Assembly: GCA_963813025.1 (NCBI GenBank)
Contig: CAWEXO010000008.1
Coordinates: forward strand, 1-64,000
Reading direction: 5' to 3'
Length of the DNA stretch: 64,000 nt
From: an uncultured Verrucomicrobiae bacterium
GTDB taxonomy: Bacteria > Verrucomicrobiota > Verrucomicrobiia > Chthoniobacterales > JAFAMB01
The position numbers and the translations under genes were made by a program. Below, in pieces: positions 1 through 64,000 of this stretch. The notes below the pieces were generated by a model. The model was not told where the DNA came from and did not search any database. It saw only the letters and a list, made by a program, of their open reading frames with translations. Position 1 is the first letter of the stretch, and every line of letters starts with the position of its first letter.

Positions 1-2318
1 GCCGGCCGGAGACCGTCAAGATCATCGATCTGGGTTTGGCAAAAGGAGTCGCGGAGGACGATGCGATTTCGGTTCTTGGGAGTTTTACCGGAACGCCGAG
101 ATACGCCAGTCCGGAACAATTTGCCGGGATCGCAACTGATATTCGTTCCGATCTTTATTCGCTGGGGATTTCGCTTTGGGAGATGCTGTCCGGTAAAGCA
201 CCTTTTCAGGGTTCTCCGGCCGAGTTGATGCACCAGCACCAGCATGTCACGCCGCCCATCGGCAAACTGAAGGGTGTTCCGCCAGCGATTCTCGCCTTGC
301 TGAGTGTACTGCTGGCGAAAGATCCTGGTCAACGATTTCAAGACCCGGCTCAACTGCGGAAGGCCTTGGCCAGAGTAAGAGAAGCACTTACCGCTGGAGC
401 CCGTCTGACCCCCAAGGAGCTCCGTTCTTCGGAAGATCTGACGAGTCCGGGCAAAGCCGGGATGGCTCGAGGCTTCGCGCCGGGCGAGCCATCTCGGGGA
501 TTAACACGCAACCCCGCAAGGCATGCTCTTCGCTGGTGGATGGCCTCAGGTTTAGCCTTCCTCGGGTTAGTGTTTGGCTTGGTTTTCTTCTTTGGAACGG
601 GTGGAACTCTGTTTCATTATAGAAGCGCAGTCCGAGCCGACAAAAGTATAGCTGTTCTCCCATTCGAGAACATCGGCGGGAATGCCGACGACACCTACTT
701 TGCCGACGGGGTGCAGGAACAGATTCTAAACGATCTCGCGCGGATCGCCCAGCTACGAGTCACGAGCCGAACATCCGTCATGCAGTACCGGGGCGATCGC
801 AAGCGTGACCTGCATGAGATCGCCAACACGCTGGATGTCGATCATGTGCTGGAAGGTACAGTGCAGCGCGACCGGGACCGGGTACGCGTAAGTACTGAGC
901 TGATCGATGCCGCCAGTGACCGAACGCTTTGGGCAGACAGTTATGATCGGCGCCTGACCGACATCTTCAGCATCCAGAGCGAGATCGCCCAGGTCGTAGC
1001 GAAGAAACTCGCATCCGCTCTGACCGGAGAGCAGAGGAAGGTGATCGAAGAAAAACCGACCGCGAACCTGCAAGCCTACGATTGGTTTCTGCGTGGCAAG
1101 GATTTGCTCAACAAAGCGATCGCCTCCGAAAACGACGACACCGCTCAAGCCCAGCTGCTGGCCGCCGTCAGCAAACTCAACGAGGCGGTGGCGATCGATC
1201 CTCAGTTCGCGTTGGCCTATTGTGCCCTGACCCAGGCACACGACGCTCTCTACCGATTTTATGATTCGTCCCTTTCTCGCCGTACCCAAGGCGACAACGC
1301 GATCAACGAGGCCCGGCGCCAAGCGCCGGAGTCGGCCGAGGTCCGTTTAGCTTACGCCGGTCACCTCTACTACTGTTATCGGGATTACGCACGTCTTCAG
1401 CCGGAACTCGAATTAGCCAGACGCAGCCTTCCCAATAACGCCGATCTCCTTACCCTCGAAGCCTACATTGCGCGGAGACAAGGGCGCTTTGCCGATTCTA
1501 TCCAGGCGTTCGAGCAAGCGCTCCGGGTCGATCCCACTTCGCTCGAACTCATTCAGCAATTTGCCTTTCTGCAGCGCGGCCTGCGACATTTCCGTGAAGC
1601 GCGCCGCTTGTGCGATCGCGCCATCGAGCTGGCACCGAATGACCTCGGGCAGCGAGACGAGCGAGCGAATCTCACTTTTTTTCTCACCGGAGATCCAACC
1701 GAGCTACGAGCGGTCCTCGCGTCCGTGCCGCCCGGTACCGAGGAGTATCGCAATTACTTTACCGAACGGATCCTGCTGGCCCTTTATGACCGCAACTGGG
1801 CGCAGTCAGAAACACAAACCAAGGAAATGGGGGAGAACGATTCGTTTGGAGGTTTTGGCTACACCCAGGCATCGGTGCCGCCAGGATGCTACTCAATCTT
1901 GATTGCTCGGTTGCGGGGCTTTAACAATCATCCGCCCGAGTTTGCCAGGACGCGCGAGCGCCTGGCGGAAAGCTTGGCGGACTCCGGTGATAATCCTCGT
2001 CTGCTCAGCGCCCTGGCACTCGTCGACGTTTTACTCGGTGATAATCAACGAGGTTGCGCCGAGGCGGAGCGCGCAACTGTGCTCCTCCCGGCGCAAGACG
2101 ATCTGGTCACCGGACCGAACCTGCAGACCAACCTGGCCCTGGTCTATGCCTGGGCGGGCAAGATCGATCGAGCGTTCGACCAGCTCTTTAAACTGGCAGA
2201 TCTCCCCTTCTTGCCCGACCTGTCGTATGGCAGTCTGAAGACCGATCCGCTCTGGGATCCGTTACGGAAGGATTCCCGGTACGCGGCCCTTCTGGCGAAG
2301 CTGAAGCCGGTCCAGTGA
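1..2318 (+). CDS. Ser/Thr protein kinase (C-terminal lobe) + TM + TolB-like + TPR repeat protein, 5'-truncated by window edge
   Basis: The frame is open upstream of 36 (VKIIDLGLAK, DFG-like). Motifs GTPRYASPEQ, DIRSDLYSLG, a hydrophobic TM segment, KSIAVLPFEN...FADGVQEQI, TPR-like helices, and a DPLWDPLR end. Confidence 0.9.
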   Translation, partial: RPETVKIIDLGLAKGVAEDDAISVLGSFTGTPRYASPEQFAGIATDIRSDLYSLGISLWEMLSGKAPFQGSPAELMHQHQHVTPPIGKLKGVPPAILALLSVLLAKDPGQRFQDPAQLRKALARVREALTAGARLTPKELRSSEDLTSPGKAGMARGFAPGEPSRGLTRNPARHALRWWMASGLAFLGLVFGLVFFFGTGGTLFHYRSAVRADKSIAVLPFENIGGNADDTYFADGVQEQILNDLARIAQLRVTSRTSVMQYRGDRKRDLHEIANTLDVDHVLEGTVQRDRDRVRVSTELIDAASDRTLWADSYDRRLTDIFSIQSEIAQVVAKKLASALTGEQRKVIEEKPTANLQAYDWFLRGKDLLNKAIASENDDTAQAQLLAAVSKLNEAVAIDPQFALAYCALTQAHDALYRFYDSSLSRRTQGDNAINEARRQAPESAEVRLAYAGHLYYCYRDYARLQPELELARRSLPNNADLLTLEAYIARRQGRFADSIQAFEQALRVDPTSLELIQQFAFLQRGLRHFREARRLCDRAIELAPNDLGQRDERANLTFFLTGDPTELRAVLASVPPGTEEYRNYFTERILLALYDRNWAQSETQTKEMGENDSFGGFGYTQASVPPGCYSILIARLRGFNNHPPEFARTRERLAESLADSGDNPRLLSALALVDVLLGDNQRGCAEAERATVLLPAQDDLVTGPNLQTNLALVYAWAGKIDRAFDQLFKLADLPFLPDLSYGSLKTDPLWDPLRKDSRYAALLAKLKPVQ

Positions 2319-2459
2319 ATTCCCGTTGCGAAATTCCGGGCCTTTTGAGGTGGTTCCGTCGTTTCCCGAGCCTCGCGCGCCAATCCTAGAAAAAGCGCCG
2401 GCTCCCGAGGAACTTATCGGATCTGTGACGAGCAGTTATCAGCGATCTCCGATACGCCC

Positions 2460-3332
2460 TTACGCCGCCACGCTGCACGCTGGGATCCGCTTCAGAAGAT
2501 CATCCAGGTCGGCGCGCGATCGCACACCAATCGTGAAGCAATCGATGCAGTCCTGCTGGAGCGCGAACCGGAGGCACTCGTCCGGCCGATCCGCCAAACG
2601 GCCGGCGCCGAAGATTTTCATTCCAATAACAGCTTTGCCGCTTGCCTTCATTTGGCCAAGGATTGGCAAGACTACTCGCGGATCGGCATCCATCGAGGCG
2701 CCTGCCGGATTGATCCGGGCCAAGTCCACCTCAACCCAGGGTTCTGCGACAGCAGCCTGAAGAGCTTCCAGGGTGTGACAGGAAACTCCATGCATTCTTA
2801 TAACGCCGCTTGCTTTGGCCTCGGAAATTACATCCATGGCTCCGCGAAATTTTGCTGGCCAATCTCCGTCGGTAATACAGTGCAGCAGCAGGATATCGAT
2901 ATAATCGGTGCCTAGCTCTTTCCGAAAACGGTCTAGATCCTGGCGCATTTGCTGAGCGGTGACCGCACGCGTTTTGGTAAGAATAGCGACATCCTCTCGC
3001 GACACCCGTCTCAGTCCTTCCCGTACATGAGGATGGCTGCCATACTGGTCGGCGGAGTCCCAGAACCGCACGCCGCGGTCATAAGAATACTGCAAAAGAT
3101 TCGCCAACCCGCCCAAGCCCAGACTTGTTTGATCCGAGCGGCCGCCCCAACCGTTTGTTCCGGTACCGACCGCCAACCGGGTCACGGGCAAGCGATGAGG
3201 TCCCAAGAGAATCCGATCAACGGCCAGCTTTTGGGCAAGGTGTCCGGACCCGGTAGCTCGGCCCCACAACGGCCATGTCCCTAAAGTCGCCGCCAGGCCC
3301 GCGGATTGCCGAAGAAATTCTCGCCTCTGCAT
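2460..3332 (-). CDS. Aldo/keto reductase with twin-arginine signal peptide
   Basis: N-terminal QRREFL; FWDSADQYGSH, ELGTDYIDILLLH, GVSCH motifs. Confidence 0.85.
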   Translation of the reverse strand: MQRREFLRQSAGLAATLGTWPLWGRATGSGHLAQKLAVDRILLGPHRLPVTRLAVGTGTNGWGGRSDQTSLGLGGLANLLQYSYDRGVRFWDSADQYGSHPHVREGLRRVSREDVAILTKTRAVTAQQMRQDLDRFRKELGTDYIDILLLHCITDGDWPAKFRGAMDVISEAKASGVIRMHGVSCHTLEALQAAVAEPWVEVDLARINPAGASMDADPRVVLPILGQMKASGKAVIGMKIFGAGRLADRPDECLRFALQQDCIDCFTIGVRSRADLDDLLKRIPACSVAA

Positions 3333-3339
3333 GTGAGTT

Positions 3340-4445
3340 CAGAGTATCCCCATGCGGCGAAGCTGCAACCGAATCCGACGGCCGCCCGGCGACCCTTCCT
3401 TTCTGAACAAAAAACGCCGCCGTACAGCCGGCCAATGCGACGAGAGCGAGCAAAAGATGACAATCCAGATAGGCCAGCAGATGCGCTTGTTGATCGACGA
3501 TGGAAGCGAGTTTCGCCTCGGCGTGTACGAGCGCGTCAGCGCTGGTGAACCCCGCATGATTGAAGCTAGTGCTCATCTGCGTAATCCAGGTCTGCACCGG
3601 CGGATCGTAAGGTGTGATGTGAGCGCCCAGAACGCTCTGATGAAATTGGCTGCGGCGCGCCAGCAGGGTGGTCGAAAACGCGATGCCGAAGCTGCCACCC
3701 TCGTTGCGAAATAGATTGGTCAGGCTGCTCGCTTTATTATTCTTTTCGGCAGGCAGGTTTGAGTAAGCAATTTGGCTGGTCGGAACAAACAGCACAGCGA
3801 TGCCAAGACCCTGCAGCATCCGGCAAAGTGCATCGACTCGCACCTCAACCCGCTGACCAACCGCCATGTGGCTAAGCTGGGTCTCTTTGTAGTTTGCCAC
3901 GACCCACACATCGTGCTGCACAATGGCGAAGAGCGTTTGGCCAGGCTGAACGTAATCTCCAATTTCGACGTTTTTGCGGGTGACCTTTCCGGATACTGGC
4001 GCATAGATCCGGGTGTACGAAAGCCGCAGGTCGGCCGCCTGGAGCTGCGCCTGGGCTTCGCCGACCTGGGCGGCGGCTGCTTCGAGCTCCGCTTCGCTCA
4101 AGCTAATCTGCGCCTGCGCGGCCGAGACCGACTTGCGCGCAGCGTCCAAAGCGGCACGGGAAGTCCCGGCGTTTGCAATGGAATGATCAAGATCCCGCTG
4201 ATCGATGACTTGCCGCGCGCGCAGCTGTCGGTCCCGATCCAGATCAGCGATTGCTTCAACCGCGGTTGCTAGGGCGCTATTGGCCTGGGCTTTGGTTTGA
4301 TCGAATTGCGCCTCCGTGACTTCAATTTGAGCCTCCGCCTGGATTTGCCGGGACTGTGCCGCTCGCAGGCTTGCCGCAGCTTGGTCACGCTCGGTCTGAA
4401 AATCGCGCGGATCGAGTTCTAGCATTAGATCCCCTGCCCGCACCT
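3340..4445 (-). pseudogene. Chimeric remnant: HlyD/EmrA membrane fusion protein joined in frame to the C-terminus of an EmrB/DHA2 MFS
   Basis: EVRAGDLMLELDPRDFQ...TRIYAPVSGKV...VANYKETQL...VEVRVDAL switches at ~3825 to RMLQGLGIAVLFVP...ASSLTNLFRNEGGSFG. The N-terminal anchor is missing. Boundaries are approximate. Confidence 0.8.
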
Positions 4446-4447
4446 CG

Positions 4448-4699
4448 AAAACAAAGTTCCGCGATTTTCTCTCTTCTTCGGAGGGCATACCGACGAATAT
4501 CTTGTCGGCCCGACTCAAACTCCTGGAACGCGAAGGCTTGATTGAATCCGCTCCCTACCAGGCGCATCCGCCCCGCCTGACCTATACTTTGACTGCCAAA
4601 GGCCGGTCTCTGGCCGCCATTATCCGCGTCATTGCTGATTGGGGAGAAAAAAACTTCCCCGGCACGAAGCGTCGGACGCTACCCTCTACGCCGTCTTAA
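4448..4699 (+). pseudogene. HxlR-family winged-helix regulator, N-terminally truncated
   Basis: KTKFRDFLSSSEGIPTNILSARLKLLEREGLI...YTLTAKGRSL...IADWGE; upstream it runs straight into the opposite-strand HlyD remnant. Confidence 0.75.
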
Positions 4700-4800
4700 A
4701 GCGGTGACAGGACCTGCCGCGCCATAACCAGGCGTCCCGATGGCAAAGGTGGATCGCACGCACCCAGGACGCGGAACTCGACACGCGGGACTCGGGACTC

Positions 4801-5571
4801 CTACTGCCCATTGCCGGTCCCGACCTCCGCTTCGACTTCGCGCATGATCCTGCGCGAGAGTAACCCCAGGAGTAAGGTGGTAATGACTGTGACCAGGAAG
4901 CCTCCGCCCCACACCAGGTAATCGTGCAGGAAGGGCAGGTGACGCGTACCATGCGCCATCTGCACGCCAAATTGTCCGAGCGTACCGACAAAGACGTAGA
5001 GAAACAGCCCGGGGACTTGTCCGACGGCGATCCAGGGAAGGCAGCGGCTCAGCTTTATCCCGGTAAGACCATAAATATAATTCAACAGGCTGGAAGGCGC
5101 CAGAGGGTTGAGCTGACTCAGAACGATGATTTTCCAGCCATGACGCTGCAGCGCGCGGTCCAGCACTTGCCAGCGCAGGCTCCGCACCAGAAATTTCTCG
5201 ATGCGTTTCCGCCCGATTTGGCGCGCAAGGAAAAAGGCGATTGTCGCGCCCAGCAGGTTGCCGGCAAGCACAACGACAAAGCCCCACCACAGACCGAAGA
5301 AGAACCCGCCGCCAATGCTCAGAATCCCCCCGGGCAAGAGCAGGACGTTGCAAATAGCATAGGCGAATGGATAAACCAAGCCGCTCCAGAAACCGAGCCG
5401 CTCAATTGATTTCTGCCCGGCGGCCAACCAGTCAATCACGGGATAGCGGGCTGAAAGCAAAAAGGCAACTATCATCAAGAGGACCAGCCCACCGACTTCA
5501 GCGAGCAATGTCCAGGGAATCTTAGACCGATAATTTTCGGACGAACTGCGCAAGTTCGGCGGTGGTATCAT
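4801..5571 (-). CDS. TVP38/TMEM64 (DedA/SNARE-associated) membrane protein; start uncertain
   Basis: LLLPGGILSIGGGFFFGLWWG...GATIAFFLAR...LNPLAPSSLLNY. Confidence 0.85.
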   Translation of the reverse strand: MIPPPNLRSSSENYRSKIPWTLLAEVGGLVLLMIVAFLLSARYPVIDWLAAGQKSIERLGFWSGLVYPFAYAICNVLLLPGGILSIGGGFFFGLWWGFVVVLAGNLLGATIAFFLARQIGRKRIEKFLVRSLRWQVLDRALQRHGWKIIVLSQLNPLAPSSLLNYIYGLTGIKLSRCLPWIAVGQVPGLFLYVFVGTLGQFGVQMAHGTRHLPFLHDYLVWGGGFLVTVITTLLLGLLSRRIMREVEAEVGTGNGQ

Positions 5572-7348
5572 ACGCGAGGAACGGTGTTATCAGGTAAATT
5601 CCGGGAAAGTATTCGAGAACGGCTTCCACGATCTCCTTGGCGATCTTCATGCCGTATTCCTTGGCTGTGGCTCCTTCTCTTCCCGCCATCCTGGTCCGCA
5701 CAGACTCCGGAATAATAATTCCCGGCACTTCGTGATGGAGAAACTCGGTTTGGCGCCCGTTCAATAAAGGCCACACACCGGTCAAGATGGGAATCCCGAG
5801 ATCGCGAGTGCGTTCGTACATCTGTTCCACCAGGTGCCGATCGAAAACCGGCTGCGTCATGGCGTACTGCGCACCGGCTGCTACTTTCCGGCGGAGTCGC
5901 TCGACTTGCGCATCCAGGTTCTTTGCATTCGGGTTAAAAGTACAACCGATAACGAAGTTCGGTCGGAACCGGATTGCCTTTCCGGTGAAATTATGTCCCT
6001 TGTTCAGTCCAGCGATAATCTCAATCAATTGGATTGAGTTTACATCGTAGACCGACGATGCGCCCGGATGATCGCCGAATTTTGCCGGATCGCCGGTCAG
6101 AGGCAATACGTGCCGGATGCCGAGAGCCGCCATCCCCATAAGTTCGCTTTGCAGGCCGATCAGGTTTCGGTCCCGGCAACTCACATGCAGCAGCGGCATG
6201 ATATTGTACTTCTGTTTCAGGATGGCCCCGACGGCGAGATTACTGACTCGGAGAATCGCCAGCGAATTGTCGGCCAGCGTGATGGCGTCGCTGCCGGCAT
6301 CAATCAAGCGCTGGGCGCCGGTCAGATATTTTTCTAGGTCGAGAGTTTTTGGGGGATCCAATTCCGTCACAACCACGGTTTGCCCTCGAGCCATGAGATC
6401 CAGAATGCTGGTCTCCTGCATTGGCCGGTCGAGGACAGGAGCGGGTTCTTCCCGCCAATCGATGACTGGCTTTGCCCGAACCGGTTTGAGACCGTCAATT
6501 GCCCTGACCATCGCGGCAATATGAGCGGGACCCACTCCGCAACAGCCTCCTATCAAGCGAGCGCCCTGCTGAACAAACTCTTTAGCCACGGTCCCGAAGT
6601 ATTCGGGCGCCGCATTATAGACGAAGCGGCCATCCTGATAACGCGGATAGCCGGCGTTGGGAAAAGCGCTGACGATGTACTCGGCCGGGATACGTTTCAG
6701 GATCTTTATCAGAGCGTGTGGTCCAGTGACACAGTTTACGCCAACAATATCCGCGTGTTGTTTCACCAGCTCGCGAAAAGCTTGCCCGATCGACAAGCTG
6801 GAGGGCAATCTTCCCTCCTCCGAACAGGCCATTGAGCAGATGACCGGCACAACCGGGTCCAGTCCATGAAGCGCTCTCAGGCCGGTCTCCAGCTCTTCCA
6901 GGTCGACAAACGTTTCGAAGAAAATTACATCGACACCGGCCTCCAACAGCGCCTGGAGTTGCTCCTGGAAAACCGCCGAGCGATCGATCTTCTCCGTTTC
7001 GACGACGTCGTTCGGTAGTCCGAGCGGACCAACGCTTCCGGCGAGATAAATTGAACGGCCCCCAATCGCTTTTCGCGCCAGACCGACCGCGGCCCGATTC
7101 AGTTCCACGACTTTCCCTTCCAGTCCGTACTTGCTCAGGCGTCCGGCATTTGCGCCGAAAGTGTTGGTCTCCAGCAAGCGAGCGCCAGCCTCGGCATACG
7201 ATCGATGAACACGAAACACCAGGTCCGGGTTGGACAGGTTGAGTTCTTCCAGGCAAGTGTCGATCGGGGCGCCTGCGGCGATCAACTCCGTCCCCATGGC
7301 GCCGTCACCGCAAACCACTGAATCTTGCAATTCCTCAAGTAAATCCAT
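5522..7348 (-). CDS. yitJ: Bifunctional homocysteine S-methyltransferase / 5,10-methylene-THF reductase
   Basis: DGAMGT, ETNTFGAN, GGCCG, then ELDPPK, CRDRNLIGLQS, LTGDP, TQPVFD; 608 aa. Confidence 0.92.
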   Translation of the reverse strand: MDLLEELQDSVVCGDGAMGTELIAAGAPIDTCLEELNLSNPDLVFRVHRSYAEAGARLLETNTFGANAGRLSKYGLEGKVVELNRAAVGLARKAIGGRSIYLAGSVGPLGLPNDVVETEKIDRSAVFQEQLQALLEAGVDVIFFETFVDLEELETGLRALHGLDPVVPVICSMACSEEGRLPSSLSIGQAFRELVKQHADIVGVNCVTGPHALIKILKRIPAEYIVSAFPNAGYPRYQDGRFVYNAAPEYFGTVAKEFVQQGARLIGGCCGVGPAHIAAMVRAIDGLKPVRAKPVIDWREEPAPVLDRPMQETSILDLMARGQTVVVTELDPPKTLDLEKYLTGAQRLIDAGSDAITLADNSLAILRVSNLAVGAILKQKYNIMPLLHVSCRDRNLIGLQSELMGMAALGIRHVLPLTGDPAKFGDHPGASSVYDVNSIQLIEIIAGLNKGHNFTGKAIRFRPNFVIGCTFNPNAKNLDAQVERLRRKVAAGAQYAMTQPVFDRHLVEQMYERTRDLGIPILTGVWPLLNGRQTEFLHHEVPGIIIPESVRTRMAGREGATAKEYGMKIAKEIVEAVLEYFPGIYLITPFLAYDTTAELAQFVRKLSV

Positions 7349-7419
7349 TGAGCGCCTGAATTTGCGGCCAACTAACGGTCTGCCCGGGATTTTGTCACGC
7401 GTTCTTTTGCTGGCGGGGG

Positions 7420-7706
7420 ACGTACTGTGTGTCGGCGTACGGCGTGTCGGCGTGTCGGCGTCGTGGAGTGCGCGCGACTTGTCGCCGCTTTGCGATCGCG
7501 CGGAGCGCGACTACACACCCCGCAGCTATGTTTCTACGCGGTGCATCTATGGGAACGCTTTTCCACGAGGAAACTCGGCACTCCGTGGTTCCCTCCTCCG
7601 TCTGGGGCGCGCTCCACGCGGATCCTGAAGCGGCGACAAGTCGCGCGCACTCCACGACGCCGATACGCCGTACGCCGACACGCAGTACGCGCACACGCCG
7701 ATACGC
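7420..7706. repeat. REP-doublet/MITE-like element: 36-bp perfect inverted repeat with flanking GTCGGCGT-type arrays
   Basis: 7455-7490 tcggcgtcgtggagtgcgcgcgacttgtcgccgctt is the exact reverse complement of 7628-7663. Confidence 0.9.
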
Positions 7707-7710
7707 TCCA

Positions 7711-8664
7711 TTACCTCTGCCGGCGCCGGGGATCAAACACGTCACGCAGACCATCGCCGAGAAAATTCAGTGCCAAAAGCGTTAGAGACATAGCCAGCGC
7801 GGGGAAAACCAGCAACCACCAATAACCTTTGACGGGGTTTATCACCTGCGCGCCGTCACTGAGGAGCAGACCCCAGCTGGCCAGAGGCGCTTGAATACCC
7901 ACTCCGAGAAAGCTCAGGAAGGATTCGTCAAGGATCACCGCCGGCACGGTTAAAGTAAGGTAAACAATAGCGACACCGATCAGGTTGGGGAGTAAGTGCA
8001 GGAAAATAATTCGCAGATGGGTTTGGCCGAGGCTGCGGGCAGCCAGAACGAACTGCTGAGACTTTAAGCTGAGCACCTGTCCCCGGACGATTCGCGCCAT
8101 GGTGAGCCATTCGGTTAGGCCGAGGCACAAGATCAGGATGATCACTTTGGAATAGCCAATCAGGTTGGGAAAACCGAGCCGGGCCAGAGCGGCTCGCAAG
8201 ATTGGATCGAGCGCGGTGATGAGCACCAAAAGAAAAATCAGGCGCGGGATAGCATACAGACCATCGACCAACCTCATCATCAACGTATCGGTACGCCCTC
8301 CGGAGTACCCGGCCACCAGCCCATACGTTATGCCAAAACCAAAGCTCACCACCGCGCCGAAAACACCCACCAGCAAGGAGATCCGCGCTCCGATCAGGAC
8401 TCGATAAAAAAGGTCGCGTCCGTTCAGATCGGTACCGAACCAGTGATCGGCCGAAGGAGGCAAGAAACTATGAGAAGAGACCTCGTTGGCCGCGCGCGGC
8501 AGCAGCGCCGGCCCGAACACCGCGGCACAAGCGATAAAGAAAAGAACGCCCGCCGATAGCAGCATTGGGGCGTTTCGAAAAAGGACGGTCGTCTTACCCC
8601 TCGATCCAATACCACGCGGAGCGGCTGCCAGGCCTGGTGCCGGCGGAGCCGGCGGTTTACTCAT
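7711..8664 (-). CDS. oppC: Oligopeptide ABC transporter permease
   Basis: HWFGTDLNGRD, ARIVRGQVLSLK, ESFLSFLGVG, LGDGLRDVFDPR. Confidence 0.9.
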   Translation of the reverse strand: MSKPPAPPAPGLAAAPRGIGSRGKTTVLFRNAPMLLSAGVLFFIACAAVFGPALLPRAANEVSSHSFLPPSADHWFGTDLNGRDLFYRVLIGARISLLVGVFGAVVSFGFGITYGLVAGYSGGRTDTLMMRLVDGLYAIPRLIFLLVLITALDPILRAALARLGFPNLIGYSKVIILILCLGLTEWLTMARIVRGQVLSLKSQQFVLAARSLGQTHLRIIFLHLLPNLIGVAIVYLTLTVPAVILDESFLSFLGVGIQAPLASWGLLLSDGAQVINPVKGYWWLLVFPALAMSLTLLALNFLGDGLRDVFDPRRRQR

Positions 8665-9577
8665 AGAGTACTATCCGGCGATCGAGGAACCCGTAGAGGA
8701 CATCGACCAGTAAATTGAACAGAACCAGCAACGCGCAGTAAACGATCACTACTCCGGCCAGAAGGAAGCCGTCCCGGTTCAAGACTGAGTTTACAAAAAA
8801 TCCGCCGGCTCCCGGGATACTGAAAATACTTTCGACGATGATCGAACCGGTCAACAGATTGGCTGCGAGCGGCCCCAGAAAAGACACCACCGGTAGAATC
8901 CCGACCCGGAGCGCGTGTTTGAAAATGACCTTGGACTCAGGCAAACCCTTTGCTCGTGCGGTCCGGATAAAGTCCTGGTTCATGATCTCCAGCATACTGG
9001 CCCGCGTCAGACGTGCGATGTAGGCCAGGTATGGCGTGGCCAACGTGATGGACGGCAAAATCAGGCTCCGCAGGGTCCCCCAACCGCCTACCGGCAGTAG
9101 CGGCAGGCTAATGGCGAAGACAAAGACCAGCAACGGACCAATGACAAACGTCGGCAGAGAGATAAAAACCAGCGCGAAAAACATGGTCAACCGATCAATC
9201 AAATGGTGCGGCCAAGCCGCCGCCAGCGAGCCAGCCAGAACGCCGCCGATCGTCGCGATTGCGAACGCAATCGCTCCCAGAGTCGCTGAGATGGGCAGAG
9301 CCTGTCCCAAAATCTCGTTTACCTTGCGATCGCGATACTTGGTGGAAAGCCGCAGATCTCCGCGTAGCAAATCCAGCAAATAATCCGTGTACTGGAACCA
9401 CAAGGGCCCATCGAGTTTGTATTTCGCGAGCAACTGTTTTTCGATGTTCTCGGGAAGTTTCCTTTCACGATCGAACGGTCCGCCCGGCATTAACCGGATT
9501 AAAAAGAAGGTAATGGTGACGACAAAGAAGAGAATCACTATCAGGCCGGCCAGCCGCCGTGCGATAAAACTCAGCAT
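8657..9577 (-). CDS. oppB: Oligopeptide ABC transporter permease
   Basis: MPGGPFD, QDFIRTARAKGL, ESIFSIPG, DVLYGFLDRRI. Confidence 0.9.
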   Translation of the reverse strand: MLSFIARRLAGLIVILFFVVTITFFLIRLMPGGPFDRERKLPENIEKQLLAKYKLDGPLWFQYTDYLLDLLRGDLRLSTKYRDRKVNEILGQALPISATLGAIAFAIATIGGVLAGSLAAAWPHHLIDRLTMFFALVFISLPTFVIGPLLVFVFAISLPLLPVGGWGTLRSLILPSITLATPYLAYIARLTRASMLEIMNQDFIRTARAKGLPESKVIFKHALRVGILPVVSFLGPLAANLLTGSIIVESIFSIPGAGGFFVNSVLNRDGFLLAGVVIVYCALLVLFNLLVDVLYGFLDRRIVLYE

Positions 9578-9805
9578 ACCTGTAAAATTTGGTCCGTCAT
9601 CCTTGGTTTCCGTTGCTTACGCTTGAGACATTGGAAGAACAGGATTACCACGACTGGCCTTCCCGAGCGAGCCCGGGTGGCCGGAAAATCCTGCCACTGG
9701 GTCATGGAGTGCTCACCGTCCTCCCGCGTTACACCAGTATGCCGAGTGTCAGCGCAACGCTCGCCGAGAAGGAGTAAAAGCTGACGCAGGAAGCTGTGCG
9801 TTCTA

Positions 9806-9930
9806 CGTAGCGCAGACGCCCTCGGGTCTGTCGGGACTTTGCATTGTCCCGAAGGGACATCAGCACTGAGCCCGGGGTTTTCAACCCCGGGAAAACCGTT
9901 CCCACTCGGGGCGCCCTGAAGCGGCGCAAG
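9806..9930. repeat. REP-like palindrome cluster
   Basis: Hairpins gtcccgaagggac, cccggggttttcaaccccggg and cgccctgaagcggcg in intergenic DNA. Confidence 0.55.
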
Positions 9931-10005
9931 ATTCCCGCGTTGGTGCATCCACCAATATCGGCAATAGGCAAAAATGCCCTAATCACTCGCGTTGAAACCT
10001 TCGAA

Positions 10006-10941
10006 CTACCCCCGCATTTGCAAGACTATTTTACCGCGGGCTCGCTTGCTTTCGCTTAGCTGAAGAGCCTTTCCCGCTTCCGCCAGCGGAAACACGGCTT
10101 CGACTGGAACCCGCAGGACCCCGGCGTCGAACAACGGGGCCAGGGTATCGAGCCGCTTGCCATTCGGAACTACGTTGACAAATTTCCCCTGCACACCGTA
10201 TTCCGCGGCCCGTTCGTCCGAGGGCGGCTGAATCGTTGAGACCAACGTGCCTCCCTTCTTGAGAACCTTCCAGGACCGCTCTTGGGTATCCCCGCCAATC
10301 GTGTCCAGGACAACATCGATTTCCGATCCAGCTTCCTCGAAGGGCGTCGTTTGGTAATCGATCACTTCGTCAGCTCCATGTTGGCGGACGACATCAAGGT
10401 TGCGGACCGACGCAGTGCCGATCACGTAGGCGCCTTTCCATCTTCCCAACTGTACGGCCGAACTGCCAACACCACCCGCCGCGCCATGAACTAACAACCG
10501 TTGACCGGCCTGCAGACCGGCAAGGTCAAAAATGGACTGAAAAGCGGTAAGAAATACCACAGGCGCACCCGCCGCCTTAACGAAGTCCAGCGAAGCCGGC
10601 TTATGGCCGAGCTCCTCTTCTTTCGCCAAGGCAAACTCCGCGAACGCCCCATTCCTCTGGAGGTTCAGATAGCCGTAGACCGCGTCACCGGTCTGGAAGC
10701 GATTTACCCTGGCGCCAAGCGCCTCGACAACGCCCGCGACATCGCAGCCGAGAGTTAACGGAGGTTTGTGTTGGAACATGTCTTTCCCGAATCCGTTACG
10801 GAACAGCCAATCGATTGGATTGACGCCGGCCGCGTGCACGCGAACGAGCACGTCATCGGGAGCCGAAACGGCCGGTTGAGGGATCTCCTCGATCGCGAGG
10901 ACCTCGGGGCCGCCAAATGAATGAATACGAGCTGCTTGCAT
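10006..10941 (-). CDS. NADP-dependent oxidoreductase (MDR/quinone oxidoreductase family)
   Basis: Start MQAARIHSFGGPEVL; VHAAGVNPID; HGAAGGVGS; RARGKIVL. Confidence 0.9.
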   Translation of the reverse strand: MQAARIHSFGGPEVLAIEEIPQPAVSAPDDVLVRVHAAGVNPIDWLFRNGFGKDMFQHKPPLTLGCDVAGVVEALGARVNRFQTGDAVYGYLNLQRNGAFAEFALAKEEELGHKPASLDFVKAAGAPVVFLTAFQSIFDLAGLQAGQRLLVHGAAGGVGSSAVQLGRWKGAYVIGTASVRNLDVVRQHGADEVIDYQTTPFEEAGSEIDVVLDTIGGDTQERSWKVLKKGGTLVSTIQPPSDERAAEYGVQGKFVNVVPNGKRLDTLAPLFDAGVLRVPVEAVFPLAEAGKALQLSESKRARGKIVLQMRG

Positions 10942-11171
10942 AATAACAGATCTAGGCTTGACCGGGTTTCGGACTACCGTTGGAAAAACCGGCTTAACCC
11001 GGGGATGAAACAGATTTTCGCACAGAACATTCTCCGACGTCCGCTGACTCGATTTGACGCGCAACAATTTTTTTCCCTCAACCCTGTTTTGGTCCGTGCT
11101 CGTTCGGTCGCCGGCGCACACAAGTTGACTACGCCGCATTCGAGATTAGCTTCTGCCAAGTGTCGAAGCGG

Positions 11172-11531
11172 ATGAAATGTTCTCCGGCAAACGCGACTGA
11201 CGCCGACGTAGCCATCTATTTTAACCAGGGGCTCGAGTGCGCGTTCGGCTATTACGGAGATCTTTTGGTGAACGAACGCGGGATGATCTTCCGGTCTCCG
11301 TGGCGGTTCCATCCGGGCACTCAGTTGGCTCTGCGCCTTTGCGAGAAGCGGGATGGTGCGCTGTCCGCCGAATGCAAGGAAGTCACCGGTCTGGTAGTGC
11401 ATTGCGAGCAGCTTTATAGCCGGTCACGACTGTTCGAGAGCACAGTTCTGTTCATTGATGTCCCCGAACCGTTGCAGGCGGAGATTGATCGGCTGGCGAA
11501 TCGCCCGGAACTGAAGGGCAACCTGAATTAA
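11172..11531 (+). CDS. Hypothetical protein, PilZ-like beta-barrel
   Basis: VNERGMIF..PGTQLALRL..VTGLVVHC..VLFIDV pattern; no clear RxxxR motif. Confidence 0.5.
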   Translation: MKCSPANATDADVAIYFNQGLECAFGYYGDLLVNERGMIFRSPWRFHPGTQLALRLCEKRDGALSAECKEVTGLVVHCEQLYSRSRLFESTVLFIDVPEPLQAEIDRLANRPELKGNLN

Positions 11532-11543
11532 CAGCGCAGCGAA

Positions 11544-11640
11544 AGAGGTTGTCTCGCAACACCCAAGGCGGTAGGGCAAGCTCCTGCTTGGCCTTCTTAG
11601 TGTTCGATCACGTCTCGAACCGTAAGCATGGCCACAACCA
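11544..11640 (+). repeat. Partial copy of the GTCTCGCAAC/GGTAGGGC REP-MITE family
   Basis: gtctcgcaacacccaaggcggtagggcaagctcctgcttg matches the copies at 36741 and 31599-31854. Confidence 0.75.
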
Positions 11641-11694
11641 TTATATGGTCGTGCTGAGCGCATCTTCAATGATGAACTGGCTTTTTGTTGTGGC

Positions 11695-12796
11695 CTACGC
11701 CGGACCGAACTCGCTCGCGCTGACCAGCCGGAGCGTTCTCGTCGCGCGCCGGATTTCGTTGCGGAGCTCCGTGAGCATTTCGCGGGTCACTTCGAGCTGT
11801 TCGGCCTTCCGTTGGGTCCACTGCTGCGCGATCCTCTGGAGACGCTGATAAGCACTAGCAATGTAAGCGGAACCAGCGGCGGGCAGTCCGGGGCTGGCGA
11901 GCTTCGTCTTGAGCTGACGCTGCGCTTCAGCCAGTTCAGCCAGAACAATTTTTTCGGCAGGAACACGGCGGAGGTTCCCCGACCAAACCAAGTTTGGCAA
12001 GAGTCCAGATCACCCATTTGGTGGGATCGATCTGCCATGGCTTGACGCCATTTCGGTAGTCGTACTGAAACTCGTGATGGTAGTTATGGTAGCCTTCGCC
12101 CAAAGTCACGATCGCCATCAGCCACGAGTCGCGGGCGCTGCATCGTGAGGAATACGGGCGCTTACCCATATAGTGGCAGAGCGAATTGATGCAAAACGTG
12201 CAGTGCTGAAGAATCACGACGCGTGCAACCCCCGCAATGAGGAACGCACCGAGAGCTGATCTCCAGCCGCCCCAGGCAAAGCCGAGGATCGCGGGTAAAC
12301 CAAAGGCGACGAACGCGGCGATCCAGTGGATGTAGCGATTCTGCCAACGGACGAGAGGGTCCTTCTGCAAATCGGTCACGTTGTCGAAAGGCGGCAGCGG
12401 ATTGAGCTTGAACATCAGCCAGCCCATGTGGGCGTGAAAGAATCCCTTGGCAATGCAGTAGGGATCTTCATCGTGGTCGACATGCTTATGGTGGGTCCGG
12501 TGCTCACAGGCCCAAAGGAGGACGGAGTTCTCAAAGGCGCCCGCGCCGAAGATCAACGTGAGCAACCGCACGATCCAGTGCGCCTGGAAAGTGAGGTGCG
12601 AGTAAAGCCGGTGATATCCGAGGGTTATCGAAAATCCGCACGCAAAGAACATCAGAAAGAAAAGTCCGATCTGAAACCAATCAATCCCAAAAAACACGAG
12701 ATATGCCGGCACTGCGGTGAGCGATAGAAACAAAGTGCCAATCAGAAAGGAGCTGATTTGCCAATTGACTTTTTCGAAAGGGATTCGTGAAAACAT
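11695..12796 (-). pseudogene. Delta-9-type acyl-CoA/lipid desaturase with a single frameshift near the C-terminus
   Basis: His boxes HRLYSH, HRTHH, HNYHH. Removing one base from the C4 run at 11977-11980 gives LGLVGNLRRVPAEKIV, joining ORF 11695..12000. Could be a sequencing error. Confidence 0.75.
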
Positions 12797-12977
12797 GATG
12801 TTGCTAGCAGGTCCGCAAATGCCGAAAGCGGCCGAGCCAAAGTGCCCACATCTCGTTCAATGCGGAAGTTATGCAATTTATTTCGGCGTGGCCGCGAGCT
12901 GCACTGTCGCCCGGCTTCATTGACTCCTCCCATACTCTTCTCGACGAGTTTCCGTTACTTTAACGTATAGCGGAGGG

Positions 12978-13052
12978 GCAGTTGCAGGTTCCAAGTCCCT
13001 GGTTCCGAGTAACGCGCGACTCGGGACTCGTAACCAGGGACTCGTAACTCAG
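12978..13052. repeat. Inverted pair of degenerate heptamer arrays
   Basis: aagtccc-tggttcc-gagtaac followed by gactcgg-gactcgt-aaccagg-gactcgt-aactcag. Confidence 0.7.
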
Positions 13053-13530
13053 TTTGACCGGGAAACCAGGCCCCGCCCATTTCCTCTCGCGCAGGTTCGG
13101 GCCAACACGTCGACGAACTGAGAAACAATGGGGGCGAATACACCGTCTGGCTTCCAGGCGGCACCCACCGGCACCCACGCCCTCTCCTCGGGAGCCAGCT
13201 CGCGGCAAATTACATCTTTTGCGGGAATTTTTTGCAGCGGCTCACTAACCACTGCTACGCCAAAGCCAGCCGCAACAAAAGCGAGCGCGCTCGCGGCGCC
13301 GTCCGCCTCCTTAACGATGCGCGGCTTGAAACCGACGCGTCGACAAACTGTTAGCGCGACGCCCTTACGCCGTCTCTCGAATAATTCTATCCCGACCTCG
13401 CCCTGCAGGTCGCGAATTTGCTTGCTAAATGGAGGTTGAGAAACGTGCAACCGCCCCGCGGCATGCGTGAAGTTCAGCTCCTCGGCGGCAGCAACGAAGT
13501 ATTCCAGATGGCGGAACGCGAAGCTCTGAT
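13049..13530 (-). pseudogene. LysR regulator with a large internal in-frame deletion
   Basis: HTH (FRHLEYFVAAAEELNFTHAA...SQPPFSKQIRDL...KGVALT) is joined at ~13349 directly to the C-terminal VCRRVGFKPRIV..VAAGFGVAVV. Confidence 0.85.
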
Positions 13531-13724
13531 GCGTCGGCCGAGTCTTAATAGTTCTACGTTCATGAGTTCCATATTTCGCCGGTTCGCTCCACGTCACTGA
13601 AACTATGAAGCATTGAGTAACCTCGTCCCTGTCAACACGAGTGATTCACTGATGAGTCTCGTTCGTCTTCTCCTTGTCGTCCCATACTGGTATTGAAGAG
13701 TTGAGGTTTCGTTTGCGTATGCCA

Positions 13725-14031
13725 AGGGTCGGTGGTTCCCGGGTCCTGAGTCCCGAGTTATGCGTGGCGAGTCCCGCGTGGCAAGCTGTACAATGCGCTC
13801 TGCTGTGGTCAGTTAAAAAAAACTGGAGAATCGGATTGACTACTCCTAATTCGAAACCAGAGAACCAGAGATCCGCGACTCGCCACCCGGCACTCGCCAC
13901 CCGGCACTCGCCACCCGGCACTCGCCACCCGGCACTCGCCACCCGGCACTCGCCACCCGGCACTCGCCACCCGGCACTCGCCACCCGGCACTCGGGACTC
14001 GTAACTCGGGACCAGGGACTCTGGACTCGGG
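13725..14031. repeat. Inverted heptamer arrays including a perfect 14-bp tandem (ACTCGCCACCCGGC)x8 at 13878-13989
   Basis: Counted directly; GAGTCCC-oriented array at 13725-13785 faces a GGGACTC-oriented array at 13855-14031. Confidence 0.9.
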
Positions 14032-14043
14032 AATGCGATGGAG

Positions 14044-14430
14044 TTACCGTTTCCTCCCTCGATTTGCTGCGACTTTTTCCAAGTGTTCCTTCACCCTGAA
14101 CGCTATGACCCTCTTGATCAGGGCGTATGGAATGGGTTCGTCGAGGGGAAATTTCAGGTTGTCTTTACCCGTTCGGAACCGCGAGATCAATTGCTTTAGG
14201 CTTTCATCCCCCATTACGGGCGGATAAAGGCCGATGTGCTTTTTGAAAGCGGCGAAATAAATCAGATCGCCGTTTAACCCGAATGCGGGAATTTGATAAC
14301 TGATCTTTTCCTCCGCCTCCGGGGCGGCGTCTTTGATCATCGATCTGATCTTCTCTAAGATCGTTTGAACTTCCGGGGAGAATCGCGCGATGTACTCATC
14401 GATATTCTTGGGCGCTGAACGATCAGTCAT
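14044..14430 (-). CDS. DUF1801/YdhG-like protein
   Basis: IDEYIA..PEAEEKISYQIPAF..YFAAFKKHIGLYP..FPLDEPIPYALI. Confidence 0.85.
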   Translation of the reverse strand: MTDRSAPKNIDEYIARFSPEVQTILEKIRSMIKDAAPEAEEKISYQIPAFGLNGDLIYFAAFKKHIGLYPPVMGDESLKQLISRFRTGKDNLKFPLDEPIPYALIKRVIAFRVKEHLEKVAANRGRKR

Positions 14431-14496
14431 GATGCAAGCTGGGCTCTCGGGTGCACTGACCGGAGTCGCGCTTCGTTCCTTGAGCGGTTCTTAGCA

Positions 14497-14568
14497 TGGG
14501 TTGGGAGGGGCTCGAACCCTCAACCAACGCCTTAAAAGGGCGCTGCTCTACCATTGAGCTACCAACCC
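14497..14568 (-). tRNA. tRNA-Lys(UUU), CCA not encoded
   Basis: GGGTTGGTAGCTCAATGGTAGAGCAGCGCCCTTTTAAGGCGTTGGTTGAGGGTTCGAGCCCCTCCCAACCCA forms a cloverleaf; anticodon TTT, T-loop TTCGAGC. Confidence 0.95.
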
Positions 14569-14619
14569 GGTAGCCAAGAGCCCCGGAACATACTGCTGAG
14601 AGTAACTTGTGCAAGGTTC

Positions 14620-14920
14620 GAATATGCCGCCGCCAACTGATCACGGCGATATCATCCCGCTGTGGTATTCGTTCGAACTCGTCAAGAAACGCGTGGAGGA
14701 AGGGGGCTGGACCCACCAGGTCACGCAGCGTGAACTGCCTTCCTCGAAGGACCTAGCCGGCGTCAACATGCGCCTGACCGCCGGAAGCTATCGCGAACTC
14801 CATTGGCATACGGCGGATGAATGGGCCTACGTACTCTATGGCAATGCCCGTGTGACCGTGATGAACCCGACGGCACGATGTTCATCGCCTCGCACAAGTT
14901 CGAGGATGTCTCGCTCAATG
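14620..14920 (+). pseudogene. Oxalate decarboxylase-family bicupin fragment
   Basis: PPPTDHGD..WYSF..EGGWTHQVT..AGVNMRLTAGSYRELHWHTADEWAY; a frameshift at ~14868, then a jump to a C-terminal-like KFEDVSLN. Confidence 0.8.
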
Positions 14921-15074
14921 GCTCCGACGCACGCCTGCGGAAATTGTTCAAGCGCACCTGGGCTTCGACAAGGCGAGCCTGGAGCAAATTCCTGCCGAGA
15001 AGCTGGGAGTCCTGTAGCTTGCATGAGACCCTGGCAGGCCGAACCAACTCGCTTCAAGGCCGGAAAGAAACGCT

Positions 15075-15878
15075 TCATCCCTTTTCAATCATCGCGTAGG
15101 CGTTGTGATTGTGGATCGATTCGTAATTCTCCGCTTCCACCCGATACCAGGCGATGCGGGTATCGGCGTTGGCGCGGGTAGCAACATTGCGCACCAGGTC
15201 CTCGACAAACACCGGATGGGCATACGCCCTCTCCGTCACTGCTTTTTCGTCAGGACGCTTCAAGAGACTATATAACTCCGAACTGGCTGACAGCTCGACC
15301 ATCCGAATCAGATCTTCGATCCAAATGGGCTCGGTGAAGCGTACGCTGAACGTGACCTGTCCTCGCTGGTTATGCGCACCCTGATCGCTGATCGCCTTGG
15401 AACAAGGACACAAGGTAGTCACCGGCACGATCACCGTTACCAGGAAATCAATGTCGTCATGGCTGGCGGTCGCGGTAAAGCGAGCCGTATAATCCATGAG
15501 GCCGCCGGCCCCTGTCACCGGAGCCTTTTTCTCCACGAAAAACGGGAATTCAATATCCACGTGGGCCTGTGCGGCGTGCAACCGGCGCTGCAGATGGCGT
15601 AAAATAATCTCGATGTTCTCCACCTGAATCGTCGATCCGTGCTCGTTCAGCACCTCGATGAACCGGCTCATGTGCGTGCCTTTGAAATGATGCGGCAGAT
15701 CGACCGTCAAAGCGACCGTCGCCACCGTGTTCTGCGAGGTGTGCGCCTTATCGCGCACGCGGATCGGGAACCGCACATTGGTGACTCCCACCCGGTCAAT
15801 AGCGAGTTCGCGATGGTCCGGCAAATTCTGCGTATCAACCAAACTTGGGGACCGGCTGAGTTCTGCTTTCGGTTGCAT
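15075..15878 (-). CDS. folE2: GTP cyclohydrolase IB
   Basis: [46 protein letters not shown]. Confidence 0.95.
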
Positions 15879-15941
15879 CGATCTCTGGTTTTCCTCAACT
15901 TCAGGTCAGGCGTTAGAGAACCACCCCTCCCTCGCCCTATT

Positions 15942-16736
15942 GTGAAGCAATACCTTGAACTGCTCGAATTAGTCCTCGTAAAAGGCAAACCAAAAGAAGA
16001 TCGCACCGGCGTCGGCACGATCTCCTACTTTGGCGCACAAGTGCGCTTCGATCTGGCGGACGGATTCCCAATCCTCACTACTAAAAGGGTTCATTTCAAA
16101 TCCGTCGTTTACGAGTTGCTCTGGTTCCTGCGGGGCGACACGAATATTGCCTATCTGAAAAAACATGGTGTGACCATCTGGGACGAGTGGGCTGACAATA
16201 GAGGCGATCTTGGCCGAATTTATGGCGCGCAATGGACCGATTGGCGGACACCGGATGGACGTGTGATCAACCAGCTTGATGTTCTCGTAAAGCAAATCCT
16301 GTCTTCACCCGATAGCCGGCGGTTGATCTTATCGGCCTGGAACCCGGGTGAACTGGATCAAATGGCCCTTCCTCCTTGCCATGTGCTCTCTCAATTCTAC
16401 GTCAGAGACGGACGCCTGAGCTGCCAGCTTTACCAGCGGAGCGCTGATCTTTTTCTAGGGGTACCTTTTAATATTGCCTCGTACGCTCTCCTGGTGCACT
16501 TGATCGCCGCGGTCACCGGGCTGCAAGCCGGTGAATTCATCCACAGTTTCGGCGACGTCCACATTTATCGGAACCATCTCGATCAGGTGGCAGAGCAGCT
16601 CCAGCGAACGCCGCGGCCGCTGCCACATTTGAAATTCAATCGGATTCCGAAGCTTCTCCGGAATTTTGACTACGCGGACATCGAGTTGATTGGCTATGAA
16701 CCGTGGCCGGCGATCAAGGCTCCGATTGCTGTTTGA
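15942..16736 (+). CDS. thyA: Thymidylate synthase
   Basis: GTG start (KQYLELL), [35 protein letters not shown]; 264 aa. Confidence 0.97.
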
Positions 16737-17206
16737 ACGTGAAAGCAATCGTGGCGATGACTCCGAGCCGGGTGATTGGGTGGCAAAATCAGCTGCCCTG
16801 GGGGCTGCCAGAGGACCTTCGATGGTTCAAACGCACCACGATGGGACACCCGGTGCTCATGGGGCGAAAGACCTTCGAATCGATTGGTAAACCTCTGGCG
16901 GGGCGTCGCAACCTCGTGGTCAGCCGGACAGCAAGCTTCCCCGGCGTAGAGATGATCCGGAATTTGCGCGATTTCCAACCGGATCAGTATCGGCCGGAGG
17001 TGTGCGTGATCGGGGGCGCCGAAATCTACCGGCTTCTTCTGAGCCGCCTCGACGAGATCATTGTCACCCGGCTGAAGCGCGAGTACCACGGGGACACCTA
17101 TTTTCCGGCATTCGAGGACAATTTTGTGCTTACCGCGACCCTGGATGAGACTCCCGAGTTTATCCGGGTTCGCTATCGCCGGAAGTCGAGCGGCACGGGA
17201 GTCTAA
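16733..17206 (+). CDS. folA: Dihydrofolate reductase
   Basis: [40 protein letters not shown]; overlaps the thyA stop. Confidence 0.95.
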
Positions 17207-17207
17207 C

Positions 17208-17265
17208 TGGGAGAAATCCAGGAGTTACAGGAGTCCAGGAGTTACGGAAGTCCGGGAGTTGCAGG
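17208..17265. repeat. CAGGAGTT(A/G)-type 8-9-mer array, inverted partner at 17663-17699
   Basis: caggagttacaggagtccaggagttacggaagtccgggagttgcagg versus ggacttctgcaactcctagactcctgcaactcct. Confidence 0.75.
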
Positions 17266-17266
17266 A

Positions 17267-17542
17267 TCAGCGACTTCGATGGTGGAGTTCGAGGATCCAC
17301 TTCTCACCAGTCTGGGTGTCTCGATAGACTTCCTTGTTGTCTTTCTTCTCGATGAGTTGGTATCGGTTAGTGCCTAATGCTCTAACGAAAGTATCCACGG
17401 TAGGAGGTGCTTGTACCTGCGTGATGACAGTCGTTCTAGTGACCGGGACGGCTACGGTTTGTGCCAAGGCTCCTGTCGTTGTGATGAAAAGACTGCAAAA
17501 TGCAATACCGGCTAGGATACAAATTCGAGTTTTCACGACCAT
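17267..17542 (-). CDS. Small exported hypothetical protein
   Basis: Signal-peptide-like N-terminus ending ALA-Q; C-terminal EVYRDTQTGEKWILE. Confidence 0.6.
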   Translation of the reverse strand: MVVKTRICILAGIAFCSLFITTTGALAQTVAVPVTRTTVITQVQAPPTVDTFVRALGTNRYQLIEKKDNKEVYRDTQTGEKWILELHHRSR

Positions 17543-17697
17543 ATGACGGATTATGCAAGGCCGGTATTCGAGCTTTAGCTTTCGCCAGGTGGGCGGCGAT
17601 ACGGCCTGCTATGGATCGATAGAACGCAGACTTTGAGCGTCTTTTTCAATCGGATCCTTTTACCAGGACTTCTGCAACTCCTAGACTCCTGCAACTC

Positions 17698-18366
17698 CTA
17701 GACCTGCTGTGCCACAGCTGCGAGAACAGTGGAAACGCTTGTCGTGCGATGATCGACAATTAGCAATTGCATCCCCGCGTTAGTCGCGCCGAGACCGTCT
17801 TCTTCCTTGTCGTCGCCCACATGCAGGAAGCGATCGGCTGACACACCAAACCGGCGAACTGCTTCCTGGAAAATGCGAGGCGAAGGTTTGTCCGCACCAA
17901 CCTCGGTCGAGACAATCACATGTTCGAAGTAGGAAGCGACTTCCAGCAGGTCGAGGATCGCGTAGAGCCGGCGATCGAAATTGGAGATAATGCCGAGACG
18001 CAGCCCGTTGGACTTCAGTTGTCGCAACGTGGGAAGCGCGCCTGGCGAGAGAGCCCAAATACCCGGCTGGGCAAACTCACGATAAAGGTCTTCAAAATAA
18101 GAATCGAAGTCCCTGATTTCATATTCAGCGGAGGAAAGGGTCAATTCGACTAACCGCCGCCACCAACTCCGCCCGTCATCAGGCCGCGGGCCTGGTGCGT
18201 CCGGCGGCTTTGGATTGGCTTCCCAGGCGGCACGAAACGACCGGCTAAGCCGCGCAGCGTCAAGATCATAGCCGTGGCGCCGGGCAATCCGCGCGTAAGT
18301 CGATGACGCTGGCTCGATCAATCGAAAAAGCGTGTTGCCGGCATCGAAAGTAACCACTTGAATCAT
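17698..18366 (-). CDS. HAD-IA family hydrolase
   Basis: VTFDAGNTL, ISNFD, KPSPRIF, HVGDD...DG. Confidence 0.9.
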   Translation of the reverse strand: MIQVVTFDAGNTLFRLIEPASSTYARIARRHGYDLDAARLSRSFRAAWEANPKPPDAPGPRPDDGRSWWRRLVELTLSSAEYEIRDFDSYFEDLYREFAQPGIWALSPGALPTLRQLKSNGLRLGIISNFDRRLYAILDLLEVASYFEHVIVSTEVGADKPSPRIFQEAVRRFGVSADRFLHVGDDKEEDGLGATNAGMQLLIVDHRTTSVSTVLAAVAQQV

Positions 18367-18669
18367 AGCGGCTTGAGGCGGGCTGAGCGGCTGCAGGTGC
18401 CGACGTAGCGCGGACGGCCTCGTCCGTAATGTGAGCGGGTTTAGCGGACCGACCGGCTTGCGTGGGATGAGTGCATCCGTGAAGTATTACCAATAACCTC
18501 TCGTCTAATGAAATTGCTCATCGGCCACTCGCTCAAGCCGCTCAGATCGCTCCGCAGCCGTCAGCTTGACGCTCTATTCATTCAGTTTTAGATTGGGCGG
18601 CAAGACCGAAGCTGGTCAGGAGCACGCAAGTGGCGGCGTGTCCGGCCTTCTCGGTCGTTATTGCTTTTT

Positions 18670-19932
18670 ATGAACAGTGATCTTCTCGCAGTGTTGGACT
18701 ATATGGAGCGGGAGAAGGGCATCAAACGCGAGATTCTGCTCGATGCCGTATCCAGCGCTCTGCTCACCGCGGCCAAGAAAAGTGTGGGTCCGGCGCGCGA
18801 CTTGCGCGTGACGATCGAGCCTCGATCAGGCGAGATCACTGCCTTAGCCAGTCTGATCGTTGTCGAAGATGTACGAAATATCCATGACGAGATTCCTTTG
18901 AGTCGTGCTCGAAAGGTCAAGCCGGATGCCAATATTGGTGACGTGATCGAGGTGGAGGTGACGCCGGAAGGCTTCGGCCGCATCGCCGCGCAAACCGCCC
19001 GGCAAGCCATCCTGCAGCGCATCCGGCAAGCCGAAAAGGAAATGATTTATGACGAGTTCAAGGATCGCGCCGGAGAGATCGTTAGCGGCACCGTAAGACG
19101 GTTTGAACGATCAGATGTGATTGTGGATCTCGGCAAATTCGAAGCAGTGATGCCGGCTCGGGAACGGGTCACTACCGAGGATTACAATATTGGAGACCGG
19201 GTTCGCGCCTACGTGGTGGCAGTGGAAAACTCCACTCGCGGTCCGGAGATCATTATTTCGCGGAGTCATCCCAGCTTTGTCCGGCGTCTGTTTGAAGTTG
19301 AAGTAAGCGAAATCGCTGATCGAACCGTCGAGATCAAGGCCATCGCCCGTGAAGCGGGTTTCCGAACGAAAATCGCGGTCTGGTCTTCGGACGAAAAGGT
19401 GGATCCGGTGGGTGCTTGTGTCGGGATGCGTGGTTCGCGCGTCAAAAACATCGTCCGGGAACTCAATCAGGAGAAGGTGGATATTATCCGCTGGAGCGAG
19501 GATCCGCGCGAGTTTGTGATGGAGGCCCTGAAGCCGGCGAAAATCAAGTCGCTGAAGCTTGATCAGGAGCGCCATGCCGTCAATGTAACGGTCGACGAGG
19601 ATCAACTTTCTTTGGCCATCGGTCGCCGGGGACAGAACGCGCGCTTGACCTCGCGACTCACTGGATGGGAAATCAATATCTCGAAAGATGAATCGGCCAC
19701 GCAGGCCTTCGAACAAAAGATCGCTCAGGCCATTACGGCGCTTGCGCAATCGCTCCAGATCGACGAAGAAACAGCTCGATCGCTTGCTCGAGCGGGAGTA
19801 AACAGCGTTGAAGGTATTCTCGAAGTTGATCCGGAGGATATCGCCGCAATTCTCCAGGTCGATATTGGGCGCGCCCAAGGAATTCATGACGCGGCCAGGA
19901 GAGAGCACGACCGAAATATGGCGTCGATCTAA
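18670..19932 (+). CDS. nusA: Transcription termination/antitermination factor NusA
   Basis: FGRIAAQTARQ, AREAGFRTKIAV, DPVGACVGMRGSRV, LSLAIGRRGQNARL. Confidence 0.98.
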   Translation: MNSDLLAVLDYMEREKGIKREILLDAVSSALLTAAKKSVGPARDLRVTIEPRSGEITALASLIVVEDVRNIHDEIPLSRARKVKPDANIGDVIEVEVTPEGFGRIAAQTARQAILQRIRQAEKEMIYDEFKDRAGEIVSGTVRRFERSDVIVDLGKFEAVMPARERVTTEDYNIGDRVRAYVVAVENSTRGPEIIISRSHPSFVRRLFEVEVSEIADRTVEIKAIAREAGFRTKIAVWSSDEKVDPVGACVGMRGSRVKNIVRELNQEKVDIIRWSEDPREFVMEALKPAKIKSLKLDQERHAVNVTVDEDQLSLAIGRRGQNARLTSRLTGWEINISKDESATQAFEQKIAQAITALAQSLQIDEETARSLARAGVNSVEGILEVDPEDIAAILQVDIGRAQGIHDAARREHDRNMASI

Positions 19933-19970
19933 CCGAGTTGGCGCAATGGAAAGTTCACTGAGAAAGATTC

Positions 19971-22217
19971 ATGGCCACACGCTCCAGCAGCAAAAAAGAG
20001 GCACCATCCAAGACGACGAGCAAAGCTGAGCCGGCTCCGGCACCGGAAGCGGCCCCAAAAACGGCGACCGATCTGATCTCTCCGCGTAAAAGACGGTCAC
20101 CGGCAAGCGATTCAAAGTCTCCGGCCAAATCCGCGATGCTGCCAATTAGCCGCGCGCGACGAGAGGCGGCCCCGCTGGCTTCACCGGAGCCCGAAGAACC
20201 CCCACCCCCCGCGCCAGCAAAACCGGAGACAGTGTCGCTCATCGATGAGAAGAGCGAACGGCGGAGTACCCCGCCCAATCGATCGGAGCAGCGATCGGTG
20301 CTGCCTCCGATTTCGAAAATTCGTCGGCCGATCCTCAGTCACTCGGAGACTGGCACACCGTTGGAAGCGCCTCTTGGATCTGTCCCGGTACCAGCCCCAG
20401 TCTCAGTAACCGCGCCTGAACCCGCCGCAGAAACTGACGGTGAGAAAGTCATCCACATCAAGCCGCCCATCATTGTCCGCGACCTCGCTCAGCATATCGG
20501 GCTGAAGCCTTTCCAGGTCATTCATGACTTGATGGAGATGAATATTTTTGCCGCCATCGGACACACGATTGAACCTGATGTCGCGGCCGCCATTTGTCGC
20601 AAGCACGGTTTTGTTTTTGAAGTTGAACGCCGCGAAAAAGGCGCGGGGGTGCACAAAACCGAAGTTGTCGTCGAAGAACCTCCTCCTCCCCTGATCGAAA
20701 CAGCCGAGGAGCTGCAGGCGCGCGCACCGATCATCACTTTCATGGGACACGTCGATCACGGAAAGACATCGTTGATGGATGCCATCCGCAAAACTCGCGT
20801 GGCTGCGGGAGAAGCTGGAGGCATCACTCAGCATATCGGCGCCTACACCGTGACCCATAACGGCCAGCGCATCACGTTCCTTGATACTCCCGGCCATGAG
20901 GCATTTACCGCGATGCGGGCTCGGGGCGCGAATGTGACAGACATTGTGATCCTCGTTGTCGCCGCTGATGACGGGATCATGCCGCAAACCGTTGAAGCGA
21001 TCAACCACGCCAAGGCCGCGCAGGTGCCGATCATCGTCGCGATCAACAAAGTCGATTTGATCTCTGCCAATATCGACCGGGTCAAGAAACAGCTCCAGGA
21101 ACGTGGGCTGACCCCGGAAGATTGGGGCGGCCAAACGATCGTTGTGCCGGTTTCGGCGACTAAGGGTATCGGTATCGACACCCTCTTGGAAATGATGCTG
21201 CTGCAGGCCGAAGTCATGGAACTCAAGGCAAGCGCTACCGTTCCGTCGCGCGCGACGGTTATCGAAGCTCAGATCGAGGCCGGTCGTGGCCCGACCGCCA
21301 CCGTGATCGTTCGAATGGGCACCTTGAAAGTTGGTCAGGCCTTTATTTGCGGCCACTTCTGGGGCAAAGTGAAATCTTTAATCGATGATGCGGGTCGACC
21401 GGTCAGGGAAGCCGGCCCCGCGACGCCGGTAAAAGTCCTTGGGTTCACGGGTTTACCCAATGCCGGTGATGAATTGCTGGTGATGGATTCAGAGCGTTCG
21501 GCTCGAGCACTGGGCGAGGAACGGCTGATCGAGCTGCGCAGCCAAAAACTCGCTCAGCCCCAACGGGCTACGCTGGAAAGCCTTTTCGATTCTCTGGAAG
21601 GCGGCAAAAAACATCTGCAGATTATTCTGAAGTGCGACGCTCAGGGTTCGGCGGAGGCTATCGCCGGTTCGCTCAATCAGATTGAAAGCAAGAAAATTGA
21701 CCTCGAGATCATCCATACGGCGGTGGGCCCGATATCAGAATCCGATGTGCTCCTGGCGACTGCGTCGAATGCGGTGATCATCGGATTCAACGTCAAAGTG
21801 GAAAACCAGGCGGCATCAGCAGCCAAACGCGAAGGTGTTCAGATCAAGCTCTATAGCATCATCTACGAACTGATCGATCAGGTCAAAGAAGCGATGGCTG
21901 GCATGCTCGATCCGGAGCTCCGGGAAAGCGTTGTTGGTCATGCCGAGGTTCGCCAGGTATTTGAACTCTCCAAGGGCCGGGTAGCCGGTTGTTATGTTTC
22001 GGATGGACGAATTGTCCGGACCGCGCGCGCGCGGGTTGTGCGCAAGCGGCAGCCAATCTACGACGGTGGCATAGCGACTTTACGCCGATTTCAAGACGAC
22101 GTGAAAGAGGTCCGGGCCGGCGTCGAGTGTGGGATCAAACTTGGGGATTTCAGCGAATATCAAGTCGGCGATATTATCGAGTGCTATAACCTGGAGAAGG
22201 TTGCGCAACAGCTCTAG
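19971..22217 (+). CDS. infB: Translation initiation factor IF-2
   Basis: MGHVDHGKTSL, GGITQHIGAY, DTPGHEAF, NKVD. Confidence 0.98.
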   Translation: MATRSSSKKEAPSKTTSKAEPAPAPEAAPKTATDLISPRKRRSPASDSKSPAKSAMLPISRARREAAPLASPEPEEPPPPAPAKPETVSLIDEKSERRSTPPNRSEQRSVLPPISKIRRPILSHSETGTPLEAPLGSVPVPAPVSVTAPEPAAETDGEKVIHIKPPIIVRDLAQHIGLKPFQVIHDLMEMNIFAAIGHTIEPDVAAAICRKHGFVFEVERREKGAGVHKTEVVVEEPPPPLIETAEELQARAPIITFMGHVDHGKTSLMDAIRKTRVAAGEAGGITQHIGAYTVTHNGQRITFLDTPGHEAFTAMRARGANVTDIVILVVAADDGIMPQTVEAINHAKAAQVPIIVAINKVDLISANIDRVKKQLQERGLTPEDWGGQTIVVPVSATKGIGIDTLLEMMLLQAEVMELKASATVPSRATVIEAQIEAGRGPTATVIVRMGTLKVGQAFICGHFWGKVKSLIDDAGRPVREAGPATPVKVLGFTGLPNAGDELLVMDSERSARALGEERLIELRSQKLAQPQRATLESLFDSLEGGKKHLQIILKCDAQGSAEAIAGSLNQIESKKIDLEIIHTAVGPISESDVLLATASNAVIIGFNVKVENQAASAAKREGVQIKLYSIIYELIDQVKEAMAGMLDPELRESVVGHAEVRQVFELSKGRVAGCYVSDGRIVRTARARVVRKRQPIYDGGIATLRRFQDDVKEVRAGVECGIKLGDFSEYQVGDIIECYNLEKVAQQL

Positions 22218-22219
22218 GT

Positions 22220-22300
22220 CGGGAAGCAGGATCCCGAGTAATGGGTCCCGAGTAACGAGTAGCGAGCAGCGAGTAAGGCCCGGGACTCGGGACTCGTTAC
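22220..22300. repeat. Inverted heptamer array pair between infB and rbfA
   Basis: cccgagta-atgggtc-ccgagta-acgagta-gcgagca followed by gggactcgggactcgttac. Confidence 0.7.
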
Positions 22301-22315
22301 CTCAACGGAGGTTCT

Positions 22316-22669
22316 ATGAAACATCGGCTTGAAAGGGTTAATGAGGTTGTCAAAAGGGAGCTGAGCGAACTCATCGCACGAGAAGTCAACTTCAGTCCGA
22401 AAGTGCTTGTCACGATCCATGCGGTCGAAATAGCGGCTGACCTGCGACAGGGGCAAGTTTTTGTCAGCGTGATCGGCGATGCGGCGGAAAAAACGCAGGC
22501 GCTTGAACTGCTTGGGCAGCATCGGATTGAACTGCAACGCGCACTCGGCAAACGAGTCGTGTTGAAGTACACGCCGCATCTTTATTTTAGACTCGACACC
22601 TCGATCGAACGAGGTGCTCGCGTCCTCGACATTATTCAAGATCTCGATCGTAGCAGAGAACCGCAATGA
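22316..22669 (+). CDS. rbfA: Ribosome-binding factor A
   Basis: RLERVNEVVKRELS..LKYTPHLYFRLDTSIERG; position after infB. Confidence 0.95.
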   Translation: MKHRLERVNEVVKRELSELIAREVNFSPKVLVTIHAVEIAADLRQGQVFVSVIGDAAEKTQALELLGQHRIELQRALGKRVVLKYTPHLYFRLDTSIERGARVLDIIQDLDRSREPQ

Positions 22670-23643
22670 GTTCGCGTTTCGCCGCGATCTCCGCCGCGCT
22701 CCGCGCCGCGCAAAAGATCGCTATTCTCAGTCACGTGCGGCCAGATGGCGACGCGATTGGTTCTCAGCTTGCCTTGACCCTCAGCTTGCGAGAGCTCGGC
22801 AAGGATGTTTATGCATGGAATGAGGACGGCATGCCCGAAAACCTGCGCTTCCTTTCCTCGGCTGATCTGATCACATCTCCGCCGCCCGAATCGTTACCTT
22901 TCGACGTGGCGATTGCCCTCGACACGGCAACAAAACAGCGATTAGGTGCTCCCTTGAAGGCGATCGCTCAGGCTGGTTGCTGGATCAACATCGATCACCA
23001 CGCCAGCAACCCGGCTTATGGCGACCTGAATTACCTGGACATCGATTCCCCAGCGACTGGACAAATTATTTACGAACTGATTCGCGAAGAGCAATTGCCC
23101 ATGAATGCCGACATCGCGAGCGCATTGTTTGTGGCGATTTCGACTGATACCGGCTCGTTCCGTTACCTGAATACAACTGCGCAGACTTTCAAGGTCGCGG
23201 CGGAGCTGATTGTCCGCGGTGCGAGTAATGGGGATCTGTCGCGCAACCTCTACGAGAACTATCCAAAACGGCGCCTGCTGTTATTGGGCGAGCTGCTGGA
23301 GCATGCTCGCTTCGGCGAGCAAGACCGGATCGCCAGTATGTCGCTGACTCTGGAGCAAAAGAACCGGCTTGCGATCCGGGCTGAGGATGTCGATGGGCTT
23401 ATCGACTCCATTCGCTGCATTAACACCGTTCAGGTCGCCATATTTCTGGAAGAACTCGCGGATCAAAAAGTTCGCCTCAGTATGCGTTCGAAAGATTTGC
23501 GGATCGATGTGAACCGCATTTGCCAACTCTGGGGCGGTGGCGGCCATGCGATGGCCGCCGGAGCGAGGCTCCGGGGCGGTTTATCAGAGATTACAGAGAA
23601 AGTATGGAAACAGGTAATTCATGAGGTCACCCAGCCCGTTTGA
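22666..23643 (+). CDS. nrnA: DHH/DHHA1 bifunctional oligoribonuclease/pAp phosphatase
   Basis: HVRPDGDAIGS, IDHH, TDTGSF, GGGGHAMAAG. Confidence 0.9.
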   Translation: MSSRFAAISAALRAAQKIAILSHVRPDGDAIGSQLALTLSLRELGKDVYAWNEDGMPENLRFLSSADLITSPPPESLPFDVAIALDTATKQRLGAPLKAIAQAGCWINIDHHASNPAYGDLNYLDIDSPATGQIIYELIREEQLPMNADIASALFVAISTDTGSFRYLNTTAQTFKVAAELIVRGASNGDLSRNLYENYPKRRLLLLGELLEHARFGEQDRIASMSLTLEQKNRLAIRAEDVDGLIDSIRCINTVQVAIFLEELADQKVRLSMRSKDLRIDVNRICQLWGGGGHAMAAGARLRGGLSEITEKVWKQVIHEVTQPV

Positions 23644-24343
23644 CGGGCTTTTACTTGTCGATAAGGAAAGTGGCATGACCAGCCACGATGTCGTCGCGGT
23701 GGTCAGGAGCCGCCTGCAGACCCAGAAAGCCGGCCATTGCGGAACGCTCGATCCGTTTGCAACCGGGCTCCTCCTGGTCGTTGTCGGCCGAGGCACCAGG
23801 ATCCAGGACCTGCTCATGAGCGAGGACAAAGAATATATCGGCACGATGAAGCTGGGAGAAGTTACGAATACGCAGGATTGTGACGGGGAAATAACCGAGC
23901 GAAAAGAGGTGCCGCCTCTCACGCGCCACGCGATCGAAGGCGCGTTCCTCAAATACCACGGCGATTTCTACCAAACACCGCCGATGGTTTCGGCAATCAA
24001 GAAAGGTGGGGTGCCGCTCTACAAACTGGCCCGGGAAGGCAAGGTGGTTGAGCGCGATCCGCGGTTTGTCCATGTGTATGCGCATGAGATTCGCGAGATC
24101 CGTCGCGCCGAAATCGATTTTCGCGTGATCTGCAGCAAAGGCTTTTACGTGCGCACCTATGCTCATGACATTGGGAACGAATTAGGTTGCGGAGCGCACC
24201 TGTCGAGTTTACGACGAACCAAGTCCGGACGTTTCGGCATCGAGAACGCCACGACGGTCAGTGAACTTAAGGGCCTCTCTTTGGATCAGATCGGCCGGAG
24301 AATTCTCTCTTTGCCGGACGTTTCCCGGTTACGCGGAGCTTGA
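23621..24343 (+). CDS. truB: tRNA pseudouridine(55) synthase
   Basis: GMTSHDVV, GHCGTLDPFATG, PPMVSAIK, CSKGFYVR. Confidence 0.95.
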   Translation: MRSPSPFDGLLLVDKESGMTSHDVVAVVRSRLQTQKAGHCGTLDPFATGLLLVVVGRGTRIQDLLMSEDKEYIGTMKLGEVTNTQDCDGEITERKEVPPLTRHAIEGAFLKYHGDFYQTPPMVSAIKKGGVPLYKLAREGKVVERDPRFVHVYAHEIREIRRAEIDFRVICSKGFYVRTYAHDIGNELGCGAHLSSLRRTKSGRFGIENATTVSELKGLSLDQIGRRILSLPDVSRLRGA

Positions 24344-24364
24344 CTGACAACCCACTCTCCGTAG

Positions 24365-25342
24365 ATGAAGATCCTTCGCACAATCGAAGAACTCCGGTCC
24401 GTCGAGGGCCCGATTCATCTGGCTGCCGGCGTTTTCGATGGCATTCATCTTGGTCATCAGGCCGTAATTCGAGAAGCGATTGAGGGCGCCCGGCGCTCCG
24501 GCGGCACGTCGGTCGTCCTGACCTTTTCTCCGCATCCCGTAAAAATTCTTCGACCGGAGAAAGCACCTCGCCTTCTCACTTCGACGCAACATCAGACAAT
24601 TCTGCTGAAGCGGCTTGGCGTTAACGCCGTGCTGATCCAGGATTTTACGCTCGAGTTTTCGCGGACTGATCCTACTGCTTTCATTGAACGATTGGCTGCC
24701 GCGGCTCACGATCTCCGACAGCTCTGCGTCGGCGAGGAATGGACCTTTGGCGTGAACCGCTCCGGAAACGTCGAGCTGCTTAGCCAGCTCGCGAAACGTT
24801 TTGGCTTTGTCTTGACGAGCGTCAAACCGGTTGTGGTCAGGAACCAGGTGGTCAGCAGTACACTGATTCGATCCGCCATCGAGGTTGGTAACTTTGCCGA
24901 GGCGGCCCGATTTCTGGGTCGGCCATTTACCATCCTCGGCACAGTTTCGGAGGGAATGCGCTTGGGACGGCAGCTCGGATTTCCAACGGCTAATCTCAGC
25001 ACCCATAACGAGCAGTTCCCGCCGAACGGTGTTTACGCGGTGGCTGCTTGGCTTGGCCGGAATCAGCATGGCGGTGTCGTCAACATCGGAGTCCGCCCAA
25101 CAGTTGCTCAGCAGGCAGGTGAACGCCTGCTCGAGCTTCATCTGTTCGACTTCGATCAGGACATCTACGGCGCGGACGTCGAGGTCTGCTTCCTGGAATA
25201 TCTTCGATCCGAAACGAAGTTTGGTGATCTGGAGCAATTGCGGGGCCAAATCAGCCGTGACGCCGAGAAAGCAAAGGAAATCTATCGAGCCTTTCAGTCA
25301 TCACAGGGGCCGAAGTTGGCCACAGGGCTCTGGGTCTCATAG
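24365..25342 (+). CDS. ribF: Riboflavin kinase / FAD synthetase
   Basis: GVFDGIHLGHQ, VSSTLIR, GFPTANL, NIGVRPT, ELHLFDF. Confidence 0.95.
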   Translation: MKILRTIEELRSVEGPIHLAAGVFDGIHLGHQAVIREAIEGARRSGGTSVVLTFSPHPVKILRPEKAPRLLTSTQHQTILLKRLGVNAVLIQDFTLEFSRTDPTAFIERLAAAAHDLRQLCVGEEWTFGVNRSGNVELLSQLAKRFGFVLTSVKPVVVRNQVVSSTLIRSAIEVGNFAEAARFLGRPFTILGTVSEGMRLGRQLGFPTANLSTHNEQFPPNGVYAVAAWLGRNQHGGVVNIGVRPTVAQQAGERLLELHLFDFDQDIYGADVEVCFLEYLRSETKFGDLEQLRGQISRDAEKAKEIYRAFQSSQGPKLATGLWVS

Positions 25343-25415
25343 GTCGTATATGTCACAGCGGCATGGCCGCAAATAGTTTCTGGCGCCCCGGAGCGTCGCG
25401 AAAGCAAAAGCCCGT

Positions 25416-25964
25416 CTAGCGGATAATCCCCAGCGTCGCGAGTGTTCCTTGATCGATTTGTCCGTCGGGCGTTCTTCCAAGATCTGCCTGGTACCTTTCC
25501 AAAGCGCTCTGGCTCGCGGGGCCGAAAATTCCGTCCACTGCACCCGTATAATAGCCGCGCCGTCGCAACTCTGACTGGACTGAACGAACCAGTTCGTTGC
25601 TATACTGGGGGTTAAAACGTTCGCCGGATTGTCTGCTGAATCGTGGTGAGGGGTTTGTGGCGCCCAGTCGCAAAAGATTGGGCAGCGGCTTAACGGGCGT
25701 GGCCGGCTGCAACAGGATACTGCTCGGCGGCGTCAAAGCGGGATTCAGCAATCTTTGGTTGTATGGCACGTATCCGTTCGGATGCCCGGAATAGACAGCC
25801 GGCGGCACAATCGGAGCGATCTGAACGCGTGGCACCTGGATCCGGATTGGGGCCTGGCTTGCTGCCGTTGCTGACAGCGATGGCACAATCACGCGCGTTT
25901 GGGCCAGGGCTGCTCCAGCGAAAACCAGGATCGAGAAAATCCAGATCATCGATTTCCTAAACAT
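25416..25964 (-). CDS. Secreted protein with C-terminal peptidoglycan-binding domain
   Basis: Signal peptide; VRSVQSELRRRGYYTGAVDGIFGPASQSALERYQ...DGQIDQGTL. Confidence 0.85.
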   Translation of the reverse strand: MFRKSMIWIFSILVFAGAALAQTRVIVPSLSATAASQAPIRIQVPRVQIAPIVPPAVYSGHPNGYVPYNQRLLNPALTPPSSILLQPATPVKPLPNLLRLGATNPSPRFSRQSGERFNPQYSNELVRSVQSELRRRGYYTGAVDGIFGPASQSALERYQADLGRTPDGQIDQGTLATLGIIR

Positions 25965-26329
25965 ATCTTGGAGTACCTCCGCTCAGAATATCGCCCCAGG
26001 CGGCTCTACTTTCCATCTCGTTTAGAAGACGGTGTACCCGCTCGGAAGATCAGAAGACTTAGCAACTTTTCAGTCACGATTGATATCGATCGAGGCCCTC
26101 TGCTGCTCCGCTTTAGTGATAACTTTCCAGTGAAGCATCCGGTCTCTCGCAAACGAACCTAACAAGTTCGTCAGAAGATATTGTGAAAGTGCTCGGTTTT
26201 GAATGAATAAACCGACTCAGGCAGAAGCGGACCTGAGAGACACGTCCGAAAACAGCGGCATGAGTGAGGAACTGATTGGCGATTTCCGTAGCGCCTGCTT
26301 TTTATCTTTTCAGCCTCACTGAATGGCAC

Positions 26330-26892
26330 CTAGAAAAGCCCGAATCTCGGCGCCGATTCCGCTGCGTGAGTTTCGACCGCGAAGTGGCCGATATCGTAGA
26401 AGACAACCTTCGCTTCCGGGTTATCCCGGCGGAAGGCTTCCGCCCCGGCAGGGAGAAAGAAGGGATCATTTTTTCCCCACACCGCCAACGTTGGCGGCCG
26501 GTAGGTGCGCAAGAACACCTGAAATTTCGGATAGAGCGCGACGTTGCTTTTGTAGTCCCCGATTAGATCGACTTGAATCTCGGCGCTCTGGGGACGATCC
26601 AACAAAGCCTGGTCGAGAGCGATGGCTTCAAGCGCAACACGTTGCTCGGCATTGGTCACGCCGTGGTGATATTGCCAGCGGGTGGTTTCCAGGGTGGAAA
26701 GGGTGCGCAGGGCGTCACGGTTCTGCTGGGTCGGGTTTTTCCAGTAGGCACGGATCGGGGCCCACTCGTCGCTCAGACCTTCGACATAGGCGTTGCCGTT
26801 TTGAGAAATCAAGGCCGAGATGCGATCCGGATAAGGAAGCGCAAGCCGGAACCCACAGGAGCACCGCAATCGAAGACGTAGATCGCGAACTT
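26330..26892 (-). pseudogene. Alpha/beta hydrolase, C-terminal half (N-terminal half at 43062-43352)
   Basis: [14 protein letters not shown]/[frameshift]FRLAL..ISQNGNAYVEGL..WGKNDPFF..GHFAVETH. Confidence 0.9.
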
Positions 26893-27210
26893 TTGATGAT
26901 CTGGCCCTTTTGTATCTCGCAACCATTCAAGCCATCGCTGCTCAGACCCGGCACATCATTGAGGAAATGAATGCCAAAGGCTACGCGATCCGGTCGCTCT
27001 TTGTCTGCGGTGGGGGATTAAAACGAGATCTTTCTGCAGGAGCACGCCGATATCACCCAATGCGAGTTGGTTTTGCCTCGCGAACCCGAAGCGGTGCTCC
27101 TCGGCTCAGCCGTTCTCGCGGCGGTTGCGGCCGGTGTCTTTCCTTCGGTGCTCGATGCCATGAAGGGAATGACAGAGATAGGCCAGATCGTGAGCCCGGC
27201 GCGCGGTCCG
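26893..27210 (+). pseudogene. FGGY pentulose/ribulokinase, C-terminal part (upstream part at 43353-43914)
   Basis: [26 protein letters not shown]/[frameshift][25 protein letters not shown]. Confidence 0.9.
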
Positions 27211-27348
27211 GTGCGTATGTCTGTATTTTTTGGAACGCTAGGATCCGATCGCATCGACTATATCCTGGATTCTAACTCCAAGGCTCAGGAATTTCTCGAG
27301 CAGTTGAAAAGACTTGCAGTAAACAGGGCTTTGGCGTTGAGACAGGTT

Positions 27349-27897
27349 ATGGGCAAGATCTACGAAGTCATCGATGAGCGAATCAAGAGATGGATAGCCG
27401 CTCAACCGGTTTTCTTCGTTGCTACGGCGCCAGTCTCTGCCGCCGGCCATATCAATTGTTCACCCAAGGACGGCAAGTCCATTCGCGTGCTCGACGGACG
27501 AACGTTGGTGTACGTCGATCTGATCGGCAGCGGCGTTGAAACGCTCGCCCATCTGCGAGAAAACGGCCGAATAATCATTATGATGTGCGCGTTTGCCGGC
27601 GCTCCCGTGATCATGCGTTTTCACGGAATAGGTGAAGCTCTCGAAACAGATCACCCGGACTTTGAAGTGCTGAAGGCGCTATTCGATGCCAAGCGTGGTG
27701 TCCGCTCCTTCATCCGCATCCGCGTAGACAGGATCTCCGACTCATGCGGATTCGGCGTGCCAGAGATGGAATTCAAGAGCCATCGCAAACTGCTGAACAA
27801 CTTTTACGAGCGGAAGGGCGAAGCAAAGCTTACCGAGTATAAACTCGAGTATAATTCCAAATCGATTGATGGTCTCGAAGGTATCCGAACCAAGTAG
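27349..27897 (+). CDS. Pyridoxamine 5'-phosphate oxidase-like FMN-binding protein
   Basis: MGKIYEVID..FFVATAP..INCSPKD..GSGVETLAHLRENGR..DSCGFGVP. Confidence 0.88.
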   Translation: MGKIYEVIDERIKRWIAAQPVFFVATAPVSAAGHINCSPKDGKSIRVLDGRTLVYVDLIGSGVETLAHLRENGRIIIMMCAFAGAPVIMRFHGIGEALETDHPDFEVLKALFDAKRGVRSFIRIRVDRISDSCGFGVPEMEFKSHRKLLNNFYERKGEAKLTEYKLEYNSKSIDGLEGIRTK

Positions 27898-28002
27898 GCA
27901 AACGTCCGGCTTCATACGATAGCCGATGACCCATGATTTTCAATACCTGCGACGGCTGCGCAGGTTCTTTTCAGAGTGGGACCGGAGACTGTAGGGGTAA
28001 TT

Positions 28003-28161
28003 GGTAGGGCGAGGATTCATCTGAGCCTTGGGCGAAGACTCGCTCGAGCCGCGGCTCGGGGTAAGCCGTGCTCCAGACGGCTCAAACAAGTTCTCGCCTG
28101 GCGCTCGAATAAATTTTCGCCCTACCGGCACTGGGCCGGGGCAACACTGCGAGACACGCTC
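28003..28161. repeat. GTAGGGCGA...TCGCCCTAC REP doublet with GCGAGACAC terminus
   Basis: Shares acggctcaaacaagttctcgc and gctcgaat with the 42822 copy, and tcgccctaccgg with the IS110 target. Confidence 0.8.
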
Positions 28162-28175
28162 ACCACTTGGTGTCT

Positions 28176-28400
28176 ATGAGAGCGATTGTCGAGTTTTGCC
28201 GATTTCTGCGCAACAACGGCGTTAGCTCGGGCCCGAGGGAAACGATTGACGTTCTTCGAGCCATACAATCCTAGGAGATGGCGAGCCCGCGACCTTCAAG
28301 TCCGCGCTTCGAGCAACTTTATGCTCCACGAAGGAAGAATGGGACGCCTTTGCTGAGTTGTTCGAAAGATTCTGGACTGGCCTTGTCGGTGGCCGGTTGC
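28176..28400 (+). pseudogene. CoxE-like vWA protein, N-terminal fragment
   Basis: MRAIVEFCRFLRNNGV..ETIDVL/[frameshift]TFKSALRATL..LFERFW. Confidence 0.6.
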
Positions 28401-28527
28401 CCGTTCGCGACTCCAGCCGATCCCCCGAAAACATTTTGACGGGAACCCGCGCGAAGCGATCGAGACTGGCGCCCGAGGCTTATTCGGATTGCCCCTTCCG
28501 GCCATCCCGAACCGGGAGTAGTAAACT

Positions 28528-28680
28528 ATGCAAGGACTGGTTTGTGGGATGACGATCGGCCCCGAACATGCAAGGTACCGTTCTGAGTATGGCGAAAAGA
28601 TTTTCTACTTTTGTTGCGGCGGGTGCCAGCAAACCTTTGATCGGCACCCGGAAATTTATTCGGCCGAAAATCAAGGGTGG
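28528..28680 (+). pseudogene. YHS domain fragment
   Basis: VCGMTI..YGEKIFYFCCGGCQQTFDRHPEIY. Confidence 0.7.
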
Positions 28681-28727
28681 GCTGTATACGAGAAAACGCC
28701 GCAATGCACGATACAGTTAAGAACCGA

Positions 28728-29570
28728 ATGTCTCAGGACTTCTTTGCTATTTTGCAAGATCTCAGCTCGCGCGGAGAGGCGTTTGCCGTCGCCACAGTGA
28801 TCGAAGTCGAGGGCTCCAGTTCGGCTAAACCGGGTTCAAAAGCAATCATCGATGCAAATGCTGCGATTGTTCTTGGCTGGGTAGGTGGAGGTTGCATTGA
28901 GAGCGCGGTGCGCGAAGAGGCACTAGCCAGCCTTAAAGATGGAAAGACCAGAGTCATCACGCTCGATTTGAATGACGAGATTTTCGGGCTCGGAATGCCG
29001 TGCGGAGGTTCGATGAGAGTATACATCGAACCGGTATTGCCGAAGCCGGAGTTGGTAATTGTGGGCCACGGGCGAATCGCTGAAGTGCTCGCTGAGCTCG
29101 GACATCTGGTTGGTTTTACAGTGACGGTGGTGGATCCTGGCGCTACGCCGGAAGCCTTTCCGCAGTCCGATCGACTCTTCGCTTCGAGCTTTGGGACATC
29201 TGACGTGAAGGTTGGCGTGAACTCTTACGTCGTTGTAGCGACTCAGCACAAAGGAGATCATCTTTCGATTAAGAAAGCGCTCGACAATCAGGCCCGGTAC
29301 ATCGCTCTCATCGCGAGTCATGGTCGTGCCCAATTGGTTTTCGACTACTTAGAGGCGACCGGCGTACCTCGAGCCGAGCTGGATCTGGCAAGGGTACGAG
29401 CGCCTGCGGGGCTGGATATCGGCGCACAGACCCCGGAAGAAGTCGCGGTAAGCATTATTAGCGAGATGATCGCGGTGCGACGCAAGGCAGCTGGACAGTT
29501 GACAGGTGGCAGTCATTCGAGCGGAGGGAGCGGTGGGAGCGGTGGGAGCGGGTTCAGCGGAGGGAGGTAG
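28728..29570 (+). CDS. XdhC/CoxF molybdoenzyme accessory protein
   Basis: ATVIEVEGSS, GWVGGGCIE, GMPCGG, APAGLDIGAQTPEEVAVSI; the C-terminal GGS run comes from repeat DNA. Confidence 0.9.
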   Translation: MSQDFFAILQDLSSRGEAFAVATVIEVEGSSSAKPGSKAIIDANAAIVLGWVGGGCIESAVREEALASLKDGKTRVITLDLNDEIFGLGMPCGGSMRVYIEPVLPKPELVIVGHGRIAEVLAELGHLVGFTVTVVDPGATPEAFPQSDRLFASSFGTSDVKVGVNSYVVVATQHKGDHLSIKKALDNQARYIALIASHGRAQLVFDYLEATGVPRAELDLARVRAPAGLDIGAQTPEEVAVSIISEMIAVRRKAAGQLTGGSHSSGGSGGSGGSGFSGGR

Positions 29571-29733
29571 CTGGAAAGCTGAGAAGCTGACAACCGACTG
29601 ACCGCGCGGTTCGAGTTTGCCATGAGCGGACGGTGCGCATTGTCCCGCGCTGAGAGCCTGTCAATTGGTCACTTTCTAGCTGCCTCCCTCCGCTGAACCC
29701 GCTCCCACCGCTCCTCCCCCCAAATGACTGCCA
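29507..29733. repeat. ~60-70 bp imperfect inverted repeat between convergent genes
   Basis: 29507-29578 pairs with 29672-29733 (ggagcggtgggagcgggttcagcggagggagg / cctccctccgctgaacccgctcccaccgctcc). Confidence 0.85.
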
Positions 29734-29751
29734 GCCGTTGTCTCTCGACCT

Positions 29752-30630
29752 CTACTTCACCGCTCCCATGGTGAGACCCTGCACTAAATGCCGCGAAACA
29801 ATGAGGCTGAAGATAAGGACCGGCAGGACGATCATTGTGCCGGTCGCCATGATCTGGCCCCAAGGCAATTCATAACCGCTCATGAAACTGGTGGCCACGA
29901 CCGGAGCGGTACGTGCGTGCTCGCGGGTCAGCACCAAGGCGTAGAGCAATTCGTTCCACGAAAAAATAAAACTGAAGATCGCGGAAACCGCCAGACCCGG
30001 TGCAGCCAGGGGCAGGGCGATCCGCAGAAAAATCCGGAAGGGTCCATAACCCTCCAGCATGGCCGCCTCGTCCAATTCTTTCGGGATGCTCCGAAATTGA
30101 TCCGAACAGATCCAGACAACGATCGGAATATTGAAGGTGAGGTAAATCAAAATCAGGACCAGCGGTGTATCCAGAAGCCGTAGGCTGCGCGCCAACAGGA
30201 AGAAAGGCAGCGCCAGGACAATCGGGCTCACCATCCGGTTCGTGATAAACCAGAACCACAGATCCCGTTTTCCCTTAAACTCAAATCGAGCCAAGGCGTA
30301 AGCAGCGGGAGCCCCTAAAGTCAGGGAAATCGCGGTGGTCGCCAATGCAACAATCAAGGAGTTTTGCAGACTGGCGACGACGTCAAACTTTGTCAGGGCG
30401 GCCCGATAGTTCGCCAGAGTCGGCTGAAACAGGAATTCGGGATTGGGCGAAAGGATCTCCTGTTGGTCTTTAAAGGAGGAACTCACCATCCAGTAAAACG
30501 GAAAAATGATGAAGAGAATGATGAGGAGCAGAGCGAGCAGGTGACCCAGCGCAAGGCGACGCGGTGGTCTGGGTCTGGCGGCTTGGCTCGCAGCCGCGGT
30601 TTTTGCCGGATCGAAGCTCGTCGGATTCAT
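29752..30630 (-). CDS. Carbohydrate ABC (CUT1) permease, MalG-like
   Basis: FPFYWM, APAAYALAR, IPKELDEAAMLEG, FSWNE, GLTMGAVK. Confidence 0.92.
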   Translation of the reverse strand: MNPTSFDPAKTAAASQAARPRPPRRLALGHLLALLLIILFIIFPFYWMVSSSFKDQQEILSPNPEFLFQPTLANYRAALTKFDVVASLQNSLIVALATTAISLTLGAPAAYALARFEFKGKRDLWFWFITNRMVSPIVLALPFFLLARSLRLLDTPLVLILIYLTFNIPIVVWICSDQFRSIPKELDEAAMLEGYGPFRIFLRIALPLAAPGLAVSAIFSFIFSWNELLYALVLTREHARTAPVVATSFMSGYELPWGQIMATGTMIVLPVLIFSLIVSRHLVQGLTMGAVK

Positions 30631-30638
30631 GGGTAAGG

Positions 30639-31559
30639 TTAAATCTCGCGATAAACAAAGCGGATGTAGAGGCGTGCTAACACGATGGTAATAATCAGGA
30701 GAACGACGGCTTGGGCCGAAGCCAATCCCTGGTCGAAGACACGGAATCCGACGCGCTGAACGAGTACGCTGATCAACTCTGTCGCAGAACCAGGGCCGCC
30801 ACGGGTCATGGTGAAGACAACGTCGAACGTCTTGAGGATATCGGCAGTGCGGAGGATCAGGATCGCGGTTATTCCGGGCAGCATGAACGCGAGCTGAACC
30901 CTCCAGAGTACGTGCCACCATTTATCCGTCTCCAGCTTAGCGGCTTCTTCGATCTCCGGAGGAACCATGGTCAGACTGGAATAAAGGACCAGAGCGCAGA
31001 ACGGAGTCCATTGCCATACGTCCATCAGACAAATAGAGACAAACGCCAGGTTAGGATCAGCTAACCAATCAAGGCGCTGTCCAAAGATATGTAACCAGAA
31101 AAAATTCTGTATACCGAAATCGCGATTCAAAATCAATCGGCCCATCAATCCAACGACCGCGAAGGTCGTGGCAAGGGGAATGACCAGGGAGACTCGGCAG
31201 ATATTTTTTACCAACTCATTTCCCGGCTTATGCAACAGCAGGGCGATACACAGACCGAGGACTAACTCGATGGGAAGGTTGATCAGCAGGAAAAGAAACG
31301 TGCGTCCCAGGGCCTGCTGAAAGTCGGGATCAGTCAGCAGGTTCAGGTAGTTTCGTCCCCAATTGAAGGGAGCATCGTTCAATGGCCAGATGCCCAGGAA
31401 AGCGCCATGCGGATGGACCTTCGGTAGGATGAACTCATGTAAGGAATTCCAAACCGCGAAGATTAGCGGGTAAATGCCAACGAGCAGGAGAGCAATTACG
31501 GCGGGCGCCAGGAAGTAGGGTGCCGCGTTCGGGTAAGTGCTCTTCGTACGTGCCGCCAT
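30639..31559 (-). CDS. Carbohydrate ABC (CUT1) permease, MalF-like
   Basis: DVWQWTPF, EIEEAA, FDVVFTMTRGGPG. Confidence 0.92.
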   Translation of the reverse strand: MAARTKSTYPNAAPYFLAPAVIALLLVGIYPLIFAVWNSLHEFILPKVHPHGAFLGIWPLNDAPFNWGRNYLNLLTDPDFQQALGRTFLFLLINLPIELVLGLCIALLLHKPGNELVKNICRVSLVIPLATTFAVVGLMGRLILNRDFGIQNFFWLHIFGQRLDWLADPNLAFVSICLMDVWQWTPFCALVLYSSLTMVPPEIEEAAKLETDKWWHVLWRVQLAFMLPGITAILILRTADILKTFDVVFTMTRGGPGSATELISVLVQRVGFRVFDQGLASAQAVVLLIITIVLARLYIRFVYREI

Positions 31560-31598
31560 GGTTGATGTATTTCCGAGATGTTAGTTAGGCGCGAATTT

Positions 31599-31854
31599 AG
31601 ACAGTGTCTCGCAACTTGCTGTTCCGGTAGGGCGAAAATTTATTCGACGCGTCCGCCGAAGCTTTAGCGAAGGAGGAGCCTACGGACAAGCCTTCGTTGC
31701 GGCCCCGGATATTGAATGGCACAAACACTTGACTGGAGGGCGCGCCGTAGCCTTGCGGAGGTGGCCTGCTCGTCCGAATCGCGAGATGACTTGCCCCCAA
31801 ATGGTCAAGCAGAAGCTTGCCCCTACCGAGCTCGGGTGTTGCGAGACACCCTCT
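31599..31854 (-). mobile_element. Full-length non-autonomous REP/MITE with terminal inverted repeats (GTGTCTCGCAAC) and internal GTAG-type arms
   Basis: agacagtgtctcgcaac...gttgcgagacaccctct; its reverse complement is colinear with 36741-36967 plus 38211 onward. Confidence 0.8.
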
Positions 31855-31931
31855 GAGTTCTCGCCCTGCCATTCTTGCCTTTTGCGATCGCGAGGCGCGG
31901 ACACAATCCGCGCCTCGACGAACCGGTCAGA

Positions 31932-33269
31932 TTATTGTGCTAACTCCCTTTTTCCGCTGAAGTACCCTGCTTTCCGCAGAACATCTTCCATCCGCTTCCC
32001 AATCTCTTCCGAACCCTGTTTTACAGAGACTTGACCGATCATCATTTTCGTACCCCATTCCGCGATGATCTCCGAAATTTGCGGCCATTCGGCAAAGCGA
32101 GGTCGAAACTCCGGCACTCCTTGCTGCCATGACTCGACCATCGGCTCGATAAACGCAAACCGCTGCTTAAGTTCCGGATCCTGGTAGACAGACTGTCGCC
32201 CGCTTACTCCGCCGTTCTCGACGTAGGTCCTGGCATTTTCCTTTGAGGTTGCCCATTGGATAAAAAGCCAGGCCGCCGCTTTATGTTTGTCATCGGCCTG
32301 GCTCGTGCAAGCGAGCGAAAAACCGCCCAGAGCCGGTTTCCGACCCGCCGGGCCTTTGGGTTCCGGAGCGACGCCGAGATCGTTGACAATCTTCGAAGAT
32401 TTCGGGTCGACCAAAGTTGGGTAGAACGCTGACCACTGAGTAATCATTGCGACGTTGCCTTGGGCCAATGCGTTGACCGTTTCGCTGTGATCATAATCGA
32501 CGATTCCGGGGGGCATGAACTTTATCAAGTCCTGACGGAACTGCAGGCCTGCCTGCGACCTCGGATCGAGCAGATTGGACTTGAATTGGGCGTTCAGCAA
32601 CGAGCCGCCCCATGGCCAGATAAAGCGCATGAAGCTGTCGCATGATTGTGTTTCTCCCCGGCGAGATTGGAGGGCGAAGGCAAATTTTCCACCCTGCGTC
32701 AATTTCGGGGCGTAGGTATTCTTCAATTCGTCCCAGGTTTCAGGCGGTCTATCAAAACCGGCCTGTTTCAGCATCGCCCTGTTATAGAAGAGGAGCCCGG
32801 AGTAGTTATCGAAGGGCAGCCCGTAAACTTTGCCTTTCCACGTCCCGAAGGCGGTCAGCAGCAGCGGAAAGAAGTCGTTCATGTCGAGGGTCGGATCAAA
32901 GATGTCCGGAAACTTCTTTTTGAGATCATCTATCGGAACGATCCAGCCGGACTCGGCAAACTCGCCGATCCAGACCAGGTCGACCAAGGCGATCGAGAGG
33001 TCCCCTTGGGCCGAGAAATCCAGGACCTGCTTCTCACGGGTATTCTCGTAGGGAACAACTTCAAAGTTCACTTTGATCCCGGTCCTTTTTTCAAAGTCCG
33101 GAAGCATCTTTTCGATGGCTCGATAGCCGGGTCGGTCGAGAAAAATAACCGATACTTGGGTGCCTTTGTAAGGCTTAGCAGCTTCTTCGAGCGACCATGC
33201 ACCGGAGACGCCGGCGGTTAGTCCGAGAAGAGCTGCGCTGAGTCCCAACGTGCGAGGGAACAGTTTCAT
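31932..33269 (-). CDS. Sugar/polyol ABC substrate-binding protein
   Basis: Signal peptide; FEKRTGIKV, LFYNR, PPETWDEL, AAWLFIQW. Confidence 0.9.
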   Translation of the reverse strand: MKLFPRTLGLSAALLGLTAGVSGAWSLEEAAKPYKGTQVSVIFLDRPGYRAIEKMLPDFEKRTGIKVNFEVVPYENTREKQVLDFSAQGDLSIALVDLVWIGEFAESGWIVPIDDLKKKFPDIFDPTLDMNDFFPLLLTAFGTWKGKVYGLPFDNYSGLLFYNRAMLKQAGFDRPPETWDELKNTYAPKLTQGGKFAFALQSRRGETQSCDSFMRFIWPWGGSLLNAQFKSNLLDPRSQAGLQFRQDLIKFMPPGIVDYDHSETVNALAQGNVAMITQWSAFYPTLVDPKSSKIVNDLGVAPEPKGPAGRKPALGGFSLACTSQADDKHKAAAWLFIQWATSKENARTYVENGGVSGRQSVYQDPELKQRFAFIEPMVESWQQGVPEFRPRFAEWPQISEIIAEWGTKMMIGQVSVKQGSEEIGKRMEDVLRKAGYFSGKRELAQ

Positions 33270-33382
33270 AGGATAACATTAAGGATAGTAAGCAAGTGTT
33301 CAGTGTCTGGTCGATTAATAGCGACCAGGGTTTGCGAGTTGGTTTGACGCCCGGAAGCCGATCAGGCTCCCTTGGGCCGAGG

Positions 33383-34465
33383 TCAGCGAGCGATCTGTGA
33401 TTCGGTAAGCTCAGGGCTTCGGGCACCTCCTTTCTCAGCGGGACCGGTCGATCCGCGAACGACCAGAATTGGGTTAATGAGAATCGAGGTCGGCAAACTT
33501 TCGGGCACACGGTCGTTGCCGGCGATCAGGGTCAATAACAGTTCGATGGCGCGGGCCACCATTTCGCGGGCGCGCTGGGCCACGGTCGTGAGAGGCGGGA
33601 TAAGGTATTGGCTCATTTGGATGTCGTCGAACCCCATCAACGACACGTCTCGAGGAATACGGAGGCCGAGTTCGAGCAGCTTGCTCCAGGCGCCGGCCGC
33701 AACGATATCGTTGGTCGCAAAAATGGCCGTTGGCCGCGGCTCGCGAGCGATCAGTTCAGCGACTCGGGAGCCAAAAGCGATCTCTTGCAGTCCATAAAGA
33801 ATGTTTTCCGGCCGCACCTCGATCTGCCGGCTCTGCAATTCCGCCAGAAATCCGGCCATCCGCTCGCCGACATTGCGGATCTCGGCTTCGCCACAAAGAA
33901 TCCCGAATTGAGTGTGGCCGAGATCGGCCAGGTGCCGGGCAGCGAGCTGGCCGCCATAGTAATTTTCGCTGGCCAGGGAAAATTCCCCCGGGACCGGGCG
34001 ATCGAGGAAGACCACAGGGATATGGCTGTCCCGCGCCGACTTGATCACCTTACTTCGTTCGCTGCCATAGATCACCAGGATGCCGTCCACCTGCCGACTG
34101 CGCAGGTTCGTGAATTGGACATACTCGCGTTCGACATCGCGTTCAGAGATGCAAAGCAGGGTTTGATATTGTTTCTGCCAGAGAGCGTCCTCGACCATAG
34201 CAGCGAGTTCGGCAAAAAAGGGGGTAGAAAGATTTGGAATGATCAGGCCGATCGAGTGGGTTCGCTGCAGCCGGAGGCTGCGTGCGCTCATGTTCACCCG
34301 ATAGTTCAGGGACGAGATCGCGCGCGCAACGTTGCGGGCGGTTTCGGCGGCGAGGGGAGCGGTCTGGTTGAGATAATGGGAGACAGTGCTCGGAGAAACG
34401 CCAGCGACTTTCGCGACGTTCCGGATCGTTACTTTTCTGGAATGCTCTGGGGAAATAGCGGACGT
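33383..34465 (-). CDS. LacI-family regulator (start codon unclear)
   Basis: VTIRNVAKVAGVSPSTVS, NDIVA, PRDVSLMGFDD, PPLTTV, VRGST. Confidence 0.88.
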   Translation of the reverse strand, partial: TSAISPEHSRKVTIRNVAKVAGVSPSTVSHYLNQTAPLAAETARNVARAISSLNYRVNMSARSLRLQRTHSIGLIIPNLSTPFFAELAAMVEDALWQKQYQTLLCISERDVEREYVQFTNLRSRQVDGILVIYGSERSKVIKSARDSHIPVVFLDRPVPGEFSLASENYYGGQLAARHLADLGHTQFGILCGEAEIRNVGERMAGFLAELQSRQIEVRPENILYGLQEIAFGSRVAELIAREPRPTAIFATNDIVAAGAWSKLLELGLRIPRDVSLMGFDDIQMSQYLIPPLTTVAQRAREMVARAIELLLTLIAGNDRVPESLPTSILINPILVVRGSTGPAEKGGARSPELTESQIAR

Positions 34466-34486
34466 ACGGAGGCATCGTAGCCATCG

Positions 34487-34502
34487 CTTGAAACGTTTCA
34501 AG
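34487..34502. promoter_or_regulatory. Probable LacI-family operator
   Basis: Perfect 16-bp palindrome CTTGAAACGTTTCAAG with central CG, between the divergent LacI and MFS genes. Confidence 0.8.
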
Positions 34503-34587
34503 TGTGTTTTTGAAGTGCGCCGATACCGACGAAATGGGCCGATTTCTACAGTTTCCTTTTTACAAGATCGAGCGATAAAGTTTCTCA

Positions 34588-36624
34588 ATGGCGACGGCAT
34601 TGTCGGGTTTCCCTCCGGCGATTACTCGTGCTGGGCTTCTGGAACGCTTGAGCGTTCCCCGGGAACTCGCTTGGGGTTATCTCGGACTTCTCCTGTTCAT
34701 GGTCGGCGACGGCATTGAAGCCGGGTACCTTGCCCCGTTCCTCTCCGCCAACGGACTTTCTCCCGAGAAGATCGCGTTCATGTTTACGCTGTACGGGATG
34801 ACGGCGGTTTTCGGGGCCCGCATGTCCGGAGCGCTGGCCGACTTCCTCGGGGCTCGTATTGTCATGTGGATTGGGCTTTTCATTTGGGCGGGATTGGAAA
34901 TTGTTTTTCTCGTCTTTGGATTAACTCTGGCTAACCGCGAAGTACTTATTGCCAGTTATGCGCTGCGGGGTTTCGGTTACCCGCTTTTCGCTTATGGCTT
35001 TCTCGTCTGCGTCGCGGCGGTTACTCCGCCTCGCCGGCTAGGCGCCGCGGTCGGCTGGTTCTGGTTCGCTTTTACCGGAGGTTTGCCCACCCTCGGTTCC
35101 TTGTCCGCCAGTTTCGCGGTCCCGTTGCTCGGGCAGTATGCCACTTTCTGGTGCTCCCTCGGCTTTGTTCTCTTGGGAGGGCTCATCATGCTCTACGGGA
35201 TTCCTCCATCGATCGGGGCACGCAAAGCGCGGACCAATCCTCAGCAGCACCGGAAAGCTCTTTTTGCCGGAATCACGATCGCCTGGGAAAAGCCGAAGAT
35301 CCTTATTGGTTGTATCGTTCGAATGATCAACACGGCTCCCCAATTTGGCTTCTTGATCTTTCTGCCGGCCTTTTTCATCGAGGTTGCGGGGTTCAGTCTC
35401 AGCCAATGGCTGCGGCTGTTGAGCTTCATGTTTTTTAGCAACATCATTTGTAACCTGATCCTCGGAATGGTGGGCGATCGGCTCGGTTGGCGGCAGACGG
35501 TCGCCTACGTCGGGGGAGTGGGATGCGCTGTTACTACTCTTCTCCTCTACTATGTGCCGCTTACCTTTCACGGTAACTATCTGCTCGCGGTCACCGCGGC
35601 CGTTCTCTACGGTGCCACCTTAGCTGGCTACGTGCCGCTTTCAGCCATCATGCCGTGCCTGGCGCCGGAAAATCAGGGAGCGGCCATATCGATGCTGAAT
35701 CTGGGCGCGGGCGCCAGCGCGTGGCTGGGACCGGCGATTGTCGGGCTTTTTCTCCGGCCCTATGGGGTCAAAGGTGTGATGTGGATCTTTGCCGCGCTCT
35801 ACGCAGTGAGCGCGGTCCTCACCTTGTTTCTCAAAGTACCCGGTGAAGGGAGCGAACATGGGCCCATTGGCGGGCTGAGTTTTGCTGCAGCGGGTTGTCT
35901 GCTGGGTCATCCTCCGCTGATGTCCGAGATCCCCGACGAACACGGTCTCGAGCTGATTCTCTTCGATCTGGGCGGAACAATCTATGACGACGAGACCTTT
36001 ACTCGAGCGCTTCTGCGGGCCGCGCACGAATTGAATCCGGCGATGGAGGAGAAGGATTTCTGGCAAGTGTACGACGAGCAGCGGGGTCGTTCATCCGGTT
36101 CGCTGCGTACGGCTATTGCGGAGCGATTGGTCCCGGATGCCGGTCGCGCCGCGCTGACGGCGCTCGCGAAAAAGTACTGGGAATACCCGCCCTCCGCCCT
36201 CTATCCCGATGTCAAACCCGCTCTGGTAAGCCTAGCTCCGCGATTCAAATTGGGCTTGGTGGCGAATGCCGGCGCGACTGCGGAGAAGGCGCTGCGCCGG
36301 GACGGCATTTATCATCTATTCAGTGTGGTCATGCTTTCTGAGGCCCTCGGAATCGAGAAACCAAATGAAGAGATTTTTCGGCGTGCGCTTGAGCGAGCCG
36401 GCGTCCCGGCCGAGCGAGCGGTTCATGTAGGCAACCGATTAGATAACGACATTCGACCGGCGCGCCGGGCCGGTTTAAAAACAATCTGGATGCTTCGTGG
36501 CGACGCTCCGCCCGCGCCTACCCTGGAACAGCTTGCTGAACCGGATGCGGTAATTATTTCCTTGAATGGGTTAGGAATTGCGTTGGGACGTGTGAGCGAA
36601 AAGACTGCTCGAGAGGACGGTTAA
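34588..36624 (+). CDS. RbtT/DalT/CsbX-type polyol MFS transporter fused to a HAD hydrolase
   Basis: LFMVGDGIE, RGFGYPLFAYGF, GWFWFAFTGGLPTLG, then ILFDLGGTI, EKPNEEIF, HVGNRLDNDI in one 678-aa frame. Confidence 0.85.
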   Translation: MATALSGFPPAITRAGLLERLSVPRELAWGYLGLLLFMVGDGIEAGYLAPFLSANGLSPEKIAFMFTLYGMTAVFGARMSGALADFLGARIVMWIGLFIWAGLEIVFLVFGLTLANREVLIASYALRGFGYPLFAYGFLVCVAAVTPPRRLGAAVGWFWFAFTGGLPTLGSLSASFAVPLLGQYATFWCSLGFVLLGGLIMLYGIPPSIGARKARTNPQQHRKALFAGITIAWEKPKILIGCIVRMINTAPQFGFLIFLPAFFIEVAGFSLSQWLRLLSFMFFSNIICNLILGMVGDRLGWRQTVAYVGGVGCAVTTLLLYYVPLTFHGNYLLAVTAAVLYGATLAGYVPLSAIMPCLAPENQGAAISMLNLGAGASAWLGPAIVGLFLRPYGVKGVMWIFAALYAVSAVLTLFLKVPGEGSEHGPIGGLSFAAAGCLLGHPPLMSEIPDEHGLELILFDLGGTIYDDETFTRALLRAAHELNPAMEEKDFWQVYDEQRGRSSGSLRTAIAERLVPDAGRAALTALAKKYWEYPPSALYPDVKPALVSLAPRFKLGLVANAGATAEKALRRDGIYHLFSVVMLSEALGIEKPNEEIFRRALERAGVPAERAVHVGNRLDNDIRPARRAGLKTIWMLRGDAPPAPTLEQLAEPDAVIISLNGLGIALGRVSEKTAREDG

Positions 36625-36740
36625 TCTTGGAGATGATTATTATGCCTGAATACCGCATCGAGGTCTGTGACGAGATACTCGCCGGGCACACCATCACGTT
36701 ATGCCGATGCGTCGAGTTATTTGCAGATAGTAACGCTTGC

Positions 36741-36967
36741 CTCGCAACACCCCAGGTCGGTAGGGGCAGGCTCAGGCAGGCTCAGGCAAGCTCCTGCTTG
36801 ACCTCCTTAGCGTTGGATTACGCTTCGATCTGGACGAGCAGGCCAAGACTACGGTGCGCCCTCCGGTCAAGCATTTGTGTATTCCATTTCCAAGCCAGGA
36901 CGGAGGCTTGCTATAGTCGGGAGCTCATCCCTCACTACGAAAGCGGCTCGAATGAAATTCTCGCCCT
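36741..36967 (+). repeat. REP/MITE copy interrupted by the IS110 insertion
   Basis: Colinear with the reverse complement of 31599-31854 up to tcgccCT; the expected accgg continuation is at 38211. Confidence 0.85.
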
Positions 36968-36974
36968 TGTACCT

Positions 36975-37210
36975 TGCCCCACCAATTTTTTTTTCCCTTT
37001 TAAAGCCGCCCGCAAGGGCGGAACTCTGGAAGTGAAGAACTTGGCCGAGGAGGGTGGAAAACTGCCTCGCCCAAAGGTCGGTAGAACCTGTCCGGTAGAT
37101 TAGTCCACCCTTCCTCGTGCCGCACCTGCATAAGACCGTACCGTATCTTAGGCCCTTCCAAACAGGGTTGGAACATAAGCCCGTGTTCACAAGGCTCTGT
37201 CAGCAGGCGC
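36975..37210 (+). ncRNA. Putative bridge RNA (target- and donor-binding loops); ends approximate
   Basis: Guides LTG 37065-73, RTG 37091-98, LDG 37140-48 and RDG 37189-93 match the target and donor. Stems 37046-58/37104-17 and 37156-61/37168-73; GNRA hairpin 37006-21. Confidence 0.85.
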
Positions 37211-37263
37211 GCGCCCAAGCGCTTCATCAAACAAAGAACCAATTCAACGCGAATTCCTGTCTG

Positions 37264-38193
37264 ATGAAAAAACGCTACTGCATGGGTATTGATATGGCAA
37301 AAGCAAGCTTTGACTTTTGCCTGCTCTCCAAGAATGGCACTCGCCTGTGGCGGGGAAAGTTCAGCAATGATGCGACCGGCATTGGAGCATTTTTAGCCCA
37401 ACTCCAGGCCCGCTCTTGGCCGCTCTCCCAGATCCACTTCGCCCTGGAAGCCACCGGGGTCTACGGGAAGAGATTGATCGCCGCTCTGCACCAAGCAGGC
37501 TTGGCGGTCAGCGTGCTCAATCCCGCCCAAGTCAAATACTTTGCTTTCTCGGTCCTGCGCCGCACCAAAAATGATCGGGTTGATGCGGCCATCATTGCCC
37601 AGTTTTGTCTGGAGCGAAAACCACTGGCCACTCGGCCGCTGCGCCCCCTTGAGGAAGAATTCAAACTGCTGCCCGAGCTTATCAGCCAACAGCGTGGCCA
37701 ACGACTCGCCCAGCTCAAGAAAGAAATCGCTCAGCTGGAGTCGGCCATCTTCGGCTTAGTCGCGGCTGATCAGGCTTTAAGCCGCCAAAGCCAACTGCTG
37801 TGCTCTATTCCCGGCATTGCCCAGCTCACAGCCGCCAAGCTGCTGGCCGAGCTGGCCGGTAAAGAGTTCCAATCGGCTCGGCAGTTGGCGGCCTATGCTG
37901 GGCTGACTCCTTCTGAATTCCGTTCCGGTGTCTCGCTCTACGGCAAAACCACCCTGTGCAAAATCGGCAACGCTTTCCTGCGCAAAGCACTCTATTTGCC
38001 GGCCGCCGTTGCTCGCCGCTGGTGCAAACCCATCCAGCAATGGGCCGCAGGTCTCGAGTCGCGCAAGCTCCACTCCCTGGCTATCCGCGGTGCCGTCATG
38101 CGAAAACTCCTGCACATCGCCTTCGGTGTTCTCTCTCACCAACAACCCTACAACCCTAACCTGGCCCGCCATTCCTTAAACCAATGCCCTTGA
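37264..38193 (+). CDS. IS110-family recombinase/transposase (309 aa)
   Basis: GIDMAK, LEATG, KNDRVDA (DEDD); SIPGI; AYAGLTPSEFRSG (catalytic Ser motif); GNAFLRKALY; AVMRKL. Confidence 0.93.
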   Translation: MKKRYCMGIDMAKASFDFCLLSKNGTRLWRGKFSNDATGIGAFLAQLQARSWPLSQIHFALEATGVYGKRLIAALHQAGLAVSVLNPAQVKYFAFSVLRRTKNDRVDAAIIAQFCLERKPLATRPLRPLEEEFKLLPELISQQRGQRLAQLKKEIAQLESAIFGLVAADQALSRQSQLLCSIPGIAQLTAAKLLAELAGKEFQSARQLAAYAGLTPSEFRSGVSLYGKTTLCKIGNAFLRKALYLPAAVARRWCKPIQQWAAGLESRKLHSLAIRGAVMRKLLHIAFGVLSHQQPYNPNLARHSLNQCP

Positions 38194-38339
38194 CATCCAA
38201 GACCGTATCTACCGGACCTCGTCCAAGTTCCAATCCACCGGACCTCATCCGAGTTCCAATCTTGTCCGGCCCTTGAACCGCCTGCGATGCAGCTTGTAGG
38301 GCTTCAGGACCTGCAGGATGCCGATGTCACTTGAAGTTC

Positions 38340-39144
38340 TCTTCGCACCATGAAATCGGCCAATGCCTCAGCATCGCGCCCGACACCGGAGAAACGTCCT
38401 GAACCCCAGGTATATTGCCAGGGCAATCCCAGGAAGAATCAGCCCGGGACCGGCGTTATGCCGCGATCGTGACCCGGGTAACCTTTCCATTGAAGACCGG
38501 TATCTCGATCCAGCCGTAATCGAGCTGAAACCCCAGGCACCAGATGACCGTGCGGATGTTCGCCGCGCGGTAGTCCAATTCCGCGATTTCTTTTTCCGGT
38601 CTCCAGACCGGGATGTACCGCGGTTCCACGGGAGCCTCGATCTGGTGTTTGGCAATGTAGTCGTCAATCGCATTCTTGATGTTCTCCGCCACGGCATCCG
38701 CTTGGTCGAGATTCGTTAGCAGGTCGTCGGCGAACCTCAGGAATTTACCTGAATCTCGCGCAGCTTTCCGTAGAGACGCATTCCTGGTTGTTAAGCTGAA
38801 CCGACCGAACTCAAACTGCTTTAATCCAGTGACATTCACGCCTTCTTTTACCGGGGCACTAAACCAGTCGGCATAGGACTCGATATATTGCACAATCTCT
38901 TTTTTTATCATGAAGCCATCCGGATCATTGGCCTGATAGGAAAACCCGGGCAGCTGACACTGCCACTTCGGGGTAACCAGACAAAACGAGTCCCAGCGTT
39001 TGGTCCGCCTTGCTTCGGCAATCCGCCGCCGTTCCAGGACGAGCTGACGAACTTCGCGGTTTTCAGGCAAAAACTCATTGCCAAACCCGCCTGACCACCA
39101 CCGATTACGATGACGGGATAATGACGATCGTCCAAAAAAGCCAT
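38340..39144 (-). pseudogene. MSMEG_0569-like flavin-dependent oxidoreductase, frameshifted and internally deleted
   Basis: VIGGGQAGLAMS / RWDSFCLVTPKWQCQLPG / jump after FSLTT / NIRTVIWCLGF..W. Confidence 0.8.
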
Positions 39145-39145
39145 G

Positions 39146-39800
39146 TTAGTTGAAGGACGGGACTAATCGCCCTTCGAAAGTCGATAACGTCGAGCAGGCG
39201 CCGCATTTACCGCAGCCCGCCTTTGCCATGGCTGAAGTCATTCCGGCAGCGGTCAGCCAGCAGCCGACTGTCTGCAGAATGCTGCGCATCCATTCAGCAG
39301 TCGGTGGCCGGCGATCCGCCAGGGGTGTTCCGCTGATTGGCACAACGGAACGATGAACGGGTAAACGCCAAGCTCGATTAATCGTTGAGCCGCATTTAAT
39401 AACTCCTCCGCGCTATCGCCTAACCCGGCCAAGAGGTAAGTGCTGACCTGTCCTCGCCCGAACACTGCGACCGCCGCGGCAAACGCCTCCAGGTAAAACG
39501 CGACCGCTACTTCCGCTTTTCCGGGCATAATCTCGCGCCGGACCGATTCGTTCCACGCCTGCAGGTGCATTCCTGACGAAGCAACGCCCGCCTCGCGCAA
39601 ACGATGAAACCAGTGAAAATCAGCCGGCGGTTCGCATTGCGCCTGAATCGGAAGCTCGGTCCTTGTTTTGATGGCCTCTACTGTTTCGCAAAGGATGGTG
39701 GCACCGCGATCGTCGCTTGGCGGCGTTCCGGTCGTTAAAACAACATTGCGGACGTCGTCCAAACTCTGCGCAGTGCAGTTCTTCGCCTTCGGACATGAGA
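39146..39800 (-). pseudogene. MSMEG_0568-like radical SAM protein, C-terminal fragment
   Basis: [48 protein letters not shown]; no CxxxCxxC region is left. Confidence 0.8.
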
Positions 39801-39949
39801 GCAAACCGAGCGAGAGGATTGTAGTGCTCCCAACAGGCGAGAGCCCCGAGACGTCCGACTGCGGTATGTCTGATAATCGTCGAACATCAACGAGGTACCG
39901 GCGGGTCCGTACATGCGTCAAAACACCGCGAGAGCAAGTGTGGTGCCAC

Positions 39950-40040
39950 GACCGATGAGCGATGACCGATGCTCGATGGCCAATGACCGATGACGATACT
40001 CGATGGCCGATTTCTGATGACCAATGACCGATGACGATGA
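39950..40040. repeat. GATGACC-type heptamer array
   Basis: cgatgagcgatgaccgatgctcgatggccaatgaccgatgac; related arrays at 56585-56625, 57237-57320, 61421-61470 and 63380-63489. Confidence 0.8.
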
Positions 40041-40134
40041 CACTCCTCGGTGCCGGCATCACCGCGCTAATGGAGAATCGCTAGGAAAATCTGTGAAAAT
40101 CAGTGAAATCTGTGGTTCCACACTGCCTTTCACC

Positions 40135-41178
40135 ATGTCTCCCAGCAAGCCGGAACTCAACCTTGGCCCGATTGATGTGCATGTTCATCTTTCTTTGAAC
40201 GGACGAGGCAGCATGCGCGGCTGGTCCCGCCGGCGCTGGCTGATGCGGCCGTTTTTCGCCGCGACGGCGCGCGATATCGGTCTTCGGGGTGGATTTGGAA
40301 GCCAGGATTTCGATCGGCAATACCTCGACCTTTTGGTGAGCTGGCTCGACCAATCGTCGCTTACCGCGGCTGTCCTTCTTGCTTACGATTGGGTGCGAGA
40401 TTCCGCCGGCAATCTGCGCAAAGATCTTTCCGATCTCTATGTTTCGAACAGCGCGGTGCTAGCCGCCGCCTCGCAACATCCAAAATTCTTGCCCGGCGTT
40501 TCCATTCACCCAGCCCGTCCGGACGCCTTCGAGGAACTGGAGCGCTGCGCGGAACGGGGAGCCGCGCTGCTGAAGTTGCTGCCTTGTGTGCAGAACGTCG
40601 ACTGCAATGAAAAACGTTACAAACGTTTTTGGGTGCGTCTGGCCGATCTGGGTTTGCCGCTGTTGGCCCATACCGGCGGCGAGTTTTGCGTTCGCAGTGT
40701 CCGCAACGATCTCAAATCCCCCTCCTGCTTTCGGCTGCCGCTGGAGTGCGGTGTAACGGTGATTGCCGCCCGCTGCGGGACCCGAGCTCTGCCGTGGGAT
40801 GGAGATCATTTCCACACCTTCCTGGAAATGCGCACTCGGTACCCAAATCTGTACGGTGATCTCTCGCCGCTGTCTCATATCACTCATCTCGCGTCGCTCG
40901 AAAGGCTCCGCGAAGAACCAGAGCGTCTCTTGCATGGAACCGATTACCCGGTGGTTAGCGCGGTCTTTCCATCGTTCTTTAAAGGGTGGATCAGCCGGGA
41001 TGAAATGCGCCGCCTGAACGCGATCCGCAACCCGCTCGAAAAGAAGGTTCAACTGACCCGGGCACAAGGATTCCCGGAGCGTGTCTTTACGGACCTTTGG
41101 GACCTTTTGCCAAACAGGATCGTCAGCTCGTTTCGAGAGCGTCACCAGAAAACTTCGCGTCCTGAAATCGTGCCGTAG
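40135..41178 (+). CDS. Amidohydrolase-family protein
   Basis: IDVHVH, SIHPAR, LAHTGGE, LYGDLS, LHGTDYP; AARCG where AAH is expected. Confidence 0.85.
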   Translation: MSPSKPELNLGPIDVHVHLSLNGRGSMRGWSRRRWLMRPFFAATARDIGLRGGFGSQDFDRQYLDLLVSWLDQSSLTAAVLLAYDWVRDSAGNLRKDLSDLYVSNSAVLAAASQHPKFLPGVSIHPARPDAFEELERCAERGAALLKLLPCVQNVDCNEKRYKRFWVRLADLGLPLLAHTGGEFCVRSVRNDLKSPSCFRLPLECGVTVIAARCGTRALPWDGDHFHTFLEMRTRYPNLYGDLSPLSHITHLASLERLREEPERLLHGTDYPVVSAVFPSFFKGWISRDEMRRLNAIRNPLEKKVQLTRAQGFPERVFTDLWDLLPNRIVSSFRERHQKTSRPEIVP

Positions 41179-41349
41179 CGCGGAACTTATCGCCGAAAAT
41201 AGTCCCCACCGGAGACAGGTCGTGATCGGGATTACCCTTTAGGGTAAATTACAAGTGCTCGTTTGACCAATAGAGACACCATTTAGTTGTGCATATAATT
41301 ATAGGAAGGAACGGGGTTCCATTCTTCACCGTAGGAGAAATTTCTCAGT

Positions 41350-42624
41350 ATGAATTCCAGCATCCGCACAGGTCCGCAACTAGCAAGGCTTGCTTCAGCA
41401 GAGAAAAGAAGTTCGTCGATTCTTTCCATGGGCATCATCGTCGCCGCATTGGGTTACTTTGTCGATATCTATGACCTGGTTCTCTTTAGCGTTGTGCGAG
41501 TTTCCAGCCTCCGATCGATCGGGACGAGCGGACAGGCTCTAGTCGATCAAGGAGCCCTGCTTTTAAACGTGCAGATGTTTGGCATGCTTTTGGGCGGAGT
41601 CGCCTGGGGAATCCTTGGCGACAAACGAGGACGATTATCAATCCTGTTCGGGTCGATTATTCTTTATTCTCTCGCCAATTTTGCAAATGCGTTCGCGAAC
41701 TCGCTAACGGAGTTTCTGATCTTGCGATTCATCGCGGGGGTCGGACTAGCTGGTGAACTGGGTGCGGGAATCACGCTGGTGGCAGAGCGCCTAGCGACCT
41801 CGCGGCGGGGCCAGGGGGCTGCGATCGTCGCTGGATTCGGTGTGCTCGGAGCGGTGGCCGCAAATCTTGTCGCCGAACAGTTGGATTGGCGGTCCGCCTA
41901 TTTCGTAGGTGGCGCGATGGGCCTGGGCGTGCTGGTATTCCGTTACCGATCGCTCGAGTCGGGGCTTTTCCAAAGCCTGAAGTCCCGTCAACCAGCGATT
42001 AGCCGCGGTAAGTTCGTCAGCTTGTTCACGCGGCGAGAACGATTTGTTCGCTATATCAGCTGTATTCTCGTCGGATTGCCGCTCTGGTATGTGGTTGGCA
42101 TTCTGGTTACGTTTTCGCCGGAGTTTGGTAAGCTGCTGGGAATTCGGGGAGAGATCAGCGCCGGGCGGGCGGTGATGTTTAGTTACCTTGGATTCGCCGC
42201 CGGCGATTTCTTGAGCGGATTCGTTAGCCAGGCATTGGGGACGCGCAAGAAGGTAATATTTGGTTTCATTGCTGCGCTTGCGGTCACTGTCGCGCTTTAC
42301 TTTAGCCTCCATGGAGCTACCGAGGTGGTCTTTTATGGTGTCTGCTTCCTACTCGGTGTGACTGGCGGCTATTGGGCGGTGCTGCTCATGATGTCCGCTG
42401 AACAATTCGGAACAAATCTCCGGGCGACGGTTGCAACTACCGTTCCAAATTTTATCCGCGGGGCTCTGATACCGCTAACGATTTTCTTTCAAATGTGCAA
42501 ACCCGTGCTCGGAATGGTCGGAAGTGCTGCATTGACTGGCTTCGTCACATTGGTTATCGCCGTCGCGGCGCTAAGTCAGCTGGACGAAACATGCAATCGA
42601 TCGCTGGACTTCCTGGAGGACTGA
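41350..42624 (+). CDS. MFS transporter
   Basis: LGYFVDIYDL, GDKRGR, RFIAGVGLAGELG, EQFGTNLRAT. Confidence 0.9.
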   Translation: MNSSIRTGPQLARLASAEKRSSSILSMGIIVAALGYFVDIYDLVLFSVVRVSSLRSIGTSGQALVDQGALLLNVQMFGMLLGGVAWGILGDKRGRLSILFGSIILYSLANFANAFANSLTEFLILRFIAGVGLAGELGAGITLVAERLATSRRGQGAAIVAGFGVLGAVAANLVAEQLDWRSAYFVGGAMGLGVLVFRYRSLESGLFQSLKSRQPAISRGKFVSLFTRRERFVRYISCILVGLPLWYVVGILVTFSPEFGKLLGIRGEISAGRAVMFSYLGFAAGDFLSGFVSQALGTRKKVIFGFIAALAVTVALYFSLHGATEVVFYGVCFLLGVTGGYWAVLLMMSAEQFGTNLRATVATTVPNFIRGALIPLTIFFQMCKPVLGMVGSAALTGFVTLVIAVAALSQLDETCNRSLDFLED

Positions 42625-42821
42625 CGGCTGCCGCGGTCATCTATCCTCCCGATCATCGAAAGACAACAGGACAGTTGCCGAAAGAAAAACCTTCAATCGA
42701 CCACATTTGGCTCGACAGTATTGGTGAGCCTCAGATCCGGGCCTGATCCAGCTTGGGTTTCGCTGCCAAAACCAGGGCGGCACTTTATTCCGTCGGGAAC
42801 TGGATCGATCGGTGACATGTC

Positions 42822-42985
42822 AAGAGGCTGTCTCGCAACGTGGCGTCGGGCCTGCTCCGGTAGGGCGAAAATTATCCGAGCCTTAGCGAGGACTCGTTTG
42901 AGCCGGAATAGGGTGTGCTACACCTCCTAGACGGCTCAAACAAGTTCTCGCTGGCGCTCGAATGAGTTTTCGCCTTGCCAGCACA
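42822..42985. repeat. REP/MITE family copy
   Basis: agaggctgtctcgcaac...tccggtagggcgaaaa...acggctcaaacaagttctcgc. Confidence 0.8.
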
Positions 42986-43061
42986 GAGCCCAAGTGAAGA
43001 TCGCGTAACGCGTTAAATATACTTTAAAAGGTTACTAACACTCAACCGAAATCCGTCGTCG

Positions 43062-43352
43062 ATGAAGAACACATCTATCTCCTTCAAAACAGCCCTAGTT
43101 GGCGGCTTCAAAATTTTCTATCGCGAAGCCGGCGATCCGCAGGCAGCGGCCGTCCTCCTGCTGCATGGCTTTCCCACTTCAAGCCATATGTTCCGCAACT
43201 TGATCCCGCAACTGGGAGACGATTATCATGTCATTGCCCCGGACCTACCTGGTTTTGGGTTTTCCGATGCACCGGATCATAAGACCTTTGAGTACACCTT
43301 CGATCATCTGGCTGAGATCATTGGAGACTTCGTCGAGCAGATCGGTCTGAAA
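43062..43352 (+). pseudogene. Alpha/beta hydrolase, N-terminal half
   Basis: [30 protein letters not shown], ...EQIGLK; homology stops at the inversion breakpoint. Confidence 0.9.
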
Positions 43353-43914
43353 TACCCGCATCAAGTCGGAGTCCCGAGATCATCCCGCGCAAATTTGGGT
43401 TGGCGCGCGGTGACCGGTTGCCGTGGAAATCGGGCTAAACGTGGAGATCGCCGGTGAGCAATGCCCGGTCGGCCAGACCGCGCGCTTCCCGCAGCTGGGT
43501 CAGACGTCGGTTCAGCAAATCGAAAATGGTCAACCGATCGGCATCCGCCTCTTTCTTGGCTGCGGGAAACGCCGCATGATTGAAGATTACGTGATCGATC
43601 CAGGCACCTACGGCGGATTGGCCTCCTTCGGTCAACCAGAGTTCGGGGACCATGGCCGAGAAGTAGGGCCCCCAACATTCGGGAATGAATCTGGACTCGC
43701 TCGAGACGCCCATATGACAGGACGAGGTGCCAGCGATGATCGCCAGACGGTGGTTCAGTAGCTCGGCGTCCAATGCCTCTCCTTCCTGAACCGCTCCAAC
43801 CACTCCCAGCCCGCCGGCGTGGGCATCGCGACGAGGAATTTGCCTTGGGTGGTGCTTGGCATGGTTTAGGAAAATGCCACAAATGCACACAAGCCTGGCA
43901 TTCTTCTGTGTCAC
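43353..43914 (-). pseudogene. FGGY pentulose kinase, middle part (internal deletion, nonsense codon)
   Basis: [51 protein letters not shown]. Confidence 0.9.
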
Positions 43915-45005
43915 GGCTCCAAGGTAACTTTCACCGAGGTTAACCCAGAGATAACCATATTAATACCTTTCTGGTAATCCGCCAGAGGCAGCCGGTGGGT
44001 AACGATTTCATCCATCGGCAACAAACCTTGTTGAATCATTCGGATAGCGACCGGGTAACAATGCGGTCCCAAGTGAGAACCATGGACGTTCAATTCCTTG
44101 GTGTCGCCGATGATGGTCCAATCGACTGTTACCTTTTCTCGCATCACGCTGAATTCGACAAAGGTGCCAAGTTTCCGAATCATGAGAAGCCCCTGCTCCA
44201 CGGCGGGCGGCGCGCCGGTTGCCTCGATGTAAACGTCGCAGCCGTAGCCGCCGGTCAGATCACGCAGTTTCTGCACAGCGTCTTCCTTTTTTGGGTTGAT
44301 GCCGATATCGGCCCCGGTGCGTTTAGCAACCGCGAGCCGATCATCACTCAAATCGAGCGCGACTATTCGCTCTGGCCCCTTCAGCTTGGCGCCCGCGATC
44401 ATTCCGAGGCCGAGCGGCCCGCAGCCAGCGATCACGACAGTGTCCTGGTATTTGATATCGCCCCGTTCCACCGCGTGAAGCGAGCAGGCAAGCGGCTCGA
44501 CGAATACTGCGTGGTGCCAAGGCACCGTTTCCGGAACCTTGTAGTTCAGAGCACCCTCCGGGAAAACCATGTAGTCGGCCCATGCGCCGAATGTCTTTTG
44601 TCGAAAACCGTAAATGTCATGTGGCTGGCACATCCAGTAAGCGCCCATTTTGCAGTAGCGGCACTGCCAGCAGGGAACAATCTGCTCGCTGACGGCATGA
44701 TCCCCGATTTTCAACCCGTACTTTTCCCCCGTTCCTTCGCCGAGCGCGACGACTTCACCGACGAACTCGTGTCCCGGGGTAATCGGGGCCTGACAATAGC
44801 CGGCGCGATGCTCATCTCCCCAGAAGAGCGGCGCTCCGGTGTAGCATTTGATATCGCTGGCACAGATGCCAGTACTCTTCACCTTGATAACTACTTCACC
44901 GGGACCGGCTTTCGGCACGTTACGTTCTTCCATCCGGTAATCCTCCGGACCGTGGCACATGACGGTCGCCATTGTTTTTGGCAATTTTTCAGCTACTGCA
45001 CTCAT
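43911..45005 (-). CDS. Zn-dependent polyol dehydrogenase (erythritol/L-threitol dehydrogenase EltD-like)
   Basis: GICASDIK, FWGDE, PGHEF, EQIVPCWQCRYC, GCGPLGLG, HLGPHCYP. Confidence 0.85.
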   Translation of the reverse strand: MSAVAEKLPKTMATVMCHGPEDYRMEERNVPKAGPGEVVIKVKSTGICASDIKCYTGAPLFWGDEHRAGYCQAPITPGHEFVGEVVALGEGTGEKYGLKIGDHAVSEQIVPCWQCRYCKMGAYWMCQPHDIYGFRQKTFGAWADYMVFPEGALNYKVPETVPWHHAVFVEPLACSLHAVERGDIKYQDTVVIAGCGPLGLGMIAGAKLKGPERIVALDLSDDRLAVAKRTGADIGINPKKEDAVQKLRDLTGGYGCDVYIEATGAPPAVEQGLLMIRKLGTFVEFSVMREKVTVDWTIIGDTKELNVHGSHLGPHCYPVAIRMIQQGLLPMDEIVTHRLPLADYQKGINMVISGLTSVKVTLEP

Positions 45006-45110
45006 TGATTATTTCTCCTGGATAATTTTGGTGGGCGCTAATCTCACGGGCATTACTGATCAGAGGAAAGTTCTGGCCTGTCATGAAGACCGTGAGGAAA
45101 ACGAGTTTGG

Positions 45111-46214
45111 TTAGTTTTTAACCGGGGTTACCGGAATAGAATTTTCTTTTTCGTCAAACAAATAAAGGTGGGCCGCGGGTAGATGAAATTGCAATCGATG
45201 GTTCCTCTCCGGGAGGATATGCCCGCTGGCCTTGACTACCAGGAGCGAGTTATCTCCCATGGAGGAATGAATGCAGGTCTCGCCCCCCAGATTCTCCACG
45301 ATGCTCACTACCGCCGGTACGGGCAGAGCGTCCGGCCGGGGCTCAAGCAGAATGTGTTCGGGCCGGATGCCGACGGTCAGGTTTTTTCCGTCGAGACCGT
45401 TCTTCAGAGCAATCGGTAGGTTCACCCGGCCGAGAGCCGGCGAGGTACAGCGTAGTCCGGTGGCCGATGCCTGTTCGACGATGACCGGCAAAAAATTCAT
45501 CTGGGGAGATCCAATGAAGCCGGCCACAAACTTGTTGGCCGGCCGATCGTAGAGCTCCATCGGAGAGCCGATCTGCTCGATGCGGCCATCGTGCAAGATG
45601 ACGATCCGGTCAGCCATCGTCATCGCTTCGACTTGGTCGTGGGTAACGTAGATCACGGTATTGCGGGTCTCGTAATGGAGATTGAGGAGTTCCACGCGCA
45701 TTCGGACTCGGAGCTTGGCGTCGAGATTCGACAACGGCTCGTCAAAGAGAAAGAGCTTCGGTTGCTTGACGATGGAGCGGCCAATCGCTACGCGCTGGCG
45801 TTGTCCCCCAGAAAGTTGTTTCGGCTTCCGATCAAGCAACTCGCCGAGATGGAGAAGGTCAGCGGCTTTCTGCACCCGTTTCTGAATATCGGCTTTCGAC
45901 AGGTTCTGCAGCCGCAATCCGAAAGCGATGTTCTCGAAGACGTTCAGATGCGGAAACAAAGCATAGCTCTGAAAAACCATCGCGACGTTGCGTTTGGACG
46001 GATGGATATGCGTGATATCCCGCCCATCCAGTTCAATCGTGCCACTGCTAACGGACTCCAGGCCCGCAATCGAACGCAACAATGTAGATTTGCCGCACCC
46101 GGAGGGGCCAACGAACACCACAAACTCCTCTTTTTCGACCGAAAAGTTGATGTCCTTCAATGCGTGAAAGCTCTCATAATGCTTCTGCAGATCCGCTAAA
46201 GTCAGATAGGACAT
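45111..46214 (-). CDS. Sugar ABC transporter ATPase (MalK/UgpC type)
   Basis: GPSGCGKST, LSGGQRQR, DEPLSNLD, VAGFIGSP. Confidence 0.93.
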   Translation of the reverse strand: MSYLTLADLQKHYESFHALKDINFSVEKEEFVVFVGPSGCGKSTLLRSIAGLESVSSGTIELDGRDITHIHPSKRNVAMVFQSYALFPHLNVFENIAFGLRLQNLSKADIQKRVQKAADLLHLGELLDRKPKQLSGGQRQRVAIGRSIVKQPKLFLFDEPLSNLDAKLRVRMRVELLNLHYETRNTVIYVTHDQVEAMTMADRIVILHDGRIEQIGSPMELYDRPANKFVAGFIGSPQMNFLPVIVEQASATGLRCTSPALGRVNLPIALKNGLDGKNLTVGIRPEHILLEPRPDALPVPAVVSIVENLGGETCIHSSMGDNSLLVVKASGHILPERNHRLQFHLPAAHLYLFDEKENSIPVTPVKN

Positions 46215-46320
46215 GGTTTGGGGGATTTTTGTTATGCGTTGATTAAACGGGCGATCGAAATCGCTAGACCGCTTAGCGCATAGACAGACTAGGATGAATT
46301 TACCACGTTTTCCAAAGAAA

Positions 46321-46334
46321 TTGAAACGTTTTCA
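46321..46334. promoter_or_regulatory. Possible LacI operator upstream of the ATPase-dehydrogenase-kinase operon
   Basis: TTGAAACGTTTTCA shares TTGAAACGTTT with the 34487 palindrome. Confidence 0.6.
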
Positions 46335-46379
46335 CAGCCGGCATCACTTATCCGACCAAGGCTGGATGAGCGAGGCCCG

Positions 46380-48551
46380 CTAGTGTATTTCAACTATTTC
46401 GACTTCACCTTCGCGTCGCTCAACCCCGACGCTGATCACTTCTCCGCGCCGCACAAGCTCCAGGTCCACGGTCGCTCCGGCCACATCCAGATTTCTCAGG
46501 CGCACGCGCTCGATGGAGAGTGGCAACTGCGGATAATGCAGATAAACCCGCGACTCGGCCGCCGAGATCGACAAACCAAGGCAGGCTTGCAGAATCAGAA
46601 AAACCGACCCCGCCGCCCAAGCCTGCGGCGAGCAGGCCACCGGGTAAAGCGTGGGCGCTTCTTTGGGCCGCCTGGCGAATCCGCAGAACAACTCAGGCAA
46701 TCGATGCAGCTCGATCGCGATCGATGCATCAAATAAACCAGTCAAAATCCGGCAAGCCAGATGCTTGTCGGCTCGGCGCCTCAGGCCGTAAGCGATCAGC
46801 GAATTGTCGTGCGGCCAAACCGACCCGTTGTGGTACGACATCGGATTGTAGCGTGGCTGTCCGCTCGCGATCGTTCGAATCCCCCAGCCACTAAAGAACT
46901 CCTCTTTGCCATACTCCTCAATCATCCTGGTCGCGCATCCTTCGTCAACGATGCCGCTGAACAGGCACTGGCCGGCATTGGAACTCCGTACGCGGCACTG
47001 TTGCTTCTGCCCATCGAGGGCCAGAGCATAAAGGCCTAGCTCCTCACACCAAAAGCTCTCGGCAAATCGCGCCTTGAGTTGCTCAGCTTGCGTTTCCAAA
47101 TCCGCCGCTAGTTCGGTTTTGCCGAAGGCACGTGCAAGTACGGCCAGTCCGCGCTTGGCGGCGTATACATAGCCCTGCACTTCGCAAAGCGCGATTGGCC
47201 CTTCCGCCAGCTGCCCATCGGCGGAGAACACCGAATCCTGAGAATCCTTCCACCCCTGTTGCGTCAGACCGGTTTTAGAATGCGTCCCGTACTCGACGAA
47301 CCCGTCTCCATCAAGATCGCCGTATTTATTAATCCAACGGAGTGCTTGCTCCAAATTGGGCCAGAGCGTCTCGATGAGCTCGCGATTGCCCGTTCTCGCG
47401 AAGTAAGCAGACGCCAAGATCACAAAGAGAGGCGTGGAGTCAATGCTGCCGTAGTATTGGCTGAAAGGGATCTCGTCGAGATTCGCCATTTCCCCTCGAC
47501 GGATCTCGTGCACGATTTTTCCAGGCTCCGCGTCGCGTTGTGGATCAAACGACGTGGCCTGAGTCGCCGCCAGGAAACAAAGCACCCCCTGAGCGAGTGC
47601 AGGGTTGAACCAGAGATCCTGCAGAGCGGTAATTATACCATCCCGGCCAAAGGGAGTGCTGAACCATGGTACCCCGGCGTACGGATACAAGCCGTATTCG
47701 GTGCTTGCGGTGAGCATCCGCAGGTCCGCCCGGGACCGATTGAGCCAATCATTAAACTGTTCATTCGAGGAATCGATCTGACATCCGTCTCCGGATCTCT
47801 GTTCCAACGATCCCTCCATCGCTTTGCGCGCCGCTTTGTAGCTCGGATGGGTCGGCGGTTCGCCAGGAGTGCAAATAATCGAAACGAAAATTTCTGATGC
47901 TTGATTGGATCCGAGCTTTAGGGGAATACGCAAAGTTTTCGGCGTAACCTCCGGATCGACTCCAAGGATGCGGATAGACGTCTTCCTCACCAATCCGTCC
48001 AACCCTTCATAGCCCAGCTCGAGTGACTTGGGGCCGATCCGGGGATCCAATGTTTTGCCCCGGGCGCTTCGCTCAAACCCACGCACTTCAAAAATATCGG
48101 CAAAATCGGAAATGCAATGGAGGACAAGGCTCAATTCAACCAACTCCATGCCATAGTTCCGGATCTGCATACGCTCAAAGCAGGTATTTCCACTCAGAAA
48201 TTTGGATCGAAAAATGTGGATCGTGCCGCGCAGAATCTCTTGCCTGCCCAGGCGGAAATCGGGGTTTGTGATGTCGACACCAAGAACCGCATTATCATCG
48301 CGCAAACTCGAACTCAGAAGAATCGGTTGAACACCCTCCATGCTCAGGGCGAAGCCGGAGAGATGACGCGTGCCTCGGTGAAACAAACCAAACTCGCCCA
48401 ACCCGAGCGGCTGAAAATCGCCGAGCCGGTCGAAAACGGCAAAGGTTTCCCCATCTACCAGAACCCGGCGCCGGTCATCCGCGAGAGCGGAGCGGGCACG
48501 AACGTAAAATTGATCTTCGACTTTGATGACATCCTGGGCGCGCGTTCTCAT
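46380..48551 (-). CDS. Amylo-alpha-1,6-glucosidase / glycogen debranching-like protein
   Basis: AGVPWFSTPFGRD, YYGSIDSTPLF, QGWKDS, SYHNGSVWPHD, PVACSPQAWA. Confidence 0.9.
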   Translation of the reverse strand: MRTRAQDVIKVEDQFYVRARSALADDRRRVLVDGETFAVFDRLGDFQPLGLGEFGLFHRGTRHLSGFALSMEGVQPILLSSSLRDDNAVLGVDITNPDFRLGRQEILRGTIHIFRSKFLSGNTCFERMQIRNYGMELVELSLVLHCISDFADIFEVRGFERSARGKTLDPRIGPKSLELGYEGLDGLVRKTSIRILGVDPEVTPKTLRIPLKLGSNQASEIFVSIICTPGEPPTHPSYKAARKAMEGSLEQRSGDGCQIDSSNEQFNDWLNRSRADLRMLTASTEYGLYPYAGVPWFSTPFGRDGIITALQDLWFNPALAQGVLCFLAATQATSFDPQRDAEPGKIVHEIRRGEMANLDEIPFSQYYGSIDSTPLFVILASAYFARTGNRELIETLWPNLEQALRWINKYGDLDGDGFVEYGTHSKTGLTQQGWKDSQDSVFSADGQLAEGPIALCEVQGYVYAAKRGLAVLARAFGKTELAADLETQAEQLKARFAESFWCEELGLYALALDGQKQQCRVRSSNAGQCLFSGIVDEGCATRMIEEYGKEEFFSGWGIRTIASGQPRYNPMSYHNGSVWPHDNSLIAYGLRRRADKHLACRILTGLFDASIAIELHRLPELFCGFARRPKEAPTLYPVACSPQAWAAGSVFLILQACLGLSISAAESRVYLHYPQLPLSIERVRLRNLDVAGATVDLELVRRGEVISVGVERREGEVEIVEIH

Positions 48552-48618
48552 GAGGTGATTCCTTTGAGAGCTAAAGAATAATCACTAATCAGTTTTTCCC
48601 GGCGTGTCGATCGGGAAG

Positions 48619-48656
48619 AGTGCCCGAGTCCCGAGTGCGGGGGCCCGAGTCCAGGG
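48619..48656. repeat. CCCGAGT heptamer array; inverted partner ACTCGGG array at 49225-49310
   Basis: gcccgagtcccgagtgcgggggcccgagtcc versus actcgggactgtgactcgggactcgggactcggg. Confidence 0.8.
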
Positions 48657-48730
48657 TTGCGATGGTCAGACGCCAAGTTACCGCAATATAGTAACTTAAT
48701 CGTATTGGGTTATTATACTGAAATACCAAT

Positions 48731-49171
48731 ATGGCGGATATGGCAACCATTAACGAGTTTTCAGATTTCGAGGCCTTCAAAAAGTCGAGGCTTTTTGTGA
48801 TGCAGGTTGGGACACTTGTCCGCAAGACTCGGATTACAACAGATTTGGATGCTGTCCGTCAAATCAGGCGAGCGTCGATCTCCGTTTTGTCCAATTTTGC
48901 TGAAGGTTTCGAGCGAGACGGCCGCGCAGAGTTTCTTCAGTATCTATCGTATGCAAAAGGTTCCATCGGGGAAATCCGGGCGCAATTAATCTACTGCTTA
49001 GATCAGGGATACATGAATGAAGCAGCCTATCTCTCGGTAGAAGAGCTCGGTAAAGAAGCCGGCCGCCTGATCGGCGGTCTAATGAGACATATTAACAGCT
49101 CTCCCGGCAAAGGACGCAAGTTCGCCGTTTACAAACCGCGAACTCCAGAAACTCCGTCTCGGCGCTCATGA
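48731..49171 (+). CDS. Four-helix-bundle protein (23S rRNA IVS protein / TIGR02436-like)
   Basis: FSDFEAFKKS..QIRRASISVLSNFAEGFER..EFLQYLSYAKGSIGEIRAQL..DQGY. Confidence 0.9.
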   Translation: MADMATINEFSDFEAFKKSRLFVMQVGTLVRKTRITTDLDAVRQIRRASISVLSNFAEGFERDGRAEFLQYLSYAKGSIGEIRAQLIYCLDQGYMNEAAYLSVEELGKEAGRLIGGLMRHINSSPGKGRKFAVYKPRTPETPSRRS

Positions 49172-49319
49172 CGATATCTCGAATCCGAAAACAGTCTGTT
49201 TCGGGATCAAGGATCTTCACCTCGCCACGCGGGATTCGTCACTTGGGGCTTTGCTCGGCACCCGGGATCCGCTACTCGGGACTGTGACTCGGGACTCGGG
49301 ACTCGGGAGTCCCTCCCCG

Positions 49320-50378
49320 TCACGCCGCGACTCCCTCCATCCCGGCGGCCGCCTCGCAGATCAATTGGCCATACACCTCAACGTAATCGGACGCCATCCG
49401 CGTCGCGGTGAAACGTTCCTCAAAAACCCGGCGACAACCCGCTCGATCGATCGTCTCGAGACGGCCGACCGCCGCAACGGCTTGCTCGATGTCCGACACC
49501 ACGAAACCTGTTTGACCGGGATTGATCAATTCCGGAACGGATCCGAAGGGGTAGGCGACTACCGGCGTCCCGCAAGCCATTGCCTCAATGAGGACGAGCC
49601 CAAATGGCTCAGGCCAGCCAATCGGAAACAGCAGGGCGGCCGCGTTACCCAGGAATTCCTCCTTCTCACTATCACCGATCTCACCCAGAAACTCGACGAT
49701 CGGGTCATCCAATAGATGCTTAATTTCTGTCTCAAAATACTTTTGATCCGCTGCGTCCACCTTCGCCGCGATTTTGATTTTGCGGCCCGACTTTTTGGCG
49801 ATTTCAATCGCGCGATCCACCCGTTTTTCGGGGCAGATTCGACCGAGAAAGGCGAGATACTCGCCCGGATTCCGATGGAAAGAATAGAGATCGACCGGCA
49901 GCCCGTGATAAACGGTAGCCACCCAATTGGCGCCAGGCAGGGGGGCACGTTGCGCATTGGAGATAGAAACCAGCTTCATGTCCCAAAACTCGGAGAACAG
50001 AGGTTTCAGATCGATTGTATCTAGTCTGCCGTGTTCGGTTGTAACGGCCGGTCGAGCAAGGCGGCGCAACTCCGGGAACTGCAAGTAATCAGTGTGAAAA
50101 TGAAGGACGTCAAATTCCGTGGCTTGCTGCACCACTAGTTCAAGCATCCGGACGTGATGAGCGATCGGATCGACCACCCGGTCTCCCTGAAAACGGAGCG
50201 CTTTTTCGCAAATGGGAACGAGCGTCGCTGCCGTCCGCGAGTCCCCAGTGGCAAACAAGGAGACCTGGTGCCCCTGTCTGACCAATTCCTCCGTTAAGAA
50301 TGAAACCACCCGCTCCGTTCCGCCATAACACGTGGGCGGAACACTCTCGTACAAAGGCGCAACCTGAGCAATTCTCAT
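49320..50378 (-). CDS. GT4 family glycosyltransferase
   Basis: MRIAQVAPLYESVPP..YGGTERVV, FLGRICPEK, EPFGLVLIEAMACGTPV. Confidence 0.92.
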   Translation of the reverse strand: MRIAQVAPLYESVPPTCYGGTERVVSFLTEELVRQGHQVSLFATGDSRTAATLVPICEKALRFQGDRVVDPIAHHVRMLELVVQQATEFDVLHFHTDYLQFPELRRLARPAVTTEHGRLDTIDLKPLFSEFWDMKLVSISNAQRAPLPGANWVATVYHGLPVDLYSFHRNPGEYLAFLGRICPEKRVDRAIEIAKKSGRKIKIAAKVDAADQKYFETEIKHLLDDPIVEFLGEIGDSEKEEFLGNAAALLFPIGWPEPFGLVLIEAMACGTPVVAYPFGSVPELINPGQTGFVVSDIEQAVAAVGRLETIDRAGCRRVFEERFTATRMASDYVEVYGQLICEAAAGMEGVAA

Positions 50379-50480
50379 AAACAACACCTTCTATTCGCGT
50401 CCCGCGAGCTAAAAGAGTGCCTGAGTCCCCGACTGGCGAGTCCCGGCTCCCGAGTCCCGAGTACCGAGTCCCGGGACCCG

Positions 50481-51467
50481 CTAGTCGCTCCGCTGCCTGG
50501 CCCGCTGCCGCAAGAGCAACCTCGATTGGAAAACAACAACGACCATGAGGAAAAGTCCCCGAATCACGGATTGCCAGTAGGCTGACAGGCTGATCCAGCC
50601 CAAGCCATTTTCAAAGTTGAGAATATTGAAAATCAAACCGAGCAATAGCACGCCGGCCAAAGTGGATGAGACCGAGCCGACTCCGCCAGTGAGGAGCGTG
50701 CCTCCGACCACGACCGAAGCAATCGCAAACAACTCCCAGCCGACACCTTCCGTCGGCTGACCCGCGCCAAACTGAGCGGCCAAAATTACGCCAGCCACCC
50801 CAGCCAGGGTTCCACTGATCACGTAGAGGGAGAATTTTATCCGGTCTACCGGCAGGCCCATCAGTCGTGCGGCTTCCTCATTGCCGCCGATGGCCAGAAC
50901 ATAGCGGCCGCTGGCTGTTCCGTTCAGACAAATTAAACCCAGCAAGTAAGCCAAACCCGCGATCCAGGCCGGAATGGGAAAGCCGAGAAAATCACCCTGC
51001 CCAAAACTCGTGAAATCCGTATCGTAAGAAACGGAAACCGACTCATTATGGGCCAACAGCAGGGCGAGGCCTTGCGCCGCCAGCATCGCCGCCAACGAAG
51101 AGATGAATGGCGCGATGTGAAGCCGGGTGATTGCCAGACCGTTCAGCATTCCAATAAAACCGCCGACCGCGATACCGCCGAGGAGCGCCGGCCACAGCCC
51201 GAACGGACTCAGCAAAGCGGAAACAACGCTGCCGAGCGCGGCCGTCGTTCCAACCGAGAGATCGATTCCGCCGCTCATAATGACAAAGCACATGCCGAGC
51301 GACACTAGCGCGAACATGGAGTTGTACCGGAGCACGGTGAGGACGTTGAATGCGCCAAGAAAATTCTGGTAACGAAGCGCACCGAAGACAATGAGCAGGA
51401 TGAGAGCCACCAGCACAGTGTTCTGGCTGATCAGACGGACCACTCTGCTCGACTCACGCGCTTTCAT
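50481..51467 (-). CDS. Monosaccharide ABC (CUT2) permease, YjfF-like
   Basis: SGGIDLSVG, AIGGNEEAARLMG, ELFAIASVVVGGT. Confidence 0.9.
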   Translation of the reverse strand: MKARESSRVVRLISQNTVLVALILLIVFGALRYQNFLGAFNVLTVLRYNSMFALVSLGMCFVIMSGGIDLSVGTTAALGSVVSALLSPFGLWPALLGGIAVGGFIGMLNGLAITRLHIAPFISSLAAMLAAQGLALLLAHNESVSVSYDTDFTSFGQGDFLGFPIPAWIAGLAYLLGLICLNGTASGRYVLAIGGNEEAARLMGLPVDRIKFSLYVISGTLAGVAGVILAAQFGAGQPTEGVGWELFAIASVVVGGTLLTGGVGSVSSTLAGVLLLGLIFNILNFENGLGWISLSAYWQSVIRGLFLMVVVVFQSRLLLRQRARQRSD

Positions 51468-51503
51468 TCTCTCCAGATTTTCGACCTGCCAAAAAACGGT
51501 GTC

Positions 51504-54152
51504 TTATTTCGGTTTCGTCCTCTGTTGAATCCAAACCGAAGCGACGATTATACCGCCCTTTACGACCAGGGCAGCGGCGTCGGGAACGCCATTGGCCAGC
51601 AAGGTGTAGCGTACCAGCTGAATAATCAGCGCGCCCAATAAAGTGCCGATCACCGAGGCGTAGCCGCCGCTGAGCCGGGTTCCTCCCACCGCGACTGCCG
51701 CGATCGCATCCAACTCCATTCCCAACCCAACCAGATTTGCGTCAGAAGAGGAGTTGATTGCGATAACAATGAGGCCGGCAATTCCGGCGCAAAACCCGCT
51801 TCCGAGGTAAACCAGGCGCTTGACCGTCACGACTGGCACACCGGAGAGGCGGGCGGCTTCCTCGTTTCCGCCAATCGCCAGCACCTGCCGCCCAAAGACC
51901 GTCCGCTTCAGGAGCCAGGCGGCCCCGGCGACCAAAACTACCATCACAACCGCTTGCACCGGAAACCCGAACACGCGGCCGAGCCCGATCCACTGAAACG
52001 AGGGCATGGTGAACACCTGAAGATTTCCATTCGTCAGCACTTGAGCGATCCCTCTTCCGGCAATGAAAAGCACCAACGTGGCAACGATCGGCTGAATGCG
52101 AAAACGAGTAATCAACCAGCCATTGAACCAGCCCAGTAGACTCGCGACGCCGACCGGTACGACAAAAGCCAGCGGAATGCTTAGCGCCAGCGGCAAGCTG
52201 AACCATTTCCCGAGAAAAATGATCGGAGCAAGGGCGCCGGAGATCGCCATCAAGGATCCCACTGAAAGATCGATACCGGCGGTAGCGATGACAAGCGTCA
52301 TGCCCACTCCAACGATTACGATATTGCACACCTGGGTCAGGTTGACGTTGAGCGTCTGCCAGCTTAGAAAGTGGGGCGTGAACACGAGGTTGAACAAGAC
52401 CAGGAGCAGCAACGCTAATGCCGTCCCGTTTCGCCGTACCCAGGAATAGCGCCGGCGGGATGGTTTTACCGGCGGATGAATCGGTGCAACTGGCCTTACC
52501 GGCACCGCGACGTCGGCCGGCGGCTTGGCCGCAACCGGCGCAGCGCCATTCGCGCGAGTGAGCAGCGCCTGTCCGTTGTGTTCCGGGGCGACACCTTCCA
52601 TTCGGCGATCGCCCTGATGGATCGCCGCCGTCCCGTCGGCCATCGCCAGCATGATCGCTTCCTCAGAAATGTGCGGGCGCTCCAGTGCAGCTACCGTACG
52701 CCCTTCCCGGAGCACAAAAACGCGGTCAGAACCCTCGACGATTTCTTCAATCTCCGAAGAGATCATCAAAACAGCCAGCCCTTCCCCAGCCAAGCGAGAG
52801 ATCAATTGTTGAATCTCCCTTTTGGCGCCGACGTCGATTCCGCGTGTGGGCTCATCGAGCAGCAACAAACGAGGACCTAAACAGAGCCACCGAGCCAGCA
52901 GAACTTTTTGTTGGTTTCCGCCCGACAGCTCGCGGATCGGCTGGTCCGGACTCGAACACTTGATGTCCAGCCGGCGAATGAAATCCTCCACCACCGTCCG
53001 TTGCTTCGCGGGATCCACTACCCCGGCCCGGGCCAGTTGTGGAAGAAGAGCCAGAGTGACGTTCTCCCGGACTGACATATCCGGAATGATTCCGTCCATC
53101 TTGCGATCCTCAGTACAAAAGCCAATACGGGCTTTGATCGCCACGGCCGGAGAATCAGGGCGGTACGAAGTAGAATCGTAGAACATCTCTCCGGCGTCTG
53201 CAGGGTCAGCTCCGAAAACCGCGCGCGCCACTTCCGTTCGCCCGGAGCCAAGGAGGCCGGAGAGGCCAACGATCTCGCCTTGGGCGAGCTGAAGGCTGGC
53301 GTCGACCACCTTACGGCCAGCCGCGAGATGGCTGACTGCCAACAACGGTTTTCTCCGATCTGTCAGCCCAGCCTTCTTCGCGGTGCCGAACGCCGTCTGT
53401 TCACCTTCGGCAACATCCAACGCTCGACCGATCATGGTTGTAACCAGGTCAAGCCGGCTTACATCACTAATCCGCCCGGTCAGCACTGTCCGGCCGTCCC
53501 GCATTACGGTTACGGCATCGCAAACGGCATAGAGTTCTTCCAGCTTATGGCTGACAAAGACCACCGACACGCCCGTGCTCTTGAGTTGGCGAATCACCTC
53601 AAAGAGGATCGTAACCTCCTGATCATCGAGCGAAGAGGTTGGCTCATCCATGATGACCAGCCTGGCCTGGAAACTGACCGCTCGAGCAATCGCGACCATT
53701 TGTTGAATGGCTGTTGTATAAGTCGAGAGTGGTTGTCGCACATCGATCTTGATCCGGAAGCGTTCGAGAAGCTCGCCGGCTTCGCGGTGCATCCGGTTCC
53801 AGTCCAGAAAGCCGGACCGGCGGAGCTCGCGCCCAAGAAAGATGTTCTCGGTCACCGATCGATAGGCAACGAGATTGATCTCTTGATAGATTGTACTGAT
53901 CCCGCCGGCCTGCGCCGCTTGGGGTGAATCGACCCGAAAAGATTTGCCGCCAAACCAGATCTCGCCCGCGTCCCGGCTATAGTAGCCGGTCAGGATCTTG
54001 ATCATGGTTGATTTACCCGCCCCGTTTTGCCCGATCAAGGCATGGACCTCTCGGGACGCCACTTCCAGGGAAGCGCCTGACAAAGCGGGCACGCCGTCAA
54101 ACCGCTTTTCGATACCTTGCATCGAAAGAAGCGGTTGGACCTCAGTACTCAC
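51504..54152 (-). CDS. CUT2 ABC ATPase (YtfR-like) fused in frame to a permease (YtfT-like)
   Basis: GQNGAGKST, DEPTSSL, LSGGNQQK, then AGIDLSVG, ELDAIAAVAVGG; 882 aa. Confidence 0.88.
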   Translation of the reverse strand: MSTEVQPLLSMQGIEKRFDGVPALSGASLEVASREVHALIGQNGAGKSTMIKILTGYYSRDAGEIWFGGKSFRVDSPQAAQAGGISTIYQEINLVAYRSVTENIFLGRELRRSGFLDWNRMHREAGELLERFRIKIDVRQPLSTYTTAIQQMVAIARAVSFQARLVIMDEPTSSLDDQEVTILFEVIRQLKSTGVSVVFVSHKLEELYAVCDAVTVMRDGRTVLTGRISDVSRLDLVTTMIGRALDVAEGEQTAFGTAKKAGLTDRRKPLLAVSHLAAGRKVVDASLQLAQGEIVGLSGLLGSGRTEVARAVFGADPADAGEMFYDSTSYRPDSPAVAIKARIGFCTEDRKMDGIIPDMSVRENVTLALLPQLARAGVVDPAKQRTVVEDFIRRLDIKCSSPDQPIRELSGGNQQKVLLARWLCLGPRLLLLDEPTRGIDVGAKREIQQLISRLAGEGLAVLMISSEIEEIVEGSDRVFVLREGRTVAALERPHISEEAIMLAMADGTAAIHQGDRRMEGVAPEHNGQALLTRANGAAPVAAKPPADVAVPVRPVAPIHPPVKPSRRRYSWVRRNGTALALLLLVLFNLVFTPHFLSWQTLNVNLTQVCNIVIVGVGMTLVIATAGIDLSVGSLMAISGALAPIIFLGKWFSLPLALSIPLAFVVPVGVASLLGWFNGWLITRFRIQPIVATLVLFIAGRGIAQVLTNGNLQVFTMPSFQWIGLGRVFGFPVQAVVMVVLVAGAAWLLKRTVFGRQVLAIGGNEEAARLSGVPVVTVKRLVYLGSGFCAGIAGLIVIAINSSSDANLVGLGMELDAIAAVAVGGTRLSGGYASVIGTLLGALIIQLVRYTLLANGVPDAAALVVKGGIIVASVWIQQRTKPK

Positions 54153-54281
54153 AAGAAAAGTGCCAGTTCTAGTGCCAGTTGGAACCTTTCGGACCTACAC
54201 GAGCTTTGGAGTCTACCGGTCCTATAAGCAAACAGAGGCCCGGGTCTTGGGACCAGGGCCTCGGAATTCGCAACTCGTCAC

Positions 54282-55253
54282 TCAATAGGCTGAAGCGATG
54301 TTCTCTTTCGCGTTCGATGCATCAAAGAGGTGGTCGTCACTCTTGATCCATATCGGCACCTTCTCGCCCTTGGCATAGGCAACGAGAGCGTCGAAGGCTT
54401 TAGGCCCAAGACGCGGATTGCACTCGACCGAAACGCCGAGCTTGCCATCAGCAATCGCCTGCACACCCGCCTTTTCGCCATCGATGCTCACCACAGTGAC
54501 ATCCTGACCGGGCTTCTTGCCGGCCGCTTCCAGCGCGGCAATCGCACCTAACGCCATTTCGTCGTTGTGGGCGTAGACGGCGGTCGCGTCCGGGTGTGCC
54601 TGCAGGAGTGTCTCGGCCACTTGGCGTCCCTTGTCGCGGGCAAAATCACCGCTCTGTGAAGCGACAACCTTCATGCCAGGATATTTCGTGATCTCAGTGT
54701 CAAAACCTTTTTTTCGATCGTTGGCCGGGGACGAACCGGTAGTGCCTTCCAGTTCGATGATCGTCGCTTTCCCATCCGTCTTCTTGGCCAGCCAGTCGGC
54801 CGCACGCTTGCCTTCCTCGATGAAATCCGACCCGATAAAGGTCAGATAATCGCGTCCAGGTTTCGCCACCGGGTCTACTCGACGGTCGAGCAGGATGACC
54901 GGGATACCTGCCTTCTTAGCGGCCATCACGGCCGGTACCAACGGTTTCTCCTCGCGCGGCGCCAGCAGGATTGCATCTACGTGTTGCGCGATCATGCTGT
55001 TGACATCCGAAACCTGCTTCGCGGCCGAACCGGCCGCATCGGTGTAAACCAGCTGCCAGCCGCGTTTGGCGGCCTCTGATTTGACACTCTCGGTCTCGGC
55101 GAGCCGCCACGGATTATTCGATTCGGTCTGCGAAAAACCTATCTTGTAGGTGGCTTTCTCTTTAAGCTTGGGCAGTTGATCAGCCGCGCCAGCCAGGTTA
55201 GCGGTGAAGCCTGCGAGATAGGCCAGGAGGGTTAGTTTGCAGGGTCTATTCAT
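54282..55253 (-). CDS. Monosaccharide ABC substrate-binding protein (YtfQ-like)
   Basis: IGFSQTESNNPWRLAET, IGSDFIEEG, AHNDEMALGAI, ECNPRLGP. Confidence 0.9.
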   Translation of the reverse strand: MNRPCKLTLLAYLAGFTANLAGAADQLPKLKEKATYKIGFSQTESNNPWRLAETESVKSEAAKRGWQLVYTDAAGSAAKQVSDVNSMIAQHVDAILLAPREEKPLVPAVMAAKKAGIPVILLDRRVDPVAKPGRDYLTFIGSDFIEEGKRAADWLAKKTDGKATIIELEGTTGSSPANDRKKGFDTEITKYPGMKVVASQSGDFARDKGRQVAETLLQAHPDATAVYAHNDEMALGAIAALEAAGKKPGQDVTVVSIDGEKAGVQAIADGKLGVSVECNPRLGPKAFDALVAYAKGEKVPIWIKSDDHLFDASNAKENIASAY

Positions 55254-55408
55254 ATTAGAGGGGGTTTTATCAAGGCCGGACAGGGCAACCTGCCCCACAA
55301 TTCCGGTCGCTAATCTTATCTAATGCTGGTCGTTCTGTAAATGTCCGGGGAGAGCTCATCGTCTTGCCGCGCTGGCGCGCATCTCGACCGCTGCGTTGCC
55401 CGCGGTCC

Positions 55409-55420
55409 GTGAACGTTCAC
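55409..55420. promoter_or_regulatory. Probable LacI operator
   Basis: Perfect palindrome GTGAACGTTCAC between the divergent binding-protein and LacI genes. Confidence 0.7.
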
Positions 55421-55513
55421 AGAACGAACAGTCTTTAAGCTTTCCTTTCCGCCATGTCAAAGACATCCTTTTTATGCCAGGACTCCAGCGGGGCCCTAAC
55501 TTTCACGATCACT

Positions 55514-56602
55514 ATGGCAAAGTTCTCTAACCGGCGAAACAGGAATGCCACGCTGCACGATGTCGCCGCCCTTTCCGGTGTGTCCTACCAGACCGTTTCC
55601 CGGGTCGTAAACAGTTTACCCGACGTGGCCAAACCAACTCGGGAACGCGTACTCCGGGCAATGGTCGATCTGGGTTACCGGCCAAACCTGAACGCCCGGC
55701 AACTGGTCCGGCAGCGGTCCACCGTGATCGGAGTAGTCACCTTTGCTACCGGGCTCACCGGACCTACTCAGATTTTGATAAATATCGAGCAGGTCGCGCG
55801 GAACCTTGATTTCAGTGTGATGTTCTGCGGCATTCTGGAAGAAAGCGACGAGGAGATCACACGGGCGGTTGATAAACTCTGTTCGTACCAGGTCGTCGGC
55901 ATTCTGATTCATCTTCCCTTGGAAGTTAACTTGAACCATCTGCGGGATCTTTGCCGCAACGTGCCGATCGTCGCAGTTGATTCCGATTTCGGCTTCGCCG
56001 CCCCGTCCGCCTTTGTCCACCAGCAGCTTGGCAGCCAGCGTGCCACTCGCCACCTGCTTGAGTTGGGCCATCGTCGAATGTCCTATATCCGCGCGCCGCT
56101 GATCTGGCGAGCCGCTCACTTGCGCTTTCAAGGCTGGCAGAAAGAATTAAAGAAGCATCGACTCTCGCCCGGTCCGATCGGGGACGGCGACTGGTCGGCC
56201 GCCTCCGGCTTCGATGCCGCCAACCGCCTGCTGATCGACTCTTGGGGCAAGTTTACCTGTGTGGTCGCAGCGAATGACCAAATGGCGCTGGGCGCGATCC
56301 GAGCATTCGAGGAAAAAGGGGTACAAATTCCGGCCGACATCTCTGTCGTCGGTTTTGACGATTTGGCCGAGGCCGCTTATCTCCGACCTCCGTTGACAAC
56401 GGTCCGGCAGGATTTCCGCCGCCTCGCGGTCCTGAGCGTTGACCAACTGATAGCCCAGTTAAACGGAGGCCCGTTTTCGGAGAAAGCGCCAGTAATCCGA
56501 CCCGAACTCATCATCCGCCAAACAACCAGGGCGCCCCGCCGAACGGCTCGAGGACCGGGATCGAACGGGCGCCTCGCCGGCCTGACTGATGACCGATGCT
56601 GA
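55514..56602 (+). CDS. LacI-family regulator
   Basis: TLHDVAALSGVSYQTVSRV, NDQMALG, SVVGFDD, PPLTTVRQD. Confidence 0.92.
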   Translation: MAKFSNRRNRNATLHDVAALSGVSYQTVSRVVNSLPDVAKPTRERVLRAMVDLGYRPNLNARQLVRQRSTVIGVVTFATGLTGPTQILINIEQVARNLDFSVMFCGILEESDEEITRAVDKLCSYQVVGILIHLPLEVNLNHLRDLCRNVPIVAVDSDFGFAAPSAFVHQQLGSQRATRHLLELGHRRMSYIRAPLIWRAAHLRFQGWQKELKKHRLSPGPIGDGDWSAASGFDAANRLLIDSWGKFTCVVAANDQMALGAIRAFEEKGVQIPADISVVGFDDLAEAAYLRPPLTTVRQDFRRLAVLSVDQLIAQLNGGPFSEKAPVIRPELIIRQTTRAPRRTARGPGSNGRLAGLTDDRC

Positions 56603-56670
56603 TGACCGATGACCGATGACTGACTGCATGGGCGCGAGGCGTGGTCAGCACATCGGCCACTCGTATCGAT

Positions 56671-57170
56671 TCACGTTCTTGCTTGAGCTGAAGAAGCCGC
56701 CAGCGTAGCAACCCTGCCCTTCTTCGTGTCGATCGCGAGATAATTGGCTAATGTGTCCCGTTTCAGAAGTTTCCATTCCACGGGAAATGCTCTCTTAGCG
56801 AGTTCGACTTCCTCGACGCCGGATTCAGAGCAGATCTGCAGCTTGGCAAGGGCTTTGTACATTCTGGCTCGACCAATCAGGCGACAATCTCCCGATGACC
56901 GACCATCCCGATCCAGAACCAGATAGGAATAAGGCAGACTGCGCAGATCAATCCCTAGCTCCAGCGCAAACCGGCTCCAATGCGCGCTCCGGTATGCTTC
57001 CTGCGGTGAGAAGAAGAAGTCTCGCAAACCGGGAAATCGCTCGGCTACTTGTCGCGCGGCGATGCCGCTTCCACAACCCAAATCCAACGCCACACCCAAT
57101 AGGAATGTTCCGGGGCGGAGCCGCTCAAGAACAGGTCACGAAGCTCGCGAAGAATGCCCCAGTCAGTTTG
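56671..57170 (-). pseudogene. SAM-dependent methyltransferase remnant (Rsm22-like), with internal deletions
   Basis: DWGILRELRDLFL..Y/W, LDLGCGSGIAAR, LGIDLRSLPYSYLVLDR, IGRARMYK; much shorter than expected. Confidence 0.6.
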
Positions 57171-57411
57171 CGACCAACATCGGCTGGTGGTAGTGTCAGT
57201 GTCAGTGTCAGTGTCAGTGTTAGTGCCAGCGCCAGTTGTCATCGCTCATCGGTCATCGGTCATCGCTCGTCGGTCATCGCTCATTGGTCATTGGTCATTT
57301 GCCATCGTCATCAGTCATCAGTTAGCGGCCATAGCAAATCGGCCATTTGTTGTTTAATACCAATTCCGCGGTTCTCCCAAGGTTAGTTTGTGGAACGCAC
57401 CATCCTGTAAA

Positions 57412-57690
57412 CTAGTGCACCGTCTCTCATATACTGGTGCCATCGTTGCGTTCAAAATGGGCCGCCGGCAAGGCGCGACGCGGGCGCATATCTGAATGGA
57501 TACGCAACCGAGGAGCAACGCAGCCGCCGGCCCATTTTCAACGCAACCCTTTGGGCCGCGGCCAGTTGGCTGTTTTTCGGCGTTGCTCGCTCGACCCGTA
57601 TGAATTCAGATATGGGCGCTTCGCTCGCGCCTTGAAAAACAGCCAACTGACCTCCGGCGATGGCCCATTATATGAGAGACGGTGCGCTAG
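57412..57690. mobile_element. MITE-like element with 22-bp terminal inverted repeats
   Basis: ctagtgcaccgtctctcatata / tatatgagagacggtgcgctag (1 mismatch); two long internal hairpins; CTAG at both ends. Confidence 0.85.
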
Positions 57691-57770
57691 CTTTGAGCGT
57701 ACCCGAAACTCCCCGGCCGGTGTCAGTGCCAGCGTCAGTGTCAGTGCTAGTTATAACGGTCAACCGCCAA

Positions 57771-58949
57771 TCAGTAAATTTCTACCGTCATGCCGTCTGC
57801 GACTTGATGAATCACCCGGGCCGCATCCCAGTTTGCCAAGCGGATGCAGCCGTGACTGCCCGATCGTCCGATGGTGTCTGGACTGTTCGTGCCGTGAATC
57901 CCTATCCCCGGCTTATTCAAGCCGATCCAGGCGATCCCAACCGGGTTCCGCGGGCCAGGCGGAAGATTGTAATACTCTTCGCTCCGATAACCGTGATTGA
58001 GCATGGCCTCATCCCAGCGGAACCAAGGCATCGTCGCCACGCCTACGATCTTCCAGGTCCCGATGGGCGCCGGAAGCTTTTTTGATCCGGGTGTGATCGG
58101 ATACGATGAGATCAGCTGTTTGCCGTCGAAGATATCGAGCATGTGATACTTCGTATCGATCCGGACCAGGCGCGGACCCTGGATCGGCTTAACGCCCACG
58201 TCAGCGACTTCCTTGACGTCCTCAATCCTGAACGCGGGCACATTGGGAACCCGAACCGTAGCTCCGGGTTTCAACTTCTCCAGGTTCATTCCGCGATTCA
58301 GTTTCACCAGAAAATCTGGCGACGAATGAAAACGTTCCCCCAGAAACTCGCCGACCGACCGGTACGCCATGATTTTCTTTTTCGCTTGTTCCTTGGGCTT
58401 CCAGGGCAACGTAGGATCGACCCTGGCCAGATCGTCGGCGGTCACAGTGTAACTCGAGTAGATCGGAAAAATATGTTCCAGCTCTTTCTGCATCGCGGCA
58501 TCGATCACCCCGGTGGGTTGTTCGCCATTCGCCATCTGATACCGCAGCAGCGCTTTTGCCGTGAACTCGCCCCAACCGCCGTCGATTTTCCCGGGACCGA
58601 AATTCTTCTGATCCAGAAAAATCTGGAGCCGGGTAATAATCTCCTGAGCTGACACCGGCATGGCGCGGACGACTCCACCTTCAGCGGGCGCCAGCGGCGC
58701 TGCCTGCTCGATTACGGGCGTGGCCGTGACCGGTTTATCTTCGGGTGTCGGCGCGCCATTGCCTGTTTTTTCTAGCCCATTCGGAGACGGCGCTTTTTGG
58801 CTCTCAGTTTCCGCTCCCGATTGATCAACCACGAACGGCGTGGTCCGCGGCCCGGCCGCCGGCGAAGGCCGAGACGTCGGAGTCGGCGTTTGAGCGAGAC
58901 AAAGTGATGGACCCCAAAGCGCTGCAATCAACAACTTGCGTAGTGGCAT
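57771..58949 (-). CDS. L,D-transpeptidase (YkuD/ErfK) with peptidoglycan-binding domain
   Basis: LQIFLD..PGKIDG..FT; PPGPRNPVG; GIHGT..IGRSGSHGCIRL. Confidence 0.92.
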   Translation of the reverse strand: MPLRKLLIAALWGPSLCLAQTPTPTSRPSPAAGPRTTPFVVDQSGAETESQKAPSPNGLEKTGNGAPTPEDKPVTATPVIEQAAPLAPAEGGVVRAMPVSAQEIITRLQIFLDQKNFGPGKIDGGWGEFTAKALLRYQMANGEQPTGVIDAAMQKELEHIFPIYSSYTVTADDLARVDPTLPWKPKEQAKKKIMAYRSVGEFLGERFHSSPDFLVKLNRGMNLEKLKPGATVRVPNVPAFRIEDVKEVADVGVKPIQGPRLVRIDTKYHMLDIFDGKQLISSYPITPGSKKLPAPIGTWKIVGVATMPWFRWDEAMLNHGYRSEEYYNLPPGPRNPVGIAWIGLNKPGIGIHGTNSPDTIGRSGSHGCIRLANWDAARVIHQVADGMTVEIY

Positions 58950-59081
58950 ATTTTATAAATCCCTGCGAATGGGCGGGACTATAGCAACGAAGCTTCAAAG
59001 AGTTCAAGCAGTTCAAGGAGTTCCTGCTCGTGCTCCTGCTCGTCCTCGTCCTCCCAGTGCCAGTGCCAATTGCGCGCACGC

Positions 59082-59143
59082 GTAGCGTCCGGCCACGGCC
59101 GATCCACAATCTGGGAGGTGACGCACGAGGCCGTGCGTCCTAC
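59082..59143 (+). repeat. GTAG...CTAC REP doublet (family also at 61484-61541 and 62369-62431)
   Basis: gtagcgtccggccacggccg...gacgcacgaggccgtgcgtcctac; near reverse complement of the 62369 copy. Confidence 0.85.
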
Positions 59144-59163
59144 TCGGAGGATCGTGACCGGGG

Positions 59164-59530
59164 ATGATTTACTTTGATGCGAGCTACCTCGCCAAATGCT
59201 ATCTCAATGAGGCCGGGAGCGTAGCCGTGCGCCGGCTCGCCGCAATAGACCCGCTCCTCTCGGATGGAGGCGATCAGGGTCGTATTCGAAAACTACGATG
59301 ACCGGAATTTTGGCTACTTACGGCTTTTAGTTGATCCCAAACAACTGCGAATCGAGTATCACCCGGCGTCCGATGGCGAAGCGGCCAAAACTCCGGATGA
59401 TTCAGTAACCGTCGATTTGGCAACTCGGACTATCGTGCGCTATCAACTCCCGGATCAGCAGCAAGCGTCCGCTAGTGCGGCAGCGCGTCCTCGATCGGCC
59501 CAGCGCCACCGGCCGCGCAAAGGCGCTTGA
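59164..59530 (+). pseudogene. Chimeric remnant: PIN/VapC N-terminus followed by an unrelated (metallophosphoesterase-like) C-terminus
   Basis: MIYFDASYLAKCYLNEAGSVAVRRLA, then in another frame VFENYDDRNFGYLRLLVD..IEYH..PDDSVTVDL. Confidence 0.6.
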
Positions 59531-59580
59531 GCAACACAGACTGGAAGGGGTCCGTCGGACTTTGGCTTTCTTTGGGCTAG

Positions 59581-59660
59581 AAGCGGCTCGGAAATGTCCT
59601 CGCCCTACCGGACGGGAAATACCTGCAATGCTAGGACGAGGACATTTCCGAGCCGGTTGT
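59581..59660. repeat. REP hairpin carrying an empty IS110 target
   Basis: cggctcggaaatgtcctcg...cgaggacatttccgagccg inverted repeat; includes cctcgccCTaccggac. Confidence 0.85.
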
Positions 59661-59747
59661 GACCGTTGGCATTCGCGGCTAGAACGCACGACCTCGTGCA
59701 TCAGAGCTTCTCTGCTATTTGCTATTTGCTATTTGTAATCACGGCCG

Positions 59748-59963
59748 CTAGGCCGTGTGACCGTGCTCTTCGGCGTGATGCTTGGCGGCTTCTTCCGCGT
59801 GATGCGTGGCATGCAGGTGATGACCATGCGCGACATGAGCATGGTGCCCGGCCTTTTCATGGCTGCCGCTGGCGTGATGTTTCGCCGCTTCTTTATGATG
59901 GCGGGCCGCATGTTCATGGTGCTCCGCCGCTTTCGTGTGATGCTCTGCGCTTTGTTGGCTCAT
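59748..59963 (-). CDS. Small histidine-rich protein
   Basis: 71 aa, 23 His in periodic HH/AAxHH repeats. Confidence 0.8.
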   Translation of the reverse strand: MSQQSAEHHTKAAEHHEHAARHHKEAAKHHASGSHEKAGHHAHVAHGHHLHATHHAEEAAKHHAEEHGHTA

Positions 59964-60075
59964 AGGATTTTTGAAGGGTTGAGGTCCAAACAGCTGCTGT
60001 TCAATCCGTTGAAACGGATTGGGGAGACGGTACGTCCGCTGTCCGATCGGTCAATCAGTGTTAATTACTTTGCGC

Positions 60076-61423
60076 TCAGCCAATCGGCTGATCGGCTAAT
60101 CGGCTATTTGCCATCACGGCCGTCAGGCCGCGCCTACTCGGGACTCCCGACTCGCCACTCGCGGACTCGTAACTACCTATCAACAGCACCATCAGCGCCG
60201 TCAAAAGGCACAACAAACCGGCCCCGCCAAACGCCAGGTTATAATCACCTAGATCCACCCGAATCGCTCCGGCCACCGACGCCGCAAACGCTGCCCCGAG
60301 TTGATGCGCTACGAATACCCATCCGAAGACTAATGCGCTGAGTTCATTGCCGAAAATGCGCCCGCACAACTGTACCGTTGGCGGCACCGTCGCGATCCAA
60401 TCCAGGCCATAGAAAACCGTGAACACGCCTAGGACTGTGCTCGGACCGGTGATGGCCCAAGGCAACATCATGAGAGCGATCCCGCGCAACCCATAATACG
60501 CAAACAAAAGGAAACGCGCGTCCAGCCGATCGGATAACCAGCCTGAAAACGTCGTTCCGAAAATGTCGAAAATGCCCATCACGGCGAGCAACCCAGCCGC
60601 TCTGACCTCCGGCATTCCGGCATCGACACAAGCCGGTACCAGGTGCGTACCGATCAACCCATTCGTACTGGCGCCACAGATGAAAAAGCTGCCGGCCAAT
60701 AACCAGAAATCCCGTTTCGAGCAGGCGATCCTCAGCGTCTGCAAGGGAAGCGCGAGTGCCGCGCGCAGATCGAATTTTTCTCCTTCCACCGGTGGTCGAC
60801 CGGTCCTGGAATCCCCATACGGCACTTCACCGATTTCTGCGGGCGAGCCCCTCATGAAAATGATGATTAACGGAACCGCCGCAATACTGGTCAAGGCAAT
60901 GGCGAGCGCCGCGGCTCCGCCAGCCGTGGTGCACGATCAATGAAGCCAGAAAAGGGAGAAAGATCAGCTGACCTGTCGCGGTGCTTGCGCTCAGCAGGCC
61001 CAGCACCAGCCCGCGGTTCCGCGTAAACCAGCGATTGACCAGGGTCGCCGCACTCGCCATCGCCACCAGGCCGGAACCCGTGCCGACCAGCAAACCCCAA
61101 ATCAAAATCAGGTGCCACACCTGTCTCATGAAAACGGTGAGAAAGACGGCAACACCGAGCAAGACAAAGGCAAAAGCCAAAGTCCGACGCGTTCCCAACC
61201 TTTTTAGAAAAGCGGCCGCGAACGGTCCGCCCAAACCATAAAGGATTAGATTGATCGAAATCGCGAAGGAAATGGCCGTGCGCGACCAGTGGAACTCCTG
61301 TTCAAACGGCACGATAAAAACCGCCGGAGCCGCTCGCACGCCCGCCGCCAGGAGCAGCAACACAAACATCAGCGCCGCGACTATCCAAGCATAGTGGATC
61401 TTGCCTCTCCCTCTCCTACTCAT
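60076..61423 (-). pseudogene. MFS transporter with a single frameshift at ~60915
   Basis: IHYAW..RWFTRNRGL..HHGWR/[frameshift]AAALAIAL..FFICGASTNGLIGTH..DWIATVPPT. Confidence 0.8.
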
Positions 61424-61657
61424 CACTGATCGCCAATCACTAATCGCTGATCCCTCGTCCATCGTCCATTGCTTCGTTCTCGCGTAGGACGCACGGCTCG
61501 TGCGTCACCTCCCAGAGTACGGACGGGGCTGTCCGCGCTACGAAAATTACTCGGTGAGCAGTTTTATGATAGTTTGACGTTAAATATTCCGCCGAGCTAA
61601 TCCCCTTATTTATTGGATAAGCGCACATAAATACGGTATCCTTCTCCGCTTTGTCCG

Positions 61658-61915
61658 ATGAAGACGACGGTGGAAATACCTGATGCCCTATTCAAAGAGG
61701 CAAAAATTCTTGCGGCCGTCGAAGGCTTGTCGATGAAACAATTGATCACCGAATCCCTTCAACGACGGATCGCCGGAGTAACATCGGATGCGAAGATTGA
61801 GCCTCCCTGGAAACAGGCGTTCGGCGCGATGCGCTCTTATCGAAAAGAGAATCGAAGGATCGAAAGAATAATCGAGCAGCAATTCGAACGCATTGAACCC
61901 GAAGATCGACGATGA
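61658..61915 (+). CDS. vapB: VapB-like antitoxin
   Basis: MKTTVEIPDALFKEAK (RHH-like); overlaps the vapC start (ATGA). Confidence 0.8.
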   Translation: MKTTVEIPDALFKEAKILAAVEGLSMKQLITESLQRRIAGVTSDAKIEPPWKQAFGAMRSYRKENRRIERIIEQQFERIEPEDRR

Positions 61916-62289
61916 TCTTGGACACCAACGCGCTCTCGGCGTTCGCCGACGCAGATAACGATCTTTTGCCGGTTTTGGGGAGTACCCAGGATCTCTGCCT
62001 TCCGGTGATAGTACTGGGCGAATATCGATACGGCATCTCCAATTCCCGCTATCACGCCAAGTATCGTCAGTGGTTGGCCCGCGATCTAAATCTTTTCCGT
62101 ATCTTGGAAGTTTCCGAGGTTACCAGCATTCATTACGCGGAAATTCGGTCCAGTTTGAAAACGCAAGGAACACCAATCCCGGCAAACGATTGTTGGATTG
62201 CGTCTTTGGCCAAACAATACCAGTTACCAATCGTCAGCCGGGATGCCCATTTCGACGCAGTCAAAGGGATCCGGCGCGTCAACTGGTGA
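61912..62289 (+). CDS. vapC: VapC PIN-domain toxin
   Basis: MILDTNALS, VLGEY, GTPIPANDCWIA, SRDAHF. Confidence 0.9.
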   Translation: MILDTNALSAFADADNDLLPVLGSTQDLCLPVIVLGEYRYGISNSRYHAKYRQWLARDLNLFRILEVSEVTSIHYAEIRSSLKTQGTPIPANDCWIASLAKQYQLPIVSRDAHFDAVKGIRRVNW

Positions 62290-62559
62290 ATTCGCTGCCA
62301 ACCCGGAGGCTTCGAGAAACGCTGGGAACTGCAAGGTGCCGCGGGCCTGATTCACCCATCGTTCTCGCGTAGGACGCACGGCCTCGTGCGTCACTTCTCA
62401 GATTGTGGATCCGGCCGTGGCCGGACGCTACTTGGGGTCGTTCCGGGCCTTCTTCCCGCCCAAGTGCCGCGCTCCGCGCGGTTAAGGCTTCCCTCGTCCG
62501 AGCACTACCGGTATTGACGATCGGCTATTTGCTATTCGCCACCACGCTTTGGCGCGGTA

Positions 62560-63030
62560 GCCTTCGATCGGCCTTGGCCGCAGCGCCTCCCTTGCCGAGC
62601 GCACCAGTTTCATTAAAGTTATCGACGTTGGCAGAACTCTTCGACTGGTCCAGCACGACATCGAGAATTATCGAAAGGAATATCCGAAGCTGGTGGATCG
62701 AATTCGGTTTACCCAAGCTCCCGCTCCCGAGCTTCCCAGCAAAATCAAGGCCCAACAAAACGCCGGGCGCCTCGATATTGACCTGGTGCTCACTGGGCTT
62801 GACGGGCTTGCCGCCGGAATCGATCAGGACCTCTGGCTGCGACTCATTCCTGATTACGAGGAAAAGTTCCGGGACTGATGACGAATTACCTGCCTCCTGC
62901 CCTCTAGATGTGCGAACTGGGCAGCGGTGACGGCGTGACGGTCACCTATTATCCTTCCGGACCGCTCCTTGAGTACGCGCCCGAGCGCGTAAAAGATCCA
63001 CCAACCAGCACCGACGGCGGAGCAACACTT
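62560..63030 (+). pseudogene. ABC extracellular solute-binding protein remnant
   Basis: VIDVG..APAPELPSKIKAQQNAGRLDIDLVLTG*, then YYPSGPLLEY..VKDPP; stops and truncation. Confidence 0.65.
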
Positions 63031-63120
63031 CGCCTTGAACAGGAACTCCGGGTCACCGGCGAATCGCAAAGGTGGACCGTCAACCGCATCTGGCGACGGG
63101 ATTAATCCGATGGGTTCGGC

Positions 63121-63246
63121 CTACCTTTTCGGTTTCATCACCGGCTTCGGCGCGGCAGCGGCACCGCTTTTCTGTTTCGCCGCGGCGGCCTTCGCCTGCT
63201 TATGCGCCGCTTGTTTCTGCGTCGATTTTGGATTTTTGTCGCCCAT
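63121..63246 (-). CDS. Small Lys/Ala-rich basic protein (41 aa, below the ORF-track cutoff)
   Basis: MGDKNPKSTQKQAAHKQAKAAAAKQKSGAAAAPKPVMKPKR. Confidence 0.6.
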   Translation of the reverse strand: MGDKNPKSTQKQAAHKQAKAAAAKQKSGAAAAPKPVMKPKR

Positions 63247-63503
63247 AACAAACCATGATACCACACCCGGTCTCGCTGGCGCGAGTCCTAAACCAAATAT
63301 TGCGTAAAAGCGCTAGCAACAGCACTTGCCGGAAAACTGGCCTGCGAGTCGTCAATCCAGCGCCAATCCGCTCTTTCCAAATGACCGACAATCAATAGCC
63401 AATAACCAGTGAATCAGGAGCGACCGTGGGGAGTCAGCCATCGGTTATTTGCCTTGGCCCTTGGTCGTTGGTCATCGGCGATTGGTCATGGAAAATGTTG
63501 AAA

Positions 63504-64000
63504 ATGCCATCCTCGACAAAATTTCTTGCTGACTATCACGTACATACTCCTCTCTGCCGCCACGCCGTCGGGCGGCCCGAGGAATTTGTAGCCGCTGCTC
63601 GACACGCTGGTTTAAGCGAACTCGGCTTTGCGGATCACAATCCGATGCCGGAACACTTCGACGAGTGGCGCATGTCGATCGAGCAATTACCAATGTACTT
63701 TGAGTTCGTCGCGGAAGCGCGCTCGTTCGGGCTGCCTGTCCGGCTCGGGTTGGAATGCGATTTTATCCCTGGTTTCGAGCCGTGGATCGAGAAACTTGCC
63801 GCCAAAGCCGATTGGGACTTTCTCTTCGGGAGCGTCCATTATATTGCTCCGGGCTGGGACGTCGACAATCCACGGTTCATCGGGCGATTTGATGAAGGTG
63901 ACGTCGATGAGATCTGGGACCTTTACTGGAAGCGGTTTGTTCAATGCATTGACAGCGGGCTGTTCGACGCGGTCACTCACCCGGATCTGCCAAAGAAATT
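63504..64000 (+). CDS. PHP-family histidinol-phosphatase (HisJ-like), 3'-truncated by window edge
   Basis: DYHVHTPLCRHA, GFADHNPM, LGLECDF, GSVHY, THPDLPKK. Confidence 0.88.
   Translation, partial: MPSSTKFLADYHVHTPLCRHAVGRPEEFVAAARHAGLSELGFADHNPMPEHFDEWRMSIEQLPMYFEFVAEARSFGLPVRLGLECDFIPGFEPWIEKLAAKADWDFLFGSVHYIAPGWDVDNPRFIGRFDEGDVDEIWDLYWKRFVQCIDSGLFDAVTHPDLPKK

What the first reader, a model, noticed from the sequence alone, without database searches (positions are those of the whole stretch)
36966..38210. IS110 element with a readable bridge RNA whose four guides match its own donor and a REP target
Seen in sequence: the element runs from CT (36966-67) to CT (38209-10). Removing it restores tctcgccCTaccggac, the same REP arm found uninterrupted in the copy at 31599-31854. 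The ~296-nt left end has two loops. Target loop: stem 37046-58/37104-17 encloses CCTCGCCCA (37065-73; 7/9 to left target+core tctcgccct), a small hairpin (37075-89), and TCCGGTAG (37091-98; exact reverse complement of core+right target ctaccgga). Donor loop: ACCGTATCT (37140-48; 9/9 to the right end 38202-10), a ttccaa/ttggaa hairpin, and ACAAG (37189-93; reverse complement of core+left end cttgt). Established: this is the architecture of IS621-type bridge RNA-guided recombinases (DEDD plus catalytic Ser, CT core). Inference: an RNA-programmable recombinase ortholog aimed at this host's own REP family. The class is known, but this member and its target specificity may not be.
Basis: partly seen in the sequence, partly recalled or inferred. 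Interest (0 to 1): 0.92.

Follow-up and report, generated by a model that had tools for sequence, protein, structure and literature searches.

The report
IS110 jumping gene with bridge RNA
This is a copy of an IS110-type jumping gene whose own guide ("bridge") RNA matches both the element's ends and the repeated host sequence it inserts into, a known kind of system, and this copy has lost part of its enzyme gene.

Summary
Window 36968-38210 is an IS110-group element (PF01548 + PF02371; IS621 in PDB at E 4.6e-46) between two CT dinucleotides. Its 296-nt left end has the IS621-type bridge RNA layout: 5' stem-loop, target loop, donor loop.

The guide assignments are right and can be extended. RTG plus a handshake dinucleotide matches the right junction 10/10. 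LDG matches 9/9. RDG is the discontiguous 9-nt type, covering 7 donor bases. LTG 7/9 is not above chance on its own.

Related sequences support all four guides. The genome has 12 further copies, 11 of them complete at both ends and in the same site, and 95 empty copies of TCGCCCTACCGG. In relatives from other genomes and metagenomes, guides change together with flanks and ends (permutations 0/10,000), and stems show compensatory changes.

New point: the window copy carries an in-frame 81-bp deletion. It removes 27 residues of the coiled-coil dimerisation domain, including an invariant Arg. This copy is therefore probably non-autonomous. Seven copies elsewhere encode the intact 336-aa protein.

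No RNA data were available, so transcription is not shown.

Verdict: a real, well-supported new member of a known kind. REP-targeting IS110 elements with bridge RNAs are already described (IS621, ISPpu9/10). This scan has already noted other IS110 elements in this genome.

The parts
36959..36967 (+). Left target (7 nt TCTCGCC) plus core CT, the left half of the interrupted repeat
   Evidence: the same 9-mer context at 12 further copies; empty sites
36968..38210 (+). IS110-group insertion sequence, 1243 bp, a deletion derivative of a 1322-1323-bp element
36968..37263 (+). Non-coding left end (296 nt) that encodes the bridge RNA
36970..36975 (+). TACCTT, a -10-like hexamer that lies 17 nt from the right-end TTGACA only in the circular RE-LE junction (inferred junction promoter)
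   Evidence: sequence; the principle is from PMC11208158 and PMC11208160; not found by the linear scan
36973..36976 (+). CTTG, a sub-terminal inverted repeat partner of CAAG at 38198-38201, flanking the 14-bp donor
   Evidence: sequence; short STIRs of the IS110 group are described in PMC11208160
37006..37021 (+). 5' stem-loop (CCGCCC/GGGCGG), invariant in 12 of 12 relatives aligned
37042..37122 (+). Target-binding loop; outer stem 37042-58 with 37104-22
   Evidence: helix 1: 6 of 17 pairs with compensatory changes
37065..37073 (+). Left target guide CCTCGCCCA (7/9; positions 2-8 match, first base and last core base do not)
37075..37089 (+). Inner hairpin of the target loop
   Evidence: helix 2, 99% paired; no compensatory changes, so conserved but uninformative
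37091..37098 (+). Right target guide TCCGGTAG (core + 6 nt, a naturally long RTG)
37099..37100 (+). Handshake dinucleotide AT, complementary to donor positions 6-7 (38207-08) and not to target positions 6-7
   Evidence: 10/10 with RTG; the rule is from PMC11208158
37125..37207 (+). Donor-binding loop; outer stem 37125-29 with 37203-07
   Evidence: helix 3: 3 of 7 pairs with compensatory changes
37140..37148 (+). Left donor guide ACCGTATCT (9/9 to the right end)
37156..37173 (+). Inner hairpin of the donor loop (ttccaa/ttggaa)
   Evidence: helix 5: 4 of 6 pairs with compensatory changes
37185..37193 (+). Right donor guide GT-(TC)-ACAAG: 9 nt pairing discontiguously with the 7 donor bases CTTGTAC
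   Evidence: the pattern is described for IS621 in PMC11208160
37194..37194 (+). Handshake base G, complementary to target position 7 (C at 36965)
   Evidence: the rule is; it does not covary in the one clade whose target has G at position 7
37264..38193 (+). Recombinase ORF, 309 aa + stop; D10, E62, D104, D107 (37291-, 37447-, 37573-, 37582-) and Ser221 (37924-26) present; coiled-coil helix 1 missing
37667..37668 (+). Junction of the 81-bp in-frame deletion (aa 137-163 of the 336-aa protein), with GCTG microhomology
38190..38195 (+). TTGACA, a -35-like hexamer 15 nt from the right end
   Evidence: TTGAC is conserved in the 17 relatives' right ends listed
38198..38201 (+). CAAG, the sub-terminal inverted repeat partner of CTTG
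38202..38210 (+). Left donor (ACCGTAT) plus core CT, the right end of the element
38211..38216 (+). Right target ACCGGA
31624..31635 (-). Unoccupied copy of the target TCGCCCTACCGG; three more in the window start at 28117 (+), 42868 (-) and 59600 (+)

Best explanation
Window 36968-38210 is one copy of an IS110-group (IS621-like) insertion sequence from a soil Verrucomicrobiae-type genome. The family moves by RNA-guided serine/DEDD recombination. The element excises as a circle, which abuts TTGACA in the right end and TACCTT in the left end into a sigma-70-like promoter. This promoter drives a roughly 200-nt bridge RNA from the left end.

The target loop of that RNA reads T(C/T)TCGCC-CT-ACCGG(A) through LTG 37065-73 and RTG 37091-98. 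The donor loop reads the element's own joined ends, ACCGTAT-CT-TGTAC, through LDG 37140-48 and RDG 37185-93. Recombination at the shared CT places the element at one fixed base of a dispersed REP-like repeat.

Shown here: homology, catalytic residues, element ends, site specificity over 12 copies complete at both ends, RNA fold covariation, and guide/target and guide/donor covariation.

Inferred: transcription, the junction promoter, and the chemistry, all by analogy with IS621.

The window copy itself has lost 27 residues of the coiled-coil dimerisation domain. It is most likely a non-autonomous copy with an intact bridge RNA and intact ends, movable only with recombinase from one of the 7 intact sister copies.
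For: Protein:
- PF01548 at 1.2e-28 and PF02371 at 5.5e-22.
- IS621 (8wt6) at E 4.6e-46 and ISCro4 (9t56) at 2.2e-44. D10/E62/D104/D107/S248 align to IS621 D11/E60/D102/D105/S241.
- G8, D10, E62, D104, S248 and G249 are invariant in 52 relatives.

Copies and site:
- 13 copies in the genome. All 13 have the left junction, and 12 have both junctions at ...TCGC(C/T)-CT|TGTACC...ACCGTATCT|ACCGG.
- 95 empty TCGCCCTACCGG sites against about 0.5 expected by my arithmetic.

RNA fold:
- Outer stems are predicted in the single sequence and in the alignment.
- On 33 distinct sequences, 93.5% of cells are paired against 41-52% with partners slid. 13 pairs show compensatory changes against 7.1+/-1.6 in shuffles (0/500).
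- A covariance model built from these sequences finds the same RNA upstream of the ORF in 39 of 45 distant loci.

Guides:
- LDG 9/9 and RTG+HSG 10/10 were reached by 0 of 5,000 shuffles each.
- RTG, 12 distinct: cognate mean 4.67 of 6; non-cognate mean over the 23 unique pairs 2.69; 0/10,000 permutations.
- LTG loops, 13 distinct: cognate mean 6.69 of 8; non-cognate mean over the 18 unique pairs 5.35; 0/10,000.
- Distant set, 20 distinct pairs: 6.4 of 7 cognate against 4.42 non-cognate; 0/10,000.
- Six left-donor variants (ACCGTATCT, ACCCTATCT, ACGGTATCT, ACGATATCT, ATGGTATCT, ACAGTATCT) are each mirrored by their LDG.
- The RDG first dinucleotide GT/AT/AC matches left-end positions 13-14 AC/AT/GT in 21 of 22 distant loci with a mapped junction. 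I read this off; one of the 21 (L103) had two candidate junctions, and I took the one whose flank fits the LTG. It also holds in the close clades.

Deletion:
- 81 bp are absent only in the window copy, out of 8 long copies.
- All 6 orthologues aligned keep the segment.
- It removes invariant R153 and near-invariant V137, E150 and N152.
- It removes 19 of the 28 residues of helix 128-155 plus the turn, in a model with pLDDT 86.8.
- In IS621 the coiled coil mediates dimerisation (PMC11208158, passages).
Against: - No RNA run holds the sequence, so no transcript was seen.
- The inferred -10 (TACCTT) matches only 3 of 6 consensus positions, and the linear promoter scan finds nothing.
- LTG 7/9 and the ACAAG(G) match are at chance level within the window alone.
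- The single-sequence MFE fold pairs part of LTG with part of RTG. The alignment fold keeps only two such pairs.
- Misses among relatives: L055 RT 2/6; L065 and L067 3/6; the L027 clade 3-4/6; L071 LT 5/8; L073/L074 right junction reads CG, not CT; L035 has an aberrant left end.
- The second handshake base does not match (C at 37195 against target C at position 6). The first handshake base does not covary in the clade whose target has G at position 7.
- That the deletion inactivates the enzyme is inferred, not tested.
Confidence: 0.92

Rival explanations
1. The window copy is still autonomous. The shortened linker, with helix 2 only, is tolerated, and the 309-aa protein is an active recombinase.
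For: The ORF stays open and in frame. All five catalytic residues and both Pfam domains are retained. The bridge RNA guides are identical to those of the intact copies.
Against: The deletion is seen in 1 of 8 long copies and in none of 6 orthologues aligned. It removes an invariant Arg and three near-invariant residues and most of one of the two coiled-coil helices. That domain mediates dimerisation in IS621. No second copy in the genome carries this deletion, so the form has left no offspring there.
Confidence: 0.15
2. Target choice is not by RNA alone. A DNA hairpin or the repeat context 5' of the target adds a second, structural recognition layer, as reported for ISPpu10.
For: About 40 nt upstream of the 12-mer are conserved across the 95 empty sites. 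A candidate imperfect hairpin there pairs in 69% of cells against 34-49% when slid. The ISPpu10 preprint reports a target stem-loop requirement (abstract read).
Against: Several occupied sites carry only one repeat unit and lack the two-arm arrangement. The upstream region reads as well as a tandem direct repeat of a roughly 20-nt unit. Guide/target covariation already explains the site.
Confidence: 0.25
3. The structured left end is only a leader or regulator of recombinase expression, and site choice is made by the protein.
For: The left end lies directly upstream of the ORF on the same strand. No transcript data exist.
Against: Guides change together with flanks and ends in many clades while stems are kept. 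Derivatives that have lost most of the ORF keep the left end intact. The homologous system has been solved and tested.
Confidence: 0.02

Closest known systems
IS621 (E. coli) and its bridge RNA (Durrant et al. 2024, PMC11208160; Hiraizumi et al. 2024, PMC11208158; passages read)
   Same: - DEDD RuvC domain, two-helix coiled coil and Tnp domain with catalytic Ser.
- CT core.
- Long left end encoding a 5' stem-loop, a target loop and a donor loop.
- 9-nt LTG and LDG that include the core.
- Discontiguous 9-nt RDG over 7 donor bases.
- Handshake base after RTG and after RDG.
- -35 in the right end and -10 in the left end.
- Insertion into a repeated extragenic sequence.
   Different: - About 35% protein identity (111 of 321 aligned, counted by hand).
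- The RTG is naturally long (core + 5-6 nt), whereas IS621's is 4 nt.
- The last LTG base is A opposite core T throughout this clade.
- Different target (TCTCGCC-CT-ACCGGA) and donor.
- Different host phylum.
- The window copy lacks half of the coiled coil.
ISCro4 recombinase (PDB 9t56; name as given only)
   Same: Homologue at E 2.2e-44 over residues 5-325.
   Different: Nothing beyond the sequence match was examined.
ISPpu9 / ISPpu10 of Pseudomonas putida (PMC12288879, passages read; bioRxiv 10.64898/2026.03.19.712850, abstract read)
   Same: IS110-group elements inserted at one fixed position of REP sequences, in multiple copies per genome. MITE-like derivatives and mobilisation in trans are discussed for them.
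   Different: Different REP family and, for ISPpu9, a different terminal dinucleotide (AG). There is no Ssr9-like downstream RNA here. A role for a target stem-loop was not established here.
IS1111 group / seekRNA elements (as described in PMC11208160)
   Same: Same recombinase family and RNA-guided logic.
   Different: In those elements the RNA lies in a long right end and the sub-terminal inverted repeats are 7-17 bp. Here the left end is 296 nt, the right end is 17 nt, and the sub-terminal repeat is 4 bp.

Membership tests
IS110 family, IS110 group (IS621-type bridge recombinase element) | N-terminal DEDD RuvC-like domain with all four acidic residues | tested here: met
   PF01548 at 1.2e-28. 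D10, E62, D104 and D107 align to IS621 D11, E60, D102 and D105. D10, E62 and D104 are invariant and D107 near-invariant in 52 sequences.
IS110 family, IS110 group (IS621-type bridge recombinase element) | C-terminal Tnp domain with the catalytic serine | tested here: met
   PF02371 at 5.5e-22. S248 (S221 in the window copy, 37924-26) aligns to IS621 S241 and is followed by the conserved Gly.
IS110 family, IS110 group (IS621-type bridge recombinase element) | Two-helix coiled-coil domain between RuvC and Tnp (dimerisation) | tested here: not met
   Not met by the window copy: aa 137-163 are deleted, leaving about 9 residues of helix 1. Met by the 7 full-length sister copies (helices 128-155 and 165-195). 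The family assignment rests on those copies. The window copy is a damaged member.
IS110 family, IS110 group (IS621-type bridge recombinase element) | No terminal inverted repeats; a 2-nt core shared by target and joined ends; no further target duplication | tested here: met
   Occupied sites read ...CT|element...CT|..., and empty sites have one CT. The bases next to CT differ between donor and target, so the core is exactly 2 nt.
IS110 family, IS110 group (IS621-type bridge recombinase element) | Long non-coding left end, short right end, short sub-terminal inverted repeat | tested here: met
   The left end is 296 nt and the right end is 17 nt after the stop. CAAG/CTTG flank the 14-bp donor. 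The criterion is from PMC11208160.
IS110 family, IS110 group (IS621-type bridge recombinase element) | Left-end RNA with a 5' stem-loop and two stem-enclosed internal loops | tested here: met
   (13 of 37 pairs with compensatory changes; 0/500 shuffles); 39 of 45 distant loci are hit by the model. No Rfam 15 family matched.
IS110 family, IS110 group (IS621-type bridge recombinase element) | Loop guides complementary to target and donor, covarying with them | tested here: met
   The misses are listed in the Against line.
IS110 family, IS110 group (IS621-type bridge recombinase element) | Handshake guides that pair with the non-cognate DNA | tested here: inconclusive
   AT after the RTG fits donor positions 7-6, and G after the RDG fits target position 7. 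The second DBL base does not fit, and the first does not covary in the clade with G at target position 7.
IS110 family, IS110 group (IS621-type bridge recombinase element) | Promoter rebuilt at the RE-LE junction; bridge RNA transcribed | not testable with these tools
   TTGACA, 17 nt, TACCTT would form in the circle. No RNA run was listed.
IS110 family, IS110 group (IS621-type bridge recombinase element) | RNA-dependent recombination activity | not testable with these tools
   Only indirect evidence: 7 near-identical intact copies, each at its own site.
REP (repetitive extragenic palindromic) target | Abundant short repeat, imperfect palindrome, often in inverted pairs | tested here: inconclusive
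   Abundance is met (95 exact 12-mers). Inverted pairs are met: 20 of 21 neighbour pairs under 400 bp are convergent, 12 of them 104-109 bp apart. The palindrome within the unit is weak. Three weak Y1_Tnp matches exist in the genome and were not followed up. I call it REP-like.

The most novel reading that the evidence does not exclude
This genome shows natural recombinase-less riders of a bridge-RNA system. Copies that keep the bridge RNA and both donor halves but have lost enzyme function have been moved in trans.

Two 1010/1011-bp copies (C15:123618-124627 and C9:218161-219171) are 99.4% identical. They share one 305-bp internal deletion that removes D104, D107 and the coiled coil, yet they sit at two different target sites with unrelated flanks.

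The window copy, with only the dimerisation helix lost and all catalytic residues kept, may be an early stage of the same decay. It could even act as a poison subunit that damps transposition.
Probability: 0.4. Interest if true: 0.4.

Novelty: new member of a known kind. Interest (0 to 1): 0.3.

Why it matters
The finding adds a well-documented natural orthologue, from a soil Verrucomicrobiae-type genome, to the bridge recombinases.

- It has a naturally extended right target guide.
- It has a fully mapped 14-bp donor and a 15-16-bp target.
- At least a dozen sister clades have guides and sites that differ, giving a ready natural data set for guide rules.
- One genome holds intact, partly damaged and strongly deleted copies side by side. 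This bears on how such elements decay and whether they are mobilised in trans.

None of this changes the known mechanism.

Tried and rejected
- Rfam 15 scan of 36500-38700 at E up to 10: only three chance miRNA-like matches and no bridge RNA family.
- Linear promoter/terminator scan of 36700-38400: nothing found. The inferred promoter exists only across the circle junction.
- Sequencing runs: no RNA holder was listed. The best DNA holder (share 0.66) is a soil metagenome and may be the source sample. Read laying was not used, because contigs of DNA runs cannot show a transcript.
- Empty orthologous site: the left-flank gene is found in a same-genus genome (83% over 1,650 nt), but similarity ends at the gene's end, so no empty orthologous site could be read.
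- L035: single copy in its genome with an aberrant left junction. It was not usable for LTG, but its relative L083 shows the expected junction.
- Upstream target hairpin: support is only moderate, and a tandem-repeat reading fits as well.
- Earlier scan notes: none overlaps this place and none resembles this RNA by sequence. The genome-wide notes concern IS110 elements on other pieces. The genome has 40 DEDD matches in several families.
- Literature, 'IS110' + 'Verrucomicrobi': 15 papers, none with both terms in title or abstract (listing only).
- Literature, 'IS110' + 'bridge RNA' + 'non-autonomous': 2 papers. One of them, PMC12288879, discusses MITE-like derivatives (passages read).
- The supplementary orthologue tables of Durrant et al. 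were not opened, so I cannot say whether this orthologue is already in their catalogue.
Full report
**What is there**

Window 36968-38210 is a 1243-bp element. It is preceded by CT (36966-67) and ends in CT (38209-10). It holds one long ORF. From the ATG at 37264 this gives 309 aa with Pfam DEDD_Tnp_IS110 (1.2e-28) and Transposase_20 (5.5e-22). The full-length form of the protein, taken from a sister copy, matches the solved IS621 recombinase at E 4.6e-46 and ISCro4 at 2.2e-44 over residues 5-325. In that alignment D10, E62, D104, D107 and S248 stand opposite IS621 D11, E60, D102, D105 and S241. The IS621 numbering comes from PMC11208158; the PDB chain is offset by 2.

**Copies and target**

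The genome holding the window (4.42 Mb, 16 contigs, 80% complete) has 13 copies or derivatives:
- 7 copies of 1322-1323 bp;
- the window copy;
- two of about 1010 bp;
- one each of 630 bp, 509 bp and 2057 bp.

All 13 have the left junction ...TCGC(C/T)-CT|TGTACC. Twelve also have the right junction ACCGTATCT|ACCGG; the 509-bp piece lacks a right end. The 12-mer formed by removing the element, TCGCCCTACCGG, occurs uninterrupted 95 times in the genome, against about 0.5 expected by my arithmetic. About 40 nt upstream and 10 nt downstream of the 12-mer are conserved. Of 21 neighbouring site pairs closer than 400 bp, 20 are convergent, and 12 of these are 104-109 bp apart. I call the target a REP-like dispersed repeat. 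A palindrome within the unit is only weakly supported.

**The bridge RNA**

Against 5,000 dinucleotide-preserving shuffles of the left end:

| Guide match | Shuffles reaching it |
|---|---|
| LDG 9/9 | 0 |
| RTG + next two bases, 10/10 (TCCGGTAGAT against 38207-38216) | 0 |
| LTG 7/9 | 2,306 |
| 6-nt RDG match | 1,042 |

The last two are unremarkable on their own.

Reading the IS621 papers allows two extensions:
- The AT after the RTG is the handshake dinucleotide. It pairs with donor positions 7-6 and not with the cognate target. The G after the RDG pairs with target position 7.
- The RDG is GT-(TC)-ACAAG at 37185-93. These 9 nt cover the 7 donor bases CTTGTAC with a 2-nt bulge, which is the pattern described for IS621. 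The two bulged bases are the ones that vary among paralogues.

A 4-bp sub-terminal inverted repeat (CAAG 38198-201 / CTTG 36973-76) flanks the 14-bp donor. In a circle, TTGACA (38190-95) would lie 17 nt from TACCTT (36970-75). This is the junction-promoter arrangement reported for IS621, but the -10 is weak and this remains inference.

**Fold**

The single sequence folds with both outer stems (z about -3), but it also pairs part of LTG with RTG. On 12 relatives the consensus fold keeps the 5' stem-loop, both outer stems and the inner hairpins, and leaves the guides essentially open. On 33 distinct sequences with a structure I wrote from that fold:
- 93.5% of cells pair, against 41-52% when partners are slid;
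- 13 of 37 pairs show compensatory changes, against 7.1+/-1.6 in shuffles (0 of 500).

A covariance model built from this alignment finds the same RNA just upstream of the ORF in 39 of 45 loci whose proteins are only 32-42% identical. Six loci gave no hit.

**Guide covariation**

I collected 22 loci from genome contigs (Verrucomicrobiae and Chthoniobacterales MAGs at 46-77% protein identity, Rhodanobacter at 35-37%) and 80 metagenome loci.

*Close set.* RTG and right flank change together:
- TACGGTAG with ACCGT;
- TCCCGGAG with CCGGG;
- TCACAAAG with TTGTG;
- GCTTGTAG with ACAAG;
- TCAGGTAG with ACCTGA;
- TTTGGTAG with ACCAA.

Over 23 unique pairs the cognate mean is 4.48 of 6, against 2.69 for 472 non-cognate pairs. 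With one representative per distinct RTG (12), the mean is 4.67, and 0 of 10,000 permutations reach it.

Rows dropped before this count:
- loci cut by a contig end;
- four loci whose right end did not read CT: L066, L073, L074 and L080. L066 would have matched 5/6, and L073/L074 3/6.

L047, whose target loop is deleted, was left in as a miss (1/6).

LTG loops: 18 unique pairs give 6.61 of 8 against 5.35. With 13 distinct loops the mean is 6.69, and 0 of 10,000 permutations reach it.

*Distant set.* I placed the left junction only from the 5 bases core + 3 predicted by the RDG. This gave a junction in 22 of the 36 loci tabulated. The independent 7-nt left flank then matches the loop at 6.4 of 7 for 20 distinct pairs, against 4.42 non-cognate, with 0 of 10,000 permutations reaching it.

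*Donor side.* Results for the 36 distant loci tabulated:

| LDG best match near the ORF end | Loci |
|---|---|
| 9/9 | 16 |
| 8/9 (always differing at the last core base) | 13 |
| 7/9 | 3 |
| 6/9 | 3 |
| no downstream sequence | 1 |

Six different left-donor sequences are each mirrored by their LDG. The first RDG dinucleotide GT/AT/AC goes with left-end positions 13-14 AC/AT/GT in 21 of 22 mapped distant loci. I read this off; L103 had two candidate junctions, and I took the one whose flank fits the LTG.

*Misses.*
- L055 RT 2/6; L065 and L067 3/6; the L027 clade 3-4/6.
- L071 LT 5/8, with a perfect RT. This could be a half-matched insertion of the kind described for IS621 (abstract only).
- The L073/L074 right junction reads CG.
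- L035 has an aberrant left end.
- In the distant set the RTG matches mostly only 2-4 of 6. The long RTG is therefore a feature of the window's clade. Longer RTGs in some orthologues are already noted in PMC11208160.

**The window copy is damaged**

Aligned with its 7 long sisters, the window copy lacks 81 bp (alignment columns 701-781; junction at 37667|37668 with GCTG microhomology) and has one extra T in a T-run. The sisters all encode an open 336-aa protein. The window protein lacks residues 137-163.
- All 6 orthologues aligned keep this segment.
- In 52 relatives it contains invariant R153 and near-invariant V137, E150 and N152.
- In an AlphaFold model (pLDDT 86.8, pTM 0.82) the coiled coil is helices 128-155 and 165-195. 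The deletion therefore removes 19 of the 28 residues of helix 1 and the turn.
- In IS621 this domain (residues 123-188) mediates dimerisation of the protomers.

I infer, at about 75-80%, that the window copy cannot make active enzyme. Its bridge RNA guides and both ends are identical to those of the intact copies, so it could still be a substrate in trans.

**Other derivatives**

- C15:123618-124627 and C9:218161-219171 are 99.4% identical to each other and 82-90% identical to the main family. They share one 305-bp deletion that removes D104, D107 and the coiled coil, and they lie at different sites with unrelated flanks. This suggests movement after the deletion.
- MITE-like derivatives and supply of transposase in trans are already discussed for ISPpu9 (PMC12288879, passages read) and for ISPpu10 (section headings and abstract).
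- In the 2057-bp copy on C9, the interior of the element is replaced by an IS3-like element.

**What is not shown**

- Transcription: no RNA run was listed.
- The junction promoter.
- Activity.
- No empty orthologous site could be found in the one same-genus genome, because synteny ends at the neighbouring gene.

**Comparison and novelty**

This element works like IS621 and is a member of the IS110 group. All defining features that can be read from sequence are met by the family. The window copy fails the coiled-coil feature.

IS110 elements that insert at one base of REP sequences are in print (IS621: Choi 2003, cited; ISPpu9/ISPpu10). Bridge RNAs were predicted for 85.7% of ISfinder IS110s. 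I found no paper on such an element in Verrucomicrobia (listing only). I did not open the supplementary orthologue tables of PMC11208160. Earlier notes of this scan already describe other IS110 elements on other pieces of this genome. None resembles this RNA by sequence, and the genome has 40 DEDD matches in several families.

Verdict: real and well supported, a new member of a known kind, of moderate to low interest.

Noticed in passing
G000 C9:67089-69145 (- strand; loci L018/L020): A copy of the same IS in which element positions 297-1011 are replaced by about 1.45 kb. The insert carries an IS3-like pair of ORFs: a 123-aa HTH-type ORF and a 370-aa ORF with an rve-like DDE core, judged by eye from the translation. 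Only the bridge RNA end and the last 312 bp of the IS110 element remain.
   Followed up: partly
G000 C15:123618-124627 and C9:218161-219171: Two 99.4% identical 1010/1011-bp derivatives of a diverged sister lineage (82-90% identical to the main family). They share the same 305-bp internal deletion but lie at two different target sites. No intact parent of this lineage was seen in the 80%-complete assembly.
   Followed up: partly
window 36737-36932: The stretch just left of the insertion belongs to another dispersed repeat, with at least 10 further copies in the genome at 72-83% identity.
   Followed up: no
window 38211-38262: Directly right of the element lies a tandem duplication of a roughly 26-nt unit starting with ACCGGACCTC (accggacctcgtccaagttccaatcc / accggacctcatccgagttccaatct). 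This differs from the usual right flank of the repeat family.
   Followed up: no
whole genome G000: There are 40 matches to the IS110 DEDD domain, falling into several score classes (for example about 10 copies at 76.7 bits and about 10 at 74.8 bits). The genome therefore carries several distinct IS110 families besides this one.
   Followed up: no
G000 C11:985769-985993, C5:185410-185640, C14:330817-331038: Three weak partial matches to Y1_Tnp (PF01797, 29-37 bits). They could be RAYT- or IS200-like genes relevant to the origin of the repeat family.
   Followed up: no
L041:1184-1215: In a relative genome, the first 11 nt of the left end (TGTATCTTCCT) are repeated three times in tandem at the left junction of one copy.
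   Followed up: no
L071 (metagenome contig): A relative with the same LTG and RTG as the window element sits at a site whose right half matches 6/6 but whose left half matches only 5/8. It may be a natural half-matched insertion.
   Followed up: no
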